A DNA stretch of 64,000 bases from Candidatus Eiseniibacteriota bacterium (GTDB taxonomy: Bacteria; Eisenbacteria; RBG-16-71-46): assembly GCA_038231135.1 (NCBI GenBank), contig JBBRLX010000007.1, positions 74,812 to 138,811 of the forward strand. Reading direction: 5' to 3'. Numbering within the stretch: the stretch's first letter is position 1; every line of letters begins with the position of its first letter. The notes under the pieces were generated by a model that saw only the letters and a list, made by a program, of their open reading frames with translations, did not search any database and was not told the origin of the DNA. The translations under genes and the position numbers were made by a program. This document shows, piece by piece, positions 1 to 64,000 of this stretch.

Positions 1-214
1 TCGCGTCGATGTCCTCGGCCGCCAGCAGGTCGTCGAACCGGTCGAACGCGTGCTCGATGCCGAACTTCTGCGCCACGCGCGCGGCCTTCTCGGGATCGCG
101 GTCGCACAGCCCGACCAGCTCGAGGCCTTCGGTCTTCTTGAGCGCCGGTATGTGATTGATCTGCGCGGCCGCACCCACGCCCACGAGTCCGATTCGCACG
201 TTCTTTCGCGCCAC
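1..214 (-). CDS. Gfo/Idh/MocA family oxidoreductase (5' part; runs off window edge)
   Basis: Manual translation from GTG at 214: MARKNVRIGLVGVGAAAQINHIPALKKTEGLELVGLCDRDPEKAARVAQKFGI..., a Rossmann GxGxxA N-terminus typical of the family; not in the ORF track. Confidence 0.85.
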   Translation of the reverse strand, partial: MARKNVRIGLVGVGAAAQINHIPALKKTEGLELVGLCDRDPEKAARVAQKFGIEHAFDRFDDLLAAEDIDA

Positions 215-267
215 TGGGGAGGCCCTCACGGGTGGAGCCGGCACATTACGGAGCGGGTTCCGGAGCG

Positions 268-1281
<1,014 letters not shown>

Positions 1282-1320
1282 CCCGGCCTCCTCCCTGCCA
1301 CCCGTGGCGGAGCGATCCCC

Positions 1321-2340
1321 TCACCCCTGCCATGCCACCCCCCGCGTGCCGGCCTCGAGCGTGCCGATCACGTACACCGTTTCCCCGGCGTCGCGCAGCG
1401 ACCGCTCGACATCGGCGGCGCGGTCGGGACCGCACACGGCGATCATGCCGATGCCGAGATTGAACGCCTGCCGCGCATCGTCCTCGGGCACCGCCCCCGC
1501 CTGGACGAGCCAGCGGAACAGCGCCGGGCGCGGCCACGCCTGCGATCGGATCACCGCGCGCACGCCGGGCGGCAGCACGCGCGCCAGGTTGTCGCCGATG
1601 CCGCCGCCGGTCACGTGGGCGAGCGCGTGCAGGTCCGAGCGCTCGAGCACCGGCACGAGCGCCGGCCCGTACCAGCGATGCGGCGCGAGCAGCGCATTGC
1701 CGATCGAGACTCCCGCGCCCCCGGGCAGCGGGTCCTCGAGTGCATGCCGCGTGCCCTCGACGATGCGGCGCGCCAGCGAGAAGCCGTTGGTGTGGAGCCC
1801 GTCGGACGCGAGGCCCAGCACGACGTCGCCGGGTGCCGCCGCCCCGCCGTCGAGCACGCGGTCGACGGCCACGGTTCCGAGCATGCAGCCGGCGACGTCC
1901 ACCACCCCCGGCAGATACGTGTCCGGCAGCTCCGCGGTCTCGCCGCCGAGCAGCACCGCGTCCACTTCGCGGCAGGCCCGCGCCAGCCCGTCGACCACCG
2001 CGCCCACCACCGCGGGATCCAGTTGCGCCTGCGCGATGTAGTCGAGGAACGCGAACGGCCGCGCGCCATGGACGAGCAGGTCGTTGGCGCCGTGCCGCAC
2101 CAGGTCCTGGGCGGCGTCGCCGACGCGCCCCTGGGCCAGCGCCACGTGCAGCTTGGTGCCGACGCCGTCGAGTGTCGCGGCGATCAGCCGCGACCCGCCC
2201 CCCGGCACGTCCAGCACGCCGGCGAATCCGCCGGGCAGGTCGCGCACCCCCCTGGTCCACGTGGAGCGCGCGGCGCCGACGATCGACTGCTTGAGCGGGG
2301 CCGCGCGCTCGACGTCGACCCCGGCGTCGCGATAGCGCAT
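1321..2340 (-). CDS. purM: Phosphoribosylformylglycinamidine cyclo-ligase (AIR synthase)
   Basis: YRDAGVD N-terminus, DGVGTK, FLDY, GGETAE, GLHTNGFSL, HVTGGG, FNLGIG. Confidence 0.95.
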   Translation of the reverse strand: MRYRDAGVDVERAAPLKQSIVGAARSTWTRGVRDLPGGFAGVLDVPGGGSRLIAATLDGVGTKLHVALAQGRVGDAAQDLVRHGANDLLVHGARPFAFLDYIAQAQLDPAVVGAVVDGLARACREVDAVLLGGETAELPDTYLPGVVDVAGCMLGTVAVDRVLDGGAAAPGDVVLGLASDGLHTNGFSLARRIVEGTRHALEDPLPGGAGVSIGNALLAPHRWYGPALVPVLERSDLHALAHVTGGGIGDNLARVLPPGVRAVIRSQAWPRPALFRWLVQAGAVPEDDARQAFNLGIGMIAVCGPDRAADVERSLRDAGETVYVIGTLEAGTRGVAWQG

Positions 2341-3662
2341 CAGCGGTGGATCCGCAGCGGGCGGACGCGAAGCTGCTGCAGGTCCTCACTGCTGGGACTG
2401 GGCACGAGCGGGAAGCGGCCGGCGACATGGAGCCGGAGCAGGCAGCGCACCACCTCGGGGTCGAACTGCGTGCCGGCGCCACGCTCCAGCTCGTCGAGCG
2501 CCTCGGACAGCTCGAGCGCGCGCCGGTACGGACGGTCGGAGGTCATGGCGTCGAACGCGTCCGAGACGTTGAGGATGCGCGCGCCGACCGGGACGTCCTC
2601 GGCGCGGAGCCCGTAGGGATAGCCCTTGCCGTCCGGACGTTCGTGGTGGGCGCGGATGATCTCGGACGACTTGTGCAGCGCGCGCACGCGCTTCACGATC
2701 TCGGCACCGGCGCCGGGGTGGCCGCGCAGCGTGCGCTGCTCCTCGTGCGACAGCGCGCCCGCCTTCTGGAGGATCACCTGGTGCTGCGGGCCGATCTTGC
2801 CGAGGTCGTGGACCAGCGCCGCGTACTCGATCTCCTCGACCTCGCCCTCGCGCAGCCCGAGTCCGCGCGCCAGCACCACGGCGTACTGGGCCACGCGCAT
2901 GGAATGGTGGCGGGTGTAGGGATCCACTTCCTCGAGCACCTCGGTGAGCGTGCGCACGAAGTCCTTGAGATCCGAGCGGATCTCGACGTACTGGCGGAAC
3001 GCGTGGCGGGCGACCCAGAACGGCACCGCGAACAGCACGAGCCCCCAGCGGCCCGAGCTGAACCAGGTGACGGTCGCGAGCGCGCCGAGCACGATGAACG
3101 AGCCATGGTGGAAGATGCCGTTCAGGTAGTTGCGCTCGAACACCCGCCCCGGACTCGGACCGTGGGCGATGCCGACGATCATCGACGCCAGCGTCGAATT
3201 GACCACGAAGTAGCTGACTCCCATCGCGAGCAGCGGCACGACCTGGCGGGACAGCGTGAACCCGGCGGCGCTGCCGCCGGCCGCACGCCACGCGAACCCC
3301 GCCGACAGCTGGGTGAGCACCGCGATCGCCATGTTGTGGGCCACGCGCACCGGCGACCGGCGCCGCACCAGCGCCTGGCCGGTGAACGTGCTCGCGAGGT
3401 CGACGAGCGCGGTCCACGCCGGCCCTAGGATGACGAGACACGGCAGATCGACGACGGCGCTGGCGGTGGCGTAGCCGCCGCCCGGCAACTCGACCGGCGT
3501 CAGCTCGTTGAGCAGCATGAGCAGGCCGGCGATCACGAGCACGGCGAGCGGCGGGCGGCCATCCCACGGCGCGAACCACAGCGCCGCGCCGGCCGCGAGC
3601 ACGACGCAGGTGTAGTAGGTGTAGAAGAGCCAGGGGCGCCGTGCGGCGAGCGTCTCGCTCAT
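2340..3662 (-). CDS. Multi-pass membrane HD-GYP domain phosphodiesterase
   Basis: About 230 aa hydrophobic N-terminal region with several TM segments; DPYTRHHS, HDLGKIG, HHERPDGKGYP, DAFDAMTSDRPYR. Confidence 0.92.
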   Translation of the reverse strand: MSETLAARRPWLFYTYYTCVVLAAGAALWFAPWDGRPPLAVLVIAGLLMLLNELTPVELPGGGYATASAVVDLPCLVILGPAWTALVDLASTFTGQALVRRRSPVRVAHNMAIAVLTQLSAGFAWRAAGGSAAGFTLSRQVVPLLAMGVSYFVVNSTLASMIVGIAHGPSPGRVFERNYLNGIFHHGSFIVLGALATVTWFSSGRWGLVLFAVPFWVARHAFRQYVEIRSDLKDFVRTLTEVLEEVDPYTRHHSMRVAQYAVVLARGLGLREGEVEEIEYAALVHDLGKIGPQHQVILQKAGALSHEEQRTLRGHPGAGAEIVKRVRALHKSSEIIRAHHERPDGKGYPYGLRAEDVPVGARILNVSDAFDAMTSDRPYRRALELSEALDELERGAGTQFDPEVVRCLLRLHVAGRFPLVPSPSSEDLQQLRVRPLRIHR

Positions 3663-3784
3663 GAACTCCGGCTCGGGATGGTGGGCTGTGGGATTGACAC
3701 GAGACCGACATCCGGTCGGAGGGCCGGTGTCGCTACGTCAAGAGTACTGCTCGTTGCGTATCTTCGAAACCAGGTAGCCTAACC

Positions 3785-3835
3785 CTACCAGCCGCCCTTA
3801 CCGAAGATATTGATCAGCTCCAGGATGAAGTCCAC
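3785..3835 (-). CDS. Small 16-aa peptide MDFILELINIFGKGGW (candidate signal peptide)
   Basis: GTG at 3835-3833, TAG at 3787-3785; AGGAGGT Shine-Dalgarno at 3850-3844 with 8-nt spacer; mostly G/C third positions; co-oriented with both neighbours. Confidence 0.75.
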   Translation of the reverse strand: MDFILELINIFGKGGW

Positions 3836-3949
3836 GAAACCCCACCTCCTTCAAGACAATTGCGTTGCGACCAGGGAGGAACGTATTCCTTACGAACGTT
3901 GGGTGGGATCCGCTTCGCTTTTCCGGATTTGATCGCTTCGCTTCGCCTC

Positions 3950-4765
3950 CTATGAAGATGTCGGTCTCAATACGTATTCGGTGGGTTCCTTGCCGGGCAA
4001 CCCACCCACAATCCGATTCAGCGCGGACAACGTGGCCAGCACCACGGCTTCCTGGGCATCTTGCTCCACCGCACAGGATCCGGCCAGCCTTTTCTGGGCC
4101 CGGTGGCCGAGCAACTCGACCACCACCAGCGCCACCTCGCCCCGGCCCACAGGCAGGATCTGTACCGAGTCGAGGCTGAACGCCACCTCGCCGTCCAGGA
4201 ACTCGAGCACGGTGGCGACCGTGGCCTGGGCCACGAGCTTGAGCGCACCATCGCGCGTGCCCCAGCCGGACGCGCTGCCCATGCGGGGCACGCCCTTCCA
4301 GCGCAGTTCCACTTGCGCCTGGGCGCGCCGGCCGGACACGTACAGGTTGACGCTCGAGAACCGGATCCGCTCGTCGGACTCCGCGTCGTCGGACTCCGCG
4401 TCGTGGGACTCCGCGTCGTGGGTCGTGGGCTCCTCGGTCACCTCGGGACGAATGTCCGTCTCATCCGTGGGACCGTTGTGCGGCGGCGCTGGAATCCCCT
4501 CGGGCGCCGGAACCGGCTCGGGGCCCGAGACACGGTCGGTGAACGCCACCGACACCACGCGAAAGTCGATCGGCCGCTGGAACCGCGTCAGCAGCAGCGT
4601 CTGGATGTCCCGCACGATCTGCTTCGCGGGGCGGCGGGACGACGAAACGACGTGGATTTCAGTGATGTCATCGCCCGCGGTCTGGATGTGGACGCCGTCG
4701 ATGTCGCGCAGCGAGCGAATCGCGGTTTCCGCGAGCGGGATCCAGGTGGAGTGTGTGGTATCCAA
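3950..4765 (-). CDS. Two-domain hypothetical protein (EIHV..KQIVRDI N-domain; acidic/Pro linker; C-domain ending AVVLATLSALNR)
   Basis: 271-aa ORF with globular composition, TTG start; C-terminal part resembles a LeuA-type allosteric fold by eye only. Confidence 0.8.
   Translation of the reverse strand: MDTTHSTWIPLAETAIRSLRDIDGVHIQTAGDDITEIHVVSSSRRPAKQIVRDIQTLLLTRFQRPIDFRVVSVAFTDRVSGPEPVPAPEGIPAPPHNGPTDETDIRPEVTEEPTTHDAESHDAESDDAESDERIRFSSVNLYVSGRRAQAQVELRWKGVPRMGSASGWGTRDGALKLVAQATVATVLEFLDGEVAFSLDSVQILPVGRGEVALVVVELLGHRAQKRLAGSCAVEQDAQEAVVLATLSALNRIVGGLPGKEPTEYVLRPTSS
4371..4422. repeat. 15-bp tandem repeat (about 3.5 copies) encoding (H/D)DAES in the linker
   Basis: tcgtcggactccgcg x2, tcgtgggactccgcg, partial tcgtggg. 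Confidence 0.9.
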
Positions 4766-4805
4766 TGGGCAGCCGGTCTCCAGGGGGGGGAGTTTTGGAG
4801 ACGCG

Positions 4806-4814
4806 ATTTTAGCA
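4806..4814 (-). promoter_or_regulatory. Extended -10 promoter element for the hypothetical/peptide/HD-GYP unit
   Basis: TGcTAAAAT on minus strand about 40 nt upstream of the 4765 start. Confidence 0.55.
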
Positions 4815-4841
4815 CACGCCGAAAACCCGACTCCTAGGAAT

Positions 4842-5786
4842 TCACCCGAGAACCGTGGGGTCCAGCTCGAAGTCCACCATCCGGTGCAGCACGGTCATGC
4901 GTTCGCCGATTTCCGCACGGTTGGTTTCCAAAAGTCTCATGGGACTGAACCCCTCGATGGCGATCGACGCCATCACCGATCCCGCGACCAGCGCCTGGCG
5001 CACGACACCGGGCTCGGCACTGCCCGCGCGTGCCACCCAGCCCAGGAACCCGCCGGCGAACGAGTCGCCCGCCCCGGTGGGATCGTTGAGCGACGCTACA
5101 GGATATGCGGGAGTGATGAACCGGTCGTCCCGCGACTGGTACAGCGCGCCATGCTCGCCCTTCTTGATGATGACCGCCCGGGCGCCGTGTTCGAGCAGCC
5201 GGTCGGCGGCGCGGATCAACTGCGTCTCGCCGGACAGCGCCCGCGCCTCCTCCTCGTTGAGCAGCGCGATGTCGACTTCGCGCAGCACCTCGAACACCCG
5301 GTCGGGCTTGCGCGCGATCCAGTAGTTCATGGTGTCCGACAGCGTGAGCCGCGCGCCCTTCGACTGGCGCAGCACCTCGAGCTGCAGTTCGGGATCGATG
5401 TTCGCGAGGAACACGAACGGCGTGGAGCGATGCGTGGCATCGAGCCGCGGATGGAACGTCGAGAACACGTTGAGCTGGGTCTCGAGCGTATGCGCGTGCC
5501 CGAGCTCGGCGGAATATTCCCCGCGCCAGCGAAACGTGCTGCCGGGAGCGGTCTCGAGGCCGCTCAGATCGATGCCGCGCGATTCGAACCGGGCCCGGTG
5601 CTCGGCGGGAAAGTCCTCCCCCACCACCGCGATCATGCTCACGGCCGCGAAATGGCTCGCCGACAGCGAGAAGTACGATGCCGAACCCCCCAGCGCCTCG
5701 ACCGCCTCGCCGAACGGCGTGCGCACCGAGTCGAGCGCCACCGAGCCCACGACCAGGATCGAGGGTGGCCGCGATTCGGGCGTCAC
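4842..5786 (-). CDS. PfkB family carbohydrate/nucleoside kinase
   Basis: ILVVGSVALD, LGGSASY, LLNEEEA, KKGEHGA, DPTGAGDSFAGGF; GTG start overlaps argS stop. Confidence 0.93.
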   Translation of the reverse strand: MTPESRPPSILVVGSVALDSVRTPFGEAVEALGGSASYFSLSASHFAAVSMIAVVGEDFPAEHRARFESRGIDLSGLETAPGSTFRWRGEYSAELGHAHTLETQLNVFSTFHPRLDATHRSTPFVFLANIDPELQLEVLRQSKGARLTLSDTMNYWIARKPDRVFEVLREVDIALLNEEEARALSGETQLIRAADRLLEHGARAVIIKKGEHGALYQSRDDRFITPAYPVASLNDPTGAGDSFAGGFLGWVARAGSAEPGVVRQALVAGSVMASIAIEGFSPMRLLETNRAEIGERMTVLHRMVDFELDPTVLG

Positions 5787-7519
5787 GATGCCAGCTCCGC
5801 CGGCCGTTCCATGCGCTCGGGCGCGGTCACGCCCAGCAGCGCCAGGCCGTTGGCGATCACGATGCGCGTCGCGTCGACGAGCTGGAGCCGCGCGCGCGAC
5901 AGCTCGGCATCGTCCCCCACCACGCGGCACTGGTGATAGAACCGATGGAACTCGGCGGCGGTCTCCATCAGGAACAGCGGGATGCGCTGCGGCTCGCGCG
6001 CGAATGCGGCGCCGCGCACGACCTCGGGAAACGTCGACAGCATGCGCGCCAGCGCCCGCTCGCCGTCCGCCGTCCACGGCCGCTCGGCGGTCGCCGGCTC
6101 GAGGCCGCGCTCGCGCGCGTAGCGCAGGATCGAGCACACCCGCGCGTGGGCGTACTGCACGTAGTAGGCCGGGTTCTCGTCGTTCTGCTGCTTCGCCAGA
6201 TCGAGGTCGAAGTCCAGGTGCGTGCTGGTGCCGCGCATCAGGAAGAAGAACTTCGCGCAGTCGGCCCCCACCTCGTCCATGAGGTCGCGCAGCGAGACGA
6301 ACTCGCCGGCGCGCTTGCTCATCTTGACCGGCTGGCCGCCGGCCATGAGGTTCACCTGCTGGACGATCATCACCTTCAGGAAATCGGCCTCGAGCCCCAG
6401 CGCCTCAAGCGCGGCGGCGAGCGGCAGGATGTGGCCGTGATGGTCGGGGCCCCACAGATCGATCGCGTGCCGGAACCCGCGCCGGCGCTTGTCGCGATGA
6501 TAGGCGACATCGGGCAACAGGTAGGTCGGCGCGCCATTGCCCTTGACGATCACGCGGTCCTTGTCGTCGCCGAACCGGCTGGTGCGGAGCCACGTCGCCT
6601 CGCCTGAATCCTCGGGCTCGACGCCGCGATCGCCCGCCGATTTGTCGACTTCGGGCTTCACCGCCCGGTACGTCATGTCGCGACCGATCAGCTCCTCGAG
6701 CGTGCGGGCCACGTCGCCCGACGCGTGCAGCTGCGATTCGCGGAACCAGTTCGCGAACTCGGCCCCGTAGTCGTCGAGATCGCGGCGCTGCCACGCCACC
6801 ATGCGGTCGAGCGCCTGCTCGCGGAACCAGCCCAGGTCGCCCCGCGCGAGCGCCGCGCGAGCGGGCGCCTCGGGCAGCTGCCGCGCCAGGTCCGCCAGGT
6901 ATTCGCCGTGGTAGCCGTTGGCAGGGAACTCCGCCGCCGTGCCCACCCGCTCCGCGAACCGCGCGGCGACGGACGCGCCCAGCAGATCCACCTGGTTGCC
7001 GGCGTCGTTGATGTAGAACTCGCCCTCGGCGTCGTGGCCGGTCGCGCGCAACAGCCGCACCAGCGTGGCGCCCACCGCGGCGGCGCGCGCGCTGACCACG
7101 TTGAGCGGCCCGGTGGGGTTGGCGCTCACGTATTCGATCTGGATGCGCAGGCCGTGCGCGTGATCGTGACAGCCGAACTCCGCACCCAGAGCCCGGATCC
7201 GGTTCGGCAGCCCGGCCAGGAACTCCGGCGAATAACGGAAGTTGACGAACCCGGGGCCCGCGACCGTGACCTCCGCGAACCGCTCAGGGTCGGGCGGGAA
7301 CGCCGCCGCAATGCGCTCGGCCAGCGCCCTGGGCGGCTGCTTCAGTTCGCGCGCCAGCGGCATCGCCAGATTGGACGTCCAGTCGCCGTGCGTGGCGTCG
7401 CGCGGCACGGCCAGCTCGATCCTGCGCTCGCGCTCCTCGCTCCACAGGCCGAGCGAACGCAGTGCCGCGGCGAGCCCGTCAGTCAGCGGTTTCCAGACCA
7501 AGATCCACGCTCCGTGCAT
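5783..7519 (-). CDS. argS: Arginine--tRNA ligase
   Basis: HGDWTSN, GPGFVNF, EYVSANPTGPL, YINDAGNQ, WGPDHHGH, KMSKRAG, YYVQYAHAR, APERM; start uncertain by a few codons. Confidence 0.95.
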   Translation of the reverse strand: MHGAWILVWKPLTDGLAAALRSLGLWSEERERRIELAVPRDATHGDWTSNLAMPLARELKQPPRALAERIAAAFPPDPERFAEVTVAGPGFVNFRYSPEFLAGLPNRIRALGAEFGCHDHAHGLRIQIEYVSANPTGPLNVVSARAAAVGATLVRLLRATGHDAEGEFYINDAGNQVDLLGASVAARFAERVGTAAEFPANGYHGEYLADLARQLPEAPARAALARGDLGWFREQALDRMVAWQRRDLDDYGAEFANWFRESQLHASGDVARTLEELIGRDMTYRAVKPEVDKSAGDRGVEPEDSGEATWLRTSRFGDDKDRVIVKGNGAPTYLLPDVAYHRDKRRRGFRHAIDLWGPDHHGHILPLAAALEALGLEADFLKVMIVQQVNLMAGGQPVKMSKRAGEFVSLRDLMDEVGADCAKFFFLMRGTSTHLDFDLDLAKQQNDENPAYYVQYAHARVCSILRYARERGLEPATAERPWTADGERALARMLSTFPEVVRGAAFAREPQRIPLFLMETAAEFHRFYHQCRVVGDDAELSRARLQLVDATRIVIANGLALLGVTAPERMERPAELAS

Positions 7520-7862
7520 CGCCCCACAGGCGATCCAGCATGTAGTACTCGCGCGTCTTCTCGTGGAACACGTGCACGACGATCTCCACGTAATCGAGCA
7601 GCACCCAGCGCCGCCCGGCGAGACCCTCCACGTGCCACGGCCGCGCCCCGCGCTCCCGCAGCGAATCCTCGACGTGCTCGGCGATCGCCTTGACCTGCAC
7701 CTCGCTCGATCCCGAACAGATGAAGAAGTAGTCGCACACGCCGTCGAGTTCGCGCAGGTCGAGCGCCAGCGGCTCGTGCGCCTTCTTCGCCACCGCCGCC
7801 TGCGCCGCGCTGCGCAGCAGTTCGAGCGTGGTGAGCTGTGCCTTGGTCCTGGGCCGGGTCAT
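7479..7862 (-). CDS. rsfS: Ribosome silencing factor
   Basis: KKA..LDLR..CDYFFICSGSS..QVKAIA..EG..WVLLDY..VVHVF..REYYMLDRLW. Confidence 0.95.
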   Translation of the reverse strand: MTRPRTKAQLTTLELLRSAAQAAVAKKAHEPLALDLRELDGVCDYFFICSGSSEVQVKAIAEHVEDSLRERGARPWHVEGLAGRRWVLLDYVEIVVHVFHEKTREYYMLDRLWGDARSVDLGLETAD

Positions 7863-7893
7863 GGGCGACGACTCCGGATGCGCCGTGACGCGC

Positions 7894-8898
7894 TCAACGG
7901 GTGCGCCGTACGGCGTATTCGATCGCGTGGTCGAGCGCGCGATGCGCGGCACGTGCGCCGGCCCGGCCGTTCGCCGCGGCCAGCTGGCCGTTCGCGAGCG
8001 TGCGGGCGCGCGCCGCGAACTCGTCGGCGCGGCGGCGGGCGTAGTCGAAGCCGCCCGCACGCTCCATGCGCTGCCGCAGGTCGTTCCACTGGCCCTTCGT
8101 CCACCGCGTACGCGACGCCAGCTTCACGAGCTGCCGGCGCTCGGCGCCGCCGGCGTTACGGAGCGCCGCGATCAGCGGCAGCGTCACCTTGCCCTCGGCG
8201 AGATCGGCACCCACCGGCTTGCCCGTGACCTCGGGATCGCCATGCCAGTCGAACAGGTCGTCCACGATCTGGAACGCGGTGCCGATCGCCTCGCCGAACG
8301 CCTTGAACCGCGCCCGCGCGCGCCGGTCCCTGCCACCGCCGTTCATGCTGCCGCCGATCTCGGTGGCGGCGCCGATCAGCGAGCTGGTCTTGGCGCGCAC
8401 CACCTCGAGGTACTGGTCCTCGGTCACGTCGAGGTCGCGCGCGTACTGCAGCTCCAGCGCCTCGCCGCACGACATGTCGGCCACCACGCGCGCCAGCACC
8501 TCCATCGCGATCTTCAAGTCGTGCTTCACGAGAATCGCCATCGACTGGGCGTACAGGTAGTCGCCCATGATGATCGCCATCTCGTCCGACCACAGGCCGT
8601 TCACCGTGGGATGGCCGCGCCGCAGCTCGCTCTGGTCGACCGAGTCGTCGTGGATCAGCGCTGCCGCGTGCACCATCTCGATCACGGTCGCGCACCGCAC
8701 CGCGTCGCGGTCGAGATGGCCGTTCAGCTTCGCCACCAGCAGCAGCAGCGTGGGCCGGAACTTCTTCCCGCGCGTCGCGAGCACGTGGCCGCCGACCTGG
8801 TTCAGGATCGGAATCGGCGTCTGGAACGATTCCCGCAGCAACTGCTCGACCTGCATGAGCTGGCGCCGTACGGGTTTCTGGACCGCGGTCATCGACAT
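7894..8898 (-). CDS. Trans-polyprenyl diphosphate synthase (IspB/HepT-like)
   Basis: GKKFRP, FARM LIHDDSVD..RRG, KT, SARM FQIVDDLFD, GKPVGADLAEGKVTLP. Confidence 0.93.
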   Translation of the reverse strand: MSMTAVQKPVRRQLMQVEQLLRESFQTPIPILNQVGGHVLATRGKKFRPTLLLLVAKLNGHLDRDAVRCATVIEMVHAAALIHDDSVDQSELRRGHPTVNGLWSDEMAIIMGDYLYAQSMAILVKHDLKIAMEVLARVVADMSCGEALELQYARDLDVTEDQYLEVVRAKTSSLIGAATEIGGSMNGGGRDRRARARFKAFGEAIGTAFQIVDDLFDWHGDPEVTGKPVGADLAEGKVTLPLIAALRNAGGAERRQLVKLASRTRWTKGQWNDLRQRMERAGGFDYARRRADEFAARARTLANGQLAAANGRAGARAAHRALDHAIEYAVRRTR

Positions 8899-8957
8899 GG
8901 AATGGGCTTTCCAGACGGAGAGGAGGGGTTGCCGAGCACACGAAAGCGAAGCGATGG

Positions 8958-8987
8958 AGGATACGGGGGGCATGCGAAAAGTGTCAA
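8958..8987 (-). promoter_or_regulatory. Sigma70-type promoter for the polyprenyl synthase-rsfS-argS unit
   Basis: TTGACA-18 nt-TATCCT on minus strand. Confidence 0.65.
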
Positions 8988-9048
8988 ACTGTTAGGCGTT
9001 TCGACCACGTTTCGCCGCGGCGCGATCCACGCAGGCTGCCCGCCCGGT

Positions 9049-10503
9049 CTAAGGCCCTCCCCCGAGTTCCGCGAGCAGCCGCTCGCGGGTGTTGAGCGCC
9101 GGATCGTCGAGCACGCGCTCGAGCAGCCGCTCGAGCGTGGCGCCCACCTCGGGCCCCGGCGGGATCCCGCGCACCCGCATGACATCTGCGCCGCCGATCG
9201 CGAGATCCCGCACGTCGAGCGCGTCGTGCTCGGCGAGCTGCCGTTCGATGCGCGCGCGCAGCTCCTCGAGGTAATGCGGGAACCCGGGCTTGAGGCCGTT
9301 GCCGCGATGATCAGCGAGCCTCAGATCGAACAGCTCCGCCACCGCGTCGACGCCGACGCGGCGGAGCCAGCGCCGCACCGCTGCGTCGGTCCACTCGGAG
9401 CTGTAGCCGAACATGTGCTCGCGCACCAGGTGCACGATCGCGCGGCGGTCGTCGAGCGGCGTGCGGAGCCGCTCGAGCACCCGGTCCGCGATCGCCGCGC
9501 CCGCGAGCTCGTGACCGTAGAACGTCGCGTCACCCCGGCGCAGCTCACGCGTCCCCGGCTTGCCGAGATCGTGCAGCAGCGCCGCCCAGCGCACGCGCGG
9601 CTTCGCGGCCGGGGCGGCGTCCACGGTGCGCAGGGTGTGCTCGTAGACGTCCCACGCGTGATGGCGGTTCTGCAGGACGCCGTAGGCGCCCGCCAGCTCG
9701 GGCAGCCACAGCTCGAGCAGCCCGGCCTCGCGCAGCAACTCGAGCCCCACCGACGGCGACGGCGCGACGAGCATGCGCCGGAACTCCGCTCCCACGCGCT
9801 CCCATGCGATGAGCGGCGCGCGATCCGCCACCGCGGCGAGCGCCGCGCGTGTCCGGGGTTCGGGTGCCATGCCGAGCACGGCGGCGAGCCGCGCGACGCG
9901 CAGCGGGCGCAGCGCGTCCTCGCGGAACCGCGCGACCGGATCGCCGACCGCGCGCAGCACGCCCTGCGCCAAGTCCTGGGCGCCGCCGTGGGGATCGAGC
10001 AGCTCGCCCGCCGCCGGATCCCACGCCAGGGCGTTCACGGTGAGATCCCGCCGGCCCAGGTCCTCGATGGGATCGAGCGTGAACTCGACCCCGTCGGGGT
10101 GCCGCGCGTCGGTGTAGCCGAGCTCGCGGCGCAGGGTCGTGCACTCGATCGCGACCCCGTCCGAGAGGATCAGCACGGTGCCATGGCGGAGCCCGATCGG
10201 CTCGACGCGCTCGAACCGGCGCGTCACCTCCGCGGGCTCGAGGTCGGTGGCCACGTCGAGCGTCGTGTCGCCGTCGCGCCCCAGCACCACGTCGCGCACC
10301 GTGCCGCCGACGAACCACGCCCGGCCGCCGCCGGCGCGCAGCCGCGCCAGCGCGGCCAGTGCCGGGGCCGGCCAGCGGTGCTCGCGGAGCCGCGTCGCGG
10401 CCGCGGCCCGCAGCGTCACGAGGTCGGTCGTCCTGGCGCCCCGCCTCCCGGCCTGCCCGAGCCGCTCACGAACCGCCTTCCACCAGCCGATAACCCGGGT
10501 CAC
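9049..10503 (-). CDS. CCA-adding enzyme/poly(A) polymerase family nucleotidyltransferase with HD domain
   Basis: VGGTVRD, EDLGRRDLTVNA, RFREDALR, ERV..E, LLHDLGKP, FYGHE, LAIGGAD..GPEVG; start codon uncertain. Confidence 0.9.
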   Translation of the reverse strand: MTRVIGWWKAVRERLGQAGRRGARTTDLVTLRAAAATRLREHRWPAPALAALARLRAGGGRAWFVGGTVRDVVLGRDGDTTLDVATDLEPAEVTRRFERVEPIGLRHGTVLILSDGVAIECTTLRRELGYTDARHPDGVEFTLDPIEDLGRRDLTVNALAWDPAAGELLDPHGGAQDLAQGVLRAVGDPVARFREDALRPLRVARLAAVLGMAPEPRTRAALAAVADRAPLIAWERVGAEFRRMLVAPSPSVGLELLREAGLLELWLPELAGAYGVLQNRHHAWDVYEHTLRTVDAAPAAKPRVRWAALLHDLGKPGTRELRRGDATFYGHELAGAAIADRVLERLRTPLDDRRAIVHLVREHMFGYSSEWTDAAVRRWLRRVGVDAVAELFDLRLADHRGNGLKPGFPHYLEELRARIERQLAEHDALDVRDLAIGGADVMRVRGIPPGPEVGATLERLLERVLDDPALNTRERLLAELGGGP

Positions 10504-10533
10504 AGGCAGTGTCTCCCCCCTGGAGGTGCCGCG

Positions 10534-10923
10534 ATGACGATTCGAAGCCTGGGCCTCGCGCTCGCGCTCAGTTGCGGTGTCGTGACCACGGTCGCTGCGG
10601 CCGAAGCGCCGCCCGCCGTGTCCGCCCCTGCGCCGCTGCCCGCATCCCGCGCTCCCGGGTTCCCCGAGCCGCGCGTACGCGCATGGCAGCTGGGACTTGC
10701 GCGTCCCGATCGGCTGCAGCACGCGGCGTTCTCCTACACCGCCGGGCTCATGGTCGGTCTGACGTCCGAATCCCCCGCCGCCGCCGCGGCCGGCGCATTC
10801 ACGCTGGGCGTCGCGAAGGAGCTGTGGGACCTGCACCGCAGCGGTTTCGACGTGATGGATCTGGTCGCCGACGCGGTCGGAGCGGCCGGGGCCGCCGCCA
10901 CCACGCGCCGCCTCACGCGCTGA
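10534..10923 (+). CDS. Small exported/membrane protein, YfiM/VanZ-like
   Basis: GGAGGT RBS; signal peptide; DRLQH..GVAKELWD..FDVMDLVADAVG pattern. Confidence 0.75.
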   Translation: MTIRSLGLALALSCGVVTTVAAAEAPPAVSAPAPLPASRAPGFPEPRVRAWQLGLARPDRLQHAAFSYTAGLMVGLTSESPAAAAAGAFTLGVAKELWDLHRSGFDVMDLVADAVGAAGAAATTRRLTR

Positions 10924-11370
10924 TCAGCGCGCGGGATGGGCAGCCGGCGGGGGCGTCTTGCCACCGCCGCTCGACGGATCGCCGTTATTGGAGTTGCGGC
11001 TCACGCTCAAACCCCCGACGATCACCGCCAGCGCGACGCCGCCGCCGATGAGCCCGGTGCGGTACCAGTCGAGGCCGCGACCCTCGAGGTGGTCGACGTC
11101 GTCGAGCGCCATGCGGACCGTGGCGAATTCGTCGACCGCCCCCTCCACGTCGCGCCGCCGGTAGCCGAGCAGCGAGTCGCCCTGGACCTTGGCCACATCG
11201 AACTCGTAGACCAGTCCATCGTGTGTGACCACGCGCACATCCTTGCGCTCGGGCTGCGCCCCGAACTCGGACCTCGGTATCTCGCGCAGCGACGTACACC
11301 CCGAACCCGACAACCACAGCGCGGACACGACGAACCACACGGTCCGGGAACCGATCCTCGACAAGGGCAC
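10924..11370 (-). CDS. Hypothetical lipoprotein with C-terminal TM segment
   Basis: GGAGGA RBS; hydrophobic leader ending SGSGC; C-terminal LIGGGVALAVIVGGL. Confidence 0.75.
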   Translation of the reverse strand: MPLSRIGSRTVWFVVSALWLSGSGCTSLREIPRSEFGAQPERKDVRVVTHDGLVYEFDVAKVQGDSLLGYRRRDVEGAVDEFATVRMALDDVDHLEGRGLDWYRTGLIGGGVALAVIVGGLSVSRNSNNGDPSSGGGKTPPPAAHPAR

Positions 11371-11471
11371 ACTCCTCCACCGGTCACGTTCGTTCAGGCA
11401 CTTACCCGCCCGGCTCGAACCAGCATATCAGAGGGAGCGGCCCGGCGCCGTCACGGGACACGAAGGGCCCG

Positions 11472-11807
11472 TCAGCCCCAGTAGAGGATGCGCCCGCACG
11501 ACTCGCACAGCGTGAGCGCGCCGGACGGATTCGTGACCGAGGTGGGCAGCCGGATATGGCAGCCCTGGCAGGACCGCTCCTTGACCGGGCACACGCCACG
11601 GCCATAGCGACCGCGCGCTCGTTCGTACAGGTAGCGCCAGCGCCGGTCGACCCCCAGCAGCGCCCGCTCCCGCTCGCGCGTCACCGCGGCCCGCGGCTCG
11701 ATCGCGAGACCCAGCCGCCGCAGCCGCGGCGCCGTGCCCGGATCGGCGAGTTCGTCCTCCAGCAGGTGGAGGTCGTGCAGCCGCAGCAGGTCCAGGCCCT
11801 CGCTCAC
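11472..11807 (-). CDS. C4-type zinc-ribbon domain protein (short form)
   Basis: YER..CQGCHIRLP..CESCGRILY; GTG start overlaps upstream stop. Confidence 0.85.
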   Translation of the reverse strand: MSEGLDLLRLHDLHLLEDELADPGTAPRLRRLGLAIEPRAAVTRERERALLGVDRRWRYLYERARGRYGRGVCPVKERSCQGCHIRLPTSVTNPSGALTLCESCGRILYWG

Positions 11808-12271
11808 GCGTCGAACTCGCGCAGCAGCGCGGCCATGGCCGGCGCGTCCCTGGCCTCGAGCAGCTTCTGGCGCTGCTTCTGGAGCCGCACGAACGCGATC
11901 GCGCGGCCGATGAACTCGTGGTGCGCCTCGATCGTGTGATCGGCGGGCGACAGCACCAGCACCACGAGCTGGACGGCGATGCCGTCCGCGGCCTTCCAGT
12001 CGATGCCGCGCGGCGAACGCGCGATGACGAGGCGGGGGTCGATCACCGCGATCGAGCGGGCGTTGGGCACCGCCACACCCTTCCCGACGGCGGTCGCGCC
12101 GAGACGCTCGCGCAGGCACAACGTGTGATGGAGCAGCGCGGGATCCCGGACCGCCCCCGCGAGATGCGCGCGGGCGGCCAGCTCCTCCAACACCGTGTCT
12201 CTCTTGCGCGGGCTCAGGTCAGGGATGCAGAGCGAGAGGTCGTGAACCGAAGCGCCGATCGAAATGGTCAT
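11804..12271 (-). CDS. PTS EIIA (PtsN/fructose-type) domain protein lacking the phospho-His
   Basis: RERLGATAVGKGVAVPNARS, GIDWKAADG..VQLVVLVLSP. Confidence 0.87.
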   Translation of the reverse strand: MTISIGASVHDLSLCIPDLSPRKRDTVLEELAARAHLAGAVRDPALLHHTLCLRERLGATAVGKGVAVPNARSIAVIDPRLVIARSPRGIDWKAADGIAVQLVVLVLSPADHTIEAHHEFIGRAIAFVRLQKQRQKLLEARDAPAMAALLREFDA

Positions 12272-12296
12272 CGGACGTTCCCCCGAAGGGGTCACC

Positions 12297-12887
12297 CTAG
12301 CAGACCGGCACTCCGCGTTCCACGGATTCCGGCGGCGTGCGCACACCACGATGCGAGGTCCACCACGCGGCGACGTATCGCGCCAGGATCAGCCCGACGG
12401 CCGCGCCCACCACCACGTCCGAGAACCAGTGGCGGTCGAGATAGATGCGGGAACCCGCCATGCAAACGGCAAGTATCCACATCGGCACCGCGAACCGGCG
12501 GGAGCGCCGCGCGAGCACCGCGGCGATCGCGAACACGTTGGCGGAGTGGCTCGACGGATAGGACGCGTTGCTGCGCTTGTGGTCGCCGTCGGGCCGGGTG
12601 CGGAACGTCAGCCGCTTCACGGCCTCCACCACGGCGTTCACCGGCAGCAGCGTGGCGACACTGAGCTGGGCGGTTTCGACCCCGGCCGGTCCGCCGAACA
12701 CGCAGAACGCCAGCAGCACGCCCAGCGTCACGTCCGGACGCCCGAGGCGGTTCGACAGCAGCTGCGCCGGCCCTTCGAGCCACGGCTGGCGTGCGTGCTG
12801 GACTGCGTCGCGCACCGGCACGTCGAGCCATCCCGCGGCGGGGCCGAGCGCCGCGAGCCCCAGCAGCAGCAGCAGCGTCCGGATCAC
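12297..12887 (-). CDS. PAP2 family membrane phosphatase
   Basis: KRLTFRTRP, YPSSH, SRIYLDRHWFSD. Confidence 0.9.
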   Translation of the reverse strand: MIRTLLLLLGLAALGPAAGWLDVPVRDAVQHARQPWLEGPAQLLSNRLGRPDVTLGVLLAFCVFGGPAGVETAQLSVATLLPVNAVVEAVKRLTFRTRPDGDHKRSNASYPSSHSANVFAIAAVLARRSRRFAVPMWILAVCMAGSRIYLDRHWFSDVVVGAAVGLILARYVAAWWTSHRGVRTPPESVERGVPVC

Positions 12888-15313
12888 AGCGATGCCACGC
12901 GCCGCAGCACATCGGGCGGCAGCCAGCCCTCGACCCCGGGGCCGACCCACACCTGCTCGCGGCCGCCGCGCGCCCCGCGGTCGCGGACCACGCGCCCGGG
13001 CTCGAGGTCGATGTCGCTGCCGCCGAGCCGCACTTCGCGCATCACCACCGCCTCGTTGCGGCCGGCGACGAGCGCATCGCGCACCGGCACCGCGGCGGCG
13101 CATGCCAGCAGCAGCACGGCGCACACGGCGGCGGCGGCGCGCCGCAGCCACAGCCAGCCGCCCGCGAGACCCGCGGCCAGCGCCAGCATCACCCACTCCA
13201 CGCGCCGCACGGGCACGGCCGGCGGCGTGGCGCCCGCGAGCCCGCCGGCCTCGCGCACGCGCTGCTTCACCCATTCCAGCACCGGGTCGCGGGCGTCGTC
13301 GCGCTCGCCGCGCAGCACCCACAGCGATGCCGCCGCCACGTCCTCGTCCTCGAGCCGGCACCACGCGAGCCGGGCCGCGAGCCCGGGACTGCGCACACCC
13401 TGGTGCCACAACTCGCGCCACCCGCGCTCGGCGCCGGCGAGGTCCGAGGCCCGCGCGCGCTGGGCCGCCGCGGCGGCCGCCGGGCGCAACGCCAGGGCGC
13501 GAAGGTCCGCACCCGGCCAGCCGCCGGGCAGCGCCCACACCGCGCACCCGGCGGCCACGATCGCCAGCGCGGCGCCGGCCGCGGGCCTCAGCCATGCCGG
13601 CGGCGCTGAGCCGCCGGGAGCGGTCGCCAGCGCCTGGAGCAGCTTCACCCGCACCGGCTCGGGATTCACGCGCGCCCCGCCATACCGCGCCGCAGCGACC
13701 TCGGCGCGGAGCCCGGCCACATCGGTGCCGCGCGCCGCGAGCCATTCGCACGCGCGATCCGCCGCCAGCCACAGCGAATCGCCGGTGGCCGCGCGCAGCG
13801 CCGCCACGAGCCGGTCGACCGCGTCGCGGTCCTGGGCCCCGCTCCGCCGCTCGGCCGGGCGCAACAGCATGATCGCCCAGGCCAGGCACGCGCCGGCCAC
13901 GGCCGCCCGCCACGGCTCGGCCGGGCGCGCGCCGGGGTCGAGCGGGTGCTCGTCGAACACCTCGGGCCGCATCGCCGACGACTGCGCCGCATTCGGCGCC
14001 GCGGCCGCGGTGACCTCGACCGTCAGCGGCGCCAGCTCCGCCACGCGATAGCCACCCGTCCGGGGATCGAACCATGCGAACGGGGGCGGTACCAGCGTCA
14101 GCGTGCCCACCGAACGCGGCAGCACCGTCCAGCGGAACGACCGCCGGCCCGGCGCGACGGTGCCCGGCGCGCCGAGGCTGTCGTCGACGGTGCTGCCGAA
14201 CACCTCGAAGCCGGGCGGCTGGAACTCCGGAGTCTTGATGAGCGGCAGATTGCCGGACCCGCGCACGTCGAGGCGCACCGTGACCGGCTGATCCTGCGGC
14301 GTGCGGGCACGATCCACGCTGAAGCGCTGAACCAGCGTGCCGACGGCACCGCCGAATCCCGCGGGCGCACTGGCCGGCAGCGGCCGCACGTGGACCGCGA
14401 CCGGCGGGCTCTGGATTTCGAGCTGGCGCCGCGAGCTGCCGCCGAACCAGCCGAACGGATCGAACGGCGTGCCGCCCGCCTCCACCACGAGCATCGCCGA
14501 CGCCGCGCCCACCGTCTGGTTGCCTGCGGCGAGCGGATAGAGCCGCGTGCGCGTCTCGGTGACGAGCACCCGTGCGCCGCTCTGGACGCCGTAGTACGAC
14601 TCGGGCTCGCTGGGCCGCTCCGCCCAGAACCCGGGCGTGGGCGGCGGCGAATAGCGTGGGTCCTCGGCGAGCGGCGTCCGCTGCACCAGCCGCACCCGCA
14701 GCAACGCGGGCTGGCCGACCCACGGATCCCTGGGGTTGACCTCCACGAGCAACGCCGCCGGCGCATTGGCTCCGCGCGCCGTCTCGGGCATGACGTTCGG
14801 CTGCCCGCCGCCTGCGCCCGGCCCCGGCGCCTGGCCCGCGAGTGCCGTGATCGTGAACGCCGGACACAGGTACGCCTGATCGCCCACGCGCACCTGGATC
14901 GGGCCCACCGTATAGGTGCCGGCCACGTGCGGGACCAGTTCGTAGCGAAACGCCACCTCGCTCGAACTCTTGCCGTTGACCCAGGAGAAACTCTGCGAAC
15001 GCCCGCTCGACGTGACGTCGAGGTTGGCGGGCGGCTCGAACGCCGGTTCCGCGACGCCGCCCCCCGCGCCGTGCACCGTCACCTCGAGCGTGGCCGACTC
15101 GCCGAGCGGCACGGTGTGGCGCGACACCTGCGCCTCGACCGTGACCTGCGCCGCGGCCGGGTGCGCGAGAAACACGACGCCGAGGCTCGCCGCCGCGAGC
15201 ATGGCGACGAGCGTGCGGCGCACGTGCGCGCGCGTGCGGCGCGGCGGCAGCTGAGACGACGCCACGCGCGGCGTCGTGGGCGCGCGCGTCGTGCGCGGGC
15301 GGGTGCCCGTCAC
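12884..15313 (-). CDS. BatD family protein with BatE-like C-terminal extension
   Basis: Signal peptide, beta-rich BatD-type repeats (SFSWVNGK, GAVG, G.GNL, FAWFDP..GGY), followed by TM, helical and SH3-like (EGWLP) segments; start uncertain (15223-15334). Confidence 0.8.
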   Translation of the reverse strand: MTGTRPRTTRAPTTPRVASSQLPPRRTRAHVRRTLVAMLAAASLGVVFLAHPAAAQVTVEAQVSRHTVPLGESATLEVTVHGAGGGVAEPAFEPPANLDVTSSGRSQSFSWVNGKSSSEVAFRYELVPHVAGTYTVGPIQVRVGDQAYLCPAFTITALAGQAPGPGAGGGQPNVMPETARGANAPAALLVEVNPRDPWVGQPALLRVRLVQRTPLAEDPRYSPPPTPGFWAERPSEPESYYGVQSGARVLVTETRTRLYPLAAGNQTVGAASAMLVVEAGGTPFDPFGWFGGSSRRQLEIQSPPVAVHVRPLPASAPAGFGGAVGTLVQRFSVDRARTPQDQPVTVRLDVRGSGNLPLIKTPEFQPPGFEVFGSTVDDSLGAPGTVAPGRRSFRWTVLPRSVGTLTLVPPPFAWFDPRTGGYRVAELAPLTVEVTAAAAPNAAQSSAMRPEVFDEHPLDPGARPAEPWRAAVAGACLAWAIMLLRPAERRSGAQDRDAVDRLVAALRAATGDSLWLAADRACEWLAARGTDVAGLRAEVAAARYGGARVNPEPVRVKLLQALATAPGGSAPPAWLRPAAGAALAIVAAGCAVWALPGGWPGADLRALALRPAAAAAAQRARASDLAGAERGWRELWHQGVRSPGLAARLAWCRLEDEDVAAASLWVLRGERDDARDPVLEWVKQRVREAGGLAGATPPAVPVRRVEWVMLALAAGLAGGWLWLRRAAAAVCAVLLLACAAAVPVRDALVAGRNEAVVMREVRLGGSDIDLEPGRVVRDRGARGGREQVWVGPGVEGWLPPDVLRRVASL

Positions 15314-15323
15314 CCGCAGGGCC

Positions 15324-17111
15324 TCACCAGTCACGGCCACGGCGTTCCTTGAGCACGCGTACCTTGTGCTGGCGCTGCTGATCCATGCGCTGCATCTCCT
15401 GCAGCGCGTCGAGGATCTGTTCGGCCTGCGCGCGTCCCATGCCCTGGCGCGGCTGCGGCGCGCCCTCTGGCTGGGGCTCAGGACTCGGCGCGGGCGCCTG
15501 GCCGGGATTCGACTGCGGACTGGGCTGCGGGTTCTGCTGCGGTTGCGACGGCGAGGTCTGTGACGGCGACGGCTGCGGCTGCGGGTTCTTCCGGGGCTGC
15601 TGCGATTGTGACTGCTCCCGCCGGCGCGCCAGCACTTCATAGTTCCAGCGCGCGTCGGCGTCCTCGGGATTGCGCTCGAGCGTGCGGCGCAGCGCACCCA
15701 GGGCGGGCTCGTATTGCTTCGCGTCGCCGAGCAGCGTGCCCAGGTTGTAGCCGGCCTCGTGACCGGTGCGGTCCCCGCTCTGGGACAGGGTTTCCAGCTC
15801 GTGAATGCCCTCGGGTCCGTGGCCCGCGAGCGCGCGCGCCGTGGCGCGATTGACCCGCACGCCGGCGGGCGCATGCGGATCCTTGAGGCGCAGCGTATAC
15901 AGCGACTCCGCCGCGGCGTAGCGGCCGGCCCGGAACGCCTGGTCACCGCGCGCCCACGCGCTCTGCGCCCGGACGTCGCGCGGCGCCAGCGCGGTCGCGG
16001 CCAGCGCGAGCGCCAGCAGCACCGCCGCCGCCGTCCGGCGGCGCTCGCCGCGGCCGCGCGCGCGCCGCACCGGAGTGCGGGCCGCGGACGCGGCGGCGAG
16101 CGGCGCCGCAGCCGCGCGGCGGCGCCCCGCGCGCGTGCGCTCGATCATGAGCAGCAGCGCGGCCAGCAGCGCGCACAGCGGGAACCGCCCGATCGGTCGC
16201 TCGATCAGCCGGTTGCCGCGCCCCGACTGCGCCACCGCGCCGAGCGACGCCAGCAGGCGCGGCAGCTCGCCGCCCGGACGCGACGCGGCGAAGTAGCCGC
16301 CGCGCGACCGTCGCCCGATCTGGCGCAGCAGGTTCTCGTCGAGCCGGCTGCGCACCGCGCTGCCGTTCTCGTCGCGCTTGATGTCGACGGCGCGCCCCTG
16401 GTCGTCCGTGACCGGCACCACGTCGCCGGCCGGCGTGCCGACGCCGACCGCGAACACCCGCACGCCGCTGCCGACCACCTGGTCGAGCGCGCCCGTCGCG
16501 CCCTGCTCCAGGTCCTCGCCGTCCGTCCACAGCACGATGACCTGCTCCTCCCGATGCCCGGGCGGCAGCATCTTGAGCGCGGTGCGCAACCCCTTGCCGA
16601 GATCCGTGCCCGGTTCCGCGATCGTGAGGCTCGTGAGTCCTTCGATCGTGAGCCGCGCCGCGGCGCGGTCCAGCGTGAGCGGGCACAGCCGCACCGCCTC
16701 GCCGGCGAACCCGACGACCCCCACGCGGCTGCCGCCCAGCCGGTCGACGACGGCGAGCGCCTCGCGGCGGGCCTCGTCGATGCGGCTCGGCGGCACGTCG
16801 CGCGCGTCCATGCTCGCCGACACGTCCACCACCAGCACCACGTCCGAGCCCGTGGAGCCGCGGCGCACGGCCTCGCGGCCCCATTCGGGACGCGCCGCGC
16901 CGAGGATGAGGAACGCGAGCGCCACGAGCCGCAGCGTCGCGCCGATCGCGCGCTGGCCCGGACGCAGCTGCCCGAGCAGCGCGTGCTCCGGACGCCCGCC
17001 GACGAGCCGCGCGAGCGCCGCCGCCGCGCGGCGCGCGGCGAACGCCTCGAGCAGCGCCACCACCGGCAACGCCAGCAGCGCCATCAGCCAGCGCGGGTCG
17101 GCGAATGTCAC
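15324..17111 (-). CDS. VWA domain protein with TPR and Gln/Pro tail (BatB-BatC fusion)
   Basis: MIDAS DVSASM, CPLTLD, TDGED; TPR (YNLGTL..DARWNYE); Q/P-rich linker; ends RDW. Confidence 0.87.
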   Translation of the reverse strand: MTFADPRWLMALLALPVVALLEAFAARRAAAALARLVGGRPEHALLGQLRPGQRAIGATLRLVALAFLILGAARPEWGREAVRRGSTGSDVVLVVDVSASMDARDVPPSRIDEARREALAVVDRLGGSRVGVVGFAGEAVRLCPLTLDRAAARLTIEGLTSLTIAEPGTDLGKGLRTALKMLPPGHREEQVIVLWTDGEDLEQGATGALDQVVGSGVRVFAVGVGTPAGDVVPVTDDQGRAVDIKRDENGSAVRSRLDENLLRQIGRRSRGGYFAASRPGGELPRLLASLGAVAQSGRGNRLIERPIGRFPLCALLAALLLMIERTRAGRRRAAAAPLAAASAARTPVRRARGRGERRRTAAAVLLALALAATALAPRDVRAQSAWARGDQAFRAGRYAAAESLYTLRLKDPHAPAGVRVNRATARALAGHGPEGIHELETLSQSGDRTGHEAGYNLGTLLGDAKQYEPALGALRRTLERNPEDADARWNYEVLARRREQSQSQQPRKNPQPQPSPSQTSPSQPQQNPQPSPQSNPGQAPAPSPEPQPEGAPQPRQGMGRAQAEQILDALQEMQRMDQQRQHKVRVLKERRGRDW

Positions 17112-17142
17112 GGACGGCCTCCGTCGGGATGCGGGACGCGGA

Positions 17143-18117
17143 TCATGGCAGCCGGAACGCGAACGTGGTGCTGCCGAGCGCATAGGCGCCCATCAGGATC
17201 GCGGCGGCGCCGAGCAGCGCCGGACCCAGGTCGAAGTACTCCTTGTACTCGATCGACCGGATCGGCGCCCGCTCCAGCCGGTCGATCTGGGCATAGATGT
17301 CCGACAGCGCCGCGGGATCGGTGGCGCGGAAGAACTGGCCGCCGGTGCGCCGCGCGATGTCGCGCAGCGAACCCTCGTCGACGTCCATGCGCACCATCTC
17401 GGTGCGCCGGCCGAGCATGGGATCGTCGACCGGCACCGGGACCACGCCGCCGCGGCCCGCCAGCACGGTGTACACCTTCACCCCCATCGCCTTCGCGAGG
17501 TCCGCGGCGGTGAGCGGATCCACCGCGCCCCGATTGCTCTGGCCGTCCGTCAGCAGGATCACGATCTTGCTCGGAGTGCGGCTCTCACGCAGCCCGGCGA
17601 CCGCCGTCGCGAGCCCCATGCCAACGGCCGTGCCGTCCTCGGCCAGCCCGAAATCGAGGTTCTGCAGCAACTCCTCGAGCGCGTCATGGTCGAGCGTCAG
17701 CGGGCACTGGCTGAACGCGGTGCCCGCGAACCCGACGAGTCCGATGCGGTCGTGCTGGCGCTGGCGGATGAAATCCCGTGCGGTCTGCTTCGCGATAATC
17801 AGCCGGTTCGACGGCTGGAAATCCTCGGCGGCCATGCTCGGCGAGATGTCGATCGCGAGCATGATGTCGACGCCCTGGGTCTCGACCTCGCTCTGGCGCA
17901 GCCCCTGCTGCGGCCGCGCCGCCGCGAGCAGCGCCAGCGTCATCGCGGCCCACGGCAGCAGGTCGAGCCCGCGCACCACCAGGCCCGCCAGTCCGCCCCG
18001 GATGCCGTCGGTGCGCACCCACAGCACCGAGGCGCGGCCGCCCTGCCGCCGTCCCCACAGCGCGGCGACCGGCACCAGCAGCAGCAGCGGCAGCAGCCAC
18101 GGCATCTCCCAGCGCAT
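17143..18117 (-). CDS. VWA domain protein, BatA-like
   Basis: LAAARPQ, DIMLAIDISPSM, DRIGLVGF, PLTLDH, DGTAVGMGLA, ILLTDG.SNRG, IY.QID.LE. Confidence 0.9.
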   Translation of the reverse strand: MRWEMPWLLPLLLLVPVAALWGRRQGGRASVLWVRTDGIRGGLAGLVVRGLDLLPWAAMTLALLAAARPQQGLRQSEVETQGVDIMLAIDISPSMAAEDFQPSNRLIIAKQTARDFIRQRQHDRIGLVGFAGTAFSQCPLTLDHDALEELLQNLDFGLAEDGTAVGMGLATAVAGLRESRTPSKIVILLTDGQSNRGAVDPLTAADLAKAMGVKVYTVLAGRGGVVPVPVDDPMLGRRTEMVRMDVDEGSLRDIARRTGGQFFRATDPAALSDIYAQIDRLERAPIRSIEYKEYFDLGPALLGAAAILMGAYALGSTTFAFRLP

Positions 18118-19130
18118 CACGCCGCCCTTCCGACCGGCGACTCGGCCAGTTGCCGCACCAGCCGCTCGACCGCGGCTTCGGCGCGGACCGCCTCGTCCGG
18201 CGTGGAACGGCCGCGCGCGAACTTGATCCGGTCCCACATCCGCAGCAACCCGCCCAGCACCTCGAGCTCCGCCGGGGCGAGGCGGCTGGCGCCGAGTGCC
18301 CCGAGCAGCTCCGGGGTGGTGTGGCCGGGCCGCGGCACGTGCGTCACCGCCTCGAGGTAGCGGCGCAGGATGCGCGTCAGCTCGAACGCGTGCACGTCGA
18401 ACTCGCCGTGGGCCGGCAGCTGCCGCGCGCGCAGCACCGCGAGCTCCGCCAGCGCGCGCGCGGCCGGGTCGAGCACGATCTCGGCGGGCGCCGTCGCGGG
18501 AACACGCCGTCGCGCGCGCAGCCAGCGCACCAGCCCCACGATGGCCAGCAGCACCGCGAGGCCGAGCAGCACCCAGCGCCACGGCACCCGTTCGTACCAC
18601 GGCGCGGCGATCGGTCCGCGCGCCGGCTTGAGCTCGGCGTTGCTGTCGGCCGCTGCGAGCACCGGCACCACCATCAGCGTCACGCCCGGCAGCCGGCGGA
18701 TGGCGCCGCTGCGGCTCTGGAACCTGAGGCCCGGCAGCGTCACGGCGCCGAGCCGGAACGACTGCAGCGGTAGTTCGACGAACAGCGTCTCGCCGGCGCC
18801 GCGCGTCGCGGGCGCACGCCACGCCCGCGGCGCGCCCCAGGTCAGCAGCGAGTCCGGTTCGGGCGGCAGCCATTGCACCCCGGATGCGGCGCCCGGATAC
18901 ATCGCCATGCCGCGATAGAGCACGCGGTCCCCGAGCCGGGTTCGAGCCGGCGCCGCGGCGCTGCGCACCCGCACCGGGACCGGATCCATGAGGGACGTCT
19001 GCCCGCGCACGGCGCCGGCCACCAGCAGCGTCGCGAACCCCAGCAGCGGGAGCACACGCACGCAGCGGACGAGGCGGTCGCGCCCGGCGCGCGCCCCGCC
19101 CGGCCCTGCGTCCGGCGCGGGGACCGTCAT
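18117..19130 (-). CDS. Bat-operon accessory membrane protein (DUF4381-like)
   Basis: Single TM followed by ALAEL..LTRILRRYLE..TT.EL..D.IKFA; position between DUF58 and BatA. Confidence 0.75.
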   Translation of the reverse strand: MTVPAPDAGPGGARAGRDRLVRCVRVLPLLGFATLLVAGAVRGQTSLMDPVPVRVRSAAAPARTRLGDRVLYRGMAMYPGAASGVQWLPPEPDSLLTWGAPRAWRAPATRGAGETLFVELPLQSFRLGAVTLPGLRFQSRSGAIRRLPGVTLMVVPVLAAADSNAELKPARGPIAAPWYERVPWRWVLLGLAVLLAIVGLVRWLRARRRVPATAPAEIVLDPAARALAELAVLRARQLPAHGEFDVHAFELTRILRRYLEAVTHVPRPGHTTPELLGALGASRLAPAELEVLGGLLRMWDRIKFARGRSTPDEAVRAEAAVERLVRQLAESPVGRAA

Positions 19131-20007
19131 CGCGCGCCCCGCCGGCCGCGCGCCGAGAAATACCGGATCAGCACCGGCAGGTACGACCGATCGGTGCGGA
19201 TCTCGATCACCGGACAGCGCGCCTCGGCCAGCGCCTGCTCGGTGCGCGCGCGCCGGGCGCGCGCCTCGCGCTGATACCGGTCCCGCACGCCGCGGCTCGA
19301 GGTGTTCACCAGCCGCCGCACGCCGGTCTCGAGATCCTCGAGCTCGACCCAGCCCACCGCCGGCAGCGCCTCGTCGCGCGGATCGCGCAGCGCGACGGCG
19401 GTCAGCTCGTGCCGGCGTCCGAGCACCCGCAGGCTGCGGCCGTCGAGCGGATCCTCGAAGTCCGAGATCCAGAACACCAGGCTGCGGCGGTGCGTGGTGC
19501 GCAGCAGGAACGTCGCGGCTTCGGACAGCCGCGTGTCGCCGGGCGGCGGCGCGATGCCGAGCACGTCGCGCAGCATCCGCAGCAGGTGCGTGCGGCCGCG
19601 CCCGGGCGGCACGAAGTGCTCGACCTCGTGCCCCACCAGCACCAGTCCCACGCGGTCGTTGTTGCTGATCGCCGCGAACCCGAGGATCGCGCACAGCTCG
19701 GCCGCCAGCTCGCGCTTCTCGGCGCCGGCGGTGCCGAACCGCATCGAGCGCGACACGTCGACGACCAGCATCACCGTGAGCTCGCGCTCCTCGACGAACC
19801 GCTTGACGTACGGCTGGCCGAGGCGGGCCGTGACGTTCCAGTCGATGTCGCGCACCTCGTCGCCGGGTACGTAGGCGCGAACCTCCTCGAACTCGATGCC
19901 GCGGCCCTTGAACACACTCACCGAGCGGCCGGCGAACAGGTCCTCGACCAGGTGCCGGCTGCGGATTTCGAGCCGCCGCACCTTGCGCAGCAGTTCCGAG
20001 GTCTGCA

Positions 20008-20008
<1 letters not shown>
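19127..20008 (-). CDS. DUF58 domain protein
   Basis: FKGRGIEFEEVRAYVPGDEVRDIDWNVTAR, VDVSRSM, NNDRVGL, ISDF. Confidence 0.95.
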
Positions 20009-20997
<989 letters not shown>

Positions 20998-21236
20998 CGC
21001 GATCTCCCCTGATGAGATACGAAGCGCCACCGGACCGGCCGGAGGCGCAAGGGGGCGCAGTATAACCAGTTCGGGTGACGTGTCCCATCAACGGAACGTC
21101 AAGATCGAGACCCCGGTTCACGAACGCGGCCCCTCCCGCGTTGGATGCGGCGACGGCGGGAGCCGTGGACGGCCCCATCGCAGTCGTCAGGCGGCGCCGC
21201 CCGGGTCAGCCAGCGACCGTGGTTCCCATCCCACCG

Positions 21237-21722
21237 TCAGGCGGCACGAGCGAACCGTGGCAGCTCGGCGTCGGAGCCCGGATCCGTGGCCTCGCGGGCA
21301 CCGAGCACCTGCCATTCCGTGGCCGTGGGCGTGGCCACCGCGGCCCGAGCCCTCCCCTCGGCGTGGCGCGCCTGGATCTGCCAGGTGCCGAGCAGCGCGT
21401 GCGCGTCGACGAGCTCGAACGGCGGCGCCGGGGACTCGATCGCGTCGAGTTGCATCAACCGATGCTCGATGTCGAGACAGTATTCCGCTTCGCGGCGCGT
21501 CTCGGCGCCCGACAGCACGCGCGCCATGAGCTGGTGGGTGCGCACGCGGGCGATCGCCTCGACTTCGATCTCGCGGCGATAACGCACCAGCGCCGCCTCG
21601 AACATGGCGTCGGCCGCCGCGAACCGGCGCTCGTGGAGCGCGCGCAGTCCGGCGCGATGGAACCGCGCCCCGGCGCACAGGACGCCCGCCATGGACAGGA
21701 ACAGCCGTTCGAGGTCGAGCAC
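21237..21722 (-). CDS. Hypothetical helical protein
   Basis: AGGAG RBS 8 nt before GTG at 21722; MLDLERLFLSMAGVL...; in frame with track ORF 21237..22040. Confidence 0.6.
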   Translation of the reverse strand: MLDLERLFLSMAGVLCAGARFHRAGLRALHERRFAAADAMFEAALVRYRREIEVEAIARVRTHQLMARVLSGAETRREAEYCLDIEHRLMQLDAIESPAPPFELVDAHALLGTWQIQARHAEGRARAAVATPTATEWQVLGAREATDPGSDAELPRFARAA

Positions 21723-21815
21723 GGGGGGTGCTCCTGGGGGTCGGGCCATGCGGCCGGGCGGGTGGCGGCGTGGGTGCCGACCGGTCCGGGCCGCGAGAGG
21801 GTGCGCCATGCACAG

Positions 21816-21831
21816 TGCACATCCGGGGCCA
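21816..21831 (-). promoter_or_regulatory. Candidate sigma54 (-24/-12) promoter
   Basis: TGGCCCCGGATGTGCA, GG-N10-GC spacing, intergenic and oriented toward the hypothetical gene. Confidence 0.5.
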
Positions 21832-22014
21832 CACAGGTCCGGTCCATGACAAGTCCGCAAACCATTGCCCCGCTGCCCCTCGGCGCGGGTCATCCGACCC
21901 ACGGAAACCCAACTCCCAGAACCACCGTGCGCAATCCAACGCGCCTCCCCGTGGAATGCACGAGGGTCTGAACCCGTGCCAACCCCCGGAGGTAGGTGCC
22001 ATTCGTCCGGCAGT

Positions 22015-22063
22015 GACGAGCGACGCGGCCAACGCAGCAATCGACGATTTTCAGCGGTCTGCG
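22015..22063. repeat. Partial copy of the MITE-like element at 33409-33528
   Basis: 42/49 nt identical to 33483-33531; overlaps the glyA stop codon. Confidence 0.8.
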
Positions 22064-23292
22064 AACAATGGATAACCGCTGGCGAGTTCCAGCACCTCCT
22101 GATCGACCCCTTTCGCCAGCTCGAGGTCGTCCGGACGGTCGAGGATGCGCGCGATCCAGTCCGCGATCTTCCGCATCTCGTCGATGCCGAACCCGCGCGT
22201 GGTGAGCGCCGGCGTGCCGATGCGGATGCCGCTCGTCACCCACGGCTTCTGGGGATCGTTCGGCACGGCGTTCTTGTTCACGGTGATGCGCGAGCGGTGC
22301 AGCGCCTCCTCGGCGACCTTGCCGGTGATGCCGCGGCGCCTGAGATCGACCAGCATCAGGTGATTGTCGGTGCCGTCCGACACCAGGTCGAAGCCGCGCT
22401 CCATCAGGAAGCCGGCCAGCGCCCGGGCATTGTCGACGACGCGCTGCTGGTAGCCCTTGAACCCGTCGCCGAGCGCCTCGCCGAAACACACCGCCTTCGC
22501 GGCGATGATGTGCATCAGCGGCCCCCCCTGCAGTCCGGGGAACACCGCCTTGTCCAGCTTCTCCGCCCACTCGGCGCGCGCCATCACCACGCCCCCGCGC
22601 GGACCGCGCAGCGTCTTGTGCGTGGTGGTGGTGACGAGGTCCGCGTGCGGCACCGGGCTCGGGTGGAGTCCCGCGGCGACGAGTCCGGCGATATGCGCCA
22701 TGTCGACCACCAGCACGGCTCCCACCTCCCGGGCGATCGCCCCGAACCGCTCGAAGTCGATCACCCGCGGATACGCGCTGGCGCCGGCGACGATCAGCCG
22801 CGGCCGGTGCTCGCGCGCGAGCCGCTCGACCGCGTCGTAGTCGATGCGGCCGTCCTCGGGCCGCACGCCGTACTGCACCGGCTTCCACAGCTTGCCGGTC
22901 ACCGACACCGGATGGCCGTGCGTGAGATGCCCGCCGTGGGCGAGGCTCATCCCGAGCAGCGTCTGGCCCGGCTCCGACGCCGCCAGGTACGCGGCCAGGT
23001 TCGCCGACGCGCCCGAGTGCGGCTGCACGTTCGCATGATCGCAGCCGAACAACTGCTTCAGCCGCTCGATCGCGAGCTCCTCGGCGACATCGACGAACTC
23101 GCAGCCGCCGTAGTAGCGCTTGTGCGGCAGGCCTTCGGCATACTTGTTCGTGAGCACCGAGCCCTGCGCCTCCAGCACCGCGTCGCTCACGAAATTCTCC
23201 GACGCGATCAGCTCGAGCGTGGTCCGCTGCCGCTGCTGCTCGGCGGCGATCGCGGCGTAGATCGCCGGGTCCTGCGTGGCGAGTGCGGACAT
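22051..23292 (-). CDS. glyA: Serine hydroxymethyltransferase
   Basis: [63 protein letters not shown]. Confidence 0.98.
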
Positions 23293-23305
23293 GGTCTCCT
23301 TCACG

Positions 23306-23767
23306 TCATGGCCGGGCGTCATGCGCGGCCTCGTAGTCGTGGATCTTGCGCAGGCGCGCCACGTGCCGGCCGCCCTCGAACGGGGTGTCGAGCCAGATGC
23401 GCAGCCAGCGCGCACACGCCTCGTGATCGGGATTCGTGCGGCCGCCGAGCGCCAGCACGTTGGAGTCGTTGTGCAGCCGGGTGAGACGCGCGGTGTCGTC
23501 GCTCGTCACCACCGACGCGCGGATGCCCGCCACCTTGTTCGCCACGATGCTCTCGCCGATACCGCTGCCGCCGAGCACGATGCCGCGGTCGGCATCGCCG
23601 CGGCTCACCATCTCGGCGACCGGAAAGCAGAAATCGGGATAGTCGACGGGCGGCGCCGCGGCCATCGTGCCGAAGTCCGTCACCTCGTGGCCGAGCCGCT
23701 CGAGTTCGAGTTTGAGCCGCTCCTTGAGCGCGAACCCGGCGTGGTCGCCGCCGATCGCCACCTTCAT
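23306..23767 (-). CDS. rpiB: Ribose-5-phosphate isomerase B
   Basis: [44 protein letters not shown]. Confidence 0.95.
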
Positions 23768-23774
23768 GCGCGGG

Positions 23775-24740
23775 TCAGGCGCCGCGCGGCGCGGCCGCGA
23801 CGGGCGTGCCGGACTTCTGCGGCACCCGGGCGAGCCAGCCGTGACGATCCGCGATGTCGCCGCGCACGATGCCGAAGAATGCCTCCTGCAGCACCTTCGT
23901 CACCGGCCCGCGCTTGCCGTCGCCGACGGTCAGCCGGTCGACGGACGTGATCGGCGACACCTCGACCGCGGTCCCGGCGTAGAACAGCTCCTCGGCGGCG
24001 TACAGCAGTTCACGCGGCATCGGTTCCTCGCGCACCGTGTAGCCGAGCTCGCGGGCGATGCGGATCACCGAGTCGCGGGTGATGCCGGCGAGGATGCTGT
24101 TGTGCAGCGGGGGCGTCATCAGCTCGCCCTTCACCACCGCGAACACGTTCTGGCCGCTGCCCTCGCTCACGTAGCCCGTGACGTCGAGCGCGATCGCCTC
24201 CTCGTAGCCGTCGAGCTTCGCCTCCATCTTCATGAGCTGGGAGTTCATGTAGTTGGCCGACGACTTGGCCATCGCGGGCAGCGTGTTCGGCGCCATGCGC
24301 TGCCACGTGCTGACCTTGACCGCCACGCCGTTCGTGAGCGCGTCGTCGCCCAGGTACTTGCCCCACGGGAACGCCGCCACTGCGACCTCGACCGGACTGC
24401 CGAACGGATTCACGCCGAGGTTCTCGTAGCCGCGATAGATCAGCGGCCGGATGTAGCACTCGCTGAGCCCGTTCACCGCCACCACCTCGAGGCACGCGTC
24501 GCGGATCTGTTCGCGCGTGAACTTCGCCTCCATGCGGTAGATGCGGGCCGACAGCATCAGCCGGTCCATGTGCTCCTCGAGCCGGAAGATCGCGGGGCCG
24601 CCCCTGGTGTTGTAGCAGCGGATGCCCTCGAACACGCTCGACGCGTAGTGCACCACGTGCGACAGGATGTGGATCTTGGCGTCGTCCCACGCCACCCACG
24701 TCCCGTTCATCCAGATCTTGCCGGCCTTCTGCAATGCCAT
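23775..24740 (-). CDS. ilvE: Branched-chain amino acid aminotransferase
   Basis: HYASSVFEGIR, YIRPL, AKSSANY, SEGSGQN, ILAGITR, GTAVEV. Confidence 0.96.
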   Translation of the reverse strand: MALQKAGKIWMNGTWVAWDDAKIHILSHVVHYASSVFEGIRCYNTRGGPAIFRLEEHMDRLMLSARIYRMEAKFTREQIRDACLEVVAVNGLSECYIRPLIYRGYENLGVNPFGSPVEVAVAAFPWGKYLGDDALTNGVAVKVSTWQRMAPNTLPAMAKSSANYMNSQLMKMEAKLDGYEEAIALDVTGYVSEGSGQNVFAVVKGELMTPPLHNSILAGITRDSVIRIARELGYTVREEPMPRELLYAAEELFYAGTAVEVSPITSVDRLTVGDGKRGPVTKVLQEAFFGIVRGDIADRHGWLARVPQKSGTPVAAAPRGA

Positions 24741-24766
24741 GGTTCACCTCGCCTGTGGTGGGTGGA

Positions 24767-25249
24767 TCACATCGACTGGCTGCGCAGCGCCTCGACGAGG
24801 TGCGGCGCGACGCGCCGTACGTGGTGGCGGATCCGTCGCCAGGCTTCCTCGTACGCTTCCTGCGATCCACCGAACGGGTCCGACACTTGGAGCTCCGGTG
24901 CGCCGGGCGCGGGCCACTCGCTCAGCAGGTGGCTCCGCCCGGGCGCGGCACCCAGTGCGCGCACGGCCGTAAGATGCGCCGGCTCCATCACCAGCACCAC
25001 GTCCGCCGCCCGCACCAGCTCGGGCGTGAGCTGCCGCGAACGATGCTCACTAAGATCGATGCCGTGCGCGGCCGCGACCGCCACCGACGGCGGCGAGGCC
25101 GGGTCGCCGGTGCGCGCGCCGGTGCCGGCCGAACGCACCTCGAACCGGGACACGTCCGGACCCAAAGCGTCGAGCAGCGCCGCCACCGCCAGCGGGCTCC
25201 GGCAGGTGTTTCCGGTGCAGACGAACAGGACACGCCATTTCGGTTCCAT
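24767..25249 (-). CDS. Low-molecular-weight phosphatase, YwlE-like protein-arginine phosphatase
   Basis: VLFVCTGNTCRSP, SAGT, DPFGG. Confidence 0.88.
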   Translation of the reverse strand: MEPKWRVLFVCTGNTCRSPLAVAALLDALGPDVSRFEVRSAGTGARTGDPASPPSVAVAAAHGIDLSEHRSRQLTPELVRAADVVLVMEPAHLTAVRALGAAPGRSHLLSEWPAPGAPELQVSDPFGGSQEAYEEAWRRIRHHVRRVAPHLVEALRSQSM

Positions 25250-25281
25250 GGAATCAGGATAGGGAGCGCCGCCGAAACCCG

Positions 25282-25941
25282 TCAACCGGTGCGCTCCGCC
25301 GTCAGATCCTCGTAGTCGCCGAGCTCGGCGGTGACGTCGACCGCGCCGCGGCGCAGCAGCCGCGGGCGCGCGTCGCTGACGTCGACCAGTGTCGACGCCA
25401 GTCCGCCCGGGCGGGGCCCGCCGTCGAGCACCAGATCGATCTGGTTGCCGAAGATGCGCACCACGTCCTCCGCCGTCTCCGCCGGCGGCTGGCCCGACAG
25501 GTTGGCACTGCTCGACACCACGGGCCCTCCGATCACTCCGAGCAGCCGCTGGCACAGGTCGTCCGCCGGGCAGCGCAACGCCACCGTGCCCCCGGCGCCA
25601 CGAACCTTGATCGGCACGATCGGCGCCGCCCGAAGGATCAGCGACAGCGGTCCCGGCCAGAACCGCGACACGAGCCGTGACGCCACCGCGTTCACCTCGC
25701 TCGCCAGGCCGTGCACCTGCCGCGGCTCGGGAATCAGCGAGATCACGGCGAGCGACGGATCGCGGCGCTTGATGCGCGCGACCATCAGGACCGCCTCGAC
25801 GTCGAACAGCGAACACCCGAGCCCGTACAGCGTGTCCGTCGGGAACGCGATCACGCCGCCCCGCAGCACCACCTCCGCCGCGGCGCGCAGCACGCGACCA
25901 TCGGGTTGATCGGCATTCCAGCGCAGCAGCTCCACCGTCAT
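25282..25941 (-). CDS. tsaC: L-threonylcarbamoyladenylate synthase (YrdC/TsaC, no Sua5 C-domain)
   Basis: FPTDTLYGL, IKRR, FWPGPL, SSANLSG, STLVD, LRRG; GGAGGAG RBS. Confidence 0.92.
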   Translation of the reverse strand: MTVELLRWNADQPDGRVLRAAAEVVLRGGVIAFPTDTLYGLGCSLFDVEAVLMVARIKRRDPSLAVISLIPEPRQVHGLASEVNAVASRLVSRFWPGPLSLILRAAPIVPIKVRGAGGTVALRCPADDLCQRLLGVIGGPVVSSSANLSGQPPAETAEDVVRIFGNQIDLVLDGGPRPGGLASTLVDVSDARPRLLRRGAVDVTAELGDYEDLTAERTG

Positions 25942-26417
25942 CTCCTCCCGGCGAGCCGCGCGCGATGGCGCTCGAGCCGGTTCGCCAGCGCCGCGTCCGA
26001 CAGCGCCAGCACGCGCAGCGCGAGATGCGCGGCGTTGCGCGCGCCCCACGCGCCGATTCCCAGCGTGCCCACCGGCACTCCCGGTGGCATCTGGACGGTC
26101 GCCAGCAGCGCATCCATGCCGAGCAGCGGCGAGCTCGCGAGCGGCACGCCGAACACCGGCAGCGCGCTGTGGGCCGCCATGGCGCCGGCCAGATGCGCCG
26201 CGCCACCCGCGCCGGCGATGATCACGCGCAGCCCGCGCCGCTGCGCGCCGCGCGCCCAGCGCGCCGCCGCGTCGGGCGCGCGATGCGCGGAGCGCACCGC
26301 GATCTCGCTCGCCACACCGAATTCCGTCAGCACCTTCGCCGCCTCCTCCATCACCGCGCGGTCGGACTCGCTGCCCATCACGATCCCCACCCGCGCACCC
26401 GATTTCGCCGTCGCCAT
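25938..26417 (-). CDS. purE: N5-carboxyaminoimidazole ribonucleotide mutase
   Basis: VMGSESD, SAHRAP, IAGAGGAAHLAG, VQMPPGVPV. Confidence 0.96.
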   Translation of the reverse strand: MATAKSGARVGIVMGSESDRAVMEEAAKVLTEFGVASEIAVRSAHRAPDAAARWARGAQRRGLRVIIAGAGGAAHLAGAMAAHSALPVFGVPLASSPLLGMDALLATVQMPPGVPVGTLGIGAWGARNAAHLALRVLALSDAALANRLERHRARLAGRR

Positions 26418-26431
26418 CGACACTCCCCGGT

Positions 26432-27781
26432 TCAGCTCCGCGCCACATCCGTGGCGAGCGCTCCCGGCGGGGGCCCGCCGACCGCCGCGGCACGGCCGAT
26501 GTCGCCGCGACAGCGCCACCCACGACCACCGAGCCGCGCCACCGCGCCATACGCCCGCTCGCGCGCCTCCGCCACCGAGTCGCCCACCGCGGTCACGAAC
26601 GCCGCCCGGCCGCCCCGCAACAACCAGCGGTCCGCGGGCACCCCCGGCAACGCCGCAGCTCCGCGAACGATGCCGGCGCCCTGCACCGAGATTCCCCCCT
26701 GTTCATTGGACGCCGCTTCGAGCCGATCGATCCAGCTGCGGGACGCCGCGGCGCCGGGATGGGCTTCGGCAACGAGCGCAACCGACACCGCCGCACCCGG
26801 GCGGCGTCCGGCGCCCTCGAGGTCGAGCTCGCCCCGGGCGGCACCGGCCAGCAGCTCGGCGAAGTTGCCGGCGACGAGCGGCAGGATCGCCTGGGTCTCC
26901 GGATCGCCGAACCGCGCATTGAACTCCACGACCCTGACGCCGGCCCTGCCGATCATCAGTCCGCAATAGAGTGTCCCACGATACGGGGTGCCGCGCGCGG
27001 CCATCTCGCGCAACAGCGGGGCCACGATGCGTTGCGAGACCTCGCGCTCGATGCCGGCGTCCACGGCGGACGCCGGCGCCACGGCTCCCATCCCGCCCGT
27101 GTTGGGACCGCGGTCGCCGTCGAACGCGCGCTTGTAGTCCCGCGCCGCCGGCAGCAGCACATGGCGTTCGCCGTCGCACACCGCCATCACCGAGGCCTCC
27201 TCGCCGTCGAGGAACTGCTCGATCACGACGCGGTTGCCGCCGTCGCCGGCAGGACCGCCCAGGCAGTCGGCGGCGAACGCGCGGGCCGCCGCGCCGTCGG
27301 CGGTGACCACCACGCCCTTGCCGCCCGCGAGACCATCGGCCTTCACCACATAAGGGGGCCCGAACCGGTCCAGCGCCCGCTCCGCCCGGGCGGTGGTATC
27401 GCAGACCTCGGCATCCGCGGTCGCGATGCCGGCCGCCCGCATCACGTCCTTGGCGAACGCCTTGCTGGATTCGAGCCGCGCGGCGGCGCGGACGGGGCCG
27501 TACACCGTCTGGCCGAGCGCCCGCAGCGTGTCCACCAGCCCGGCGGCAAGCGGCGCCTCGGGTCCCACGACGACCAGATCGGCGCGCTGCCGGGCGGCGA
27601 GCGCCGCCCAGCCGGCGGGTCCGGCCCCATCCTGCGCGTCGGGCTTGGGAATCCAGTGCTCCCGCGCCATGAACTCGTTGCCCGGCGCCACCGCCACGCG
27701 CCAGCCGGGATCGAGCGCGAGCCGCGACGCCAGCGCGTGCTCCCGCCCGCCCGTGCCCAGCACCAGCACGAGCGGCGTCAC
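26432..27781 (-). CDS. purD: Phosphoribosylamine--glycine ligase
   Basis: GTGGREHAL, APGN, VGPEAPL, LESSK, KADGLAGGKGV, GPNTGGMG, EFNARFGDPETQ. Confidence 0.95.
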   Translation of the reverse strand: MTPLVLVLGTGGREHALASRLALDPGWRVAVAPGNEFMAREHWIPKPDAQDGAGPAGWAALAARQRADLVVVGPEAPLAAGLVDTLRALGQTVYGPVRAAARLESSKAFAKDVMRAAGIATADAEVCDTTARAERALDRFGPPYVVKADGLAGGKGVVVTADGAAARAFAADCLGGPAGDGGNRVVIEQFLDGEEASVMAVCDGERHVLLPAARDYKRAFDGDRGPNTGGMGAVAPASAVDAGIEREVSQRIVAPLLREMAARGTPYRGTLYCGLMIGRAGVRVVEFNARFGDPETQAILPLVAGNFAELLAGAARGELDLEGAGRRPGAAVSVALVAEAHPGAAASRSWIDRLEAASNEQGGISVQGAGIVRGAAALPGVPADRWLLRGGRAAFVTAVGDSVAEARERAYGAVARLGGRGWRCRGDIGRAAAVGGPPPGALATDVARS

Positions 27782-29238
27782 CGGCGCTCCCCCGCGGCGA
27801 GCAGCTCGAGCGCCGCGCGCAACAGTTCCTGCACCGTCTGCGGCACCGCCTGCCCTCCGCTCTTCTTCATCACCTGCCCGACGAGGAACCCGAGCGTCGC
27901 GGTCTTGCCGGCGAGGTACTGCTGCACCGGACCCGGATGCTCGGCGATCACCTCGCGCACCAGCGGCTCGAGCGCTCCCGCCGACGACTGCACCTGGACG
28001 CCATGGCGACGGAGCAGCTCCGGCACGTCGCCGTCCTCGTCCGCCATCCACGCGAACGCCTGCTTCGCGAGCGGCCCCGGCAGCTCGCGCGACGCGATCC
28101 GGTCGAGGAACCCGGCGAGCCGCGCCGGCGGCACCCGGGCGACCCAGGTTTCGAGCGGCCACGCGCGCTCCTTCAGCACGCGCAGCACCTCGGTCATGAT
28201 CCAGTTGCTCGCGAGCTTGGGTTCGCGCACCGCGCTCGCCTCGAAATAGTCGGCCAGCTCGCGGTGTTCGCGCAGCACGCCCGCATCGTACGCCGGCAGT
28301 CCGTACTGCTCGATCAGCCGCCGCTCGCGCACCCACGGCAGCTCCGGCAGCCGCGCCCCTGCCTCCGCGATCCACGCGGGGTCCACGACCAGCACCGGCA
28401 GGTCGGGCTCGGGAAAATAGCGGTAGTCGTGGGCGTGTTCCTTCGACCGCATCACCTGGAGTCGATCCTGGTCGGCGTCGTAGAGCAGCGTCGCCTGTTC
28501 GACGCGCTCGCCGCGCTCGAGCACGCCGCGCTGACGCTCGATCTCGGCCGCGATGCCCTTCTCGACGCCTTTGATCGAGTTCAGGTTCTTGAGTTCCGTC
28601 TTGGTGCCGAACGGGGTCGTGCCCGCGAGCCGCAGGCTGACGTTCGCATCGCAGCGCAGCTGGCCCTTCTCCATGTCGCCATCCGAGATGCCGAGCCAGC
28701 GCACCAGCCGCCGCAGCTCGCCGAGGAACGCTCCGCACTCGGCGGGCCCCCTGAACACGGGCTGGGTCACGAGCTCGAGCAGCGGCACGCCGGCGCGATT
28801 GAAATCGACCCGCGACACCCGCCGATCACCGTGACGCTCGGGATGGAACGACTTGCCGGTGTCCTCCTCGATGTGAATGCGCGTGAGCGCGAACGCCCGG
28901 GCCTCGCCGTCCACCACCACCGGCAGCGCGCCCCCCTCGCACAGCGGCAGGTCGTACTGGCTGATCTGATAGTTCTTCGGCATGTCGGGATAGAAGTAGT
29001 TCTTGCGCGCGAACACGCTGTGCCCGCGAATCTCGGAGCCCAGCGCCAGCCCCAGCCGCAGCACGCCGTCGATCGCCGCCCGATTCGCCCGCGGCAGCGC
29101 GCCCGGCAGTCCCAGGCACACGGGACAGGTGTTCGCATTCGGCTCCGCCCCGAACTCGGCCGGGCACCCGCAGAACATCTTCGTCACCGTCCGCAGCTGG
29201 ATGTGGCACTCGAGGCCGATTACCGCTTCGTAGGCCAT
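27778..29238 (-). CDS. gatB: Asp/Glu-tRNA amidotransferase subunit B
   Basis: IGLECHIQL..TKMF, RKNYFYPD, HIEEDTGKS, DFNRAGVPL, RCDANVS, DYRYFPEPDL. Confidence 0.97.
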   Translation of the reverse strand: MAYEAVIGLECHIQLRTVTKMFCGCPAEFGAEPNANTCPVCLGLPGALPRANRAAIDGVLRLGLALGSEIRGHSVFARKNYFYPDMPKNYQISQYDLPLCEGGALPVVVDGEARAFALTRIHIEEDTGKSFHPERHGDRRVSRVDFNRAGVPLLELVTQPVFRGPAECGAFLGELRRLVRWLGISDGDMEKGQLRCDANVSLRLAGTTPFGTKTELKNLNSIKGVEKGIAAEIERQRGVLERGERVEQATLLYDADQDRLQVMRSKEHAHDYRYFPEPDLPVLVVDPAWIAEAGARLPELPWVRERRLIEQYGLPAYDAGVLREHRELADYFEASAVREPKLASNWIMTEVLRVLKERAWPLETWVARVPPARLAGFLDRIASRELPGPLAKQAFAWMADEDGDVPELLRRHGVQVQSSAGALEPLVREVIAEHPGPVQQYLAGKTATLGFLVGQVMKKSGGQAVPQTVQELLRAALELLAAGERR

Positions 29239-30722
29239 GCGAACTCCGTCTCGTGGTCGCGGCCGAGCCGCGTGAGGTCGCCGCGCACCTCGAGCGCGCG
29301 GCCGGCGCGCAGCAGCACCGGCTCCGAGTCCATGGGCCCGAGCAGCTGCACCGCGCGCGGCAGGCCGTTCGCCGCCGGATCGAGCGGCACCGACAGGCCC
29401 GGGATGCCGGCGAGGTTCGCGCCGATGGTGAACACGTCGCTCAGGTACATCGCGAGCGGATCGGCGGTCTTCTCGCCGAGCCGGAACGGCAGCGTCGGCG
29501 ACGCCGGCATCAGCATCAGGTCGCAGCGGCCGAACGCCTCGTCGTATTCGTGGCGGATGCGCGTGCGGGCGCGCTGCGCGGTGAGGTAGTAGGCGTCGTA
29601 GTAGCCCGCCGACAGCGCGTAGGTGCCGAGCAGGATCCGCCGCTGCACCTCGGGGCCGAAGCCCGCGCTGCGCGTGCGCGTGTAGAGCGCGAGCACGTCG
29701 GGCGCATCGGCATGCCGGAACCCGTAGCGCACGCCGTCGAACCGGGCGAGGTTCGAGCTGGCCTCCGCGGTGGCCACCAGATAGTACGTGGCGACGGCGT
29801 ACTCGCCCGGCAGGAACTCGAGCGGCACCCGCACCCCGCCCGCGCGCTCCAGCGCGGCCGCCGCCTGATCGAGTCCTGCCACCACTTCGGGGTCGCAGCC
29901 GGCCTGCCACAGATTGGCGGGCCAGCCGAACCGGAGCCCGCGCACGCCCTGGTCCCAGCCGCCGACGTCGGGAGCCGGCGACCGCCGCGTCGTGGCGTCG
30001 AACGGATCGGGCCCGGCGAGGGCGGCATAGGTGAGCGCGACGTCGCCGGCGTGGCGCGCGAAGATGCCGACCTGGTCGAGCGACGAGCCGAACGCCACGA
30101 GTCCGTAGCGCGACAGCCGCCCGTAGGTCGGCTTGAGGCCGAACACGCCGCAGAACGCCGCCGGCTGGCGCACCGAGCCGCCGGTGTCCGATCCGAGCCC
30201 GATCGGCGCGAGGCCGTACGCCACGCCCGCCGCGGGTCCGCCGCTCGAGCCGCCGGGCACGCGCGTCAGGTCGAACGGGTTCCGGGTCGGGCCGTAGCAG
30301 CTGAATTCCGTGGACGAGCCCATCGCGAACTCGTCCATGTTCGCCTTGCCCGTGACCACGGCGCCCGCCGCGCGCAGCCGGGTGATCACGGTGGCGTCAT
30401 AGGGCGAGCGCCACCCCGCGAGGATCCGCGACCCGCACGTGGTGGGATAGTCGGTCGTGCACAGGTTGTCCTTGACGAGCACCGGCACGCCGGCCAGTGG
30501 TCCGTTCGGGACCGCGCGCGCCGCGGCCGCCGCGCCCGCGCGGCGCGCCGCGGGATCGGCGTGCACCACCGCGTGCACGTCCGCCTCCCACGCGGCCGCC
30601 GGCTCCTGCCACCCCGCTTCGACCGCGGCGGCGGGGCTCGTCCCCGCGCGCACCCGCGCCGCGAGCGCTGCGGCCGACAGCCGCCACAGCGGCACGCCAT
30701 TGCCGGAGTCCGTTCGCGTCAT
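29220..30722 (-). CDS. gatA: Asp/Glu-tRNA amidotransferase subunit A
   Basis: KDN, NMDEFAMGSS, PGGSSGG, GSDTGGSVRQPA, EASSNLARFDG, RRILLGT. Confidence 0.97.
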   Translation of the reverse strand: MTRTDSGNGVPLWRLSAAALAARVRAGTSPAAAVEAGWQEPAAAWEADVHAVVHADPAARRAGAAAAARAVPNGPLAGVPVLVKDNLCTTDYPTTCGSRILAGWRSPYDATVITRLRAAGAVVTGKANMDEFAMGSSTEFSCYGPTRNPFDLTRVPGGSSGGPAAGVAYGLAPIGLGSDTGGSVRQPAAFCGVFGLKPTYGRLSRYGLVAFGSSLDQVGIFARHAGDVALTYAALAGPDPFDATTRRSPAPDVGGWDQGVRGLRFGWPANLWQAGCDPEVVAGLDQAAAALERAGGVRVPLEFLPGEYAVATYYLVATAEASSNLARFDGVRYGFRHADAPDVLALYTRTRSAGFGPEVQRRILLGTYALSAGYYDAYYLTAQRARTRIRHEYDEAFGRCDLMLMPASPTLPFRLGEKTADPLAMYLSDVFTIGANLAGIPGLSVPLDPAANGLPRAVQLLGPMDSEPVLLRAGRALEVRGDLTRLGRDHETEFAWPTKR

Positions 30723-31012
30723 GGAGTCACGTTCTCGACGATCGGCGGCACGAGGAAGAACGGCCCGTCGGTCTCGGGCGCCCCCGCCAGCGCGGCGTCG
30801 GCGCCAAGCACCCGGCCGTCGGGAGCGTCGTCGCGCAGCGGCGCGTCGGCCGGCGCGAACACCATCGGATCGCAGCCCGTGAGATCCAGCCGCTCGAGCG
30901 CCGCCACGAACTCGAGCACGCTCGACAGCTCCGCCGCCATGCGTGCGATGCCCGCCTCCGGCAGCTCGAGCCGGGCGAGCGTGGCGATGCGACGCACTTC
31001 GTCACGATCCAA
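30719..31012 (-). CDS. gatC: Asp/Glu-tRNA amidotransferase subunit C
   Basis: EVRRIATLARLEL, LRDD, AP...FFLVPPI; directly upstream of gatA. Confidence 0.93.
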   Translation of the reverse strand: MDRDEVRRIATLARLELPEAGIARMAAELSSVLEFVAALERLDLTGCDPMVFAPADAPLRDDAPDGRVLGADAALAGAPETDGPFFLVPPIVENVTP

Positions 31013-33281
31013 GCACGGCCTCCCCGGTCAGGAACCGGCCCAGCACCTTCTTCACGCGGGTGCCGAACCGCACGGTGTACTTGATCTCACCGCCGGCCTC
31101 CTCGGCCGCCACCACCACCCCGTCGCCGAACTGCTCGTGGCGCACACGCTGGCCGACGCGCCGGTCGGCCCGCGCGGCGGCCGACACGCGCAACGGCGTG
31201 CCCGGTGTGATCGTGTCGAGATCGTCGTACTCCCCCGCCTCGGCCGGCGCCGCGTCCTCGTCCCAGCGGCTCTTGTTCTCGCCCCAGCGCTCGCGCATAT
31301 TCGGGCTCCAGCCGGGCCGCGTCTGGGCGGCATGGCGGGCCGCCGCCGACGGCCGCGGCGCGTCGAACCGCCGCCGGTCCTCGCGCACCAGCAGCGCTGC
31401 GGGGATTTCGTCCACGAATCGCGACACCTGGCCGCCGCGCGCGCCGTCGAACCGGCGGCGGAACGCCGCGGCCGTCAGCAACAGCTCGTCCTGCGCGCGC
31501 GTGAGCGCCACGTAGAACAGCCGGCGCTCCTCCTCGAGCTGGTCCGCGCGCTCGAGCGACGAGGCATGAGGCATCAGTCCCTCCTCGAGGCCGATGATCA
31601 CGACCGCCGGGAACTCGAGACCCTTCGCGTTATGGCCGGTCAGCAGCAGCACGCGGTCGCCGTTCTCGCCCGCGCGATCGGCGTCGGTGACGAGCGCCGC
31701 CTCGGCGAGGAATCCCGGCACCGTGGCGCCGGCTACGCCCGTGAACGTGCCGGCCGCCACCAGCAGCTCCTCGACGTTCGCCCGGCGTTCGGCCGCGTCC
31801 TCGCCGTCCCCCAGCGAATCGAGATAGCGGGTGTGCTCGAGCACTCGCGCCAGCACCCGGTCGACCGGGGCGTCGAGCAGCGTGCCCAGTTCGTCGAGCA
31901 GCTGGAGCAGCTCGGTCGCGCCCCGCCGCGCCGCGGGGGCGATGCCCTGCTCCGCCACCAGCGCCCGCAACGCGGACGGCGCGGGCGCGCCGTTCGCCAG
32001 GACCCGCTGCTCGACCGCCGCGCGCACCACGCTGCCGAGCCCGCGGCGCGGCGTGTTCCAGATCCGCCAGAACGCCGCGGCATCGGCGGGATTCGCCGCC
32101 ACCCTCAGGTAGGCGATCAGGTCCTTCACCTCGCGCCGCTGGTAGAACGACACGCCGCCCACGAGTTCGTACGGGATCAGCGAGTGGCGCAGCTCGGTCT
32201 CGAGCGCCCGCGACTGCGCGTTCGTGCGGTACAGCACCGCGCAATCCGCGAGTTTCCCGCCGCGCGCCACGCGCGCGACCAGGAACTCGCGCACCCGGCG
32301 CGCCTCGTCCACCTCGTCCGCCGCCAGCACGAACCGCAGCGGCACGCCGGGGCCGCGCTCGCTCCACAGCGTCTTGCCCTTGCGCGCGCGGTTGTTCGAG
32401 ATCACGGCGTTCGCCGCGTCGAGGATGCTCGTCGTCGAACGGTAGTTCTGCTCCAGCCGCACCACGGCGGCGCCGGCGAACGTGGTCTCGAAGTCGAGCA
32501 CGTTCCTCAGATCCGCGCCGCGCCAGCCGTAGATCGACTGGTCGTCGTCGCCGACCACGAACACCGTGCCGCGATCGCCCACCAGCGCCTGGATCATGCG
32601 GAACTGGGCGTGGTTCGTGTCCTGGTATTCGTCGACCAGCACGTGCGAGAACCGCGCGCGGTAACGGTCCCCCACGTCGGGATGGGTGCGGAACAACTCG
32701 ACGGTGCGGGCGATCAGGTCGTCGAAGTCGAACGCGCCGCAGCGGCGCAGCTCCTGGTCGTACAGCGTGTAGGCTTCCGCGGTGCGGCGATCCTGCGGCG
32801 AGAACGCCGTGCGCGCGAAGTCCTCGGGACCCACGAGCGAGTTCTTCGCGTCGCTGATCGCCGCCAGCACCGCTCCCGCCCGCCAGGTGCCGTCGGGCCA
32901 GCCGAGCCGCCGGGCGATATCCTTGATCAGCGACTCCTGGTCCTCACGATCGTAGATCGCGAACGCCGCCGGCACGCCGAGCACGCGCGCCTCGCGCCGC
33001 AGGATGCGCACCGCCGTGGCATGGAACGTCCCGACCCACAGCTCCCTGGACACGTCGCCGACGAGGCTCGCGATCCGGGCGCGCATCTCGCGCGCCGCGC
33101 GGTTCGTGAACGTGAACGCCAGGATCGCCGATGGCGCCACGCCGCGATCCAGCAGCCACGCCACGCGCGCCGTGAGCACGCGGGTCTTACCGCTCCCCGC
33201 CCCCGCGATCACGAGCACCGCCCGCGCCTCGTGCTCGACCGCCGCACGCTGGGCGCTGTTGAGACTGTCCAAAAGCTGCAA
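31002..33281 (-). CDS. pcrA: UvrD/PcrA superfamily 1 DNA helicase
   Basis: AGAGSGKT, FTNRAA, VDEYQD, VGDDDQSIY, LEQNYRS, KGLEF, EERRLFYVALTRA, C-terminal Tudor-like RVRH..FG.G; ORF extends to 33326 but TTG at 33281 fits better. Confidence 0.95.
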   Translation of the reverse strand: MQLLDSLNSAQRAAVEHEARAVLVIAGAGSGKTRVLTARVAWLLDRGVAPSAILAFTFTNRAAREMRARIASLVGDVSRELWVGTFHATAVRILRREARVLGVPAAFAIYDREDQESLIKDIARRLGWPDGTWRAGAVLAAISDAKNSLVGPEDFARTAFSPQDRRTAEAYTLYDQELRRCGAFDFDDLIARTVELFRTHPDVGDRYRARFSHVLVDEYQDTNHAQFRMIQALVGDRGTVFVVGDDDQSIYGWRGADLRNVLDFETTFAGAAVVRLEQNYRSTTSILDAANAVISNNRARKGKTLWSERGPGVPLRFVLAADEVDEARRVREFLVARVARGGKLADCAVLYRTNAQSRALETELRHSLIPYELVGGVSFYQRREVKDLIAYLRVAANPADAAAFWRIWNTPRRGLGSVVRAAVEQRVLANGAPAPSALRALVAEQGIAPAARRGATELLQLLDELGTLLDAPVDRVLARVLEHTRYLDSLGDGEDAAERRANVEELLVAAGTFTGVAGATVPGFLAEAALVTDADRAGENGDRVLLLTGHNAKGLEFPAVVIIGLEEGLMPHASSLERADQLEEERRLFYVALTRAQDELLLTAAAFRRRFDGARGGQVSRFVDEIPAALLVREDRRRFDAPRPSAAARHAAQTRPGWSPNMRERWGENKSRWDEDAAPAEAGEYDDLDTITPGTPLRVSAAARADRRVGQRVRHEQFGDGVVVAAEEAGGEIKYTVRFGTRVKKVLGRFLTGEAVLGS

Positions 33282-33408
33282 GGGTACCTCGGGTAGTCGC
33301 AGGGGTTCCAAAGGGTTCCCCTGCAATCTAGCGGAATCCCGGGGTTACTTCCATGCAGTGGAGCTCACCGCGTCGCGGGTCCCGGAGCTTTCGGCCGCAG
33401 GTCCCTTT

Positions 33409-33528
33409 AGGCCGCTGAAAACGGTCGAGTGCAAGGCGGCAAGGAGCGACGAGCGCAGGCGTATCGTCAGACACTCCGGGGCGAGGAGCGACGCAGCCGC
33501 CGCAGCAATCGACGATTCTCAGCAGCCT
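33409..33528. mobile_element. 120-bp MITE-like element with imperfect 20-bp terminal inverted repeats
   Basis: aggccgctgaaaacggtcga vs reverse complement of tcgacgattctcagcagcct (16/20); intergenic; partial second copy at 22015. Confidence 0.7.
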
Positions 33529-33531
33529 GCG

Positions 33532-36500
33532 CTAGAACTCCGGACCTACGGACACGTGCCAGCGGGGGCGGCTGGTGCCGGCCAGGTTGGTGTTCCACCC
33601 CGCGTCGACCTTGAGGATCAGGAAGTAGAGCGCCGTGCGGATGCCGGCGCCGAAGCCGAGCTTCAGGTCGTCGAGACGGCGGCGGCCGTCCTCCACGCTC
33701 GACAGCCGCACGCGGTCGGCGGCGTCCCACACGAATCCCGCGTCCGAGAACAGCGCGCCGCGGAGGTTGAACACTCCGACCGGGATCGGTCCCAGGATGC
33801 CGAGCTGCTCGATGAACGGGAATCGCAGTTCGGCATTGACGATCGCCACGCGCGAACCGAGCAGGTCGAAATCGGGATAGCCGCGCAGCGTCGAATACCC
33901 GCCGACCCGGAACGTCTGCCGGTCGGGGCCGTCGCTGCGGCCGGTGAGTACGCGGGTGGCGAACGTATAACCCCGCGTGAGGTCCCAGTAGCGCCGCGCG
34001 TCGAACGTGACGGTCTGGTACTGCAGCGCGTCGTGGAGCACCGCGAACGCCGGCGCGTAGGTCAGGTTCCAGCGCTGACCGTTCACGGGGCCGTAGTAGC
34101 CGAACAGCGCATTGTCGCCGATCAGCGACAGCGACGGCGACGTGACGGCGCGGTACTGCCGGGTGGACTTGAAGAAGTTCCCGGCGTCGTCCTCGGCGAA
34201 GAACTGCCGGTCGACGAACATCTGGGTGAGGTTGAGCTCCGCGCGCCGGAACCGGTCGAACGGATACGACGCCGTGACGAGGCCGCCGAACGTTCGCTCC
34301 GAGAACAGCCGCGTGCCGTCGAGCTGTTCGCCGAGCGTCGTCACCTGCGACGAGAAGTAGTCCTTGAAATGGAACAGCCCGGCGCCGAAGTCGACCCGCC
34401 GCTTGAGATAACTGTAGACCACGAGCGCGTTCGTCTCGCTGATCGAGCTCGAGAACAGGTCGGTCGCGACGTACAGGCTGTGGTCGCCGAGGAAGTCGCT
34501 GAACGCGAACTGGGTGCTGCCGACGAAGCCGAACCCGCTGCCGGCGTAGAACCCGCCCCCGGCGTAGTCCGGCGCCAGCCGCACGTGGTAGCGCGACGGT
34601 CGCTGCGCCAGCACCGAGTCCGGCAGCGCAAACGGGCCGCCGTGCTCGACGAGCGCGATGCGCGGCACGATCGCGGCCACGGTGTCCATCGGCACCGGCA
34701 GCCGGGTCTCGCCGGCGAACCGGTCGTCGATGGCGCCCCGGCCGGAGCGCCTGGTCCCGGCGGGCGGCCCGAGCCCGCCGGTCGCGGGGAACGCGAGCGT
34801 CGAATCCTCGTGCGTCACGGTCACGCTGTCGGGCAGCGTGCGCGCGAGCGCCGCCACTCGCGGCGGCGGCGCGGCCGAGTCGGCGGGCGCGCTCCGCGCG
34901 GTCGCCGAATCGAGCACCGCTCCCGGCGAGCGCCGGCGCAGCCGCTCGAACACCGCGTCGAGCGACAGCGGCTCCCTGACCGCGAACACGTCGAACCCGC
35001 CGCGGTTGAACGCCGCGAACACCAGCCGGTCGTTCTGCCGCGACCACGACAGGCTCTGCACGCCGCCGAGCACGTCGGTGAGCTGCACGTACGAGCGCTC
35101 GGCGACGTCGTACAGATAGACATTGGACGTGCCGTCACGGTCGCTGATGAACGCGAGCCGCCGGCCGTCGGGAGACCACGCGGGCGCGTGGTCGTTGCCG
35201 GAGGTGTCGAGCGTGCGGGTGATCGCGCCCGATGCCAGATCCAGGCTGTAGAGCGCGTAGCTGCCGAAGCCGCCCGCGCGGGCCGCCGGTTCGAGCACGA
35301 CGGGCGCGAGCCGGTCGGAGGCGAACGTCAGCGTGCGGCCGTCGGGCGTCCACGCCGGCTCCTTCTCGTCCCAGGTGTCGTTCGTGAGCCGCGTGGCCGC
35401 ACCCGTCGCGGCGTCCACCAGCCACAGGTCCGACCGGCCGTCCTTCACCCCGGCCACCGCGATCGAGTCGCCGTGCGGCGCCCACGCCGGGTAGTACAAC
35501 GCCTCGCACGGGAGCTGGATGCGCTTGAGCGTGCTGCCGTTGCGCGCCGACACCACGTACAGCACGTCGCTGCCGCCGCTCTTCGCGGTGAGCGCGAGCC
35601 TCGAGCCATCGGGCGACCAGGTGATCGAGCTGCGGTACGACGGGATCGCCTCGTACTGGTAGTTGCGCTCGCCGCGGATCACGCGGTGCAGCACCTTGCC
35701 GTCGAACGCGGACATCACGTAGATGTCGGTGTACTGGCGGCGGTCCGAGAACCACGCGATGCGGTCGCCCTGCGGCGAGATCGCCGGCGCGGTGTTGAGC
35801 GTGCTCTGATCACGCCGGTGATCGGTGAGCCGCCGAGCGAACTCCTCGGGCGACTGCTTGTGCGCCACGGTCGGCCAGTAGCGCTTGCGCAGCCAGTTGC
35901 GCCACTGTTCGTCGAACTTCGGCACCGACAGTCCGACGCTGGCCTGGAACGCGCGCTCGAAGCCGTGGTTCTGCCGGATGCGCTTGAGGATATCGCGCAG
36001 CCGGTCCTCCCCGTAGCGCTCGACGAGATAGCCGAGCGCCGACTGCCCCTGCTTGTAGACGATGTAGCCGCCCGAGTACATGAGCGGCGGCAGGTAGCCC
36101 TCGATGATGCCGTCGCGCAGGAACATCTCGGCGTTCGGTTCCATGCCGAGCGACAGGTACTCCGCCATGCCCTCGGCGAACCACAGCGGCACCGAATAGA
36201 AGCTCTGCCGCGCGATCAGCGCCGCCGCCGACCCGCCGTACAGCATGTCGAACATGATGGCATGCGTGAGTTCGTGCACCACCACGTGGCGCAGGTCCTC
36301 GTAGGAGCCGGTGAACGGCAGCACCACCCGGTTGCGCAGCACCTCGGTGAACCCGCCGGTGCCGGCGTCGATCAGCTCGGGCGTGACGTTGGTCTGGGAG
36401 AACTCGTTGTGGGAGCCATACAGAATGATGGGGACGCGGCGCGACAGCACATGGCCCATGCGCACCGACAGCACGGCGTGCGTCTTCTCGGCAAGGTCGA

Positions 36501-36690
36501 GCACCCGCATCGCGAGCGAGTCCTCGCCGGCGTAGAAATACACGTCGAAGTGGTCGGATTCGATCGAGCGCCAGTCGTGGACGCTGTACTGGACCTTGTT
36601 CTGGCCGAAGTACTGGGCGTGAGCGGTCCCGGCGGGAACGAGGGCGAGCAGCGCGAGCAGTGCGCCCACGGCAATGTGCAGACGATGCAA
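33532..36690 (-). CDS. Omp85-family outer membrane protein with N-terminal zinc-peptidase-like domain and PD40/TolB beta-propeller
   Basis: Signal peptide, QYFGQNKVQY, HELTH..WFAEGMAEY, multiple WSPDG repeats, LRGY barrel motif, terminal F; TTG start at 36690. Confidence 0.88.
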   Translation of the reverse strand: MHRLHIAVGALLALLALVPAGTAHAQYFGQNKVQYSVHDWRSIESDHFDVYFYAGEDSLAMRVLDLAEKTHAVLSVRMGHVLSRRVPIILYGSHNEFSQTNVTPELIDAGTGGFTEVLRNRVVLPFTGSYEDLRHVVVHELTHAIMFDMLYGGSAAALIARQSFYSVPLWFAEGMAEYLSLGMEPNAEMFLRDGIIEGYLPPLMYSGGYIVYKQGQSALGYLVERYGEDRLRDILKRIRQNHGFERAFQASVGLSVPKFDEQWRNWLRKRYWPTVAHKQSPEEFARRLTDHRRDQSTLNTAPAISPQGDRIAWFSDRRQYTDIYVMSAFDGKVLHRVIRGERNYQYEAIPSYRSSITWSPDGSRLALTAKSGGSDVLYVVSARNGSTLKRIQLPCEALYYPAWAPHGDSIAVAGVKDGRSDLWLVDAATGAATRLTNDTWDEKEPAWTPDGRTLTFASDRLAPVVLEPAARAGGFGSYALYSLDLASGAITRTLDTSGNDHAPAWSPDGRRLAFISDRDGTSNVYLYDVAERSYVQLTDVLGGVQSLSWSRQNDRLVFAAFNRGGFDVFAVREPLSLDAVFERLRRRSPGAVLDSATARSAPADSAAPPPRVAALARTLPDSVTVTHEDSTLAFPATGGLGPPAGTRRSGRGAIDDRFAGETRLPVPMDTVAAIVPRIALVEHGGPFALPDSVLAQRPSRYHVRLAPDYAGGGFYAGSGFGFVGSTQFAFSDFLGDHSLYVATDLFSSSISETNALVVYSYLKRRVDFGAGLFHFKDYFSSQVTTLGEQLDGTRLFSERTFGGLVTASYPFDRFRRAELNLTQMFVDRQFFAEDDAGNFFKSTRQYRAVTSPSLSLIGDNALFGYYGPVNGQRWNLTYAPAFAVLHDALQYQTVTFDARRYWDLTRGYTFATRVLTGRSDGPDRQTFRVGGYSTLRGYPDFDLLGSRVAIVNAELRFPFIEQLGILGPIPVGVFNLRGALFSDAGFVWDAADRVRLSSVEDGRRRLDDLKLGFGAGIRTALYFLILKVDAGWNTNLAGTSRPRWHVSVGPEF

Positions 36691-36853
36691 GAACTCACCC
36701 CTCTTGAGCCCCGGATTCGGGTTCGCCCGGCCGAAGCGCCCACACGATGATACCCCGGAACCGTCCCGGATTCCCAAACCTGCATCGGCAGTTCCGCCGG
36801 CCCCCGTGAGGTCATGAATTGCCCCGGCCGGCACTCCTAACCGGCCTGCCGCC

Positions 36854-39800
36854 TCAGTATTCCCACCGAGCCTTGAGGTTCACGTTGAAGTCCGGCGGCG
36901 ACGTGCTGGAGACGTTGGCGGTGCCGGGCCGGTGCTGGGTGATCTCGGTGGTCAGATAGATGAACCGGCTCAGCCGGTACTCGGCCTCGAGATCGCGCTC
37001 GAGGAACGTCGAGGTGCCGGGCCCGGTCGGGGTCCGCTCGAGCCCCGGCAGGTGCTGCCGGTAGCGCAGCGCGATCTGGGGGGAGACCTGGGTGCCGGCG
37101 GTGAGGATCACGCCGCCCTCCCCGCCGAACAGCCCGCCCCGGTCGCGGTCGATCTGCCACTCGTTGATGTAGCCGCGGAACGCGCGCGACATCTCCGACG
37201 AGAACGTGCGGTTGATCGCGCGCGTGATGTAGTTGTCGAGCGGGTCGCCGAGCGGCACGCCGGCGGCGCCGGCGGTGAGCCGGCTGAGCGTCAGGTTCTG
37301 GAGGATCTCCGCCTGCCCCCAGGCCGCCTCGTCGCTGCTGAGCACGATCTTGGGCTCGTTCGCGCGGCCGGTGATGTGCACCGTCACCTGCGACTGATGG
37401 GTCTGGCCGTTCTCGTACACCGGCACCTGGGTCACCGCCGTCGCGTCCAGCGTCGGGTTCACGCCGGACACGTTGTCGAACGTCAGGTCAACGTTCTGCA
37501 CGTCGAACCGGTTGCTGAGGAAGTAGTACTTGCCGCGCAGCGCGTGCATCTCGCCGTAGAGCACCAGCGCCTCGGGCCGCTGCTCGACGTCGAGATTCAG
37601 GTTGAACTCGATGTCGCCGTCGGGCGGCTGCCAGTGCACGTTGTTGTTCGCGGACAGGTGGACGTTGTAGGTCCAGAACAACGGTGCCGCGGTCTGCGCC
37701 ACCAGATCCTGCTCGCTGACGTTCGCGAAGTCGTACAGGATCACGGCGCGACGCAGCGTGGCGTTGCCGGTCACGTACGGCAGCCGCTGCCCGCGCACCA
37801 CCGGGCCGTCGGTGATCTGGAACGCGCCGTCGAACAGCGCGGCGTACAGACCCGGCTCCGTGGTCGCGATCTCGGTGACGCCGAGCTTGAACTGGTAGCC
37901 CTTGAGCCCGCCGTTCGCGAGCTCCACGGTTCCGCTCCCGGTGACGCGGCCGCGATCGCCCTGCCGCGCCGTCAGAGTGTCCACGGTGATCTTCGCTTCG
38001 TCGAGCCGAACGCTCGCGGTGACGTTCTGGAACAGCTCGTCACGGCCGGTCATGCGCACGACGCCGTCGCTCACCTTGAGCGTGCCGTCCAGGTCCGGGT
38101 GCCGCGGTGTGCCCGTCACGCTGGCCCGCAGCTCGAACTTCCCCGCGGCGGTGCCGATCTGCGGCACCACCAGCCGCGCCATCGACAGGTCGCCGTTCGG
38201 GATGTCGATGCGCCACGCCATCGGCGACTCCGGCACCTCGACCGGGCGCCCCATCGCGAGCACGAGCGGCATCGCGCCGGACGCCGTCGATTCGCGGCCG
38301 CCGCGCTGCATGTGCAGCTCCGGCACCGTGAGCTGCCCGGCGGCGTAGCGGGCATGACCGCGCACGTCCTCGATGTCGATCGCCTGCCACGTCAGCTTGC
38401 TCGCGTCGAATGTGGCGTCGAGCACCGGCCGCACCGGACTGCCCTCGATGCCGATCCGCCCGCTCACCGTGCCGCCCCAGTCGTGCGCGGCGGGCACCAG
38501 CTGCCGCAGCCGGTCGAGCGGCAGCGCGGCTCCGGTCAGCTCACCGTTCCAGTCCCCCGCGCCTTCGATCCAGCGCAGGACGCCGGCCGCGGTCAGCGTG
38601 TCGGGCCAGGCGTGCGCCAGATGGTCGAACGCCAGCGAACCCGTCACGCTGCCGGCGGCGATCCGGAACGCGCCGTTGCGCACCAGCACCGCCCCCGGCC
38701 GGCCTTCGAGCTCGAACCGCAGCGAGTCGGCGGCGTGACCATCCCAGCCGGGACGGGACACCGCCGCCGCCATGTTCCAGTGGGGATCGCCGGCGGCCCC
38801 GCGCACCTCGAGCGTGGCGTCGGCGGCCCCCGCCAGGTGGACCTCGGGGGGCATGCCGAGCCGCGACAGATCGAGCCGCTCGGCCCGCGCCTGCCAGTCA
38901 TAGCTGCCGCCCGGCACCGCCCAGCGGCCGGTGATGGTGACCGTGGCCAGGCTGTCACGCGCGACCAGGCGGTCGAACGTGACGCCGCGCGCGTCACCGG
39001 CGAGCGTCACCGGCGCCTCCGCCCGCCAGTCGAACTGCGAGCTGCGCAGCCGCGCGCGATCCAGCGCCAGCTGCCATGCGCCGGCGTTCCAGTTCGACCG
39101 CCCGGCCATCGTCACCAGCGTGTCGCCCGCGAACGCCGACAGATCCTCGAGCGCGATCGTCTGGTTGCCGAGCAGGAACGGCGTCGCGACGCTGTCGAAG
39201 TGGAGGCCGAGGAACGTGACGTTGCCGAGCCGCGCGCGGGCGGCGAGGTCGGGGGCGGGCAACAGCGCCCCCGACGCGTCGTCGAGCGCCCAGCGCGCCG
39301 CCTGCATCCCGAGCCAGCTCGTGCCGGTGCCGGTGAGGTTGCCGGTGACGAGCAGCGCCCCCGCCTTGCCCTCCACGGTGCCCTCGCCGTGGCCGAGCAT
39401 TCCCTTGATGCCGCTGGCGCGGCCGTCGGGCCACTCCTCGAGCGGCAGGTTGTCGACGCGGTAGCTGCCGGTCCAGCCCTGCTTCGTGGTCATGGCCCGC
39501 AGCAGCATCGTGCCGCCGCGCCGCACCACGTTTACGGCGAAGCTGTCGGGGGCCGCGTTCGGGAACTCGACGTTCACCGTGCCGCCGTCCACGCGCCAGC
39601 CCTGCAGCTCGGAGGTGGTCAGCGTCGCGACGAGATTCGCGGTCTGCGCATGGCTGTGGGTATCGACGGCGTAGCGGAACGTGCCGGCCACGACGCCCTT
39701 CGGCCAGCCGGTGATGCCGATCGCGCCCCAGCGGCTGGGATCGGCGGTCTCGACCGCGCCGCCGATGTTCCAGCCGGCCCTGGACCATTGGAGATCGCCC

Positions 39801-40948
39801 GCGAGATTGCCCGCCGCCGACACCAGGTGCAGCGGCTCGAGCTTCACCACCCCGTGATCCCACCGCGCCACCCCGGAGGCCTGGGCCGGCAGGTCCTTCC
39901 ACGTTGCGGAGCTCGTGAACTGCGCCGTCCACACCCGCGAGCCTGAGGCGGTGATCGAGCCGCGCGCCTCGCCCGGCACGTCGAGCGTGTGGTTGTCGGT
40001 GACCTCGGACAGCCAGCGCCACGACAGCCGCGCGACCTCCAGATCCACGTGCCGGATCCGCGTGGAGTCGGCATCGAGCCATTCGGCGACGCCCTTGAGC
40101 TCGAGATCGTCGGTATGCAGGCGGTCGAGCCGGATGCGGACGGTGTCGCCCTTCTCGACCGAGCCCTTGAGCTCGAGGTGCCGGGTCCGGAACGGACCCT
40201 GGGCCCAGCGCAGGTGGCGCACGACGCCGCGGGTGCTGGCGCCGATCGACACGCCGGCGTCCAGGTCCATGTCGCTCACCGGGTCGATCGCGGCGGCGAT
40301 CGCCACCGAACCGTGCAGCACGCGCAGGTTGACGTCGAGCGCCGTGCTGCCGCCGGTGGCGCTGCCGCTCGAGCGCCACACCGGCGCCCGCAACCGCCCG
40401 TCCTTGCCCTTCGAGATCCGGATCACCGGCGACTCGATGACCACGTCGATCGTACGCCGGTCGCGACGCAGCCATTGCAGCGGCGAGTAGTTGAGCTGGA
40501 TCCACGGCGCCTCGAGCAGCGCCGGCGTCTCGCCGTCGGTGAAGTACACCCGGGGCTTGATCAGCCGCACCCGGTCGAACGGATTGCCGCTGATGTCGTG
40601 GATCTCGACCTGCACGTCGCTGCGCTGCGCGAGTGCGCCGTTGATCACCAGCGTGAGCTCCTTCGCCACCAGCTCGGTGCGCCGCGCGAAGTACAGCAAG
40701 GCACTGACGATCGCGATCACCACCAGCCCCACCAGGATCAGCGCGACGAGCCCGATCAGCTTGCGCACCGTCCAGCGCACCTGCTTGGGCACATGCTCGA
40801 CCACTTCCTCGACCGCGTGCCCCAGCTCCGCGACCTCGTGACGCAACTCCTCGACAATCCCCTGCGGCTCAGGCGGCGGCTCCGGCGCACCTCCGCCGGA
40901 TCCCAATTCCGGGTCGCGCGGAACGAGCGGATCTTCCGGCGGAGTCAT
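36854..40948 (-). CDS. tamB: Translocation and assembly module TamB-like protein
   Basis: N-terminal TM anchor, long beta-rich Gly-rich body, DUF490-like C-terminus (NPTLD..A, EYRLSR, ends WEY); follows an Omp85 gene. Confidence 0.85.
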   Translation of the reverse strand: MTPPEDPLVPRDPELGSGGGAPEPPPEPQGIVEELRHEVAELGHAVEEVVEHVPKQVRWTVRKLIGLVALILVGLVVIAIVSALLYFARRTELVAKELTLVINGALAQRSDVQVEIHDISGNPFDRVRLIKPRVYFTDGETPALLEAPWIQLNYSPLQWLRRDRRTIDVVIESPVIRISKGKDGRLRAPVWRSSGSATGGSTALDVNLRVLHGSVAIAAAIDPVSDMDLDAGVSIGASTRGVVRHLRWAQGPFRTRHLELKGSVEKGDTVRIRLDRLHTDDLELKGVAEWLDADSTRIRHVDLEVARLSWRWLSEVTDNHTLDVPGEARGSITASGSRVWTAQFTSSATWKDLPAQASGVARWDHGVVKLEPLHLVSAAGNLAGDLQWSRAGWNIGGAVETADPSRWGAIGITGWPKGVVAGTFRYAVDTHSHAQTANLVATLTTSELQGWRVDGGTVNVEFPNAAPDSFAVNVVRRGGTMLLRAMTTKQGWTGSYRVDNLPLEEWPDGRASGIKGMLGHGEGTVEGKAGALLVTGNLTGTGTSWLGMQAARWALDDASGALLPAPDLAARARLGNVTFLGLHFDSVATPFLLGNQTIALEDLSAFAGDTLVTMAGRSNWNAGAWQLALDRARLRSSQFDWRAEAPVTLAGDARGVTFDRLVARDSLATVTITGRWAVPGGSYDWQARAERLDLSRLGMPPEVHLAGAADATLEVRGAAGDPHWNMAAAVSRPGWDGHAADSLRFELEGRPGAVLVRNGAFRIAAGSVTGSLAFDHLAHAWPDTLTAAGVLRWIEGAGDWNGELTGAALPLDRLRQLVPAAHDWGGTVSGRIGIEGSPVRPVLDATFDASKLTWQAIDIEDVRGHARYAAGQLTVPELHMQRGGRESTASGAMPLVLAMGRPVEVPESPMAWRIDIPNGDLSMARLVVPQIGTAAGKFELRASVTGTPRHPDLDGTLKVSDGVVRMTGRDELFQNVTASVRLDEAKITVDTLTARQGDRGRVTGSGTVELANGGLKGYQFKLGVTEIATTEPGLYAALFDGAFQITDGPVVRGQRLPYVTGNATLRRAVILYDFANVSEQDLVAQTAAPLFWTYNVHLSANNNVHWQPPDGDIEFNLNLDVEQRPEALVLYGEMHALRGKYYFLSNRFDVQNVDLTFDNVSGVNPTLDATAVTQVPVYENGQTHQSQVTVHITGRANEPKIVLSSDEAAWGQAEILQNLTLSRLTAGAAGVPLGDPLDNYITRAINRTFSSEMSRAFRGYINEWQIDRDRGGLFGGEGGVILTAGTQVSPQIALRYRQHLPGLERTPTGPGTSTFLERDLEAEYRLSRFIYLTTEITQHRPGTANVSSTSPPDFNVNLKARWEY

Positions 40949-41015
40949 GAGCCGATCACCAGCCCGCGCAGCCGCGGCGCGGGAGCGCAGCCGACGAAAC
41001 AGGCAACCACGTGCC

Positions 41016-41168
41016 GCGATGGCGTGCGGGGTGAGGTTCCGGAGGCGGGGACCGAGCGCAGCGCGCGAGTGCAGGGATGCGCGGAGCGCTGCGCGAGTAG
41101 CGAGGACCCGCCAGGAGGGCGGGTCCGAAGCGTCCCCGCCGTAGGAACCTCACCCCGCACGCCATCGC
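41016..41168. repeat. 153-bp palindromic REP/MITE-like element with branched secondary structure
   Basis: Perfect 25-bp inverted repeat 41016-41040/41144-41168, 9-bp continuation 41044-41052/41132-41140, two internal 9-bp hairpins. Confidence 0.9.
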
Positions 41169-41240
41169 AGCGAAGAACCCGTCCCCGCCGGGGGAATCTC
41201 ACCCCGGTCGTCACCGCGCGGTGAAGGCGCAGAACACGCA

Positions 41241-43148
41241 TCAGAACGCCGGCCCAATCGCAAACTGAAAAATTCCCCGCTGCCGCTTCCCCGTCTCGTC
41301 CGGCCGCGCCCACCAGGTGAAATCCACCCGCAGCGGCCCGAACGGCAGCTGCAGCCGCGGTCCGAAGCCGAACACGAACCGCACGTCGTTCGGCGTCATG
41401 CGGCTCGAGCTGATCTCGGGCACGAACCGGCCGCGCTTCACGGCGTCGAACCCCGTCCATACGTTGCCAGCGTCCACGTACAGCTCGAGCCCGAGCGGCC
41501 CCAGCACGTCGACGCGCAGTTCCACGTTGCCCTGCAGCAGCACGAGGCCGCCGTTCGCCGGCAGCTCGCGTTCGTCGTAGCCACGCAGCGAGTTTACGCC
41601 ACCGATCTTGAACCGGTCGAACACCGGCACGCGCGCCACCCCGGGATCGGTGGTGGAGTCGCTGGAGAACAACACGTCCTTGCCGAACGGCCGGATGACG
41701 CCGCCGCGGGCGTGGGTCGCGAGCAGCCAGCCCGGACGCAGCGGCGTATACCACGACGATTCGAGGTGCTGCTTGGTGAAGCTCGACGTGCCCTGCAACG
41801 GGCCGCCCGCGACCTCGGACGTGAACGCCTGGTACGACCCCCGCGTCATGAGCACCGGATGATCGCGCGTGTCGCGGGCGACCTCGAGCTGCAGCCGGTG
41901 CGTGGTATAGGACGGCTCGAGCAGCGAATCGCCGACCGTGGGGTCCGTCACCACCTGGCTCTGCGTCACCCACGCGTTGTCCTGGGTGAGCGCCAGCGTG
42001 GCGTAGCGGCCGAGCTGGCGCGACACCTGGAAGCTGACGCCGCGCGACTGGCTCTCGATCAGCCGGGGGGGGCTGGTGGGGCGGTCGTGCTGGTTCACGT
42101 AGTACAGCGTGAGCAGCCCGCGGGTACGCGTGGCGAACAGCCACGGCTCGAGCAACGTGGTCTCGATCCGGCTCAGGAGGAACCGCGCCTGGCCATCGAG
42201 CGCGAGCCGGCCGTCCACCGTGCCCTGGCGGCCGCTGCCGAGCAGGCTGCGGTGGCCCCATTCGCCGGTCGCCAGCACCCGTTCGCTGGTGCCGCTGCCG
42301 ATGCCGGCGTCCACCCAGCGATGGCGGCGCTCGTGGAGGCCCAGGTCGAACTCCACGCGGGCCGCGGTCGAATCCATGAGCGGCGTCATCTGCACCTGGT
42401 CGAACATGCCGGTCTCGTACAGGTGCTCGACCGATTGCTGCACGCGGGTGGAGCGGTACACCGCGTCCGGCTTGATCAAGAGCTCGCGCCGCACGAAGTG
42501 CTCGTTGACCGACAGCTTGTCCAGGTCCGGGATGCGGACCTCGCCGAACCGGAACCGCTGGCCCTCGGTCACGTCGTAGCGCACGTTCATCGAGAAGTCG
42601 TGGCGCTCGGTGACGGCGTGGACCGAGGGGAAGTACCCGCGGTCCTTGTACGCCTCGGCGATCTTCGCGGTGTCGGCCACCAGGAAGTACGGGTTGAACG
42701 CCTTGTGCCGTTTCGCGAACAACAGGCGGCGCAGTGCGTCGCCCTGGATCGCCGTCACGCCCGTGAGGTCGATGCGGCCGATGTGGGTCTGGCGGCCCTC
42801 GATGATCTTGAACCGCACGATCACGGTGCCGGCATCGTGCCCGGGCACGAGCTCGTAGCCGGCGGCGACGTCGAGGTAGCCGTGCTGGTGGTAGACGTCC
42901 TCGATCGCCTGGACGTCGGCGCCGAGAAAGTCCATCCGCAGCACCGGCATCTGGCGCGACAGGATGTGCCCGCTCGCCCGCGTCTTGAGCGCCTTCTTGA
43001 GGTCCTTCGCGTTCACGTGCCTGCGGCCTTCGAACCGAACCCCCGCGACGCTGGTGAGTTCGTTCGGCAGGCTGGTGGCGGCGCGCGCCAGGGGTGCGGG
43101 ACCGAGCAGCATCACCACGAACGCAAACCGGGCCAGTGCCGTACGCAC
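41241..43148 (-). CDS. TamA/BamA-family Omp85 protein with about three POTRA domains
   Basis: POTRA signatures (Y..HGY, I.EG, GYF, L..TG.F), GGVNSLRGY, GPLRVDF, FQFAIGPAF; start uncertain. Confidence 0.88.
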   Translation of the reverse strand: MRTALARFAFVVMLLGPAPLARAATSLPNELTSVAGVRFEGRRHVNAKDLKKALKTRASGHILSRQMPVLRMDFLGADVQAIEDVYHQHGYLDVAAGYELVPGHDAGTVIVRFKIIEGRQTHIGRIDLTGVTAIQGDALRRLLFAKRHKAFNPYFLVADTAKIAEAYKDRGYFPSVHAVTERHDFSMNVRYDVTEGQRFRFGEVRIPDLDKLSVNEHFVRRELLIKPDAVYRSTRVQQSVEHLYETGMFDQVQMTPLMDSTAARVEFDLGLHERRHRWVDAGIGSGTSERVLATGEWGHRSLLGSGRQGTVDGRLALDGQARFLLSRIETTLLEPWLFATRTRGLLTLYYVNQHDRPTSPPRLIESQSRGVSFQVSRQLGRYATLALTQDNAWVTQSQVVTDPTVGDSLLEPSYTTHRLQLEVARDTRDHPVLMTRGSYQAFTSEVAGGPLQGTSSFTKQHLESSWYTPLRPGWLLATHARGGVIRPFGKDVLFSSDSTTDPGVARVPVFDRFKIGGVNSLRGYDERELPANGGLVLLQGNVELRVDVLGPLGLELYVDAGNVWTGFDAVKRGRFVPEISSSRMTPNDVRFVFGFGPRLQLPFGPLRVDFTWWARPDETGKRQRGIFQFAIGPAF

Positions 43149-43267
43149 GGGCCCCAGTCTGCCGGCGACGAGCGTCCGCTTCCGGATTCGCGCCCTCGCC
43201 CATTCCAGTGAATCGTGTTGCGACGCTCCGGGTCCGCTATGGCGGAGTCGGGGCAACCGTGTTCTCC

Positions 43268-44665
43268 TCAGGGAGCGGAGGCAGGGGAGCGATGGGGGGC
43301 GGCGGAAGTCGCCGACGTCGACGTGCGACCGAGTGCGCGCTGGCGCTGCACCACGCGCCACGGATCATTGGCCAGAATCAACACCAGCAGCGAGCCCATC
43401 ATCACGAGACCCACCTGCTGGAACCGGGTGTAGGCCAGGGCGGAAATCTTCTGGCGGCGGATCGCCTCGATCACCGCGAGCAGGATGTGGCCGCCGTCGA
43501 GCACTGGCAGCGGCATCAGGTTGAACGCCATGATCGCGATGTTGATCATCGCGAGGAACTGCAGGAAGAAATCGGGACCGCGCTTCGCCTGTTCGCTCGC
43601 CACCTGGGCGATGAACAACGGTCCCCCGACGTACTCCCGGTAGTAGAGCGGGCGCGACACGGTGAGCCACATGCCGGCGTAGACGTTGCGGATCACTTCG
43701 CCGGTCGCGTGCCAGCCCATGTCGATCGACTCCAGGATGCCGGAGCGCTCGATGAACTTGCCCTGCCGCGGGGCTTCGATGCCAATCCGCGCGTTGTCGC
43801 TCTGCGCGCCCGTGTTCATCGGCACGATATCGACGTTAAACGTGCGTCCACCACGATCGACCGTCAAGTGCACGGTGCGATCGACATTGCCCCTCAAGGA
43901 CAGCGGCAGATCGTCCCAGGTCGTGATTCGTTTGCCGTTCACCGCCAGAATGCGATCACCCTCCTTGATGCCCACCTTGTACGCCGGCATACCCGTTATG
44001 ACGGCGCCGACGATCGGCAACGTTGGAGGCAGTCGAAAATTCGAGAACACGGGCTCGCGCCGGTCCGCCGGCACCGTGATCGTCAGGTGGCTGCTCAGGA
44101 CGCCCACATCGGGCCGCTCGATGGCCAGCACGACCGCACGATCCTTCGGAACCCGGGAATATGCGTAGAACATCTGCTCCCAGGTCGACACCGGACTGCC
44201 GTTCAACGCCACCAGCCGATCCCCAGTACGAAAGCCGGCCTGATACGCGACGCTGGTGTCCGGCGTGGCCCCGAGCAAGTTCGGGTAGTCGGGACGGGAT
44301 ATCCCGATCATGCCGATCGTGCACAGGATGATCAGCGCGGTGAGGAGATTGCAGGCGGGGCCCGCGGCCGCGATCAGGATGCGGCCGTACCAGGGGTGCG
44401 ACAGGAACTCCTCGTCCGAGTTCGGCATGTCGCCTTCGGGGCTCGGGCTGTCGCCCGCCATCGCGACGTAGCCGCCGAACGGGATCCACGCCAGGCGATA
44501 CTCGGTGCCGCCCCGGGTGAACGAGAACATCGCGGGGCCGAATCCGAGCGAAAACCGGATCACCCGGACACCCCGCCATTTGGCCATCAGGAAATGGCCG
44601 AGCTCATGGACAAATATGACCAATCCGAGCACCAGAATGCCCGGCAACACGAGATTCCAAGACAC
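43268..44665 (-). CDS. rseP: RIP metalloprotease with two PDZ domains
   Basis: HELGH, FSLGFGP, GGYV, AGP..N, NLMPLPVLDGGH; AAGGA RBS before GTG 44665. Confidence 0.95.
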   Translation of the reverse strand: MSWNLVLPGILVLGLVIFVHELGHFLMAKWRGVRVIRFSLGFGPAMFSFTRGGTEYRLAWIPFGGYVAMAGDSPSPEGDMPNSDEEFLSHPWYGRILIAAAGPACNLLTALIILCTIGMIGISRPDYPNLLGATPDTSVAYQAGFRTGDRLVALNGSPVSTWEQMFYAYSRVPKDRAVVLAIERPDVGVLSSHLTITVPADRREPVFSNFRLPPTLPIVGAVITGMPAYKVGIKEGDRILAVNGKRITTWDDLPLSLRGNVDRTVHLTVDRGGRTFNVDIVPMNTGAQSDNARIGIEAPRQGKFIERSGILESIDMGWHATGEVIRNVYAGMWLTVSRPLYYREYVGGPLFIAQVASEQAKRGPDFFLQFLAMINIAIMAFNLMPLPVLDGGHILLAVIEAIRRQKISALAYTRFQQVGLVMMGSLLVLILANDPWRVVQRQRALGRTSTSATSAAPHRSPASAP

Positions 44666-44885
44666 GGTCAAATCCTTATGGGCTAAGGTGTTCAACGCAG
44701 GCTACTGCCCGGGTTCCGAGCGGTCAAGCAGCGCCTCGAAGGGAATCGATACGGCAATAGTCCAATGACTAGGCAAGAGCCGGACCGCCGGCCGTAACCG
44801 CCCCGGTGAGTCGTACACCGTGACCCCGGCGGCATTCGCCTGCACCGGGTTGGATTCCCCCAACCGGCGATTCGGCTCGCACGAT

Positions 44886-46010
44886 TCACGAACGCCGGTG
44901 CGATTGCACGACTTCCTGATATGCCGCGAGCGTGCGGATCGCCATGTTCTCGGCGGAAAACCGTGCGGCCGTGCGGCGCGCGGCCCCGGCCATGGCGAGG
45001 CGCAGCGGCGTCTCCCCCACCAGCCGCGTGATCGCCGCCGCCATCGCGTCTGCGACGACCGGGTCGGGGCCCTTTGGCACCAGCACTCCCGAGACCTGAT
45101 CGTCCACCACCTCCGGCAGGCCACCCACACGCGTCGCCACCACCGGCACGCCGAGCGCCTCCGCTTCGACCGCGGCGCCGCAGAACCCCTCGTTGCGCGA
45201 CGGCACCAGCAACAGCGCGCACCCGGCGACGAGCGCCGCGACGTCGTCGCGCGCTCCGAGCAGGATCACCCGTCCACCGAGCCCGCGCCGCGCGATCGCG
45301 GCCTCGAGCGGAGCGCGCAGCGGCCCGTCGCCCAGCCATACGAATCGCGCCTCCGCGGCGCGGCCGCCGGCCGCGCGCAGGCGCTCCGCGACGTCGAGCA
45401 GCAGCGCGTGGTGCTTCTCCGCCGTGAGCGCCGCGACGGTGGCGAGCAGCGGAGTCCCCGCCGGCACGCCGAGCCGGGCATGCAGGGACTCGCCGGGACG
45501 GCCGGCCGCGGCGCGCAGCGCCGCGAGATCGACGCCGCTCGGCACCACGATCGCGCGGCCGGCCGGCACCCCGGCACGGAGCAATTGCGCGCGCGCCGCC
45601 TCGCTCACGCACAGCCAGCGCGCCACCGGCAACCGGTACTTGAGTCGCGACCACGGGCTGTTGCCCACCGGGAACGCCACGCGGCGGCTCGCCACCACCG
45701 CGCGGATGCCGGCGATCCACGCTGCCGCCGCGCCGACCGCGTGCGCGCGCGCGCTGTGCAGGTGCACGACGTCGGGGCGCTCCGCCCGCAGCGCCGTGAC
45801 CGCCGCCGCGAATGCGGCCACGTCGAGATCGCCGCGCGCGGACCACGCGCGCACCGGGACGCCCTGCGCCGCGAGCCGGTCGAACAAGGGACCGTGCGGC
45901 GCGAGCACCACGTTCGTCACGCCGTGCGCCGCGAGCCCGGGCACCAGCCACGCGATCTGCTGCTGGCCGCCGCGCCAGTCCCGCCCGGTATCCAGGTGCG
46001 CCACCTTCAT
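44886..46010 (-). CDS. Glycosyltransferase family 4
   Basis: WRGGQQQ, PDVVHLH, PSRNEGF..VEA..GVPVVATRVGGLPE. Confidence 0.92.
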   Translation of the reverse strand: MKVAHLDTGRDWRGGQQQIAWLVPGLAAHGVTNVVLAPHGPLFDRLAAQGVPVRAWSARGDLDVAAFAAAVTALRAERPDVVHLHSARAHAVGAAAAWIAGIRAVVASRRVAFPVGNSPWSRLKYRLPVARWLCVSEAARAQLLRAGVPAGRAIVVPSGVDLAALRAAAGRPGESLHARLGVPAGTPLLATVAALTAEKHHALLLDVAERLRAAGGRAAEARFVWLGDGPLRAPLEAAIARRGLGGRVILLGARDDVAALVAGCALLLVPSRNEGFCGAAVEAEALGVPVVATRVGGLPEVVDDQVSGVLVPKGPDPVVADAMAAAITRLVGETPLRLAMAGAARRTAARFSAENMAIRTLAAYQEVVQSHRRS

Positions 46011-47080
46011 CGCGCGCCCCGGAACTGCTCGAGGATCTCGGCCAGCGCGGCGCCGATTCGTTCGGGGGTCGCCACCTCGAGCGCGCGCGCGCGGCCGCGC
46101 TCGCCGAGCCGCTCGCGGGCCGCCCGGTCACGCACCAGTTGCGCGAGCACGGTCGCGAGCGCGGTCGCGTCGCCTGGCGGCACCGTGGCCAGGTGGATGC
46201 GCGGCGTGAACACCTCGCGCACCGCGGGGCTGTCGCCGGTCACGACCGCGCGGCCGGCGGCGAGACCCTGGTAGACCTTGTGCGGGATCACGCGCCCCGC
46301 CTTGGCGGTGGTGCCGAACGCGCCCAGCACCACGTGGGCGCCGGCGAACGCCGCCGGCGCCTCCGCATAGGGCCGTGGTCCATGGAACGTCACGCGCAAG
46401 AGCCCGAGCCGCGCAGCCTGTGCCCGCATCGCGTCGAATTCGATCCCGTTCCCGACCAGCTCGATCCCATAGTCCGGCAGCGACCCCGCATCGCGCTCGA
46501 GTTCCGCCGCGGCCGCGATGACGTGCGCCACGCCGTGGAGCGGCAGGAACCCTCCCACGTACAGGATCCGCACCGGCCCCGCCGCGGGCGGCGGTCCGAT
46601 GTCGAAGAATGCCCGCTCCGCCCCGACCAGCACGCGGCGCACGCGGGCGCGATCGGCGCCCAGCGATTCGAACAGCGCGCCGTGCTCCCAGGTGTCGCAC
46701 AGCACCAGGTCCGCCGCGCGCAGCGCGGCCCGGTCGATGCCGCGATTCCAGCGCGCCTGCCATGAGCCCCCGGCATGGATCGCCCAGTCCCCCACCAGCG
46801 TGTCCCAACGCGACACCAGCGGATCGAACGCCACGAGCCGCGGGCCCGCGAGCGCGCGCGCCAGCGGCACGTCCTTGTGACGGAACTCGGGCACGAACAT
46901 CACGTCCGCGCCGCCGCCCACCCGCGCGAACCGCGCGGCGAGCGCCGGCCAGCGCCGGAACGCGCGATGCTCGCGCACGCGGCACTCGACGACGTCGACG
47001 CCGGCGGACGCGAGGCCGGCGCGCAGGATGCGGTTACGCGGATACCCGGGATCGTAGGCGCCGAAGAATGCGACCCGCAT
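46007..47080 (-). CDS. Glycosyltransferase family 4-like
   Basis: FGAYDPGYPRNRIL, YVGGFLPLHG, LGAFGTTAKAGRVIPHKVYQ. Confidence 0.88.
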   Translation of the reverse strand: MRVAFFGAYDPGYPRNRILRAGLASAGVDVVECRVREHRAFRRWPALAARFARVGGGADVMFVPEFRHKDVPLARALAGPRLVAFDPLVSRWDTLVGDWAIHAGGSWQARWNRGIDRAALRAADLVLCDTWEHGALFESLGADRARVRRVLVGAERAFFDIGPPPAAGPVRILYVGGFLPLHGVAHVIAAAAELERDAGSLPDYGIELVGNGIEFDAMRAQAARLGLLRVTFHGPRPYAEAPAAFAGAHVVLGAFGTTAKAGRVIPHKVYQGLAAGRAVVTGDSPAVREVFTPRIHLATVPPGDATALATVLAQLVRDRAARERLGERGRARALEVATPERIGAALAEILEQFRGAR

Positions 47081-47085
47081 CGGAC

Positions 47086-47991
47086 TCACGCCGGCGGTGC
47101 GGTGTCGTGCGGTGGCGCGGGCGGCATGCTGCCGGAGCCTGGCGCCGGCGGTGCTTTGTCGTGCGGTGGCGCGGGCGGCCTGCTGCCGGGCGGTGACGCC
47201 TTTGGCGGGGCGCCCGCCGGGTCGGCCCACAACTCCGCGTACTTGAGGAACACCTGCGCGGCCGCGAGCGCGCACAGCACCGCGCCATGGCCGCCGTCGA
47301 GCACGCCCAGCTGCAACACGTACATGCGCAGGAACCGCAGCGGCGGCCGCGCCACCACGTCGAGCGCCGACGCCCGGCGCCCGCGCCGACGCGCGGCCTC
47401 TGCCCCGGCCCGCGCGTAGGGCACCAGCTTGTCGCGGCAATCGAACCAGTGGGCATAGCTGTGATGGGCGAGCGACACCGGCAGCGCCGCGATCCCGCCG
47501 GACACGTGCACCGCCTCATGCACCGGGGCGTCGTCGAACCGCGCGCGCTCACGCCGGAACAGCCGCAGCACGCGCTCGCCGCGCCAGCCGCAGAACCGGA
47601 TGCGCCGGCCGAGGAAGAACCCGTGGCGCGCGAGCGTGTACCCCGCGACCGCATTCGCATCGGTGGCGGAGGCCCCATCGGCTGCGGCAATCGCGGCGCC
47701 GAGGACCGCGGCCGCATCTGCGGGCAGGCGTTCGTCGGTGTCGATCCACAGCACCCACGGCTCACGGCACCGGGCCAGCGCGAACGCGCGCTGGGCGCCG
47801 AAGCCGTCGAGCGGCCGCTCGAACACCCGGGCGCCATGGCGCTCCGCTTCGGCGCGGGTCGCGGGGTCGCTCGCCGTGTCCACCACCACCACCACGTCGC
47901 GCGCGAACGCGAGCGCGGGCAGCAATTCCGCGAGGTCGCGGTCCGCGTCACGCGCGAGCAGCAGGACCGAGATCGGGAGCGTGCCGGGCAT
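47086..47991 (-). CDS. Glycosyltransferase family 2 (WaaE/KdtX-like)
   Basis: GFGAQRAFAL, WVLWIDTDER, VLRLFRR, VHE, F.RMY....G.LDG..G, FLKY. Confidence 0.88.
   Translation of the reverse strand: MPGTLPISVLLLARDADRDLAELLPALAFARDVVVVVDTASDPATRAEAERHGARVFERPLDGFGAQRAFALARCREPWVLWIDTDERLPADAAAVLGAAIAAADGASATDANAVAGYTLARHGFFLGRRIRFCGWRGERVLRLFRRERARFDDAPVHEAVHVSGGIAALPVSLAHHSYAHWFDCRDKLVPYARAGAEAARRRGRRASALDVVARPPLRFLRMYVLQLGVLDGGHGAVLCALAAAQVFLKYAELWADPAGAPPKASPPGSRPPAPPHDKAPPAPGSGSMPPAPPHDTAPPA
47089..47189. repeat. 47-bp direct repeat (period 54) encoding a duplicated Pro-rich tail
   Basis: 47089-47135 and 47143-47189 nearly identical; PPAPPHD(K/T)APPA x2. Confidence 0.85.
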
Positions 47992-48985
47992 GGCGTTCGA
48001 TGTGGTCGAGGACGAGCTCGAACGCCCGGTCGGGCGCGAGCGAGGGCAGACAGTTCCAGTGCGGACACACCGTGCGATCGCAGCCGCGGCACGGCAGCTC
48101 CGTCCACCACCGGCCGTGCTCCGGTCCGGGCGGATTCCAGGTGTCGGGGTGGGTGGGACCGAACCAGGCGAATGTGGGCACGCCGAGCGCCGCCGCGACG
48201 TGACGCGGGCCGCTGTCGGTGCCGATCACGGCCGCGAGCCGCTCGATCACCCCCGCGAGCTGCGGCACGTCGCACGGCGGCAGCACGCGTACGCCGGGCG
48301 CCAGTGCCGTGAGCGCGGCGATGACCGGCTCCTCGCCCGGCCCGGTGAGCGCCAGCACTTCGCGTCCGGCAGCCTCGAGGCGGCACGCGAGCGCGGCGGC
48401 GTGCGACACCGGCCAGGTCTTGGTGCCCCACGAGCCCGCGGGCACCAGGCCCACCGCGCGCGCCGGATCCGCGATGCCGGCCCGGGCGAGCAGGCGCGTG
48501 GCCGCAGCGCGCGAACCGTCGCTCACCGCGACGCGCGCGTCGAGCCCGTCGGGCACGCCGCCCACCGCGACCGCGAGCCGCACGTGCACGGCGGCCGCGT
48601 ACTCGCGCTCGCCCGAGGCCGGCGCGACGCTGCGCGGCACGCGGATCGTGTACGCGTTGCGCCGGCCCCTGAGGTCGTAGCCCGCGCGCACCGGCGCGCC
48701 GCTCGCGCGCGCGAGCAGCGCCGAGCGCGGATTGCCGAAGAAGTCCACCGCCACATCGTACCGCGTGTGCGACAGCTCGAGCGCGAGCCGAGTGGTGTCA
48801 CGGGTGGTGCGCCCCATGGGGATCACGCGGGCCACGCCCGGCAGCCCGTGGAGCAGCCCCGCGTAGGGGCGCTCCGTCACGACATCGATCGCGGCCCCGG
48901 GCAGGCCGCGCGCCAGCGCCCGCAGCGCCGGCGTGGTGAGCACCACGTCGCCGAGCGTACGCGGACGGATCGCGAGCAGCTTCAT
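47948..48985 (-). CDS. Glycosyltransferase family 9 (LPS heptosyltransferase-like)
   Basis: LGDVVLTTPALRAL, YDVAVD, KTWP, GTDSGPRHVAAALGVPT...FGPT. Confidence 0.92.
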   Translation of the reverse strand: MKLLAIRPRTLGDVVLTTPALRALARGLPGAAIDVVTERPYAGLLHGLPGVARVIPMGRTTRDTTRLALELSHTRYDVAVDFFGNPRSALLARASGAPVRAGYDLRGRRNAYTIRVPRSVAPASGEREYAAAVHVRLAVAVGGVPDGLDARVAVSDGSRAAATRLLARAGIADPARAVGLVPAGSWGTKTWPVSHAAALACRLEAAGREVLALTGPGEEPVIAALTALAPGVRVLPPCDVPQLAGVIERLAAVIGTDSGPRHVAAALGVPTFAWFGPTHPDTWNPPGPEHGRWWTELPCRGCDRTVCPHWNCLPSLAPDRAFELVLDHIERHARHAPDLGPAARA

Positions 48986-49413
48986 CCGCCGCGCGCGTGT
49001 CGTGCGCGCACCCGCTCATAGAGGCCACCCGCGCCGGGCGTGGTCGCCGCCGGCGCGTCCGCCGCGATGTCCAGGTCGGGCGCGAGCGAGCGCAGGATCG
49101 TGGCGGGGGTGCGATCGTGGAACACCACCACCAGATCCACCGCGCGCAGCGCAGCGATCACGCGCGCCCGCATGACCTCGTCCATCACGGGCCGGCCCGG
49201 ACCCGCGAGCGCCGCGGCGGCCGCGTCGCCCATCACGGCGGCGACGAGCCGGGTGCCCCGGGCGCGGGCCGCCGCCAGCGCGCGCGCGTGGTCCACACCG
49301 GGCAGGTCGAACATGCCGTGCGCAAACACCACCACATCGCCGGCCGTCCGCCAGCGGCGGACGCGCTCCACCGCGTCCGGCAGCGACACGAGCTTGTCGG
49401 CGGCCCGCCGCAT
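48982..49413 (-). CDS. Degenerate HldE/RfaE adenylyltransferase-like domain protein
   Basis: VVFAHGMFDL, GPGRPVM, RARVIAALRAVDLVVVF..TP..I...L.PD; HxGH motif is GVDH. Confidence 0.8.
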   Translation of the reverse strand: MRRAADKLVSLPDAVERVRRWRTAGDVVVFAHGMFDLPGVDHARALAAARARGTRLVAAVMGDAAAAALAGPGRPVMDEVMRARVIAALRAVDLVVVFHDRTPATILRSLAPDLDIAADAPAATTPGAGGLYERVRARHARGG

Positions 49414-49453
49414 CACCCGCGGCTCCGCGGCACGTCGCGGCGTGGCGCGCGCA

Positions 49454-50635
49454 CTACGCGCGGGCCCCGGTGCGCCGGGCGAGCTCGCGCGCCCACGCGT
49501 CCACCCGGCGGAGCTGCTCCAGCGATTCCACCGGTTCGACCGTGTGGGCGTCGAGCACGCCGCGCACGATGTCCGGCACCTGGCCCAGCGCGATCGCACC
49601 GTCGAGGAACGCGGCCACCGCCACTTCGTCGGCGGCGTTCGCCACGCACGGCGCCGTGCCGCCGGCACGGCCGGCGTCGACCGCGACGTCGAACGCCGGA
49701 TAGCGGCCCGGCGCAATCGGCGTGAACTCGAGCCCCGCGAGCGCCGTGGCATCGAGCGCCGGGCCGGGATCGTCCCAGCGCTCGGGCCACGAACACGCGA
49801 GCCGGATCGGAATCGCCATGTCGGGCCGCGCGGCGGCGAGCACGGTCGAACCGTCGATGAACATGACGAGCGCGTGCACGCGCGCCTCGGGATGGAGCAC
49901 GGCGTCGAGCCGCTCCCACGGCACGCCGAACAGCACGTGCGCCTCGATCAGCTCGAGTCCCTTGTTGAACAGCAGCGCGGAATCGACGGTGATGCGCGGA
50001 CCCATGCTCCACACCGGGTGCCGCAGCACCTCGTCGCGCGTGGCCTGCCGCCAGTCGGGATGCCGGCGCAGCGCGCCGCCCGAAGCGGTGAGCGTCATGC
50101 GCGCCACCTCGGCCGCCGGCCGGCCGCCCAGGCACTGCATGGCCGCGCCGTGCTCGCTGTCGACCGGCAGCAGCTCGCCGCCGCCGCGCAGCAGCGCCGC
50201 CCGCACCAGCGGGCCGCCGACCACCAGCGTCTCCTTGTTTGCGAGCGCCAGCCGGGCGCCGCGCTCGAGCGTCGCGAGCGACGCCTCGAGCCCCGCGGCG
50301 CCGACGATGCCATTCACCACGATCCCTGTGTCCGGGAGGCCGGCGAGCCACGCCGCGGACCCGGGCCCGACCCGCACCGCGGCGCCCGGCGCCGCGGCCG
50401 CGAGCCGGGCGCGCGCCACCGCGGCATCGGCGGCGCGTTCGAGCGCCAGCGCCCGCGGCGCGTGCTCGCGCGCCAGCGCGCACAGGCCATCCAGGTCCTG
50501 GCCCGCGGCCAGCGCCGCGACGGCGAGCCGCCCGTTGGACGACCGCGCCACGTCCAGCGCCTGGCGGCCGATCGAGCCGGTGGCCCCGAGCACCGCGAGC
50601 CGGCGCGGGCCACCCGCGCCCGAGTCCGTGCTCAT
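49454..50635 (-). CDS. dxr: 1-deoxy-D-xylulose-5-phosphate reductoisomerase
   Basis: LGATGSIG, LANKETLV, PVDSEH, LTASGG, HPVWSMG, NKGLELIEAH. Confidence 0.96.
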   Translation of the reverse strand: MSTDSGAGGPRRLAVLGATGSIGRQALDVARSSNGRLAVAALAAGQDLDGLCALAREHAPRALALERAADAAVARARLAAAAPGAAVRVGPGSAAWLAGLPDTGIVVNGIVGAAGLEASLATLERGARLALANKETLVVGGPLVRAALLRGGGELLPVDSEHGAAMQCLGGRPAAEVARMTLTASGGALRRHPDWRQATRDEVLRHPVWSMGPRITVDSALLFNKGLELIEAHVLFGVPWERLDAVLHPEARVHALVMFIDGSTVLAAARPDMAIPIRLACSWPERWDDPGPALDATALAGLEFTPIAPGRYPAFDVAVDAGRAGGTAPCVANAADEVAVAAFLDGAIALGQVPDIVRGVLDAHTVEPVESLEQLRRVDAWARELARRTGARA

Positions 50636-51510
50636 GGCGCCTGGAAGATCACGTACTTCAGGTAGTAGAACACGATCGGCGCGCCGAAGTAGAGACTATC
50701 GAACCGGTCGAGCACGCCGCCATGGCCGGGAATCAGGTCGGAACTGTCGCTGTGGCTGGCGTCCCGCTTGAGCAGCGACTCCACGAGATCGCCGACCTGC
50801 GCGAACACGCCGACCAGCACGCCGAGCGCCGCGGCGTCCCACAGGTGCAGGAACGGCGCGAACCAGTACTTCGCCACGAACGCGGCGAGCAGCGCGCACG
50901 TGAAGCCGCCGACCGAGCCCTCGACTGTCTTGCGCGGCGAGATCGCCCGCCACAGCGGCGTCCTGCCGAACAGCCGGCCGAACGCGTAGGCGCCGGTGTC
51001 GCAGCTCCAGGTGAGGAAGAACGCCAGCAGCACGAACGCGGCGCCCAGGCTGTAGTCGGTGCCGGCCCGCCACGGCAACTCGCGCAGGAACACCAGGTGC
51101 GCCGACAGCCAGCCCACGTACAGCACGCCGAATCCGGTGGCGGCGATGCTCTCGGCGCTGCGGAACTGGGGCTGGCTGAGCGCGAACCCGAGCAGGCACA
51201 GCACGCCGCAGGTGACGAGCAGGTCGCGGGGCACCAGGTCGGGGCGGTAGGCGCTCACCAGCAGCAGCAGCGCCGACACGGTACCCACCGTGCGCTGCGG
51301 GCTCAGCCCCTTCGCGCGCGCCATGCGGTAGAACTCGGTGATGCCGAGGAGTGTCTGCAGCATCACGAACGCGAGGAACGCCACGCCGCCCGCGCGGGCG
51401 AGCAGCACCAGCAGCGGCACGAACAGGATTCCGCTCGCGAACCGCAGCCTTAGCGACCACCGCTTCGCGCCGGGCGCGGCCGGCGCCTCCGCCGCCGTGG
51501 CGGGGCTCAC
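50632..51510 (-). CDS. cdsA: Phosphatidate cytidylyltransferase
   Basis: W.CDTGAY..G, ISPRKTVEG, GDLVESLLKR, IPGHGGVLDRFDS. Confidence 0.96.
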   Translation of the reverse strand: MSPATAAEAPAAPGAKRWSLRLRFASGILFVPLLVLLARAGGVAFLAFVMLQTLLGITEFYRMARAKGLSPQRTVGTVSALLLLVSAYRPDLVPRDLLVTCGVLCLLGFALSQPQFRSAESIAATGFGVLYVGWLSAHLVFLRELPWRAGTDYSLGAAFVLLAFFLTWSCDTGAYAFGRLFGRTPLWRAISPRKTVEGSVGGFTCALLAAFVAKYWFAPFLHLWDAAALGVLVGVFAQVGDLVESLLKRDASHSDSSDLIPGHGGVLDRFDSLYFGAPIVFYYLKYVIFQAP

Positions 51511-52064
51511 ACTTCCATCACCTCGGCGGTCTTCTTCTTCAGCAGCTCGTCGACCTGGCCCACATAGCGGTCGGTGAGCTTCTGCACCTCGAGGGTCAGC
51601 CGCTTCGCGTCGTCCTCGGACAACACGTGCTTGTCCTCCTCGGCCTTGATCTCCTTGTTCACCTCGTGCCGGACCTGCCGCAGGTGGACACGCCCGTCCT
51701 CGGCGAGCCGTGCGATCAGCTTCACCATGTCGCGGCGGCGCTCCTCCGTGAGCGACGGGATCGGCACCCGCACCAGCGTGCCGTCGTCGGTGGGGTTCAC
51801 GCCCAGCTCCGAGGCCTGGATCGCCTTCATGATCGCCTTCACCAGCGACTTGTCCCACGGCTGCACCACGAGCAGCCGCGCCTCGGGTGCACTCACGCTG
51901 CCCACCTGGTTCAACGGCACCATGGTGCCGTAGGCGTCCACGCGCACCGCGTCGAGCAGCGCCGGCGACGCCTTGCCCGACCGGATGCCGCTGAACTCGC
52001 GGCGCGTCGACTCGAGCACCTTTTTCATCCGCTCCTCGGACTTGACGACGTGTTGATCGGTCAT
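51507..52064 (-). CDS. frr: Ribosome recycling factor
   Basis: IRSGKASP.LLD, YG..VPL, QPWD, LTEERRR, QKLTD, KK..EVM. Confidence 0.96.
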   Translation of the reverse strand: MTDQHVVKSEERMKKVLESTRREFSGIRSGKASPALLDAVRVDAYGTMVPLNQVGSVSAPEARLLVVQPWDKSLVKAIMKAIQASELGVNPTDDGTLVRVPIPSLTEERRRDMVKLIARLAEDGRVHLRQVRHEVNKEIKAEEDKHVLSEDDAKRLTLEVQKLTDRYVGQVDELLKKKTAEVMEV

Positions 52065-52069
52065 TCCCG

Positions 52070-52786
<717 letters not shown>

Positions 52787-53389
52787 CTAGTCCTGACCCA
52801 GCCGGAACCGCACGAACCGCCGGACCTGCACGTTCTCGCCGGTCTTCGTGCCGGCCTGGGTGATCAGGTCCTGGATCTTGAGCTTGTCGTCGCGGATGTA
52901 CGGCTGCTCGAGCAGGCACACCTCGGAATAGAACTTGTTGAGCTTGCCCTCGACGATCTTGTCGATCATGTTCGCGGGCTTGCCCTCGTTCGCGAGTTGC
53001 GCCGCGAAGATCGCGCGCTCGCCGGCGATGCGCTCGGCCGGCACCTCCTCGCGCCGCAGGAACTCGGCGCCGGCCGCGGCGGCCTGCATCGCCACGTTGC
53101 GCACCAGCTCGCGGAACTCGTCGGTGCGGGCGACGAAGTCGGTCTCGCAGTTCACCTCGATGAGCACGCCCACGCGATTACCCGGGTGGATGTACGCCTC
53201 GACCAGCCCCTCGCTCGCGGCACGGTCGGCGCGCTTCTCGGCGCGCGCGGCGCCGGCCTTGCGCAGGATGTCGACGGCCTTCGCGACGTCGCCGGCGGAC
53301 TCGCCCAGCGCCTTCTTGCACTCCATCATGCCGGCGCCGGTCTGCTCGCGCAGCTGGCGCACCTGATCGGCGGTGATCACCATCGTCAT
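52787..53389 (-). CDS. tsf: Elongation factor Ts (short 200-aa form)
   Basis: LREQTGAGMMECKKAL, EVNCETDFVAR, IVEGKL..F..E.CLLEQ. Confidence 0.97.
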   Translation of the reverse strand: MTMVITADQVRQLREQTGAGMMECKKALGESAGDVAKAVDILRKAGAARAEKRADRAASEGLVEAYIHPGNRVGVLIEVNCETDFVARTDEFRELVRNVAMQAAAAGAEFLRREEVPAERIAGERAIFAAQLANEGKPANMIDKIVEGKLNKFYSEVCLLEQPYIRDDKLKIQDLITQAGTKTGENVQVRRFVRFRLGQD

Positions 53390-53408
53390 GGCTGCTCCTC
53401 GGTTCGTT

Positions 53409-53444
53409 GCGACGCCCGCCCGGGGTCACGCGGGCGGGCGTCGC
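53409..53444. other. Perfect 14-bp stem hairpin between rpsB and tsf (attenuator or processing site)
   Basis: gcgacgcccgcccg / cgggcgggcgtcgc with 8-nt loop; no U-tract. Confidence 0.65.
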
Positions 53445-53483
53445 GGTGGATCCTGCAAATGGGTGAGTGGCGGGAGACGCCGG

Positions 53484-54254
<771 letters not shown>

Positions 54255-54380
54255 TGCGTTCCTCCTCAGGGGTTTTTCCGCCGCGCCGCCCCGGTCTCGA
54301 GACGCATGACCCACCGAAACCAGGCAACGGATCGGCGGGAACCCCAGCGTACGGGGACGGGCGTGGAGCTGAACTCGATG
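54255..54380 (-). promoter_or_regulatory. Probable rpsB autoregulatory leader
   Basis: About 125-nt GC-rich untranslated region ending GCGGCGGAAAAACCCC before the RBS; assigned mainly by position. Confidence 0.4.
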
Positions 54381-54773
54381 CTACCGCTTGCTGAACTGGA
54401 ACCGCTTGCGGGCGCCAGGCTGTCCGTACTTCTTGCGTTCCTTCATGCGCGAATCGCGAGTGAGCAGGCCCTCGCGGCCCATCACCCCACGTAGCGACTC
54501 GTCCTCCCGCACCAGCGCCCGCGCCAGCGCCTGGCGCAGCGCGCCCGCCTGGCCGGTGGTGCCACCGCCGTGCAGCCGCGCGATCACGTCGTACTTGCCC
54601 ACGAGATTCGCCACCGTGAGCGCGTGGAACGCCGACTGCACCAGCGTCTCGCGCTTGAGGTATTCGAGCGGATCGCGATCGTTCACCGTGTACTTGCCCG
54701 TGCCCGCCACCAGCCGCACGCGCGCGACCGAAGTCTTGCGCCGGCCGGTCACCGGCTTCGCCGTCGTCGTCAT
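54381..54773 (-). CDS. rpsI: 30S ribosomal protein S9
   Basis: GRRKTSVARV, GGG.TGQAGA, LTRDSRMKERKKYG..GARKRFQFSKR. Confidence 0.98.
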   Translation of the reverse strand: MTTTAKPVTGRRKTSVARVRLVAGTGKYTVNDRDPLEYLKRETLVQSAFHALTVANLVGKYDVIARLHGGGTTGQAGALRQALARALVREDESLRGVMGREGLLTRDSRMKERKKYGQPGARKRFQFSKR

Positions 54774-55222
54774 CAAACCCTCCCGCCGCGGCCGTTCGGA
54801 TCCCAGGCCGTGGGGCTCTGCGCTTCGTGCGGATGCTCGGAGCCGGCGTAGACCTTGAGCTTCTTGATCATCGCCCGGCCGAGCTTGGTCTTGGGCAACA
54901 TGCCCTGCACCGCGCGCTGGATGATGCGCTCGGGATGGGCCGCCAGCAGCGTCTGGATGTTCGTCCAGCGCGCGCCGCCCGGATACATGGTGTGGTGGAA
55001 ATACCGCTTCTCTTCAGGCTTGTTGCCCGTGAGCCGGACCTTCTCCGCGTTGACCACGACGACGTGATCGCCGGTGTCGATGTGCGGCGTGTAGGTCGGC
55101 TTGTGCTTGCCCTTGAGCACGGTGGCGATCGCGGTCGCCAGGCGTCCGAGCGTACGCCCTTCGGCATCCACCACGAGCCAGCGTCGCTCGACCTCGGCGG
55201 GCCGTGCCGTGTACGTCTTCAT
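54773..55222 (-). CDS. rplM: 50S ribosomal protein L13
   Basis: [45 protein letters not shown]. Confidence 0.98.
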
Positions 55223-55320
55223 TCGTCCTCCGATGGAATCACACGAAACACCCCGCTTCGCCGCGCGGAACCCCTCCGGCCGCGCGAAACGGGGCCTGCC
55301 CCAAGTACGGGAAACGTCGG

Positions 55321-55350
55321 AAGCTAGCATGGCACAAGCAACAAGGTCAA
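55321..55350 (-). promoter_or_regulatory. Sigma70-type promoter of the rplM-rpsI operon
   Basis: TTGACC-18 nt-TAGCTT with extended TG. Confidence 0.65.
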
Positions 55351-58300
55351 GGTTTGCGGGCGGAACGCCCTGAGGTCGGGCCGGCCACGGCGGGTTCCGC
55401 GAGCTGCCGGGCGAAGCCGGTCAATTCCGGGTCTCCAGGCGCCGCCGCCAGCCCTCGCCGGCAGGCGTCCCGCGCAGCCGCGTCGTCGCCGGCCTCCGCC
55501 CGTGCCTGGGCCTCGAACAGGTAGGCCGTGGCACGGCCCGGCAGCAGCCGGGAGGCGTCCCGGAACCTCGCCACCGCGTCCGCCAGCCGGCCCGCGCCGG
55601 CGTCGAGCATCCCGAGCTGCAGCGTTGCGTCGTAGCGCTCCGCGGGGTCGCCGCACGCGATCGCGCGGCCCGCGGCCACCCGGGCACGGTCGGCGGCGCC
55701 CATCGACCGCTCGGTCTCGGCCAGCAGCACCCACGTGCGGCCGTCCGCCGAGTCGATCGCGACCGCCTGGACGAGCGCCTGTTCCGCGCCCGCGAAGTCA
55801 GCGGCCAGCGCCGCCGATCGCGCGACCTGCTGCTGGCGCGCGACCGCGCGCCGGCGCTCGTGCGCGGTCACGGCGCCCTCGAGAACCTCCCCGAGTGCGA
55901 CCTCGCCCGCGGCCCCGGCCTGACGCGCCGCCGCCATCGCTCCGTCGTCGTCGCCGAGCTGGGCGAGCTGCTGGACGCGGTTCGTCCACCAGGACTCGGG
56001 GCTCCAGCGCGCGTACATCGCCGCCGCCGCCACCCAGCCCGCCGACGGCACCCGCGACGGGTCCACCGCGTCCGCGCCGCCGCGGGTGGAGTTCACGAGG
56101 TCCATCGGTGCCCGGTACTCCACGATCGGGCGGTCGTCGCGATTGAGCGGCGCGCCCCGGGCGAGCGGCCGCAGCTCCGGCAGCGGACAGCGGTAGAACG
56201 CCGACAACGCCTCGGGCCCGATCAGCTGCGCGCGTCGGAGCGCCCGCGCCGCGGCCTCCGAGTGCAGCCGGTCGAGGGCGATCGCGCGGTCCGGCGGCGC
56301 CGCCACCAGCACCAAATCGGCGTTCTGCACCAGCAAGGCATCGCCCGTCGGGAACACCTCGAGGAACGACGCCAGCAGGCAGCCCAGCGTCGCCGGCGAC
56401 ACTTCGTAGATCTGGATCCACTGGCAGAACACGCCGCCCGGCGCGAGCCGCGAGCGCACCCGCCGGTAGAAGTCGACCGTGAACAGGTTGTTCACGCCCG
56501 CGAGCCACGGATTCGACGGCTCGGACACGATCAGGTCATACGGCGTCCCGCCGAGCGCCAGGTAGGTGCGGCCATCCTGCAGCACCAGGTTCACGCGGGG
56601 ATCGGAGCGCGGATTCTCGCCCGGCAGATCGAACCAGCGCGACGCCTCGACCACGGCGGGCTCGATCTCGGCGACGTCGATATGTCCCGCGCCGCCGGCG
56701 AGCGCGGCCATCACCGTCGCGCCCGAGCCGAGCCCGATCACCGCGGCGCGCCCGCCGGCGCGCGCCATCGCGGCCGGCACGAGTCCCACCACGACCTGCG
56801 TCACCATGTCGCGGGTGCTGGCGTCCACTTTGCCCCCCACGCGCAGCGCGAAGTCGCGGCCCACCGAATCGGTTTCGACGCTCACCGAGCCGTTGCGGCC
56901 CTCGCGATAGAACACCACATGCCGCGTGCGCGACGCCTCGCGCACCGAACGCCAGCCGCCCGTGACCGTGCGCCCGGCCCTGATCACCGCCGCCTGTTGC
57001 GGGCGGAACATCCCGGCCGACATCAGCGCCGGATCCCAGCGCGGCGCGACCCACGCCAGCAGCAGCGCCAGCGCCGCCGCCGGCAGCGCCCAGCGCGCGG
57101 CCCGCGCGCGGCCCGGTGGCGCCAGCAGCAACACGGCGCCGGCGCCGGCGACCACCGACAGCAGCCCCGCCACGACCAGGGTGCCCTGCACGCCGAGCAC
57201 CGGCACCAGCACGAACCCGGCGGCCACGGTTCCGGCCACGGTGCCTGCGGTGTTCACGGCATACGCCAGTCCGGCGGCGCCCGGACCTTCGCGCTTGAGC
57301 AGCAGCCGCGCCGCGAGCGGGAACGCGGCGCCGAGCAGCACGCACGGCGCGAGCACCACGAGCGCCGTGATCGCGAGTTCGATCCCGTAGAGCGCGCCCC
57401 AGTTACCGCGCGTGCCCTGCGCCGCGCGCAGGAACAGATCGGGCAGCGCCGGCACCAGCTGGAGCGCGAGCAGCGCCGCGGCGCCGACGCCGAACTCGAG
57501 CGCCGCCCAGCGCGCGAGCGGCCCCGGCGCCGCCACGCGCCGCGCAATCGCGGCGCTGCCGGCCGCGAGCCCCGCGAGGTACACGGCCAAAACACCTGCG
57601 AACGAGTACACCGAGCTGCCGAACACCAGACCGAACATCCGCACCCACGCGATCTGCAGCGCGAGCGCGGCGAAGCCGCTGGCCGCGAACAGCGCCGCGA
57701 ACGCGATGCGCGCGCGGCGCGCCAGCACGGGCGGCGCGTCGGGTTCGGGCGCGGCCGCGGCGCCCGCGCCGGATTCGGATGCGACCGGCACGACCAAGGC
57801 GGGCGCGGCGGCGGGCGACGGCGCCGCACGTCCGTGGGCGGGGCCGGCCACGGACGCGCGCCACGCGATCGCGGCCGCGGCGACGTTGAGGCCGGCGGCA
57901 CACCACGTCGTCGCCGCGAGGCCCACCCCCGGCACCAGCACGAATCCCGCAGCGAGCGAGCCCGCCACGGCGCCCGCGGTGTTGAGCGCATAGAGCCGGG
58001 CCAGGTGGACCCCGACCCGCCGCCGCTCGAATTCCGCGACCAGCACCGGCAGCGTCGCGCCCATCAGCACCGCGGGCGGCAGCAGCAGCACGAACAGCAG
58101 CGCGAACCGCGCGCACGCGAACGCGGCGGTGCCGGCGCCGAGCACGGCGCCGAGTCCGGCGATCCACGGCACCGCGCCGCGCAGCAGCGGCATCGACAGC
58201 GCGCCGAACCCGGCGATGCCGAGCTCGATCGCCCCGTACGCCCGTGCCGGCCGGCTCGTGCGACTCCAGCGCACTCCGAGCGTGACCGCGCCGAGCGCCA

Positions 58301-58559
58301 GCCCGGCGAGGAACGCCGTCACCACCGCGGTAACCGCGTCGAGCGAGGTGCCGAGCAGGTAGGACAACTGCTTCGACCACGTGACCTCGTACAGCAGTCC
58401 GGCGGCGCCGGAGGCGAGGAAGCACGCCGCGGCCCACGGCGGCAGCGTCTCGCGTACGACCACGGCGCCGGCCACGGCTGCGGGCGGCCGCGCCGCGCCG
58501 TGGCTTGCGGCATCCGGCCGGGCGCCGCCGCTCGAAGCGCGCGGCGTCACGCGGCGCAC
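55347..58559 (-). CDS. Fused multi-TM/spermidine-synthase-like protein with C-terminal TPRs
   Basis: [12 protein letters not shown] and duplicated TM block (LMGATLP, YA.NT.G), [32 protein letters not shown]. Confidence 0.9.
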
Positions 58560-58663
58560 CGCGGCCGGCTGCGGCGGGGCTTGGGGGTCACGCAGCGCAC
58601 CGCGACGTGTGCCGTCCCGCGCCGCAGGTCACGCGACGTTGGGTGGGCGGCGGCCGGCGCGCA

Positions 58664-59260
58664 TCATACGAACTCGTGCAGCACGCGCCGCAGCCGCTCG
58701 AGCGGCAGTCCGACCACGTTCGAATAGTCCCCTTCGATGCCGCGCACGAACGCAGCCGCCAGTCCCTGGATGCCGTAGGCCCCGGCCTTGTCGAGCGGCT
58801 CGCCGCTCGCGACGTAGGCGTCGATCTCGGCGTCGGTCATGCGCGCGAACCGCACACGCGTCACCTCGGCAGCGGTGCGCTGCTCGTGGCCGTGCACCAC
58901 CGCAAGCCCGGTCCACACCTCGTGGGCGCGGCCGTGCAGCCGCTGCAGCATGTCGCGCGCCTCCGCGGCATCGCGCGGCTTACCGAGCCGGTCGCCGCGC
59001 GCCACCACCACGGTGTCGGCGCCGATCACGACCGCGTCGGGCCGCGCCGCCGCGATGCGCCGCGCCTTGTCGAGCGCCAGCGCGCGCACGCCGTGGCGCG
59101 GCGCCGCCGCGCCCGGCCAGGCGCGATCGGGACCGGGGTCGCGCACGGTGAACTCGGCGCCGACCTGGCGGAGCAGCTGGACGCGTCGCGGCGACGCCGA
59201 CGCCAGCACCAGCGGCGCCGCGCCCATCCAGAATCCGCTGCGCCGCGGCGCGCGCGTCAC
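58664..59260 (-). CDS. maf: Maf family nucleoside triphosphate pyrophosphatase
   Basis: LVLASASPRR, IGADTVV, LGKP, DKAGAYGIQG, NVVGLP. Confidence 0.95.
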   Translation of the reverse strand: MTRAPRRSGFWMGAAPLVLASASPRRVQLLRQVGAEFTVRDPGPDRAWPGAAAPRHGVRALALDKARRIAAARPDAVVIGADTVVVARGDRLGKPRDAAEARDMLQRLHGRAHEVWTGLAVVHGHEQRTAAEVTRVRFARMTDAEIDAYVASGEPLDKAGAYGIQGLAAAFVRGIEGDYSNVVGLPLERLRRVLHEFV

Positions 59261-59362
59261 CGCGGGCTCCGTCGCGGCTGCGGGACCCGCCGGCAGCGCG
59301 GGATCCGCGGGAACTGCGCGGTCGGGCGCCGCGCGCTCCCGCGGCGCCGCGGGGCGGCCCGG

Positions 59363-59845
59363 TCAGGACGCATCGGCGGCCGGCTCCCCGCCCGCATCGC
59401 CCAGGCGCGGACTCTCGAGCATGAGCGTGACCGGCCCGTCGTTCACCAGCTCGATCTGCATGTGCTCCCGGAAGCGTCCGAGTGCCACCGGCACGCCCTC
59501 GCCGGCGAGCGTGGCGCAGAACCGCCGGTACAGCGGCTCCGCGTGCTCGGGCCGGGCGGCGGCGGTGAACTCGGGCCGGCGGCCGCGCCGGGCGTCGCCG
59601 TAGAGCGTGAACTGCGGGATCGCGAGCACGCCACCCGCCACGTCGCGCACGTCACGGTTCATGTGCCCGGTGGCGTCCGCGAACACCCGCAGCCCCGCGA
59701 CCTTCCGCGCCAGCCAGTCGGCATCGGCCTCCCGGTCGAACACCGCGGCGCCCACGAGCACCGCGAGCCCGGCGCCGATCGCGCCCGACTCCTCGCCCGC
59801 CACCGTGCAGCGCGCGCGGGTGACGCGCTGGATCAGGGCCCTCAC
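59363..59845 (-). CDS. dtd: D-aminoacyl-tRNA deacylase
   Basis: RALIQRV, LRVF.D, QFTLY, GRRP.F, NDGPVT; follows relA/spoT. Confidence 0.96.
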   Translation of the reverse strand: MRALIQRVTRARCTVAGEESGAIGAGLAVLVGAAVFDREADADWLARKVAGLRVFADATGHMNRDVRDVAGGVLAIPQFTLYGDARRGRRPEFTAAARPEHAEPLYRRFCATLAGEGVPVALGRFREHMQIELVNDGPVTLMLESPRLGDAGGEPAADAS

Positions 59846-62046
59846 CTGCGCGTCCCGTTGCTGTCGGCGCCGCCGTTCGTCATGCGCTGGCGCCGCTCGA
59901 CGCGCGCCACGCCCGGCAGCTTCCGGACCGCCGCCATCACCTCGTTGAGCTTGGCGAGATGCGGCACCTCCACCACGAACACGCCGCGCGCGGTGCGATC
60001 CTCGCTCGCCATGCCGGCGGAGCGGATGTTCACCGCGGTCGTGGCAATCGCCTTCGCGATGTCGGCGAGCAGCGCCGGCCGGTCCTGGCCGTAGATCACG
60101 AGCCGCACCGGGAACGTCTCGCCGATGCCGGCGTCCCACTCCACCGCCACCTTGCGCTCCGGCGCCACACGGTTGCCGAACGTGTTCGGGCAGTCGACGC
60201 GATGCACCGACACGCCGCGGCCGATCGTCACCACGCCGAGCACCGGATCCCCGGGCACCGGCTGGCAGCAGCGCGCGAAGCTGAGCATCACGTTGTCGAT
60301 GCCCTGGATGCGGACGCCGCCGGTGGGACGCTTCGTCAGCCCGAGCGCCTCGAGCGGGCCCTTCGCGAGCCGTTCGGCGAACCCCTCCTTCTCGGGCACC
60401 AGCTTGCGCACGAGCTGCGTCAGCGACAGCTGGCCCTCGCCGAGCCGCGCATACATCTGGTCAAGGTCCTCGCAGCCCATGCCGCGCGCCAGCTCCTCGA
60501 GCTCCGCATCCGGGGCGTCCCTGCGCATGCGCTTGAGCTCGCGCTCCAGCATCTCCTTGCCGAGCGACACGCTGTCGGTGCGCCGGCGCAGCCTGAGCCA
60601 GTGCCGCACCTTGGTGCGAGCGCCCGCGGTGCGCACGATCTGCAGCCAGTCCTCGTGCGGCTGGCCGTGCGCGGACGTGATGATCTCGACGGTGTCGCCG
60701 TTGCGCAGCTCGTAGCGCAGCGGCACCAGCTCGCTGTTCACGCGCACGCCGACCGTGCGCTGCCCCACCTCGGTGTGCACGGCGAACGCGAAGTCCAGCG
60801 CCGTCGCGCCCTTCGGCAGCCGCTTGAGCTCGCGTCGCGGGGTGTAGACGAACACCTCCTCCTGGTAGAGCGCGGTGCGGAGGAAGTCCATGTATTCGTC
60901 GTCGGTCGCGGTGCGCTGCCAGTCGGCGGTCTGCGCCACGAACCCGCCGAGCTTGGCGTCCAGCTCCTCGTCGACGTGGCCGCCCTGCTTGTAGACGTAG
61001 TGCGCCGCCACGCCGGTCTCGGCGGTGCGGTGCATGTCGCGGGTGCGGATCTGCACCTCCACCATCTCGCCTTCCGACAGCACGGTGGTGTGCAGCGACT
61101 GGTACAGGTTGCTCTTCGGCGTCGCGATGTAGTCCTTGAACCGGTCCGCGACCGGCGTGAACCGGTCGTGCGCCACGCCGAGCGCCCGGTAGCAGTCGTT
61201 GCGCGTGTGGGTGATGATGCGCAGCCCGAACAGGTCGTAGATCGAATCGAATTCCCGGCCCGCCTTGAGCTTGTGGTAGATCGAATAGAAGTGCTTGGGC
61301 CGGCCGGTGACCTCGGCCTTGATGCCGGCCGCGCGCAACCCCTCCTCGAGCTTGTCCTTCACGCCGTCGAGGAACGCGTCGCGCTCGGTGCGGCCGGCCT
61401 GGATGCGCTGCCGCAGGTCGGCATACGCCTCGGGGTCCAGCGCCTTGAGACTCAGGTCCTCGAGCTCGCGCTTGATGCCGGCCATGCCGAGCCGGTGCGC
61501 GAGCGGCGCGTAGATGTCGCGGGTCTCGAGCGCAATGCGCTGGCGCTTGTCCTCGCGCAGGAACTCCAGCGTGCGCATGTTGTGCACGCGGTCTGCGAGC
61601 TTGATGAAGATCACCCGCAGGTCGCGCGACATCGACAGCAGCATCTTGCGGAAGTTCTCGGCCTGGACGCTCTCGCGGCGGTCGAAGTGCAGCGACGACA
61701 GCTTGGTCACGCCCTCGACGAGCCCCGCCACCTCGCGGCCGAAGCGCTTCTCGACGTCCTCGGCGGTGATGTCGGTGTCCTCGACCACGTCGTGCAACAG
61801 CGCCGCGCACACCAGCGGCGTGTCGAGCCGGGTCTCGAGCAGGTCGATCAGGATCAGCGCCACCGCGACGACGTGGGTCACGAACGGCTCGCCGGATTCG
61901 CGGCGCTGGTCGCCATGGGCGCGCGCGACGAACTCGTAACACGCCCCGACGCGGTCGCGATCGGTCTTGGGAGCCCGCTCGTCGAGAGCCGCAATCAGGG
62001 CTGCACGCAGTTCCGGATGCGGCCCTGCCTGCGGCATCTCGGTCAC
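59842..62046 (-). CDS. relA: Bifunctional (p)ppGpp synthetase/hydrolase (long RSH)
   Basis: R.SGEPF..H, LLHDVVEDT, KLADRVHNMRTL, RFKDYIATPK.NLYQSLHT, EVQIRT, TGS, CCQPVPGD, ACT. Confidence 0.96.
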   Translation of the reverse strand: MTEMPQAGPHPELRAALIAALDERAPKTDRDRVGACYEFVARAHGDQRRESGEPFVTHVVAVALILIDLLETRLDTPLVCAALLHDVVEDTDITAEDVEKRFGREVAGLVEGVTKLSSLHFDRRESVQAENFRKMLLSMSRDLRVIFIKLADRVHNMRTLEFLREDKRQRIALETRDIYAPLAHRLGMAGIKRELEDLSLKALDPEAYADLRQRIQAGRTERDAFLDGVKDKLEEGLRAAGIKAEVTGRPKHFYSIYHKLKAGREFDSIYDLFGLRIITHTRNDCYRALGVAHDRFTPVADRFKDYIATPKSNLYQSLHTTVLSEGEMVEVQIRTRDMHRTAETGVAAHYVYKQGGHVDEELDAKLGGFVAQTADWQRTATDDEYMDFLRTALYQEEVFVYTPRRELKRLPKGATALDFAFAVHTEVGQRTVGVRVNSELVPLRYELRNGDTVEIITSAHGQPHEDWLQIVRTAGARTKVRHWLRLRRRTDSVSLGKEMLERELKRMRRDAPDAELEELARGMGCEDLDQMYARLGEGQLSLTQLVRKLVPEKEGFAERLAKGPLEALGLTKRPTGGVRIQGIDNVMLSFARCCQPVPGDPVLGVVTIGRGVSVHRVDCPNTFGNRVAPERKVAVEWDAGIGETFPVRLVIYGQDRPALLADIAKAIATTAVNIRSAGMASEDRTARGVFVVEVPHLAKLNEVMAAVRKLPGVARVERRQRMTNGGADSNGTRR

Positions 62047-63755
62047 GGGATCCTCACCCCCTTGAGCTTGAGCTGGACGCGCGAGGCTCCCATCCAGTCG
62101 TTGCGGGTGGGTACGAATGCCACGTCGCAGCGGCCGGCGCGCGCCACCTCGGCGGTGCGGGCGCCGAAGCCGAACCCGATCGCCTCCGCGCTGCCGGTCG
62201 CGTCGGTCACCGTCATCCGCAGGTGCTTGCCGCCGCCGACCGACGCCATCGCGGTCGCCCGTACGTCCCGCGCGATGAACACCGGCTCGGTGTTGCCGAG
62301 CCCGTGCGGCGACATGCGGTCGAGCCAGTCCGCGAGCCCGAGGTCGCATTCCGACAGTGTCACGTCGCCGTCGAGCGTGAGGTGCTGGACGCAGTCCTCG
62401 GGCGACAACCGCGCACGCACCAGCGACTCGAACCGAGCGCGCAGCTGCGGCAGCCGGTCGCGCCGCACCGACAGGCCGGCGGCGAACGCATGGCCACCGA
62501 ACGACTCGAGCAGGTCACCGCACTGCCCGAGCACGCTGTTGAGATCGAGCCCCGGCAGGCTGCGGCCCGAGCCGCGGCCGCGGTCGCCGTTCAGCGCGAT
62601 CAGGATCGTGGGGCGCTGGTAGCGCTCGACCAGCCGCGACGCCACGATGCCGATCACGCCCGGATGCCAGCGGTCCGACCACAGCAGCAGCGACGAACAC
62701 GCCGGCCAGTCGAGCTCCGCCTCCACCGCCGCCATCGCCTCGGTCAGCGCCACCTCGTCGTACCGGCGCCGGGTCTCGTTGTCCTCTTCGAGGCTCTCCG
62801 CCACCGCGCGCGCCTCGGTCGCCTCGCGCGACAGCAGCAGCCGCATGCCCTGTTCGGCGTTGCCCATGCGGCCACCGGCGTTGATGCGCGGCGCCAGCAC
62901 GAACGCCACCTGGGCACTATTTATAGTGCGGCCCGTAAGCCCGCACACCTCGATCAGCGCCTTGAGCCCCATGCGTTGGTCGCGATTCAGCCGGTTGAGC
63001 CCGAGCCGGGCGAGCACGCGGTTCTCGCCCACCAGCGGCACGACGTCGGCGATCGTGCCGATCGCCACCACGTCGAGGTATTCGCCCGCGCGCTCGAGGC
63101 CGCCGCGGCCCCGCAGCAGCGCCTCGACGAGCTTGAACGTCACGCCGACGCCGGCGAGCGACTTGAACGGGTAGCCGCAACCCTGGCGATGGGGATTCAC
63201 GATCGCCGCCGCGTCCGGCAGCACGTCGGGCGGCTCGTGATGATCCGTCACCACGACGTCGATGCCGAGCGCGCGGGCGCGCGCCACCGGCTCGACCGCG
63301 GTGATGCCGCAGTCCACCGTCACCACCAGCGTGCAGCCGCGGTTCCGGGCGTCGTCGATCGCGTCGTTCGACAGGCCGTAGCCGTCACGCGTGCGATGGG
63401 GGATGCGGAACTCCACGGCGCCGCCCAGATCGGCGAGCACCGAGTACAGCAGGTAGGTCGAGGTGATGCCGTCGACGTCGTAGTCGCCGTGCACCAGGAT
63501 GCGCTCGTGGTTCGCGAGCGCGGCCCGGATGCGCTCCACCGCGCGATCGAGATCGAGCAGTTCCGACGGATCGTGCAGGTCTTCGAGCGCCGGATCGAAG
63601 TACCGGCGCGCCGTGGCGGCGGAGTCGACGCCACGATGGAGCAGCGCGTGCGCGGCGGCGACGGGCGCGCCCAGTTCGCGGGCGAGTCCCCGCGCGCGTT
63701 CGGGATCGTGGCGGGAGTGCAGCACCCATTGCGGCAGCACGGACGGCGCGATCAC
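62043..63755 (-). CDS. recJ: Single-stranded DNA exonuclease
   Basis: GDYDVDG, TVDCG, TDHH, GTIADVVPL, APRINAGGR, GSGRS, GGHAFAAG; start uncertain (ORF extends to 63815). Confidence 0.96.
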   Translation of the reverse strand: MIAPSVLPQWVLHSRHDPERARGLARELGAPVAAAHALLHRGVDSAATARRYFDPALEDLHDPSELLDLDRAVERIRAALANHERILVHGDYDVDGITSTYLLYSVLADLGGAVEFRIPHRTRDGYGLSNDAIDDARNRGCTLVVTVDCGITAVEPVARARALGIDVVVTDHHEPPDVLPDAAAIVNPHRQGCGYPFKSLAGVGVTFKLVEALLRGRGGLERAGEYLDVVAIGTIADVVPLVGENRVLARLGLNRLNRDQRMGLKALIEVCGLTGRTINSAQVAFVLAPRINAGGRMGNAEQGMRLLLSREATEARAVAESLEEDNETRRRYDEVALTEAMAAVEAELDWPACSSLLLWSDRWHPGVIGIVASRLVERYQRPTILIALNGDRGRGSGRSLPGLDLNSVLGQCGDLLESFGGHAFAAGLSVRRDRLPQLRARFESLVRARLSPEDCVQHLTLDGDVTLSECDLGLADWLDRMSPHGLGNTEPVFIARDVRATAMASVGGGKHLRMTVTDATGSAEAIGFGFGARTAEVARAGRCDVAFVPTRNDWMGASRVQLKLKGVRIP

Positions 63756-63815
63756 GAAGGCCTTTCGACGGAGTGAGAGCCGCGCGCGGCGTTCAGCGGG
63801 GACGGCTGAATACAA

Positions 63816-63844
63816 ACGCTAGCAGCCGGATCGTGGGATGACAA
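63816..63844 (-). promoter_or_regulatory. Sigma70-type promoter of the recJ-rel operon
   Basis: TTGTCA-17 nt-TAGCGT with extended TG. Confidence 0.6.
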
Positions 63845-63859
63845 CCGCCGCGCTGCGCC

Positions 63860-64000
63860 TGTGCCCCCGCAGTGATTCTGTCACCCCCTAACTCCGCAGT
63901 GAGAGTGTCACCCCCATGGACGACACACTCATGGGACTACGGGATGCCCGGCGGCTGGGTCTGGTCGAAGCCGCACGACGAGGAGACACGACGAACCGCA
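63860..64000 (+). mobile_element. Probable left end of an IS1202-group (ISNCY) insertion sequence
   Basis: Starts TGT; two 22-bp sub-terminal direct repeats ccgcagtgaNNNtgtcaccccc at 63867 and 63894; ORF begins immediately after. Confidence 0.6.
63916..64000 (+). CDS. Probable transposase N-terminus (partial)
   Basis: MDDTLMGLRDARRLGLVEAARRGDTTNR..., resembles the helix preceding the HTH of IS1202/IS481-like transposases; only 28 codons visible. Confidence 0.55.
   Translation, partial: MDDTLMGLRDARRLGLVEAARRGDTTNR

Follow-up and report, generated by a model that had tools for sequence, protein, structure and literature searches.

Does a very short open reading frame (ORF) beside a membrane-bound HD-GYP protein encode the signal which this protein senses? 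The question comes from a 64,000-nt stretch of DNA (the window) of a Candidatus Eiseniibacteriota bacterium, for which a preliminary description had proposed a module of a 271-aa two-domain protein, a 16-codon peptide and an HD-GYP phosphodiesterase, the peptide being ligand or intramembrane modulator of the membrane sensor.

Organization of the locus

By sequence inspection, the described elements (271-aa ORF, 16-codon ORF with its ribosome binding site, HD-GYP ORF) are all found where they had been placed and are co-oriented on the minus strand. From 5' to 3', the features are:

4806..4814, minus strand: predicted extended -10 promoter element TG-c-TAAAAT (TGnTAnnnT), 5' of the 271-aa gene (sequence)
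3950..4765, minus strand: 271-aa ORF, TTG start; unnamed family, two domains and an acidic linker
3701..3968, minus strand: structured RNA of about 268 nt enclosing the peptide gene (closing helix conserved)
3957..3968, minus strand: 5' arm of closing helix P1, here within the last codons of the 271-aa gene (covariation)
3946..3950, minus strand: 5' arm of inner helix P2, pairing with 3722-3718 (pairing across cassettes)
3934..3942, minus strand: first AGCG-N-AGCG motif, putative protein-binding site (RNA alignment)
3911..3919, minus strand: second AGCG-N-AGCG motif, immediately 5' of the anti-Shine-Dalgarno arm (RNA alignment)
3902..3910, minus strand: anti-Shine-Dalgarno arm, complementary to the peptide ribosome binding site (complementarity across cassettes)
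3844..3851, minus strand: Shine-Dalgarno (SD) sequence AAGGAGGT of the peptide gene, 8 nt 5' of the GTG start
3785..3835, minus strand: 16-codon peptide gene, GTG start, (M)DFILELINIFGKGGW-stop (sequence and conservation)
3701..3712, minus strand: 3' arm of P1, 39 nt 5' of the receptor start codon (covariation)
2340..3662, minus strand: 440-aa membrane protein, MASE9-type domain and HD-GYP (HD_5 match, motifs and model)

The extended -10 element reads as described, and its pattern recurs in front of the orthologous gene in 36 of 38 evaluable loci, against 2.1 expected from shuffles. A scan for consensus promoters and terminators found none; the element is established by its conservation. The flanking genes, scanned with Pfam and NCBIfam, gave argS, PfkB, HD-GYP, PurM and a sigma54 regulator and nothing else, with no RRNPP regulator, AgrB/AgrC or ComQ/ComP; the genome holds 3 GGDEF-motif frames.

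In one soil metatranscriptome, a 358-nt contig spans 3723-4081 at about 96% identity, with the 16 codons unchanged and the stop changed from TAG to TAA; such a contig cannot show transcription or transcript ends.

The peptide gene is conserved and its core can be repeated

The window peptide consists of an acidic amphipathic leader (net charge -1, longest apolar run 3 residues) and the core G-K-G-G-W. The preliminary description had suggested looking in relatives for small ORFs with a ribosome binding site and a Gly/Trp end, and such an ORF is present in 29 of 30 relative loci (the window's own is counted), the one miss being a contig end. The gene is also seen in 60 of 64 alignment rows and in all 66 evaluable metagenome loci. 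In 50 peptides, the third positions of the final five sense codons have a base entropy of 1.08, versus 0.44 and 0.47 at the other two; the core W is invariant among these peptides and all three stop codons are in use. Judged from this coding-type conservation, the ORF is a real peptide gene. No second cassette was found elsewhere in the own genome.

Within this lineage the core is G-[KR]-[AG]-G-W, and several genomes carry 1-5 further residues after the W. Orthologues can be as short as 12 or 8 codons (the latter, L019, lacks a leader). Cores are repeated in two lineages, as a leader followed by two or three short-core copies with short spacers: four genomes of family f3 have three cores, and family f13 has one, two or three. 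The two families lie apart on the receptor tree (a quick tree with some long branches), with single-core relatives between them.

The peptide does not look like a membrane-spanning helix of the MgrB/SafA type, being 16 residues long, amphipathic and acidic, and the core is duplicated or triplicated while the peptide shrinks to 8 codons. The intramembrane-modulator variant of the earlier proposal is thus disfavoured in this lineage, by an apolar run of at most 3, the acidic amphipathic helix and the 8-codon orthologue. Peptides of Bacillota, Actinomycetota and Armatimonadota are basic-then-hydrophobic helices of 18-39 residues.

As to processing signals, the residues before the core in the window and family f1 are F-G-K, L-G-K, F-T-K or F-S-K, with no double-glycine site (GG, GA or GS directly 5' of the core), and the window peptide has no Sec-type basic n-region with hydrophobic h-region (charge -1, apolar run 3). 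A GG at this place is confined to some other families (L129, L131, L134, L135). By eye, Bacillota-type peptides do have a basic n-region and a hydrophobic h-region.

A structured RNA encloses the peptide gene

The preliminary description had placed a hairpin in the spacer. Folded by itself, the region 3660-3950 is no more stable than its shuffles (z +0.84); the structure is instead a long-range helix, and the covarying RNA element which it closes around the peptide gene had been overlooked. The closing helix P1 scores at least 25 in 59 of 60 cassettes. In its covariation test 96.5% of cells are paired and 5 of 12 pairs show two-sided changes; 0 of 500 shuffles scored as high and slid controls reached 31-45%. 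Its 5' arm lies outside the 271-aa gene in L011, L013 and L014, and its 3' arm about 48-91 nt past the peptide stop in those loci of this group where it was located. Inside it, P2 has at least 4 pairs in 47 of 57 cassettes, with the variants GGAG/CTCC, GGAC/GTCC and GGGC/GCCC. Across cassettes the element spans 200-370 nt from end to end and carries AGCG in 2-6 copies.

The first AGCG-N-AGCG is the most invariant block of the RNA alignment and the sole occurrence of that doublet in the genome; at least two AGCG are found in 61 of 62 distant cassettes versus 19% in background. An anti-SD helix scoring at least 13 is predicted in 50 of 60 cassettes, with a mean predicted SD accessibility of 0.18, and a T-rich tract follows the closing helix in 29 of 62 distant cassettes. 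Rfam scans gave no family: the window's one match is a chance snoRNA (E 0.34) outside the spacer, and the cassettes of 10 distant loci had none.

A regulon of AGCG doublets was also considered and rejected. The reversed-pattern control scored often, 40 extra sites gave only the known locus type as cassettes, and among them were several repeat-like doublets at unrelated junctions between genes; we therefore claim no regulon.

The receptor candidate has a predicted S-component fold

The 440-aa protein is composed of a MASE9-type part (about residues 10-244) and an HD-GYP part (238-404; HD_5, 127 bits, E 7e-37). It carries the HD dyad at 285-286 (HDLGK at 285), HHERPDGKGYP at 339-349, which agrees with HHExx[DN]GxGYP, and DAFDAMTSDRPY at 368. 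With these motifs intact by the published definition (HD dyad, HHExx[DN]GxGYP; 10.1101/2021.11.05.467447, in the text available), the protein is predicted to be a c-di-GMP phosphodiesterase.

MASE9 had been a guess, which holds at family level: PF20972 matches 76 of 94 orthologous domains at E<=0.01 and orthologues in G059 and G050 exceed its cut-off, the window protein itself scoring below it (12.8 against 24.3 bits). The model (pLDDT 94.6) has the multi-helix membrane domain of the MASE9 description, with a short intramembrane hairpin (elements at 56-79) and conserved Asn and aromatic residues (N110, N155, N178, Y151, F152).

In structure comparison (VIA-align), the top 15 matches of the sensor-domain model are all ECF S-components (Z 14.7 to 8.2), led by NikM 4m5c (Z 14.7, rmsd 3.4, 187 residues) and including RibU 5kbw (Z 14.3), at 11-14% identity. 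Model residues 10-205 align on NikM chain 9-214, its extra N-terminal helix included, and Foldseek agrees on the fold (prob 1.00 but E 0.02). The sensor domain is therefore predicted to have an ECF S-component fold with a membrane ligand pocket, and no EcfT or ECF ATPase genes are found beside it in the window.

A 9-residue polypeptide stretch fills the S-component pocket in NikM, according to the parts consulted of PMC3945884. A ligand binding inside the membrane has been proposed for MASE9 (10.1101/2021.11.05.467447); the portions available of that paper, where the word "peptide" is absent, and of PMC6205966 name no ligand. In the latter, no phenotype was seen for S. venezuelae HdgA, for which its authors suggest a lack of activating signals.

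The 271-aa protein belongs to an unnamed family

Present in 56 of 61 relative genomes at a fixed position among housekeeping genes, the 271-aa gene belongs to a family of 2594 cluster representatives (E<=0.001), whose members have an alpha-beta-beta-alpha-beta N-terminal domain, an acidic linker and a C-terminal domain of the LeuA/citramalate-synthase regulatory type. LeuA_dimer (PF08502) matches the window protein below its 24.9-bit cut-off (20.9 bits, E 3.5e-4). The fold search used the model of another member, P0171 (pLDDT 95), whole and not by domain, and gave 3f6g, a LeuA/citramalate-synthase regulatory domain (Z 10.2, rmsd 2.9, 109 residues), 3FIG (Z 8.3) and, by Foldseek, a LeuA regulatory-type domain (E 2e-7). 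We thus predict a LeuA-regulatory-type fold for the C-terminal domain. The Gly-Pro motif, the canonical ligand loop of that domain, occurs in 0 of 100 rows of the family, where a longer loop replaces it.

CDF C-terminal and adenylation subdomains come out as the best structural matches of the N-domain (Z<=8.6), and an RNA-binding fold is not clear; although the topology invites comparison with KH, there is no GxxG loop. R45, K48 and R52 are conserved basic residues. Sequence searches against solved structures gave nothing significant, and the Atlas search gave unnamed clusters only. That EIHV..KQIVRD proteins adjoin HD-GYP genes in other phyla, as the preliminary description had it, was borne out (63 of 69 evaluable loci).

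The cassette follows MASE9

Peptide and receptor genes occur together in 29 of 30 relative loci, in 66 of 66 and 47 of 47 evaluable metagenome loci, and in 62 of 69 evaluable loci of other phyla, or 62 of the 63 distant loci having a receptor (one peptide pick of that scan, L078, was wrong). Culturable hosts have the same layout (Desulfosporosinus, Geosporobacter and Thermosediminibacter loci). The cassette is always 5' of the receptor gene where both are present, it keeps to MASE9 where an insertion follows the 271-aa gene (G058, L327), and second receptors (L332, L333) each have their own, different cassette. In G050, the HD-GYP locus has no cassette and the cassette lies 5' of a gene for a MASE9 histidine kinase that belongs to a separate clade. 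Cassette and receptor are both lost in G090, G084 and G064, where the 271-aa gene remains. In G053 and G061 the cassette has no adjoining receptor, and both genomes encode another MASE9 protein. MASE9 is not always accompanied by a peptide gene, since a strict scan found the cassette 5' of 0 of 50 other MASE9-kinase loci.

The linkage of the three genes is therefore conserved, but the 271-aa gene is attached more loosely than proposed. It stands alone 5' of purM in 3 of 4 further genomes that have the 271-aa gene, second copies lack a cassette (L050, L092, L110), and the cassette leaves it elsewhere. It is the RNA-peptide cassette that follows MASE9, with the 271-aa gene separable.

No dedicated peptidase or exporter gene was found in the locus. 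A search for DUF5317, the candidate in other phyla, through 61 genomes of this group found none. The domain has two invariant Asp in LspA-like (peptidase A8) spacing, with no significant match to a 6-row LspA profile (hhalign probability 0.4%, E 0.15, 34 columns), and an Atlas search returned DUF5317 itself only.

What the peptide may do

We put the probability at about 0.55 that the Trp-ended core is the ligand of the adjacent MASE9 domain, its supply metered by the RNA. The amphipathic leader would carry the precursor to the membrane, where the core would be presented or cut free; a released, diffusible core and a tethered one have roughly even odds. The core would sit in the S-component-type membrane pocket and switch the fused HD-GYP domain, setting c-di-GMP breakdown. 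By default the RNA would hold the peptide ribosome binding site closed, serve as a stable end-paired small mRNA or a read-through gate, and set the peptide-to-receptor ratio, until opened by a protein reading the AGCG repeat, possibly the 271-aa protein. This ligand reading is favoured, indirectly, by the predicted fold of the sensor, by cores occurring in repeats and by the way the cassette moves with MASE9. It is weakened by the locus having no peptidase or exporter, by the leaderless 8-codon L019, which would be hard to export, by the persistence of the cassette in G053 and G061 and by the sub-cut-off MASE9 score of the window domain; moreover, having a fold in common does not demonstrate function, and the usual ligands of S-components are vitamins or metals.

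The ORF might instead be a cis-acting leader peptide, where pausing at Trp or stop, or translation itself, remodels the RNA and gates receptor read-through, the peptide being idle. An ORF inside a covarying RNA with sequestered SD, the T-rich tracts, lengths down to 8 codons and the constant position 5' of the receptor all fit; we regard it as unlikely, however. A nascent chain of 16-25 residues would still be within the ribosome tunnel, yet the N-terminal hydrophobic or amphipathic helix is kept across phyla; cores are tandemly repeated, residues follow the W, the P1 3' arm lies beyond a stalled ribosome's footprint, and the cassette persists with no receptor downstream (G053, G061). Those two genomes, where the cassette stays behind the 271-aa gene, fit with that cytoplasmic protein as the partner, its LeuA-type domain binding the Trp-carboxylate and its N-domain AGCG in a feedback loop, while MASE9 senses something else. 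This needs no export, as suits the 8-codon form, and agrees with the amino-acid-binding regulatory fold (Gly-Pro motif lacking) and the conserved basic residues. But the cassette leaves the 271-aa gene to follow MASE9 (G050, G058, L327, L332, L333), the gene occurs without it in three genomes and three second copies, and the N-domain matches argue for no clear RNA-binding fold, which makes the feedback loop quite improbable.

That sensors can have small membrane regulators is well established, and the basic-then-hydrophobic peptides of other phyla would suit a membrane-spanning subunit (MgrB/SafA type) packing on the receptor helices, with no pocket. That is very improbable given the acidic leader here, the 8- and 12-codon forms and a polar Gly/Trp tail which is conserved and repeated when the helix is not. 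Type I toxin mRNAs likewise pair their 5' and 3' ends and sequester the SD, and the product here is also small and hydrophobic; a silent toxin-like mRNA with incidental receptor adjacency is nevertheless barely credible for a single-copy unit at a fixed housekeeping position in 56 of 61 genomes, with strict MASE9 linkage across phyla and non-spanning peptides.

Returning to the core as ligand, a wider system across phyla is tentatively conceivable, though we rather doubt it in full: a structured small mRNA giving a Trp-ended core, an S-component-derived receptor controlling c-di-GMP hydrolysis and, through paralogues, histidine kinases, and the 271-aa protein as a ligand-controlled AGCG reader.

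Significance and comparison with known systems

The orphan sensor MASE9 ranges from Thermotoga and Streptomyces to uncultured phyla, and the module offers a synthesisable candidate ligand of 4-6 residues together with a pocket. If the ligand reading is true, c-di-GMP turnover has a direct peptide input, a receptor has been made of a transporter S-component fold, and an RNA motif shared across phyla, which Rfam lacks, is added. The combination is new in that none of its parts falls into a known family of peptide signalling; pheromone-like logic and MASE9-HD-GYP proteins are not. We found no description of the module in a literature coverage largely outside subscription journals. Neither HD-GYP nor phosphodiesterase is mentioned in the main texts of two RNA-motif surveys (PMC8632094, PMC6429828), whose supplements could list this RNA.

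A logic similar to that of the MASE9 module is seen in pheromone systems whose mature peptide is C-terminal. The locus resembles ComS/XIP, SHP, Phr/PapR, arbitrium AimP, ComX-ComP and AgrD-AgrC in its short precursor with hydrophobic or amphipathic leader and aromatic C-terminal core beside a presumed receptor. It differs in that the presumed receptor belongs neither to RRNPP proteins nor to AgrC/ComP-type kinases, the predicted output is c-di-GMP, no AgrB, ComQ or C39 gene is in the locus, and the peptide gene is wrapped in RNA. A leader with two or three cores, in two lineages, recalls cyanobactin-type RiPPs and yeast alpha-factor, but the locus has no modifying enzyme and most members have a single core. 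Leader-peptide attenuators and the targets of TRAP, HutP and CsrA share the small ORF in a folded leader, the sequestered SD and short, partly unpaired repeats; here the repeat is AGCG, present 2-6 times, regulatory-codon runs and Rfam matches are missing, and a helix joins both ends of a 200-370-nt element. Compared with the LeuA/citramalate synthase regulatory domain (3F6G, 3FIG), which its C-terminal fold resembles, the 271-aa protein is stand-alone, with a different N-domain, a longer loop for Gly-Pro and a sub-cut-off Pfam score.

The predicted sensor fold is that of ECF S-components (NikM 4M5C/4M58, CbiM, RibU, FolT, BioY; PMC3945884, consulted in part), except that it is fused to a signalling enzyme, in a locus without genes for ECF T or ATPases, and the window protein begins MSETL, without the Met-His N-terminus of NikM. 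Like T. maritima TM1467 and S. venezuelae HdgA, as far as the consulted parts of 10.1101/2021.11.05.467447 and PMC6205966 describe them, it combines a membrane N-domain, a short intramembrane hairpin and an intact HD-GYP domain; to these described MASE9-HD-GYP proteins, the present analysis adds the predicted S-component fold and the MASE9 histidine kinase fusion.

Conserved gene organization

The 271-aa gene (4765–3950), a 16-codon peptide gene and the 440-aa MASE9-HD-GYP gene (3662–2340, the receptor) are all encoded on the minus strand, and the domain scan of the window shows a PfkB kinase/argS block on one side of them and purM on the other, so the co-oriented arrangement among housekeeping genes given in the preliminary description holds, and the extended -10 that it had noted is conserved. 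The unnamed 271-aa protein, a structured RNA, the peptide and the receptor form a real, conserved four-part module. By the names of homologous proteins, the source genome belongs with Candidatus Eisenbacteria.

4814–4806, minus strand: extended -10 (TGnTAnnnT), present at 36 of the 38 loci that could be evaluated (2.1 expected)
3968–3957 with 3712–3701, minus strand: closing helix P1, the end-to-end pairing of the RNA
3835–3785, minus strand: 16-codon peptide gene, with a GTG start 8 nt downstream of AAGGAGGT

Just 3' of purM (268–1281, minus strand) there is also a 337-aa Sigma54-interaction/HTH_8 regulator, the N-terminal sensory domain of which is nearly absent.

The hidden 16-aa peptide gene that had been claimed shows coding-type codon variation. 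Among 50 common-type peptides, third codon positions are variable (entropy 1.08) while first and second positions are near-fixed (0.44 and 0.47); the TGG codon never changes, and each of the three stop codons is used. A conserved small ORF, which had been proposed for the spacers of homologous loci, was indeed found there: of the 30 loci returned (own locus counted), 29 have, downstream of the 271-aa gene, an ORF preceded by an RBS and with the end [KRQ][AGSVN][GS]W-stop, and next after it the receptor; the sole miss, L027, is a contig end. In a wider census the peptide is present in 60 of 64 rows, one row being a duplicate and the misses being two contig ends and two genomes with the cassette elsewhere. 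An independent metagenome sample of 80 loci, 14 of them too short to evaluate for the peptide, agrees: all 66 others encode the peptide, and the receptor is present in every one of the 47 that extend far enough.

Homologues of the 271-aa protein beside HD-GYP genes in other phyla, as mentioned in the preliminary description, exist as well. We collected 80 distant loci (L031–L110), labelled in their records as Bacillota, Armatimonadota, Actinomycetota, Sumerlaeota, Gemmatimonadota and others. An HD-GYP gene is at most 1.5 kb away in 63 of the 69 evaluable ones, and 62 of these 63 contain the small ORF, the only miss being masked DNA. Their peptides are basic-hydrophobic helices, most with the end LAGGA-x-aromatic-basic-W. 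Armatimonadota-type peptides have Pro-rich tails (up to 39 residues), and a second, short HD-GYP gene is present in their loci (L059, L063, L065; L034, L044, L048, L066, L089). The module was not described in the literature searched, the available text of PMC6205966 included, and a term search of the main text of PMC8632094 and PMC6429828 gave no description of it there.

Structured RNA around the peptide gene

The RNA (3968–3701) and the enclosed peptide gene make up the cassette. In 26 aligned cassettes, 96.5% of P1 cells are paired, and 5 of the 12 pairs carry changes on both sides. None of 500 shuffles does as well, and slid registers pair at 31–45%, a lenient control as the structure was derived from the 26 tested sequences themselves. 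Three loci (L011, L013, L014) have the 5' arm outside the coding frame, so the arm cannot be put down to a constraint on the protein. The arm sequences of distant phyla differ yet pair, better than 10 shuffles in 46 of 62 cassettes. P1 encloses a further helix with covariation (47 of 57 cassettes) and an arm complementary to the Shine-Dalgarno (SD) sequence of the peptide (50 of 60; mean predicted SD accessibility 0.18).

The interior contains two AGCG-N-AGCG motifs, and 61 of the 62 distant cassettes have at least two copies of AGCG, versus 19% of random windows. No Rfam family matched the window cassette or those of 10 distant loci. The SD would be closed by default within this RNA, and a protein acting at the AGCG sites might open it.

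Tandem AGCGAAGCG-containing repeats were observed at unrelated gene junctions in other genomes of the phylum (L207–L213, L217, L223, L224); they often overlap start codons (ATGAGCGAAGCGAAG...) and are repeat-element-like, and GCG-N-AGC is also known as a very stable mini-hairpin of DNA. The flanks of distant loci also include a raiA RNA (L094:1899–2208) and a T-box leader (L083:904–1100), both unrelated to the cassette.

C-terminal core, sensor fold and alternative readings

In the window peptide, GKGGW follows an acidic amphipathic helix with a net charge of -1 and no apolar run longer than 3. The leader, the part before this Trp-ended core, ranges from 3 residues (L019, MKMGKAGW) to more than 20. 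Three DGK[AG]GW units are found in each of four family f3 genomes, and GGH[AT]WW-type units of family f13 number one in G110, two in G098 and three in G059, with GGQSNWW as the single-core form. A three-core peptide, that of L016, is 45 residues long. On a quick receptor tree f3 and f13 stand apart, with single-core members in between, so the core repeat arose at least twice. Judged from these patterns, the C-terminal core is the apparent functional unit of the peptide. A short core repeated behind one leader is a habit of processed or multivalent ligands.

The HD-GYP motifs of the receptor are intact by sequence, as had been stated before. Its residues 1–245 were modelled with 94 sequences (pLDDT 94.6), and in comparison with 48,161 chains, S-components of ECF transporters take the top 15 places. 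NikM leads the list (Z 14.7, rmsd 3.4, 187 residues), RibU follows at Z 14.3, and the last of the 15 has Z 8.2; unrelated rows have Z of 6 or less, except MreD at 7.7. Foldseek likewise puts the S-components at the top (probability 1.00, but E 0.02). By the warning of the tool used for the Z scores, a helical bundle should exceed about 13, as two rows clearly do; the assignment is carried by the consistency of the match list. The sensor domain is predicted to have an S-component-type pocket fold. In NikM, the first nine residues enter the centre and fill the site of vitamin binding in other S-components (available text of PMC3945884), which is a precedent for a polypeptide in such a pocket. 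MASE9 is considered a sensor for an unknown ligand bound within the membrane in the available text of Galperin and Chou (10.1101/2021.11.05.467447).

We favour, with a probability of about 0.55, the reading in which MASE9 has the Trp-ended core as its ligand and the RNA meters the supply of this core. That the peptide is a cis-acting leader is unlikely, and a cytoplasmic loop running via the 271-aa protein is more doubtful than that. A peptide modulating the receptor as a membrane helix is slightly less probable again; on general grounds, repeated short cores are not expected of a membrane anchor. A toxin-type unit is highly improbable.

Association of the cassette with MASE9

The RNA-peptide cassette appears to travel with MASE9, though not as a strict rule. 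An inserted gene separates the 271-aa homologue from the cassette in G058, yet the cassette remains beside the receptor; L327 has a similar insertion. The G058 homologue (L156:10111–10830) has an internal TGA within the matched region. A second receptor is found in two genomes; in each it comes with a different cassette of its own, and the gene immediately upstream is of DUF5317 type rather than the 271-aa gene. The HD-GYP locus of G050 (L130) lacks a cassette, but one precedes a MASE9-HisKA-HATPase gene, the sensor of which falls in a separate kinase clade (support 99, quick tree).

L155:7590–7780 (G050:C3), minus strand: kinase-linked RNA-peptide cassette with a TTGACG-17-TATCCT promoter-like site

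Cassette and receptor are both absent in G090, G084 and G064, where the 271-aa homologue abuts purM, while G053 and G061 keep the cassette without an adjacent receptor and each encode another MASE9 protein. A strict scan found the cassette at none of 50 other MASE9-kinase loci. With the kinase-type sensor as query, 135 of 151 genomes from the phylum gave a hit (G038 counted); a few weak ones are the HD-GYP-linked domain.

The source genome itself encodes a MASE9-HisKA-HATPase histidine kinase before rsgA (L152:7615–9054; G000:C36:35614–37053, plus strand), with no peptide cassette upstream; directly 5' of it is what we take to be an enolase-superfamily dipeptide epimerase. A third MASE9-like class has frames of about 250–310 residues, apparently without a large output domain (G119:C62, G097:C41, G077:C94, G151:C76, G008:C213, G034:C7, G017:C4 and others). 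In a Eubacteriales genome (L101:5950–6300) the cassette is intact, but what is left of the receptor gene is short and HD-GYP-like. A MASE9-kinase fusion is absent from the architectures given in the available text of 10.1101/2021.11.05.467447.

Candidate processing protein in other phyla

A DUF5317 gene lies 3' of the receptor in 50 of the 80 distant loci (cf. L332:2355–2936), and the protein has two invariant Asp with LspA-like spacing; profile comparison with LspA was not significant. Its presence broadly matches that of the LAGG-type peptide: among 56 loci, in which kin are not independent, 41 have both, 7 have neither and 8 are discordant. Peptides in phyla with DUF5317 carry a lipobox-like LAG-G without Cys. 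DUF5317 was not found in 61 genomes of the source genome's group (G038 included), whose peptides mostly have no LAGG motif.

The 271-aa protein

The 271-aa gene is present in 56 of 61 relative genomes, own genome and the unpublished G038 included, and its family has 2594 representatives and no curated name. Being separable from the cassette and the receptor, it is the loosest member of the module. The protein could be an RNA reader, a metal or small-ligand binder, or a partner of the receptor enzyme. Near-invariant N-domain residues are E36, H38, K48, R52, D53, D67 and S72; in a model of the family member P0171 (pLDDT 95), this domain has a common alpha-beta-beta-alpha-beta fold with matches up to Z 8.6, which are not decisive. 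The modelled C-domain resembles the regulatory domain of LeuA/citramalate synthase (Z 10.2; E 2e-7), but differs from it in having no Gly-Pro ligand loop.

Follow-up and report, generated by a model that had tools for sequence, protein, structure and literature searches.

We wanted to know what is encoded directly upstream of a membrane receptor gene of Candidatus Eiseniibacteriota bacterium, and whether the product of this short stretch has anything to do with the receptor. The locus lies in a window of 64,000 nucleotides (GCA_038231135.1, contig JBBRLX010000007.1, positions 74,812 to 138,811), which is the whole stretch of DNA that was analysed. The original prediction described an unannotated amphipathic micropeptide with a strong ribosome-binding site (RBS), highly translated, associated with the membrane and possibly made in excess of the receptor. 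Features of the locus are collected in Table 1.

Table 1. Positions of the features around the small open reading frame (sORF) in the 64,000-nucleotide window.
Feature	Position	Strand	Remarks
Membrane receptor, 440 aa	2340..3662	-	MASE9-like sensor and HD-GYP; HD, GYP and RxYR motifs intact
P1 3' arm	3700..3713	-	closes a predicted RNA domain of ~270 nt around the sORF
sORF, 16 aa	3785..3835	-	16 codons, MDFILELINIFGKGGW, start GTG, stop TAG; acidic amphipathic leader (residues 1-11) and conserved core G-K-G-G-W
Shine-Dalgarno (SD) AAGGAGGT	3844..3851	-	AGGAGGT at 3850-3844; spacing to GTG 8 nt; near-invariant in alignment A4
CCCACC anti-SD	3902..3907	-	predicted SD pairing; 88% of cells paired
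Two AGCG-N-AGCG repeats	3934-3942 and 3911-3919	-	may bind protein or form a tandem G-A internal loop
P1 extension, short helix	3946-3951 with 3718-3722	-	predicted pairing
UP, 271 aa	3950..4765	-	small alpha/beta N-domain, disordered linker, LeuA/CimA regulatory-type C-domain
P1 5' arm	3956..3969	-	overlaps last codons of UP here; non-coding DNA in other lineages
Extended -10-like site TGCTAAAAT	4806..4814	-	upstream of UP; candidate operon promoter, read from sequence

The sORF with its full AGGAGGT, 8-nt spacing and GTG start was confirmed on the minus strand. A strong SD alone is not rare: AGGAGGT followed by a start codon and an ORF of 6-45 aa gave 35 rows in the own genome, and 4 of 106 small ORFs led by AGGAGG there have a terminal Trp. 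Since short ORFs with an upstream AGGAGGT are so frequent here, the case for the sORF rests on relatives. Conservation of RBS, frame and Trp, which had been proposed as a check, was borne out, as the sORF was found in 20 of the 20 first loci of relatives. When 44 distinct Eisenbacteria copies were compared over their final 11 codons, identity at the three codon positions was 0.66/0.86/0.53 and dN/dS, another proposed check, was approximately 0.35, a value of coding selection; these copies were selected on the last four residues, so the conservation statistics are circular for that part. Stop codons are swapped among the 44 copies (TAA/TAG/TGA = 34/8/2). The comparison supports a coding-type, selected gene with kept RBS, start, frame and stop. 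The gene has escaped annotation, and the record of the cultured Natranaerobius thermophilus is no exception. In that record (L212) the receptor, at 2807-4098, is split into two annotated ORFs, and the unannotated peptide gene lies at ~2676-2762; UP, the RNA and DUF5317 are present there too. A soil metatranscriptome (run X1) contained a contig of 358 nt over 3723-4081, 96% identical with 14 differences, of which the sole change within the ORF was TAG to TAA; this is one low-depth contig from a small share of a single RNA run and no proof of transcription, and assembled contigs give neither transcript ends nor levels.

The RBS of the sORF is far stronger than that of the receptor. Predicted anti-SD pairing was -13.4 vs -5.4 kcal/mol at the window locus, with medians of -13.0 vs -3.8 kcal/mol over 59 Eisenbacteria loci. 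A predicted pairing of the SD with the upstream CCCACC leaves high translation unproven. Covariation of this pairing is weak (two-sided change in 1 of 7 pairs), and the SD unpairing probability (medians 0.24 and 0.16 vs 0.34 and 0.33 overall) is weak evidence, since G-rich stretches pair easily.

The amphipathic N-terminal helix of the original prediction was upheld: the first 11-12 residues have a hydrophobic moment of 0.45-0.58 with a peak at 100 degrees, matched by 1-2% of 10,000 shuffles. GKGGW, which had been read as a flexible tail, turned out to be the conserved core; it is the helix that varies. The core consensus in Eisenbacteria is G-[KR]-x-G-W, with G-K-x-G-W in the window. One peptide (L017) has 8 residues only, MKMGKAGW; those of L048, L053 and L108 have three GK[AG]GW cores each with diverged acidic spacers between them, and in another family a GGH[AT]WW core occurs twice in L064 and three times in L069. 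Such multiplication of the core in two lineages would be unneeded by a peptide that acts only at its stop codon. Among the copies compared, the core and not the leader is shown to be the invariant part.

The 125 loci analysed gave 120 distinct peptides of 8-50 aa. The N-terminus is hydrophobic or amphipathic in nearly all of them. A Trp is among the final four residues of 108, and it is the last residue of 78. The tail is not uniform across phyla. Outside Eisenbacteria the precursor begins with basic residues, continues with a hydrophobic stretch and G-G-A, and closes with an aromatic/basic tail of 3-8 aa, so that it reads like a signal peptide; the Eisenbacteria form in the window has an acidic leader and no canonical signal peptide. 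Membrane association of the peptide is something we only infer. A complex prediction of the 50-aa three-core L053 peptide with its own sensor domain scored 0.01; it was run without controls and was counted neither way.

We observed that the peptide gene accompanies the receptor gene. All pairing counts come from genomes that are kin and partly incomplete, and unpublished genomes (G026, G463, G480, G510, G550, G582, G610, G636, G688 and G701) enter tallies only. Among Eisenbacteria receptor loci beside UP, 68 of 69 had the sORF (67 by rule, L048 by hand); L065 (genome G038) had none, nor any peptide by the genome-wide pattern. UP loci with at least 3 kb of downstream sequence and no receptor lacked the sORF in 21 of 22 cases, and L093 (G066) has the sORF beside UP despite the lack of a receptor. 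A GTDB scan with the UP N-domain gave 80 loci. Outside Eisenbacteria, the receptor loci came from Bacillota, Actinomycetota, Armatimonadota and Gemmatimonadota, and in 51 of 51 a small hydrophobic ORF separates UP from the receptor; the rule detected 47 of these, and 4 were identified by hand. For Bacillota loci selected by the UP gene and having a receptor, the sORF was found in 23 of 25, and none by rule in 2. Upstream of control ORFs the rule fired in 23 of 300 cases and the strict rule in 2 of 300.

A further sample consisted of 30 Actinomycetota loci selected by Pfam MASE9 alone. All first-in-operon MASE9-HD-GYP genes in it had the sORF (19/19, three of which appear to repeat loci from the earlier set), as did two MASE9 histidine kinases and one locus with an output domain uncalled by the script. 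We did not observe an adjacent peptide for 5 long MASE9 proteins (~730-770 aa), one of them without upstream sequence, and three further loci show second genes of a tandem only. Genome G101 has a MASE9-like kinase and gave no match to the peptide pattern. The counts of 68/69 and 51/51 support a functional link of the peptide to the downstream receptor.

To our knowledge, MASE9 is a widespread sensor whose ligand is not known. Of 21 aligned members, 19 had a match to profile PF20972 with E no higher than 0.1, the best being 2.6e-8, and the window receptor has all of the HD, HHExxDGxGYP and RxY[KR] motifs. The sensor model (pLDDT 91) had ECF S-components (RibU, FolT, BioY, CbiM/NikM) as best Foldseek matches, with TM by target 0.55-0.70 and probability 1.0, at 9-16% identity and with no E below 0.001. 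The model thus predicts an ECF S-component-like fold, fused here to a signalling enzyme instead of belonging to a transporter. ECF S-components bind small ligands inside the membrane. Among proteins of the MASE9-HD-GYP type are TM1467 and Streptomyces HdgA/HdgB (10.1101/2021.11.05.467447, PMC6205966); the window's own N-terminal domain differs in lying below the Pfam cut-off (E 0.032), and a Nonomuraea HdgA/B-like tandem likewise has an upstream peptide gene. Galperin and Chou proposed intramembrane ligand binding for MASE9, with no ligand named in the text consulted (10.1101/2021.11.05.467447), and the hdgA/hdgB mutants of Streptomyces are described as having no developmental phenotype, which was ascribed to missing activating signals (PMC6205966). 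The word 'peptide' is absent from the main text of both papers. In Coriobacteriia-like loci (L128-L189) there are also tandem receptors, the second with a degenerate HD-GYP, as for hdgA/hdgB.

Past the receptor, the window has purM and then a sigma-54 activator (268-1281). Outside Eisenbacteria, DUF5317 followed the receptor in 21 of 21 loci tested (L116-L189 range); position and length were the criteria by which these 21 had been picked out of 82 downstream ORFs. We found DUF5317 in 0 of 151 Eisenbacteria genomes, and no exporter or protease gene beside the window sORF. DUF5317 has two invariant Asp within motifs recalling signal peptidase II, with both Asp in register. Kinship with signal peptidase II was rejected as more than a lead (probability 3.5%, score 21.4 vs a block-shuffled maximum of 22.1). 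No PDB match and no other family in Atlas was obtained for DUF5317; in one Atlas cluster it is fused to an MFS transporter.

The peptide gene also occurs elsewhere on the chromosome. A genome-wide pattern found it there in 29 of 46 Eisenbacteria genomes tested (family f10 19/24, f13 5/6, f11 4/5, f9 1/1) and gave no match in f15 (0/8), f4 (0/1) and f17 (0/1); the reversed pattern gave 2 matches in 46 genomes. A first, loose pattern had matched every genome in a set of 29, and its sole use was to reveal three unlinked copies. The f10 receptor lies after pfkB, without UP, RNA motif or sORF at the locus (16/16 loci). Loss of the peptide in f10 was considered and was overturned by the unlinked gene. 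In the f10 sensors most conserved residues are retained and positions 165, 178 and 222 differ, so these sensors do not look degenerate. The only family without a MASE9-like match is f15 (0/12), where co-absence of peptide and sensor is a single lineage and one event. Families f9, f11, f13 and G066 keep the peptide without an HD-GYP orthologue, so the partner there is a paralogous sensor or something else; f9, f11 and f13 have paralogue-level sensors only, and those opened were histidine kinases. The own genome has a paralogous MASE9 histidine kinase directly after an epimerase-like gene (L110, G000:C36, 2115-3554), which has no adjacent peptide gene and is a possible second receptor.

Duplicated genes were found as well. 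Whole-gene tandem copies occur twofold in L252, L261 and L263 and threefold, with synonymous differences, in L254, and diverged tandem pairs in L280-L282 (the three f10 loci opened). The latter directly precede a Lon protease gene (Pfam checked for L282). Six low-GC, probably related loci have TGnTATAAT between the peptide and receptor genes (read by eye). Sigma-54-like TGGCAC-N5-[CA]TGC precedes the unlinked peptide gene at three f10 loci and one f11 locus; these sites were read by eye, and a strict regex found none. In L280-L283 and L192-L207, sigma-54-like sites stand before unlinked peptide genes and f10 receptors; with a sigma-54 activator such as that of the window, they could form a feedback loop. 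Taken together, pairing, unlinking, duplication and core repetition make a trans-acting product the simplest account, and the peptide likely acts in trans and not as a leader peptide.

The sORF of the window is enclosed by a long-range helix, P1, of 13-14 bp. Of its 13 pairs, 6 show two-sided changes among 31 Eisenbacteria and 11 do so among 30 loci of other phyla; these counts come from 61 of the 125 loci, chosen for a visible helix, and are inflated by kinship. The covariation score was reached by 0 of 500 shuffles, and G-U pairs occur. The best long helix beat all 30 shuffles in 67 of 125 loci. The window RNA alone was no more stable than shuffles (z -0.91), and the case for P1 therefore rests on covariation. 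In L063, L098 and L103 the end of UP is without the arm, and a copy of the P1 arm lies in non-coding DNA. A run of at least 4 T follows P1 in 17 of 59 Eisenbacteria loci and 13 of 44 others. P1 could mark a processed or terminated mini-transcript, and it may add cis control at the window locus. Scans for sigma-70 promoters and terminators at the locus found nothing. A search of window 3500-4200 against Rfam found no match up to E 5, and at the gathering score the element was without a match in 6 further loci.

Three further observations concern this RNA and its surroundings. In L128-L189, GAGAAGAC/GTCTTCTC pairing beside the SD seems, by eye, mutually exclusive with an AGCGG-loop hairpin. At window 4773-4782 (minus strand), just before the UP start, GGAGACCGGC resembles the P1 5' arm and is a possible alternative partner of the 3' arm or chance. 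The raiA RNA motif (RF03072) lies 3-5 kb upstream in two Actinomycetota loci (L149:242-478, L187:1836-2145).

The covarying RNA was found only in genomes with the UP gene, and UP occurs without an adjacent RNA motif in f11, f13 and f15. Loci with at least 3 AGCG were all in genomes with UP (8/8), and motif-less Actinomycetota loci were mostly in genomes without a UP match (9/11). In f10, UP matched in 0 of 32 and the AGCG motif was likewise absent; the genome-wide AGCG pattern missed the window copy (gap limit), so zero counts are lower bounds. The AGCG-N-AGCG pair of the window is the single such pair in its genome. Upstream of the 19 Actinomycetota sORF loci, UP was lacking within 1.3 kb in 11, present in 6, and sequence was lacking in 2; most of the 11 are without the RNA motif, and so is Nonomuraea. 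The C-domain of UP has the LeuA/CimA regulatory fold by Foldseek (E 9e-5 to 3e-4), with weaker matches of UP to dsRNA-binding domains and of its N-domain to a ring-building motif. The UP profile matched nothing below E 0.1 among PDB sequences, and only unnamed clusters in Atlas. Its disordered linker is encoded with three 18-nt tandem repeats (window 4353-4422). We regard the RNA wrapper as a new structured-RNA candidate and UP as its candidate binding protein; together they likely serve as accessory control of peptide output.

From these data we consider it probable, with only modest confidence, that the sORF product is a pheromone-like precursor and that its core is a ligand of the MASE9-like sensor in the HD-GYP enzyme encoded next to it. 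The hydrophobic leader would bring the precursor to the membrane. The C-terminal core (G-K-x-G-W here) would be released and bound in the S-component-like pocket of the sensor, and this binding would likely alter c-di-GMP breakdown by the HD-GYP enzyme. As an accessory layer, the AGCG repeats beside the anti-SD helix may be a binding site of UP, which would thereby control the amount of peptide; in lineages without the RNA, a sigma-54-like promoter stands before the peptide gene instead. We infer each of these steps, namely translation, membrane targeting, core release, pocket binding and the sign of the effect. The weak point of the signal model is export and processing in Eisenbacteria, which are without DUF5317.

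The lack of a dedicated protease or exporter in Eisenbacteria would be explained if the peptide were an unprocessed small membrane subunit or modulator that stays beside the sensor in the same cell, in the style of MgrB or KdpF. Such a subunit would also account for pairing with the sensor, action in trans and the hydrophobic or amphipathic N-terminus of nearly all 120 peptides. However, an acidic helix of 11 residues and the 8-aa L017 form cannot span a membrane; the ~18-20 hydrophobic residues of a single-pass helix are absent from the window peptide, and longer forms elsewhere are borderline. Repeated cores with acidic spacers and tandem genes fit a dose-dependent ligand better, and we judge a resident modulator to be rather unlikely. 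UP itself, or another cytoplasmic protein, might be the target, with the MASE9 link being shared regulation only. The ligand-binding type of fold in UP points that way, as does the retention of UP and peptide without an HD-GYP orthologue in G066, f11 and f13; yet f10 has peptide and receptor with no UP match, f15 keeps UP (12/12) without the peptide, and most motif-less Actinomycetota loci are in genomes without a UP match, which leaves a cytoplasmic target improbable.

The position of the ORF inside the covarying helix would suit a cis-acting leader peptide, whose translation or stalling at Trp and stop would open P1 and thereby regulate the receptor gene. In the other phyla the 3' arm begins, in the median, 10 nt past the sORF stop, and the runs of T that follow P1 in 13 of 44 of those loci would also fit. 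But in each of the 59 Eisenbacteria loci at least 21 nt (median 51) separate the end of P1 from the receptor start, which is left uncovered, and elsewhere P1 comes within 20 nt of that start in only 11 of 44 loci. Moreover, a leader is always in cis upstream of the gene it controls, and this gene is unlinked in 29 of 46 genomes, kept without the RNA, found in tandem and, in places, separated from the receptor by a promoter-like site; control of this kind is quite improbable. The strong SD, predicted to be sequestered, the long-range pairing of the ends and the small hydrophobic product also resemble mRNAs of type I toxins, silenced by the anti-SD and by 5'-3' end pairing. We hardly believe in a toxin, as the gene stays in one stable chromosomal setting linked to a sensor, peptides of 8 aa and peptides with several cores exist, several lineages lost the RNA wrapper and kept the gene, and no antitoxin was matched in Rfam.

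The pheromone-like reading can be compared with known systems. In agr, the AgrD precursor is processed by AgrB/MroQ and perceived by the AgrC receptor, and it has a Cys/Ser ring core and a charged/acidic tail. The present module shares with it a short precursor, a hydrophobic or amphipathic leader, a short conserved core and a gene beside a polytopic membrane sensor. In contrast to agr, it has no Cys/Ser core for a lactone ring, no acidic C-terminal tail and no AgrB-like or AgrC neighbour; its neighbours are HD-GYP, purM or DUF5317, its receptor is MASE9-like with HD-GYP output (sometimes a kinase), and multi-core forms exist. Peptide quorum sensing of the agr type is described for Gram-positives in the text consulted of PMC10196373, 10.1101/2021.12.29.473670 and PMC12312760, whereas the module occurs also in Eisenbacteria, Armatimonadota and Gemmatimonadota.

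The hydrophobic N-terminus and the Trp near the C-terminus are likewise found in SHP/ComS-XIP, Bacillus ComX and Phr, small hydrophobic pheromones from unannotated genes of 15-50 codons. Unlike these, the module has no adjacent Rgg/ComR/Rap regulator or ComQ-type gene. A polyprenyl synthetase (7894-8973) lies 4 kb from the sORF, and the models that fit it best are of the housekeeping type. Leader and attenuator peptides, and translational coupling by long-range helices, also place a small ORF in structured RNA upstream of a gene, with a Trp codon by the stop in the former; the module differs in that its gene is kept unlinked and duplicated and in the uncovered receptor start of Eisenbacteria. 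Small proteins of C. difficile under c-di-GMP riboswitches are a different system, and MASE9 is unmentioned in the text consulted (PMC13724677). No description of a MASE9 peptide partner or of this RNA was found in a search of mostly open-access literature, at the level of abstracts and main-text passages; Figure S5 of 10.1101/2021.11.05.467447 and large catalogues of small proteins or RNA motifs might contain them.

A wider picture can be put forward tentatively, and we hold it to be possible rather than probable. It would be a cross-phylum peptide quorum sensing wired to c-di-GMP, in which a precursor, sometimes with several cores, is cut and released, and its Trp/basic core is caught by an S-component-derived sensor. 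DUF5317 would be the two-aspartate membrane peptidase in most phyla, and output would be set by a UP/AGCG protein-gated RNA switch or by a sigma-54 promoter.

In summary, a genetically encoded core of 5 residues makes the question of the MASE9 ligand testable with synthetic peptides. If the proposed reading is true, a peptide signal would pass straight into c-di-GMP turnover, bypassing a transcription regulator, in a system that spans at least 5 phyla and has been missed by annotation.
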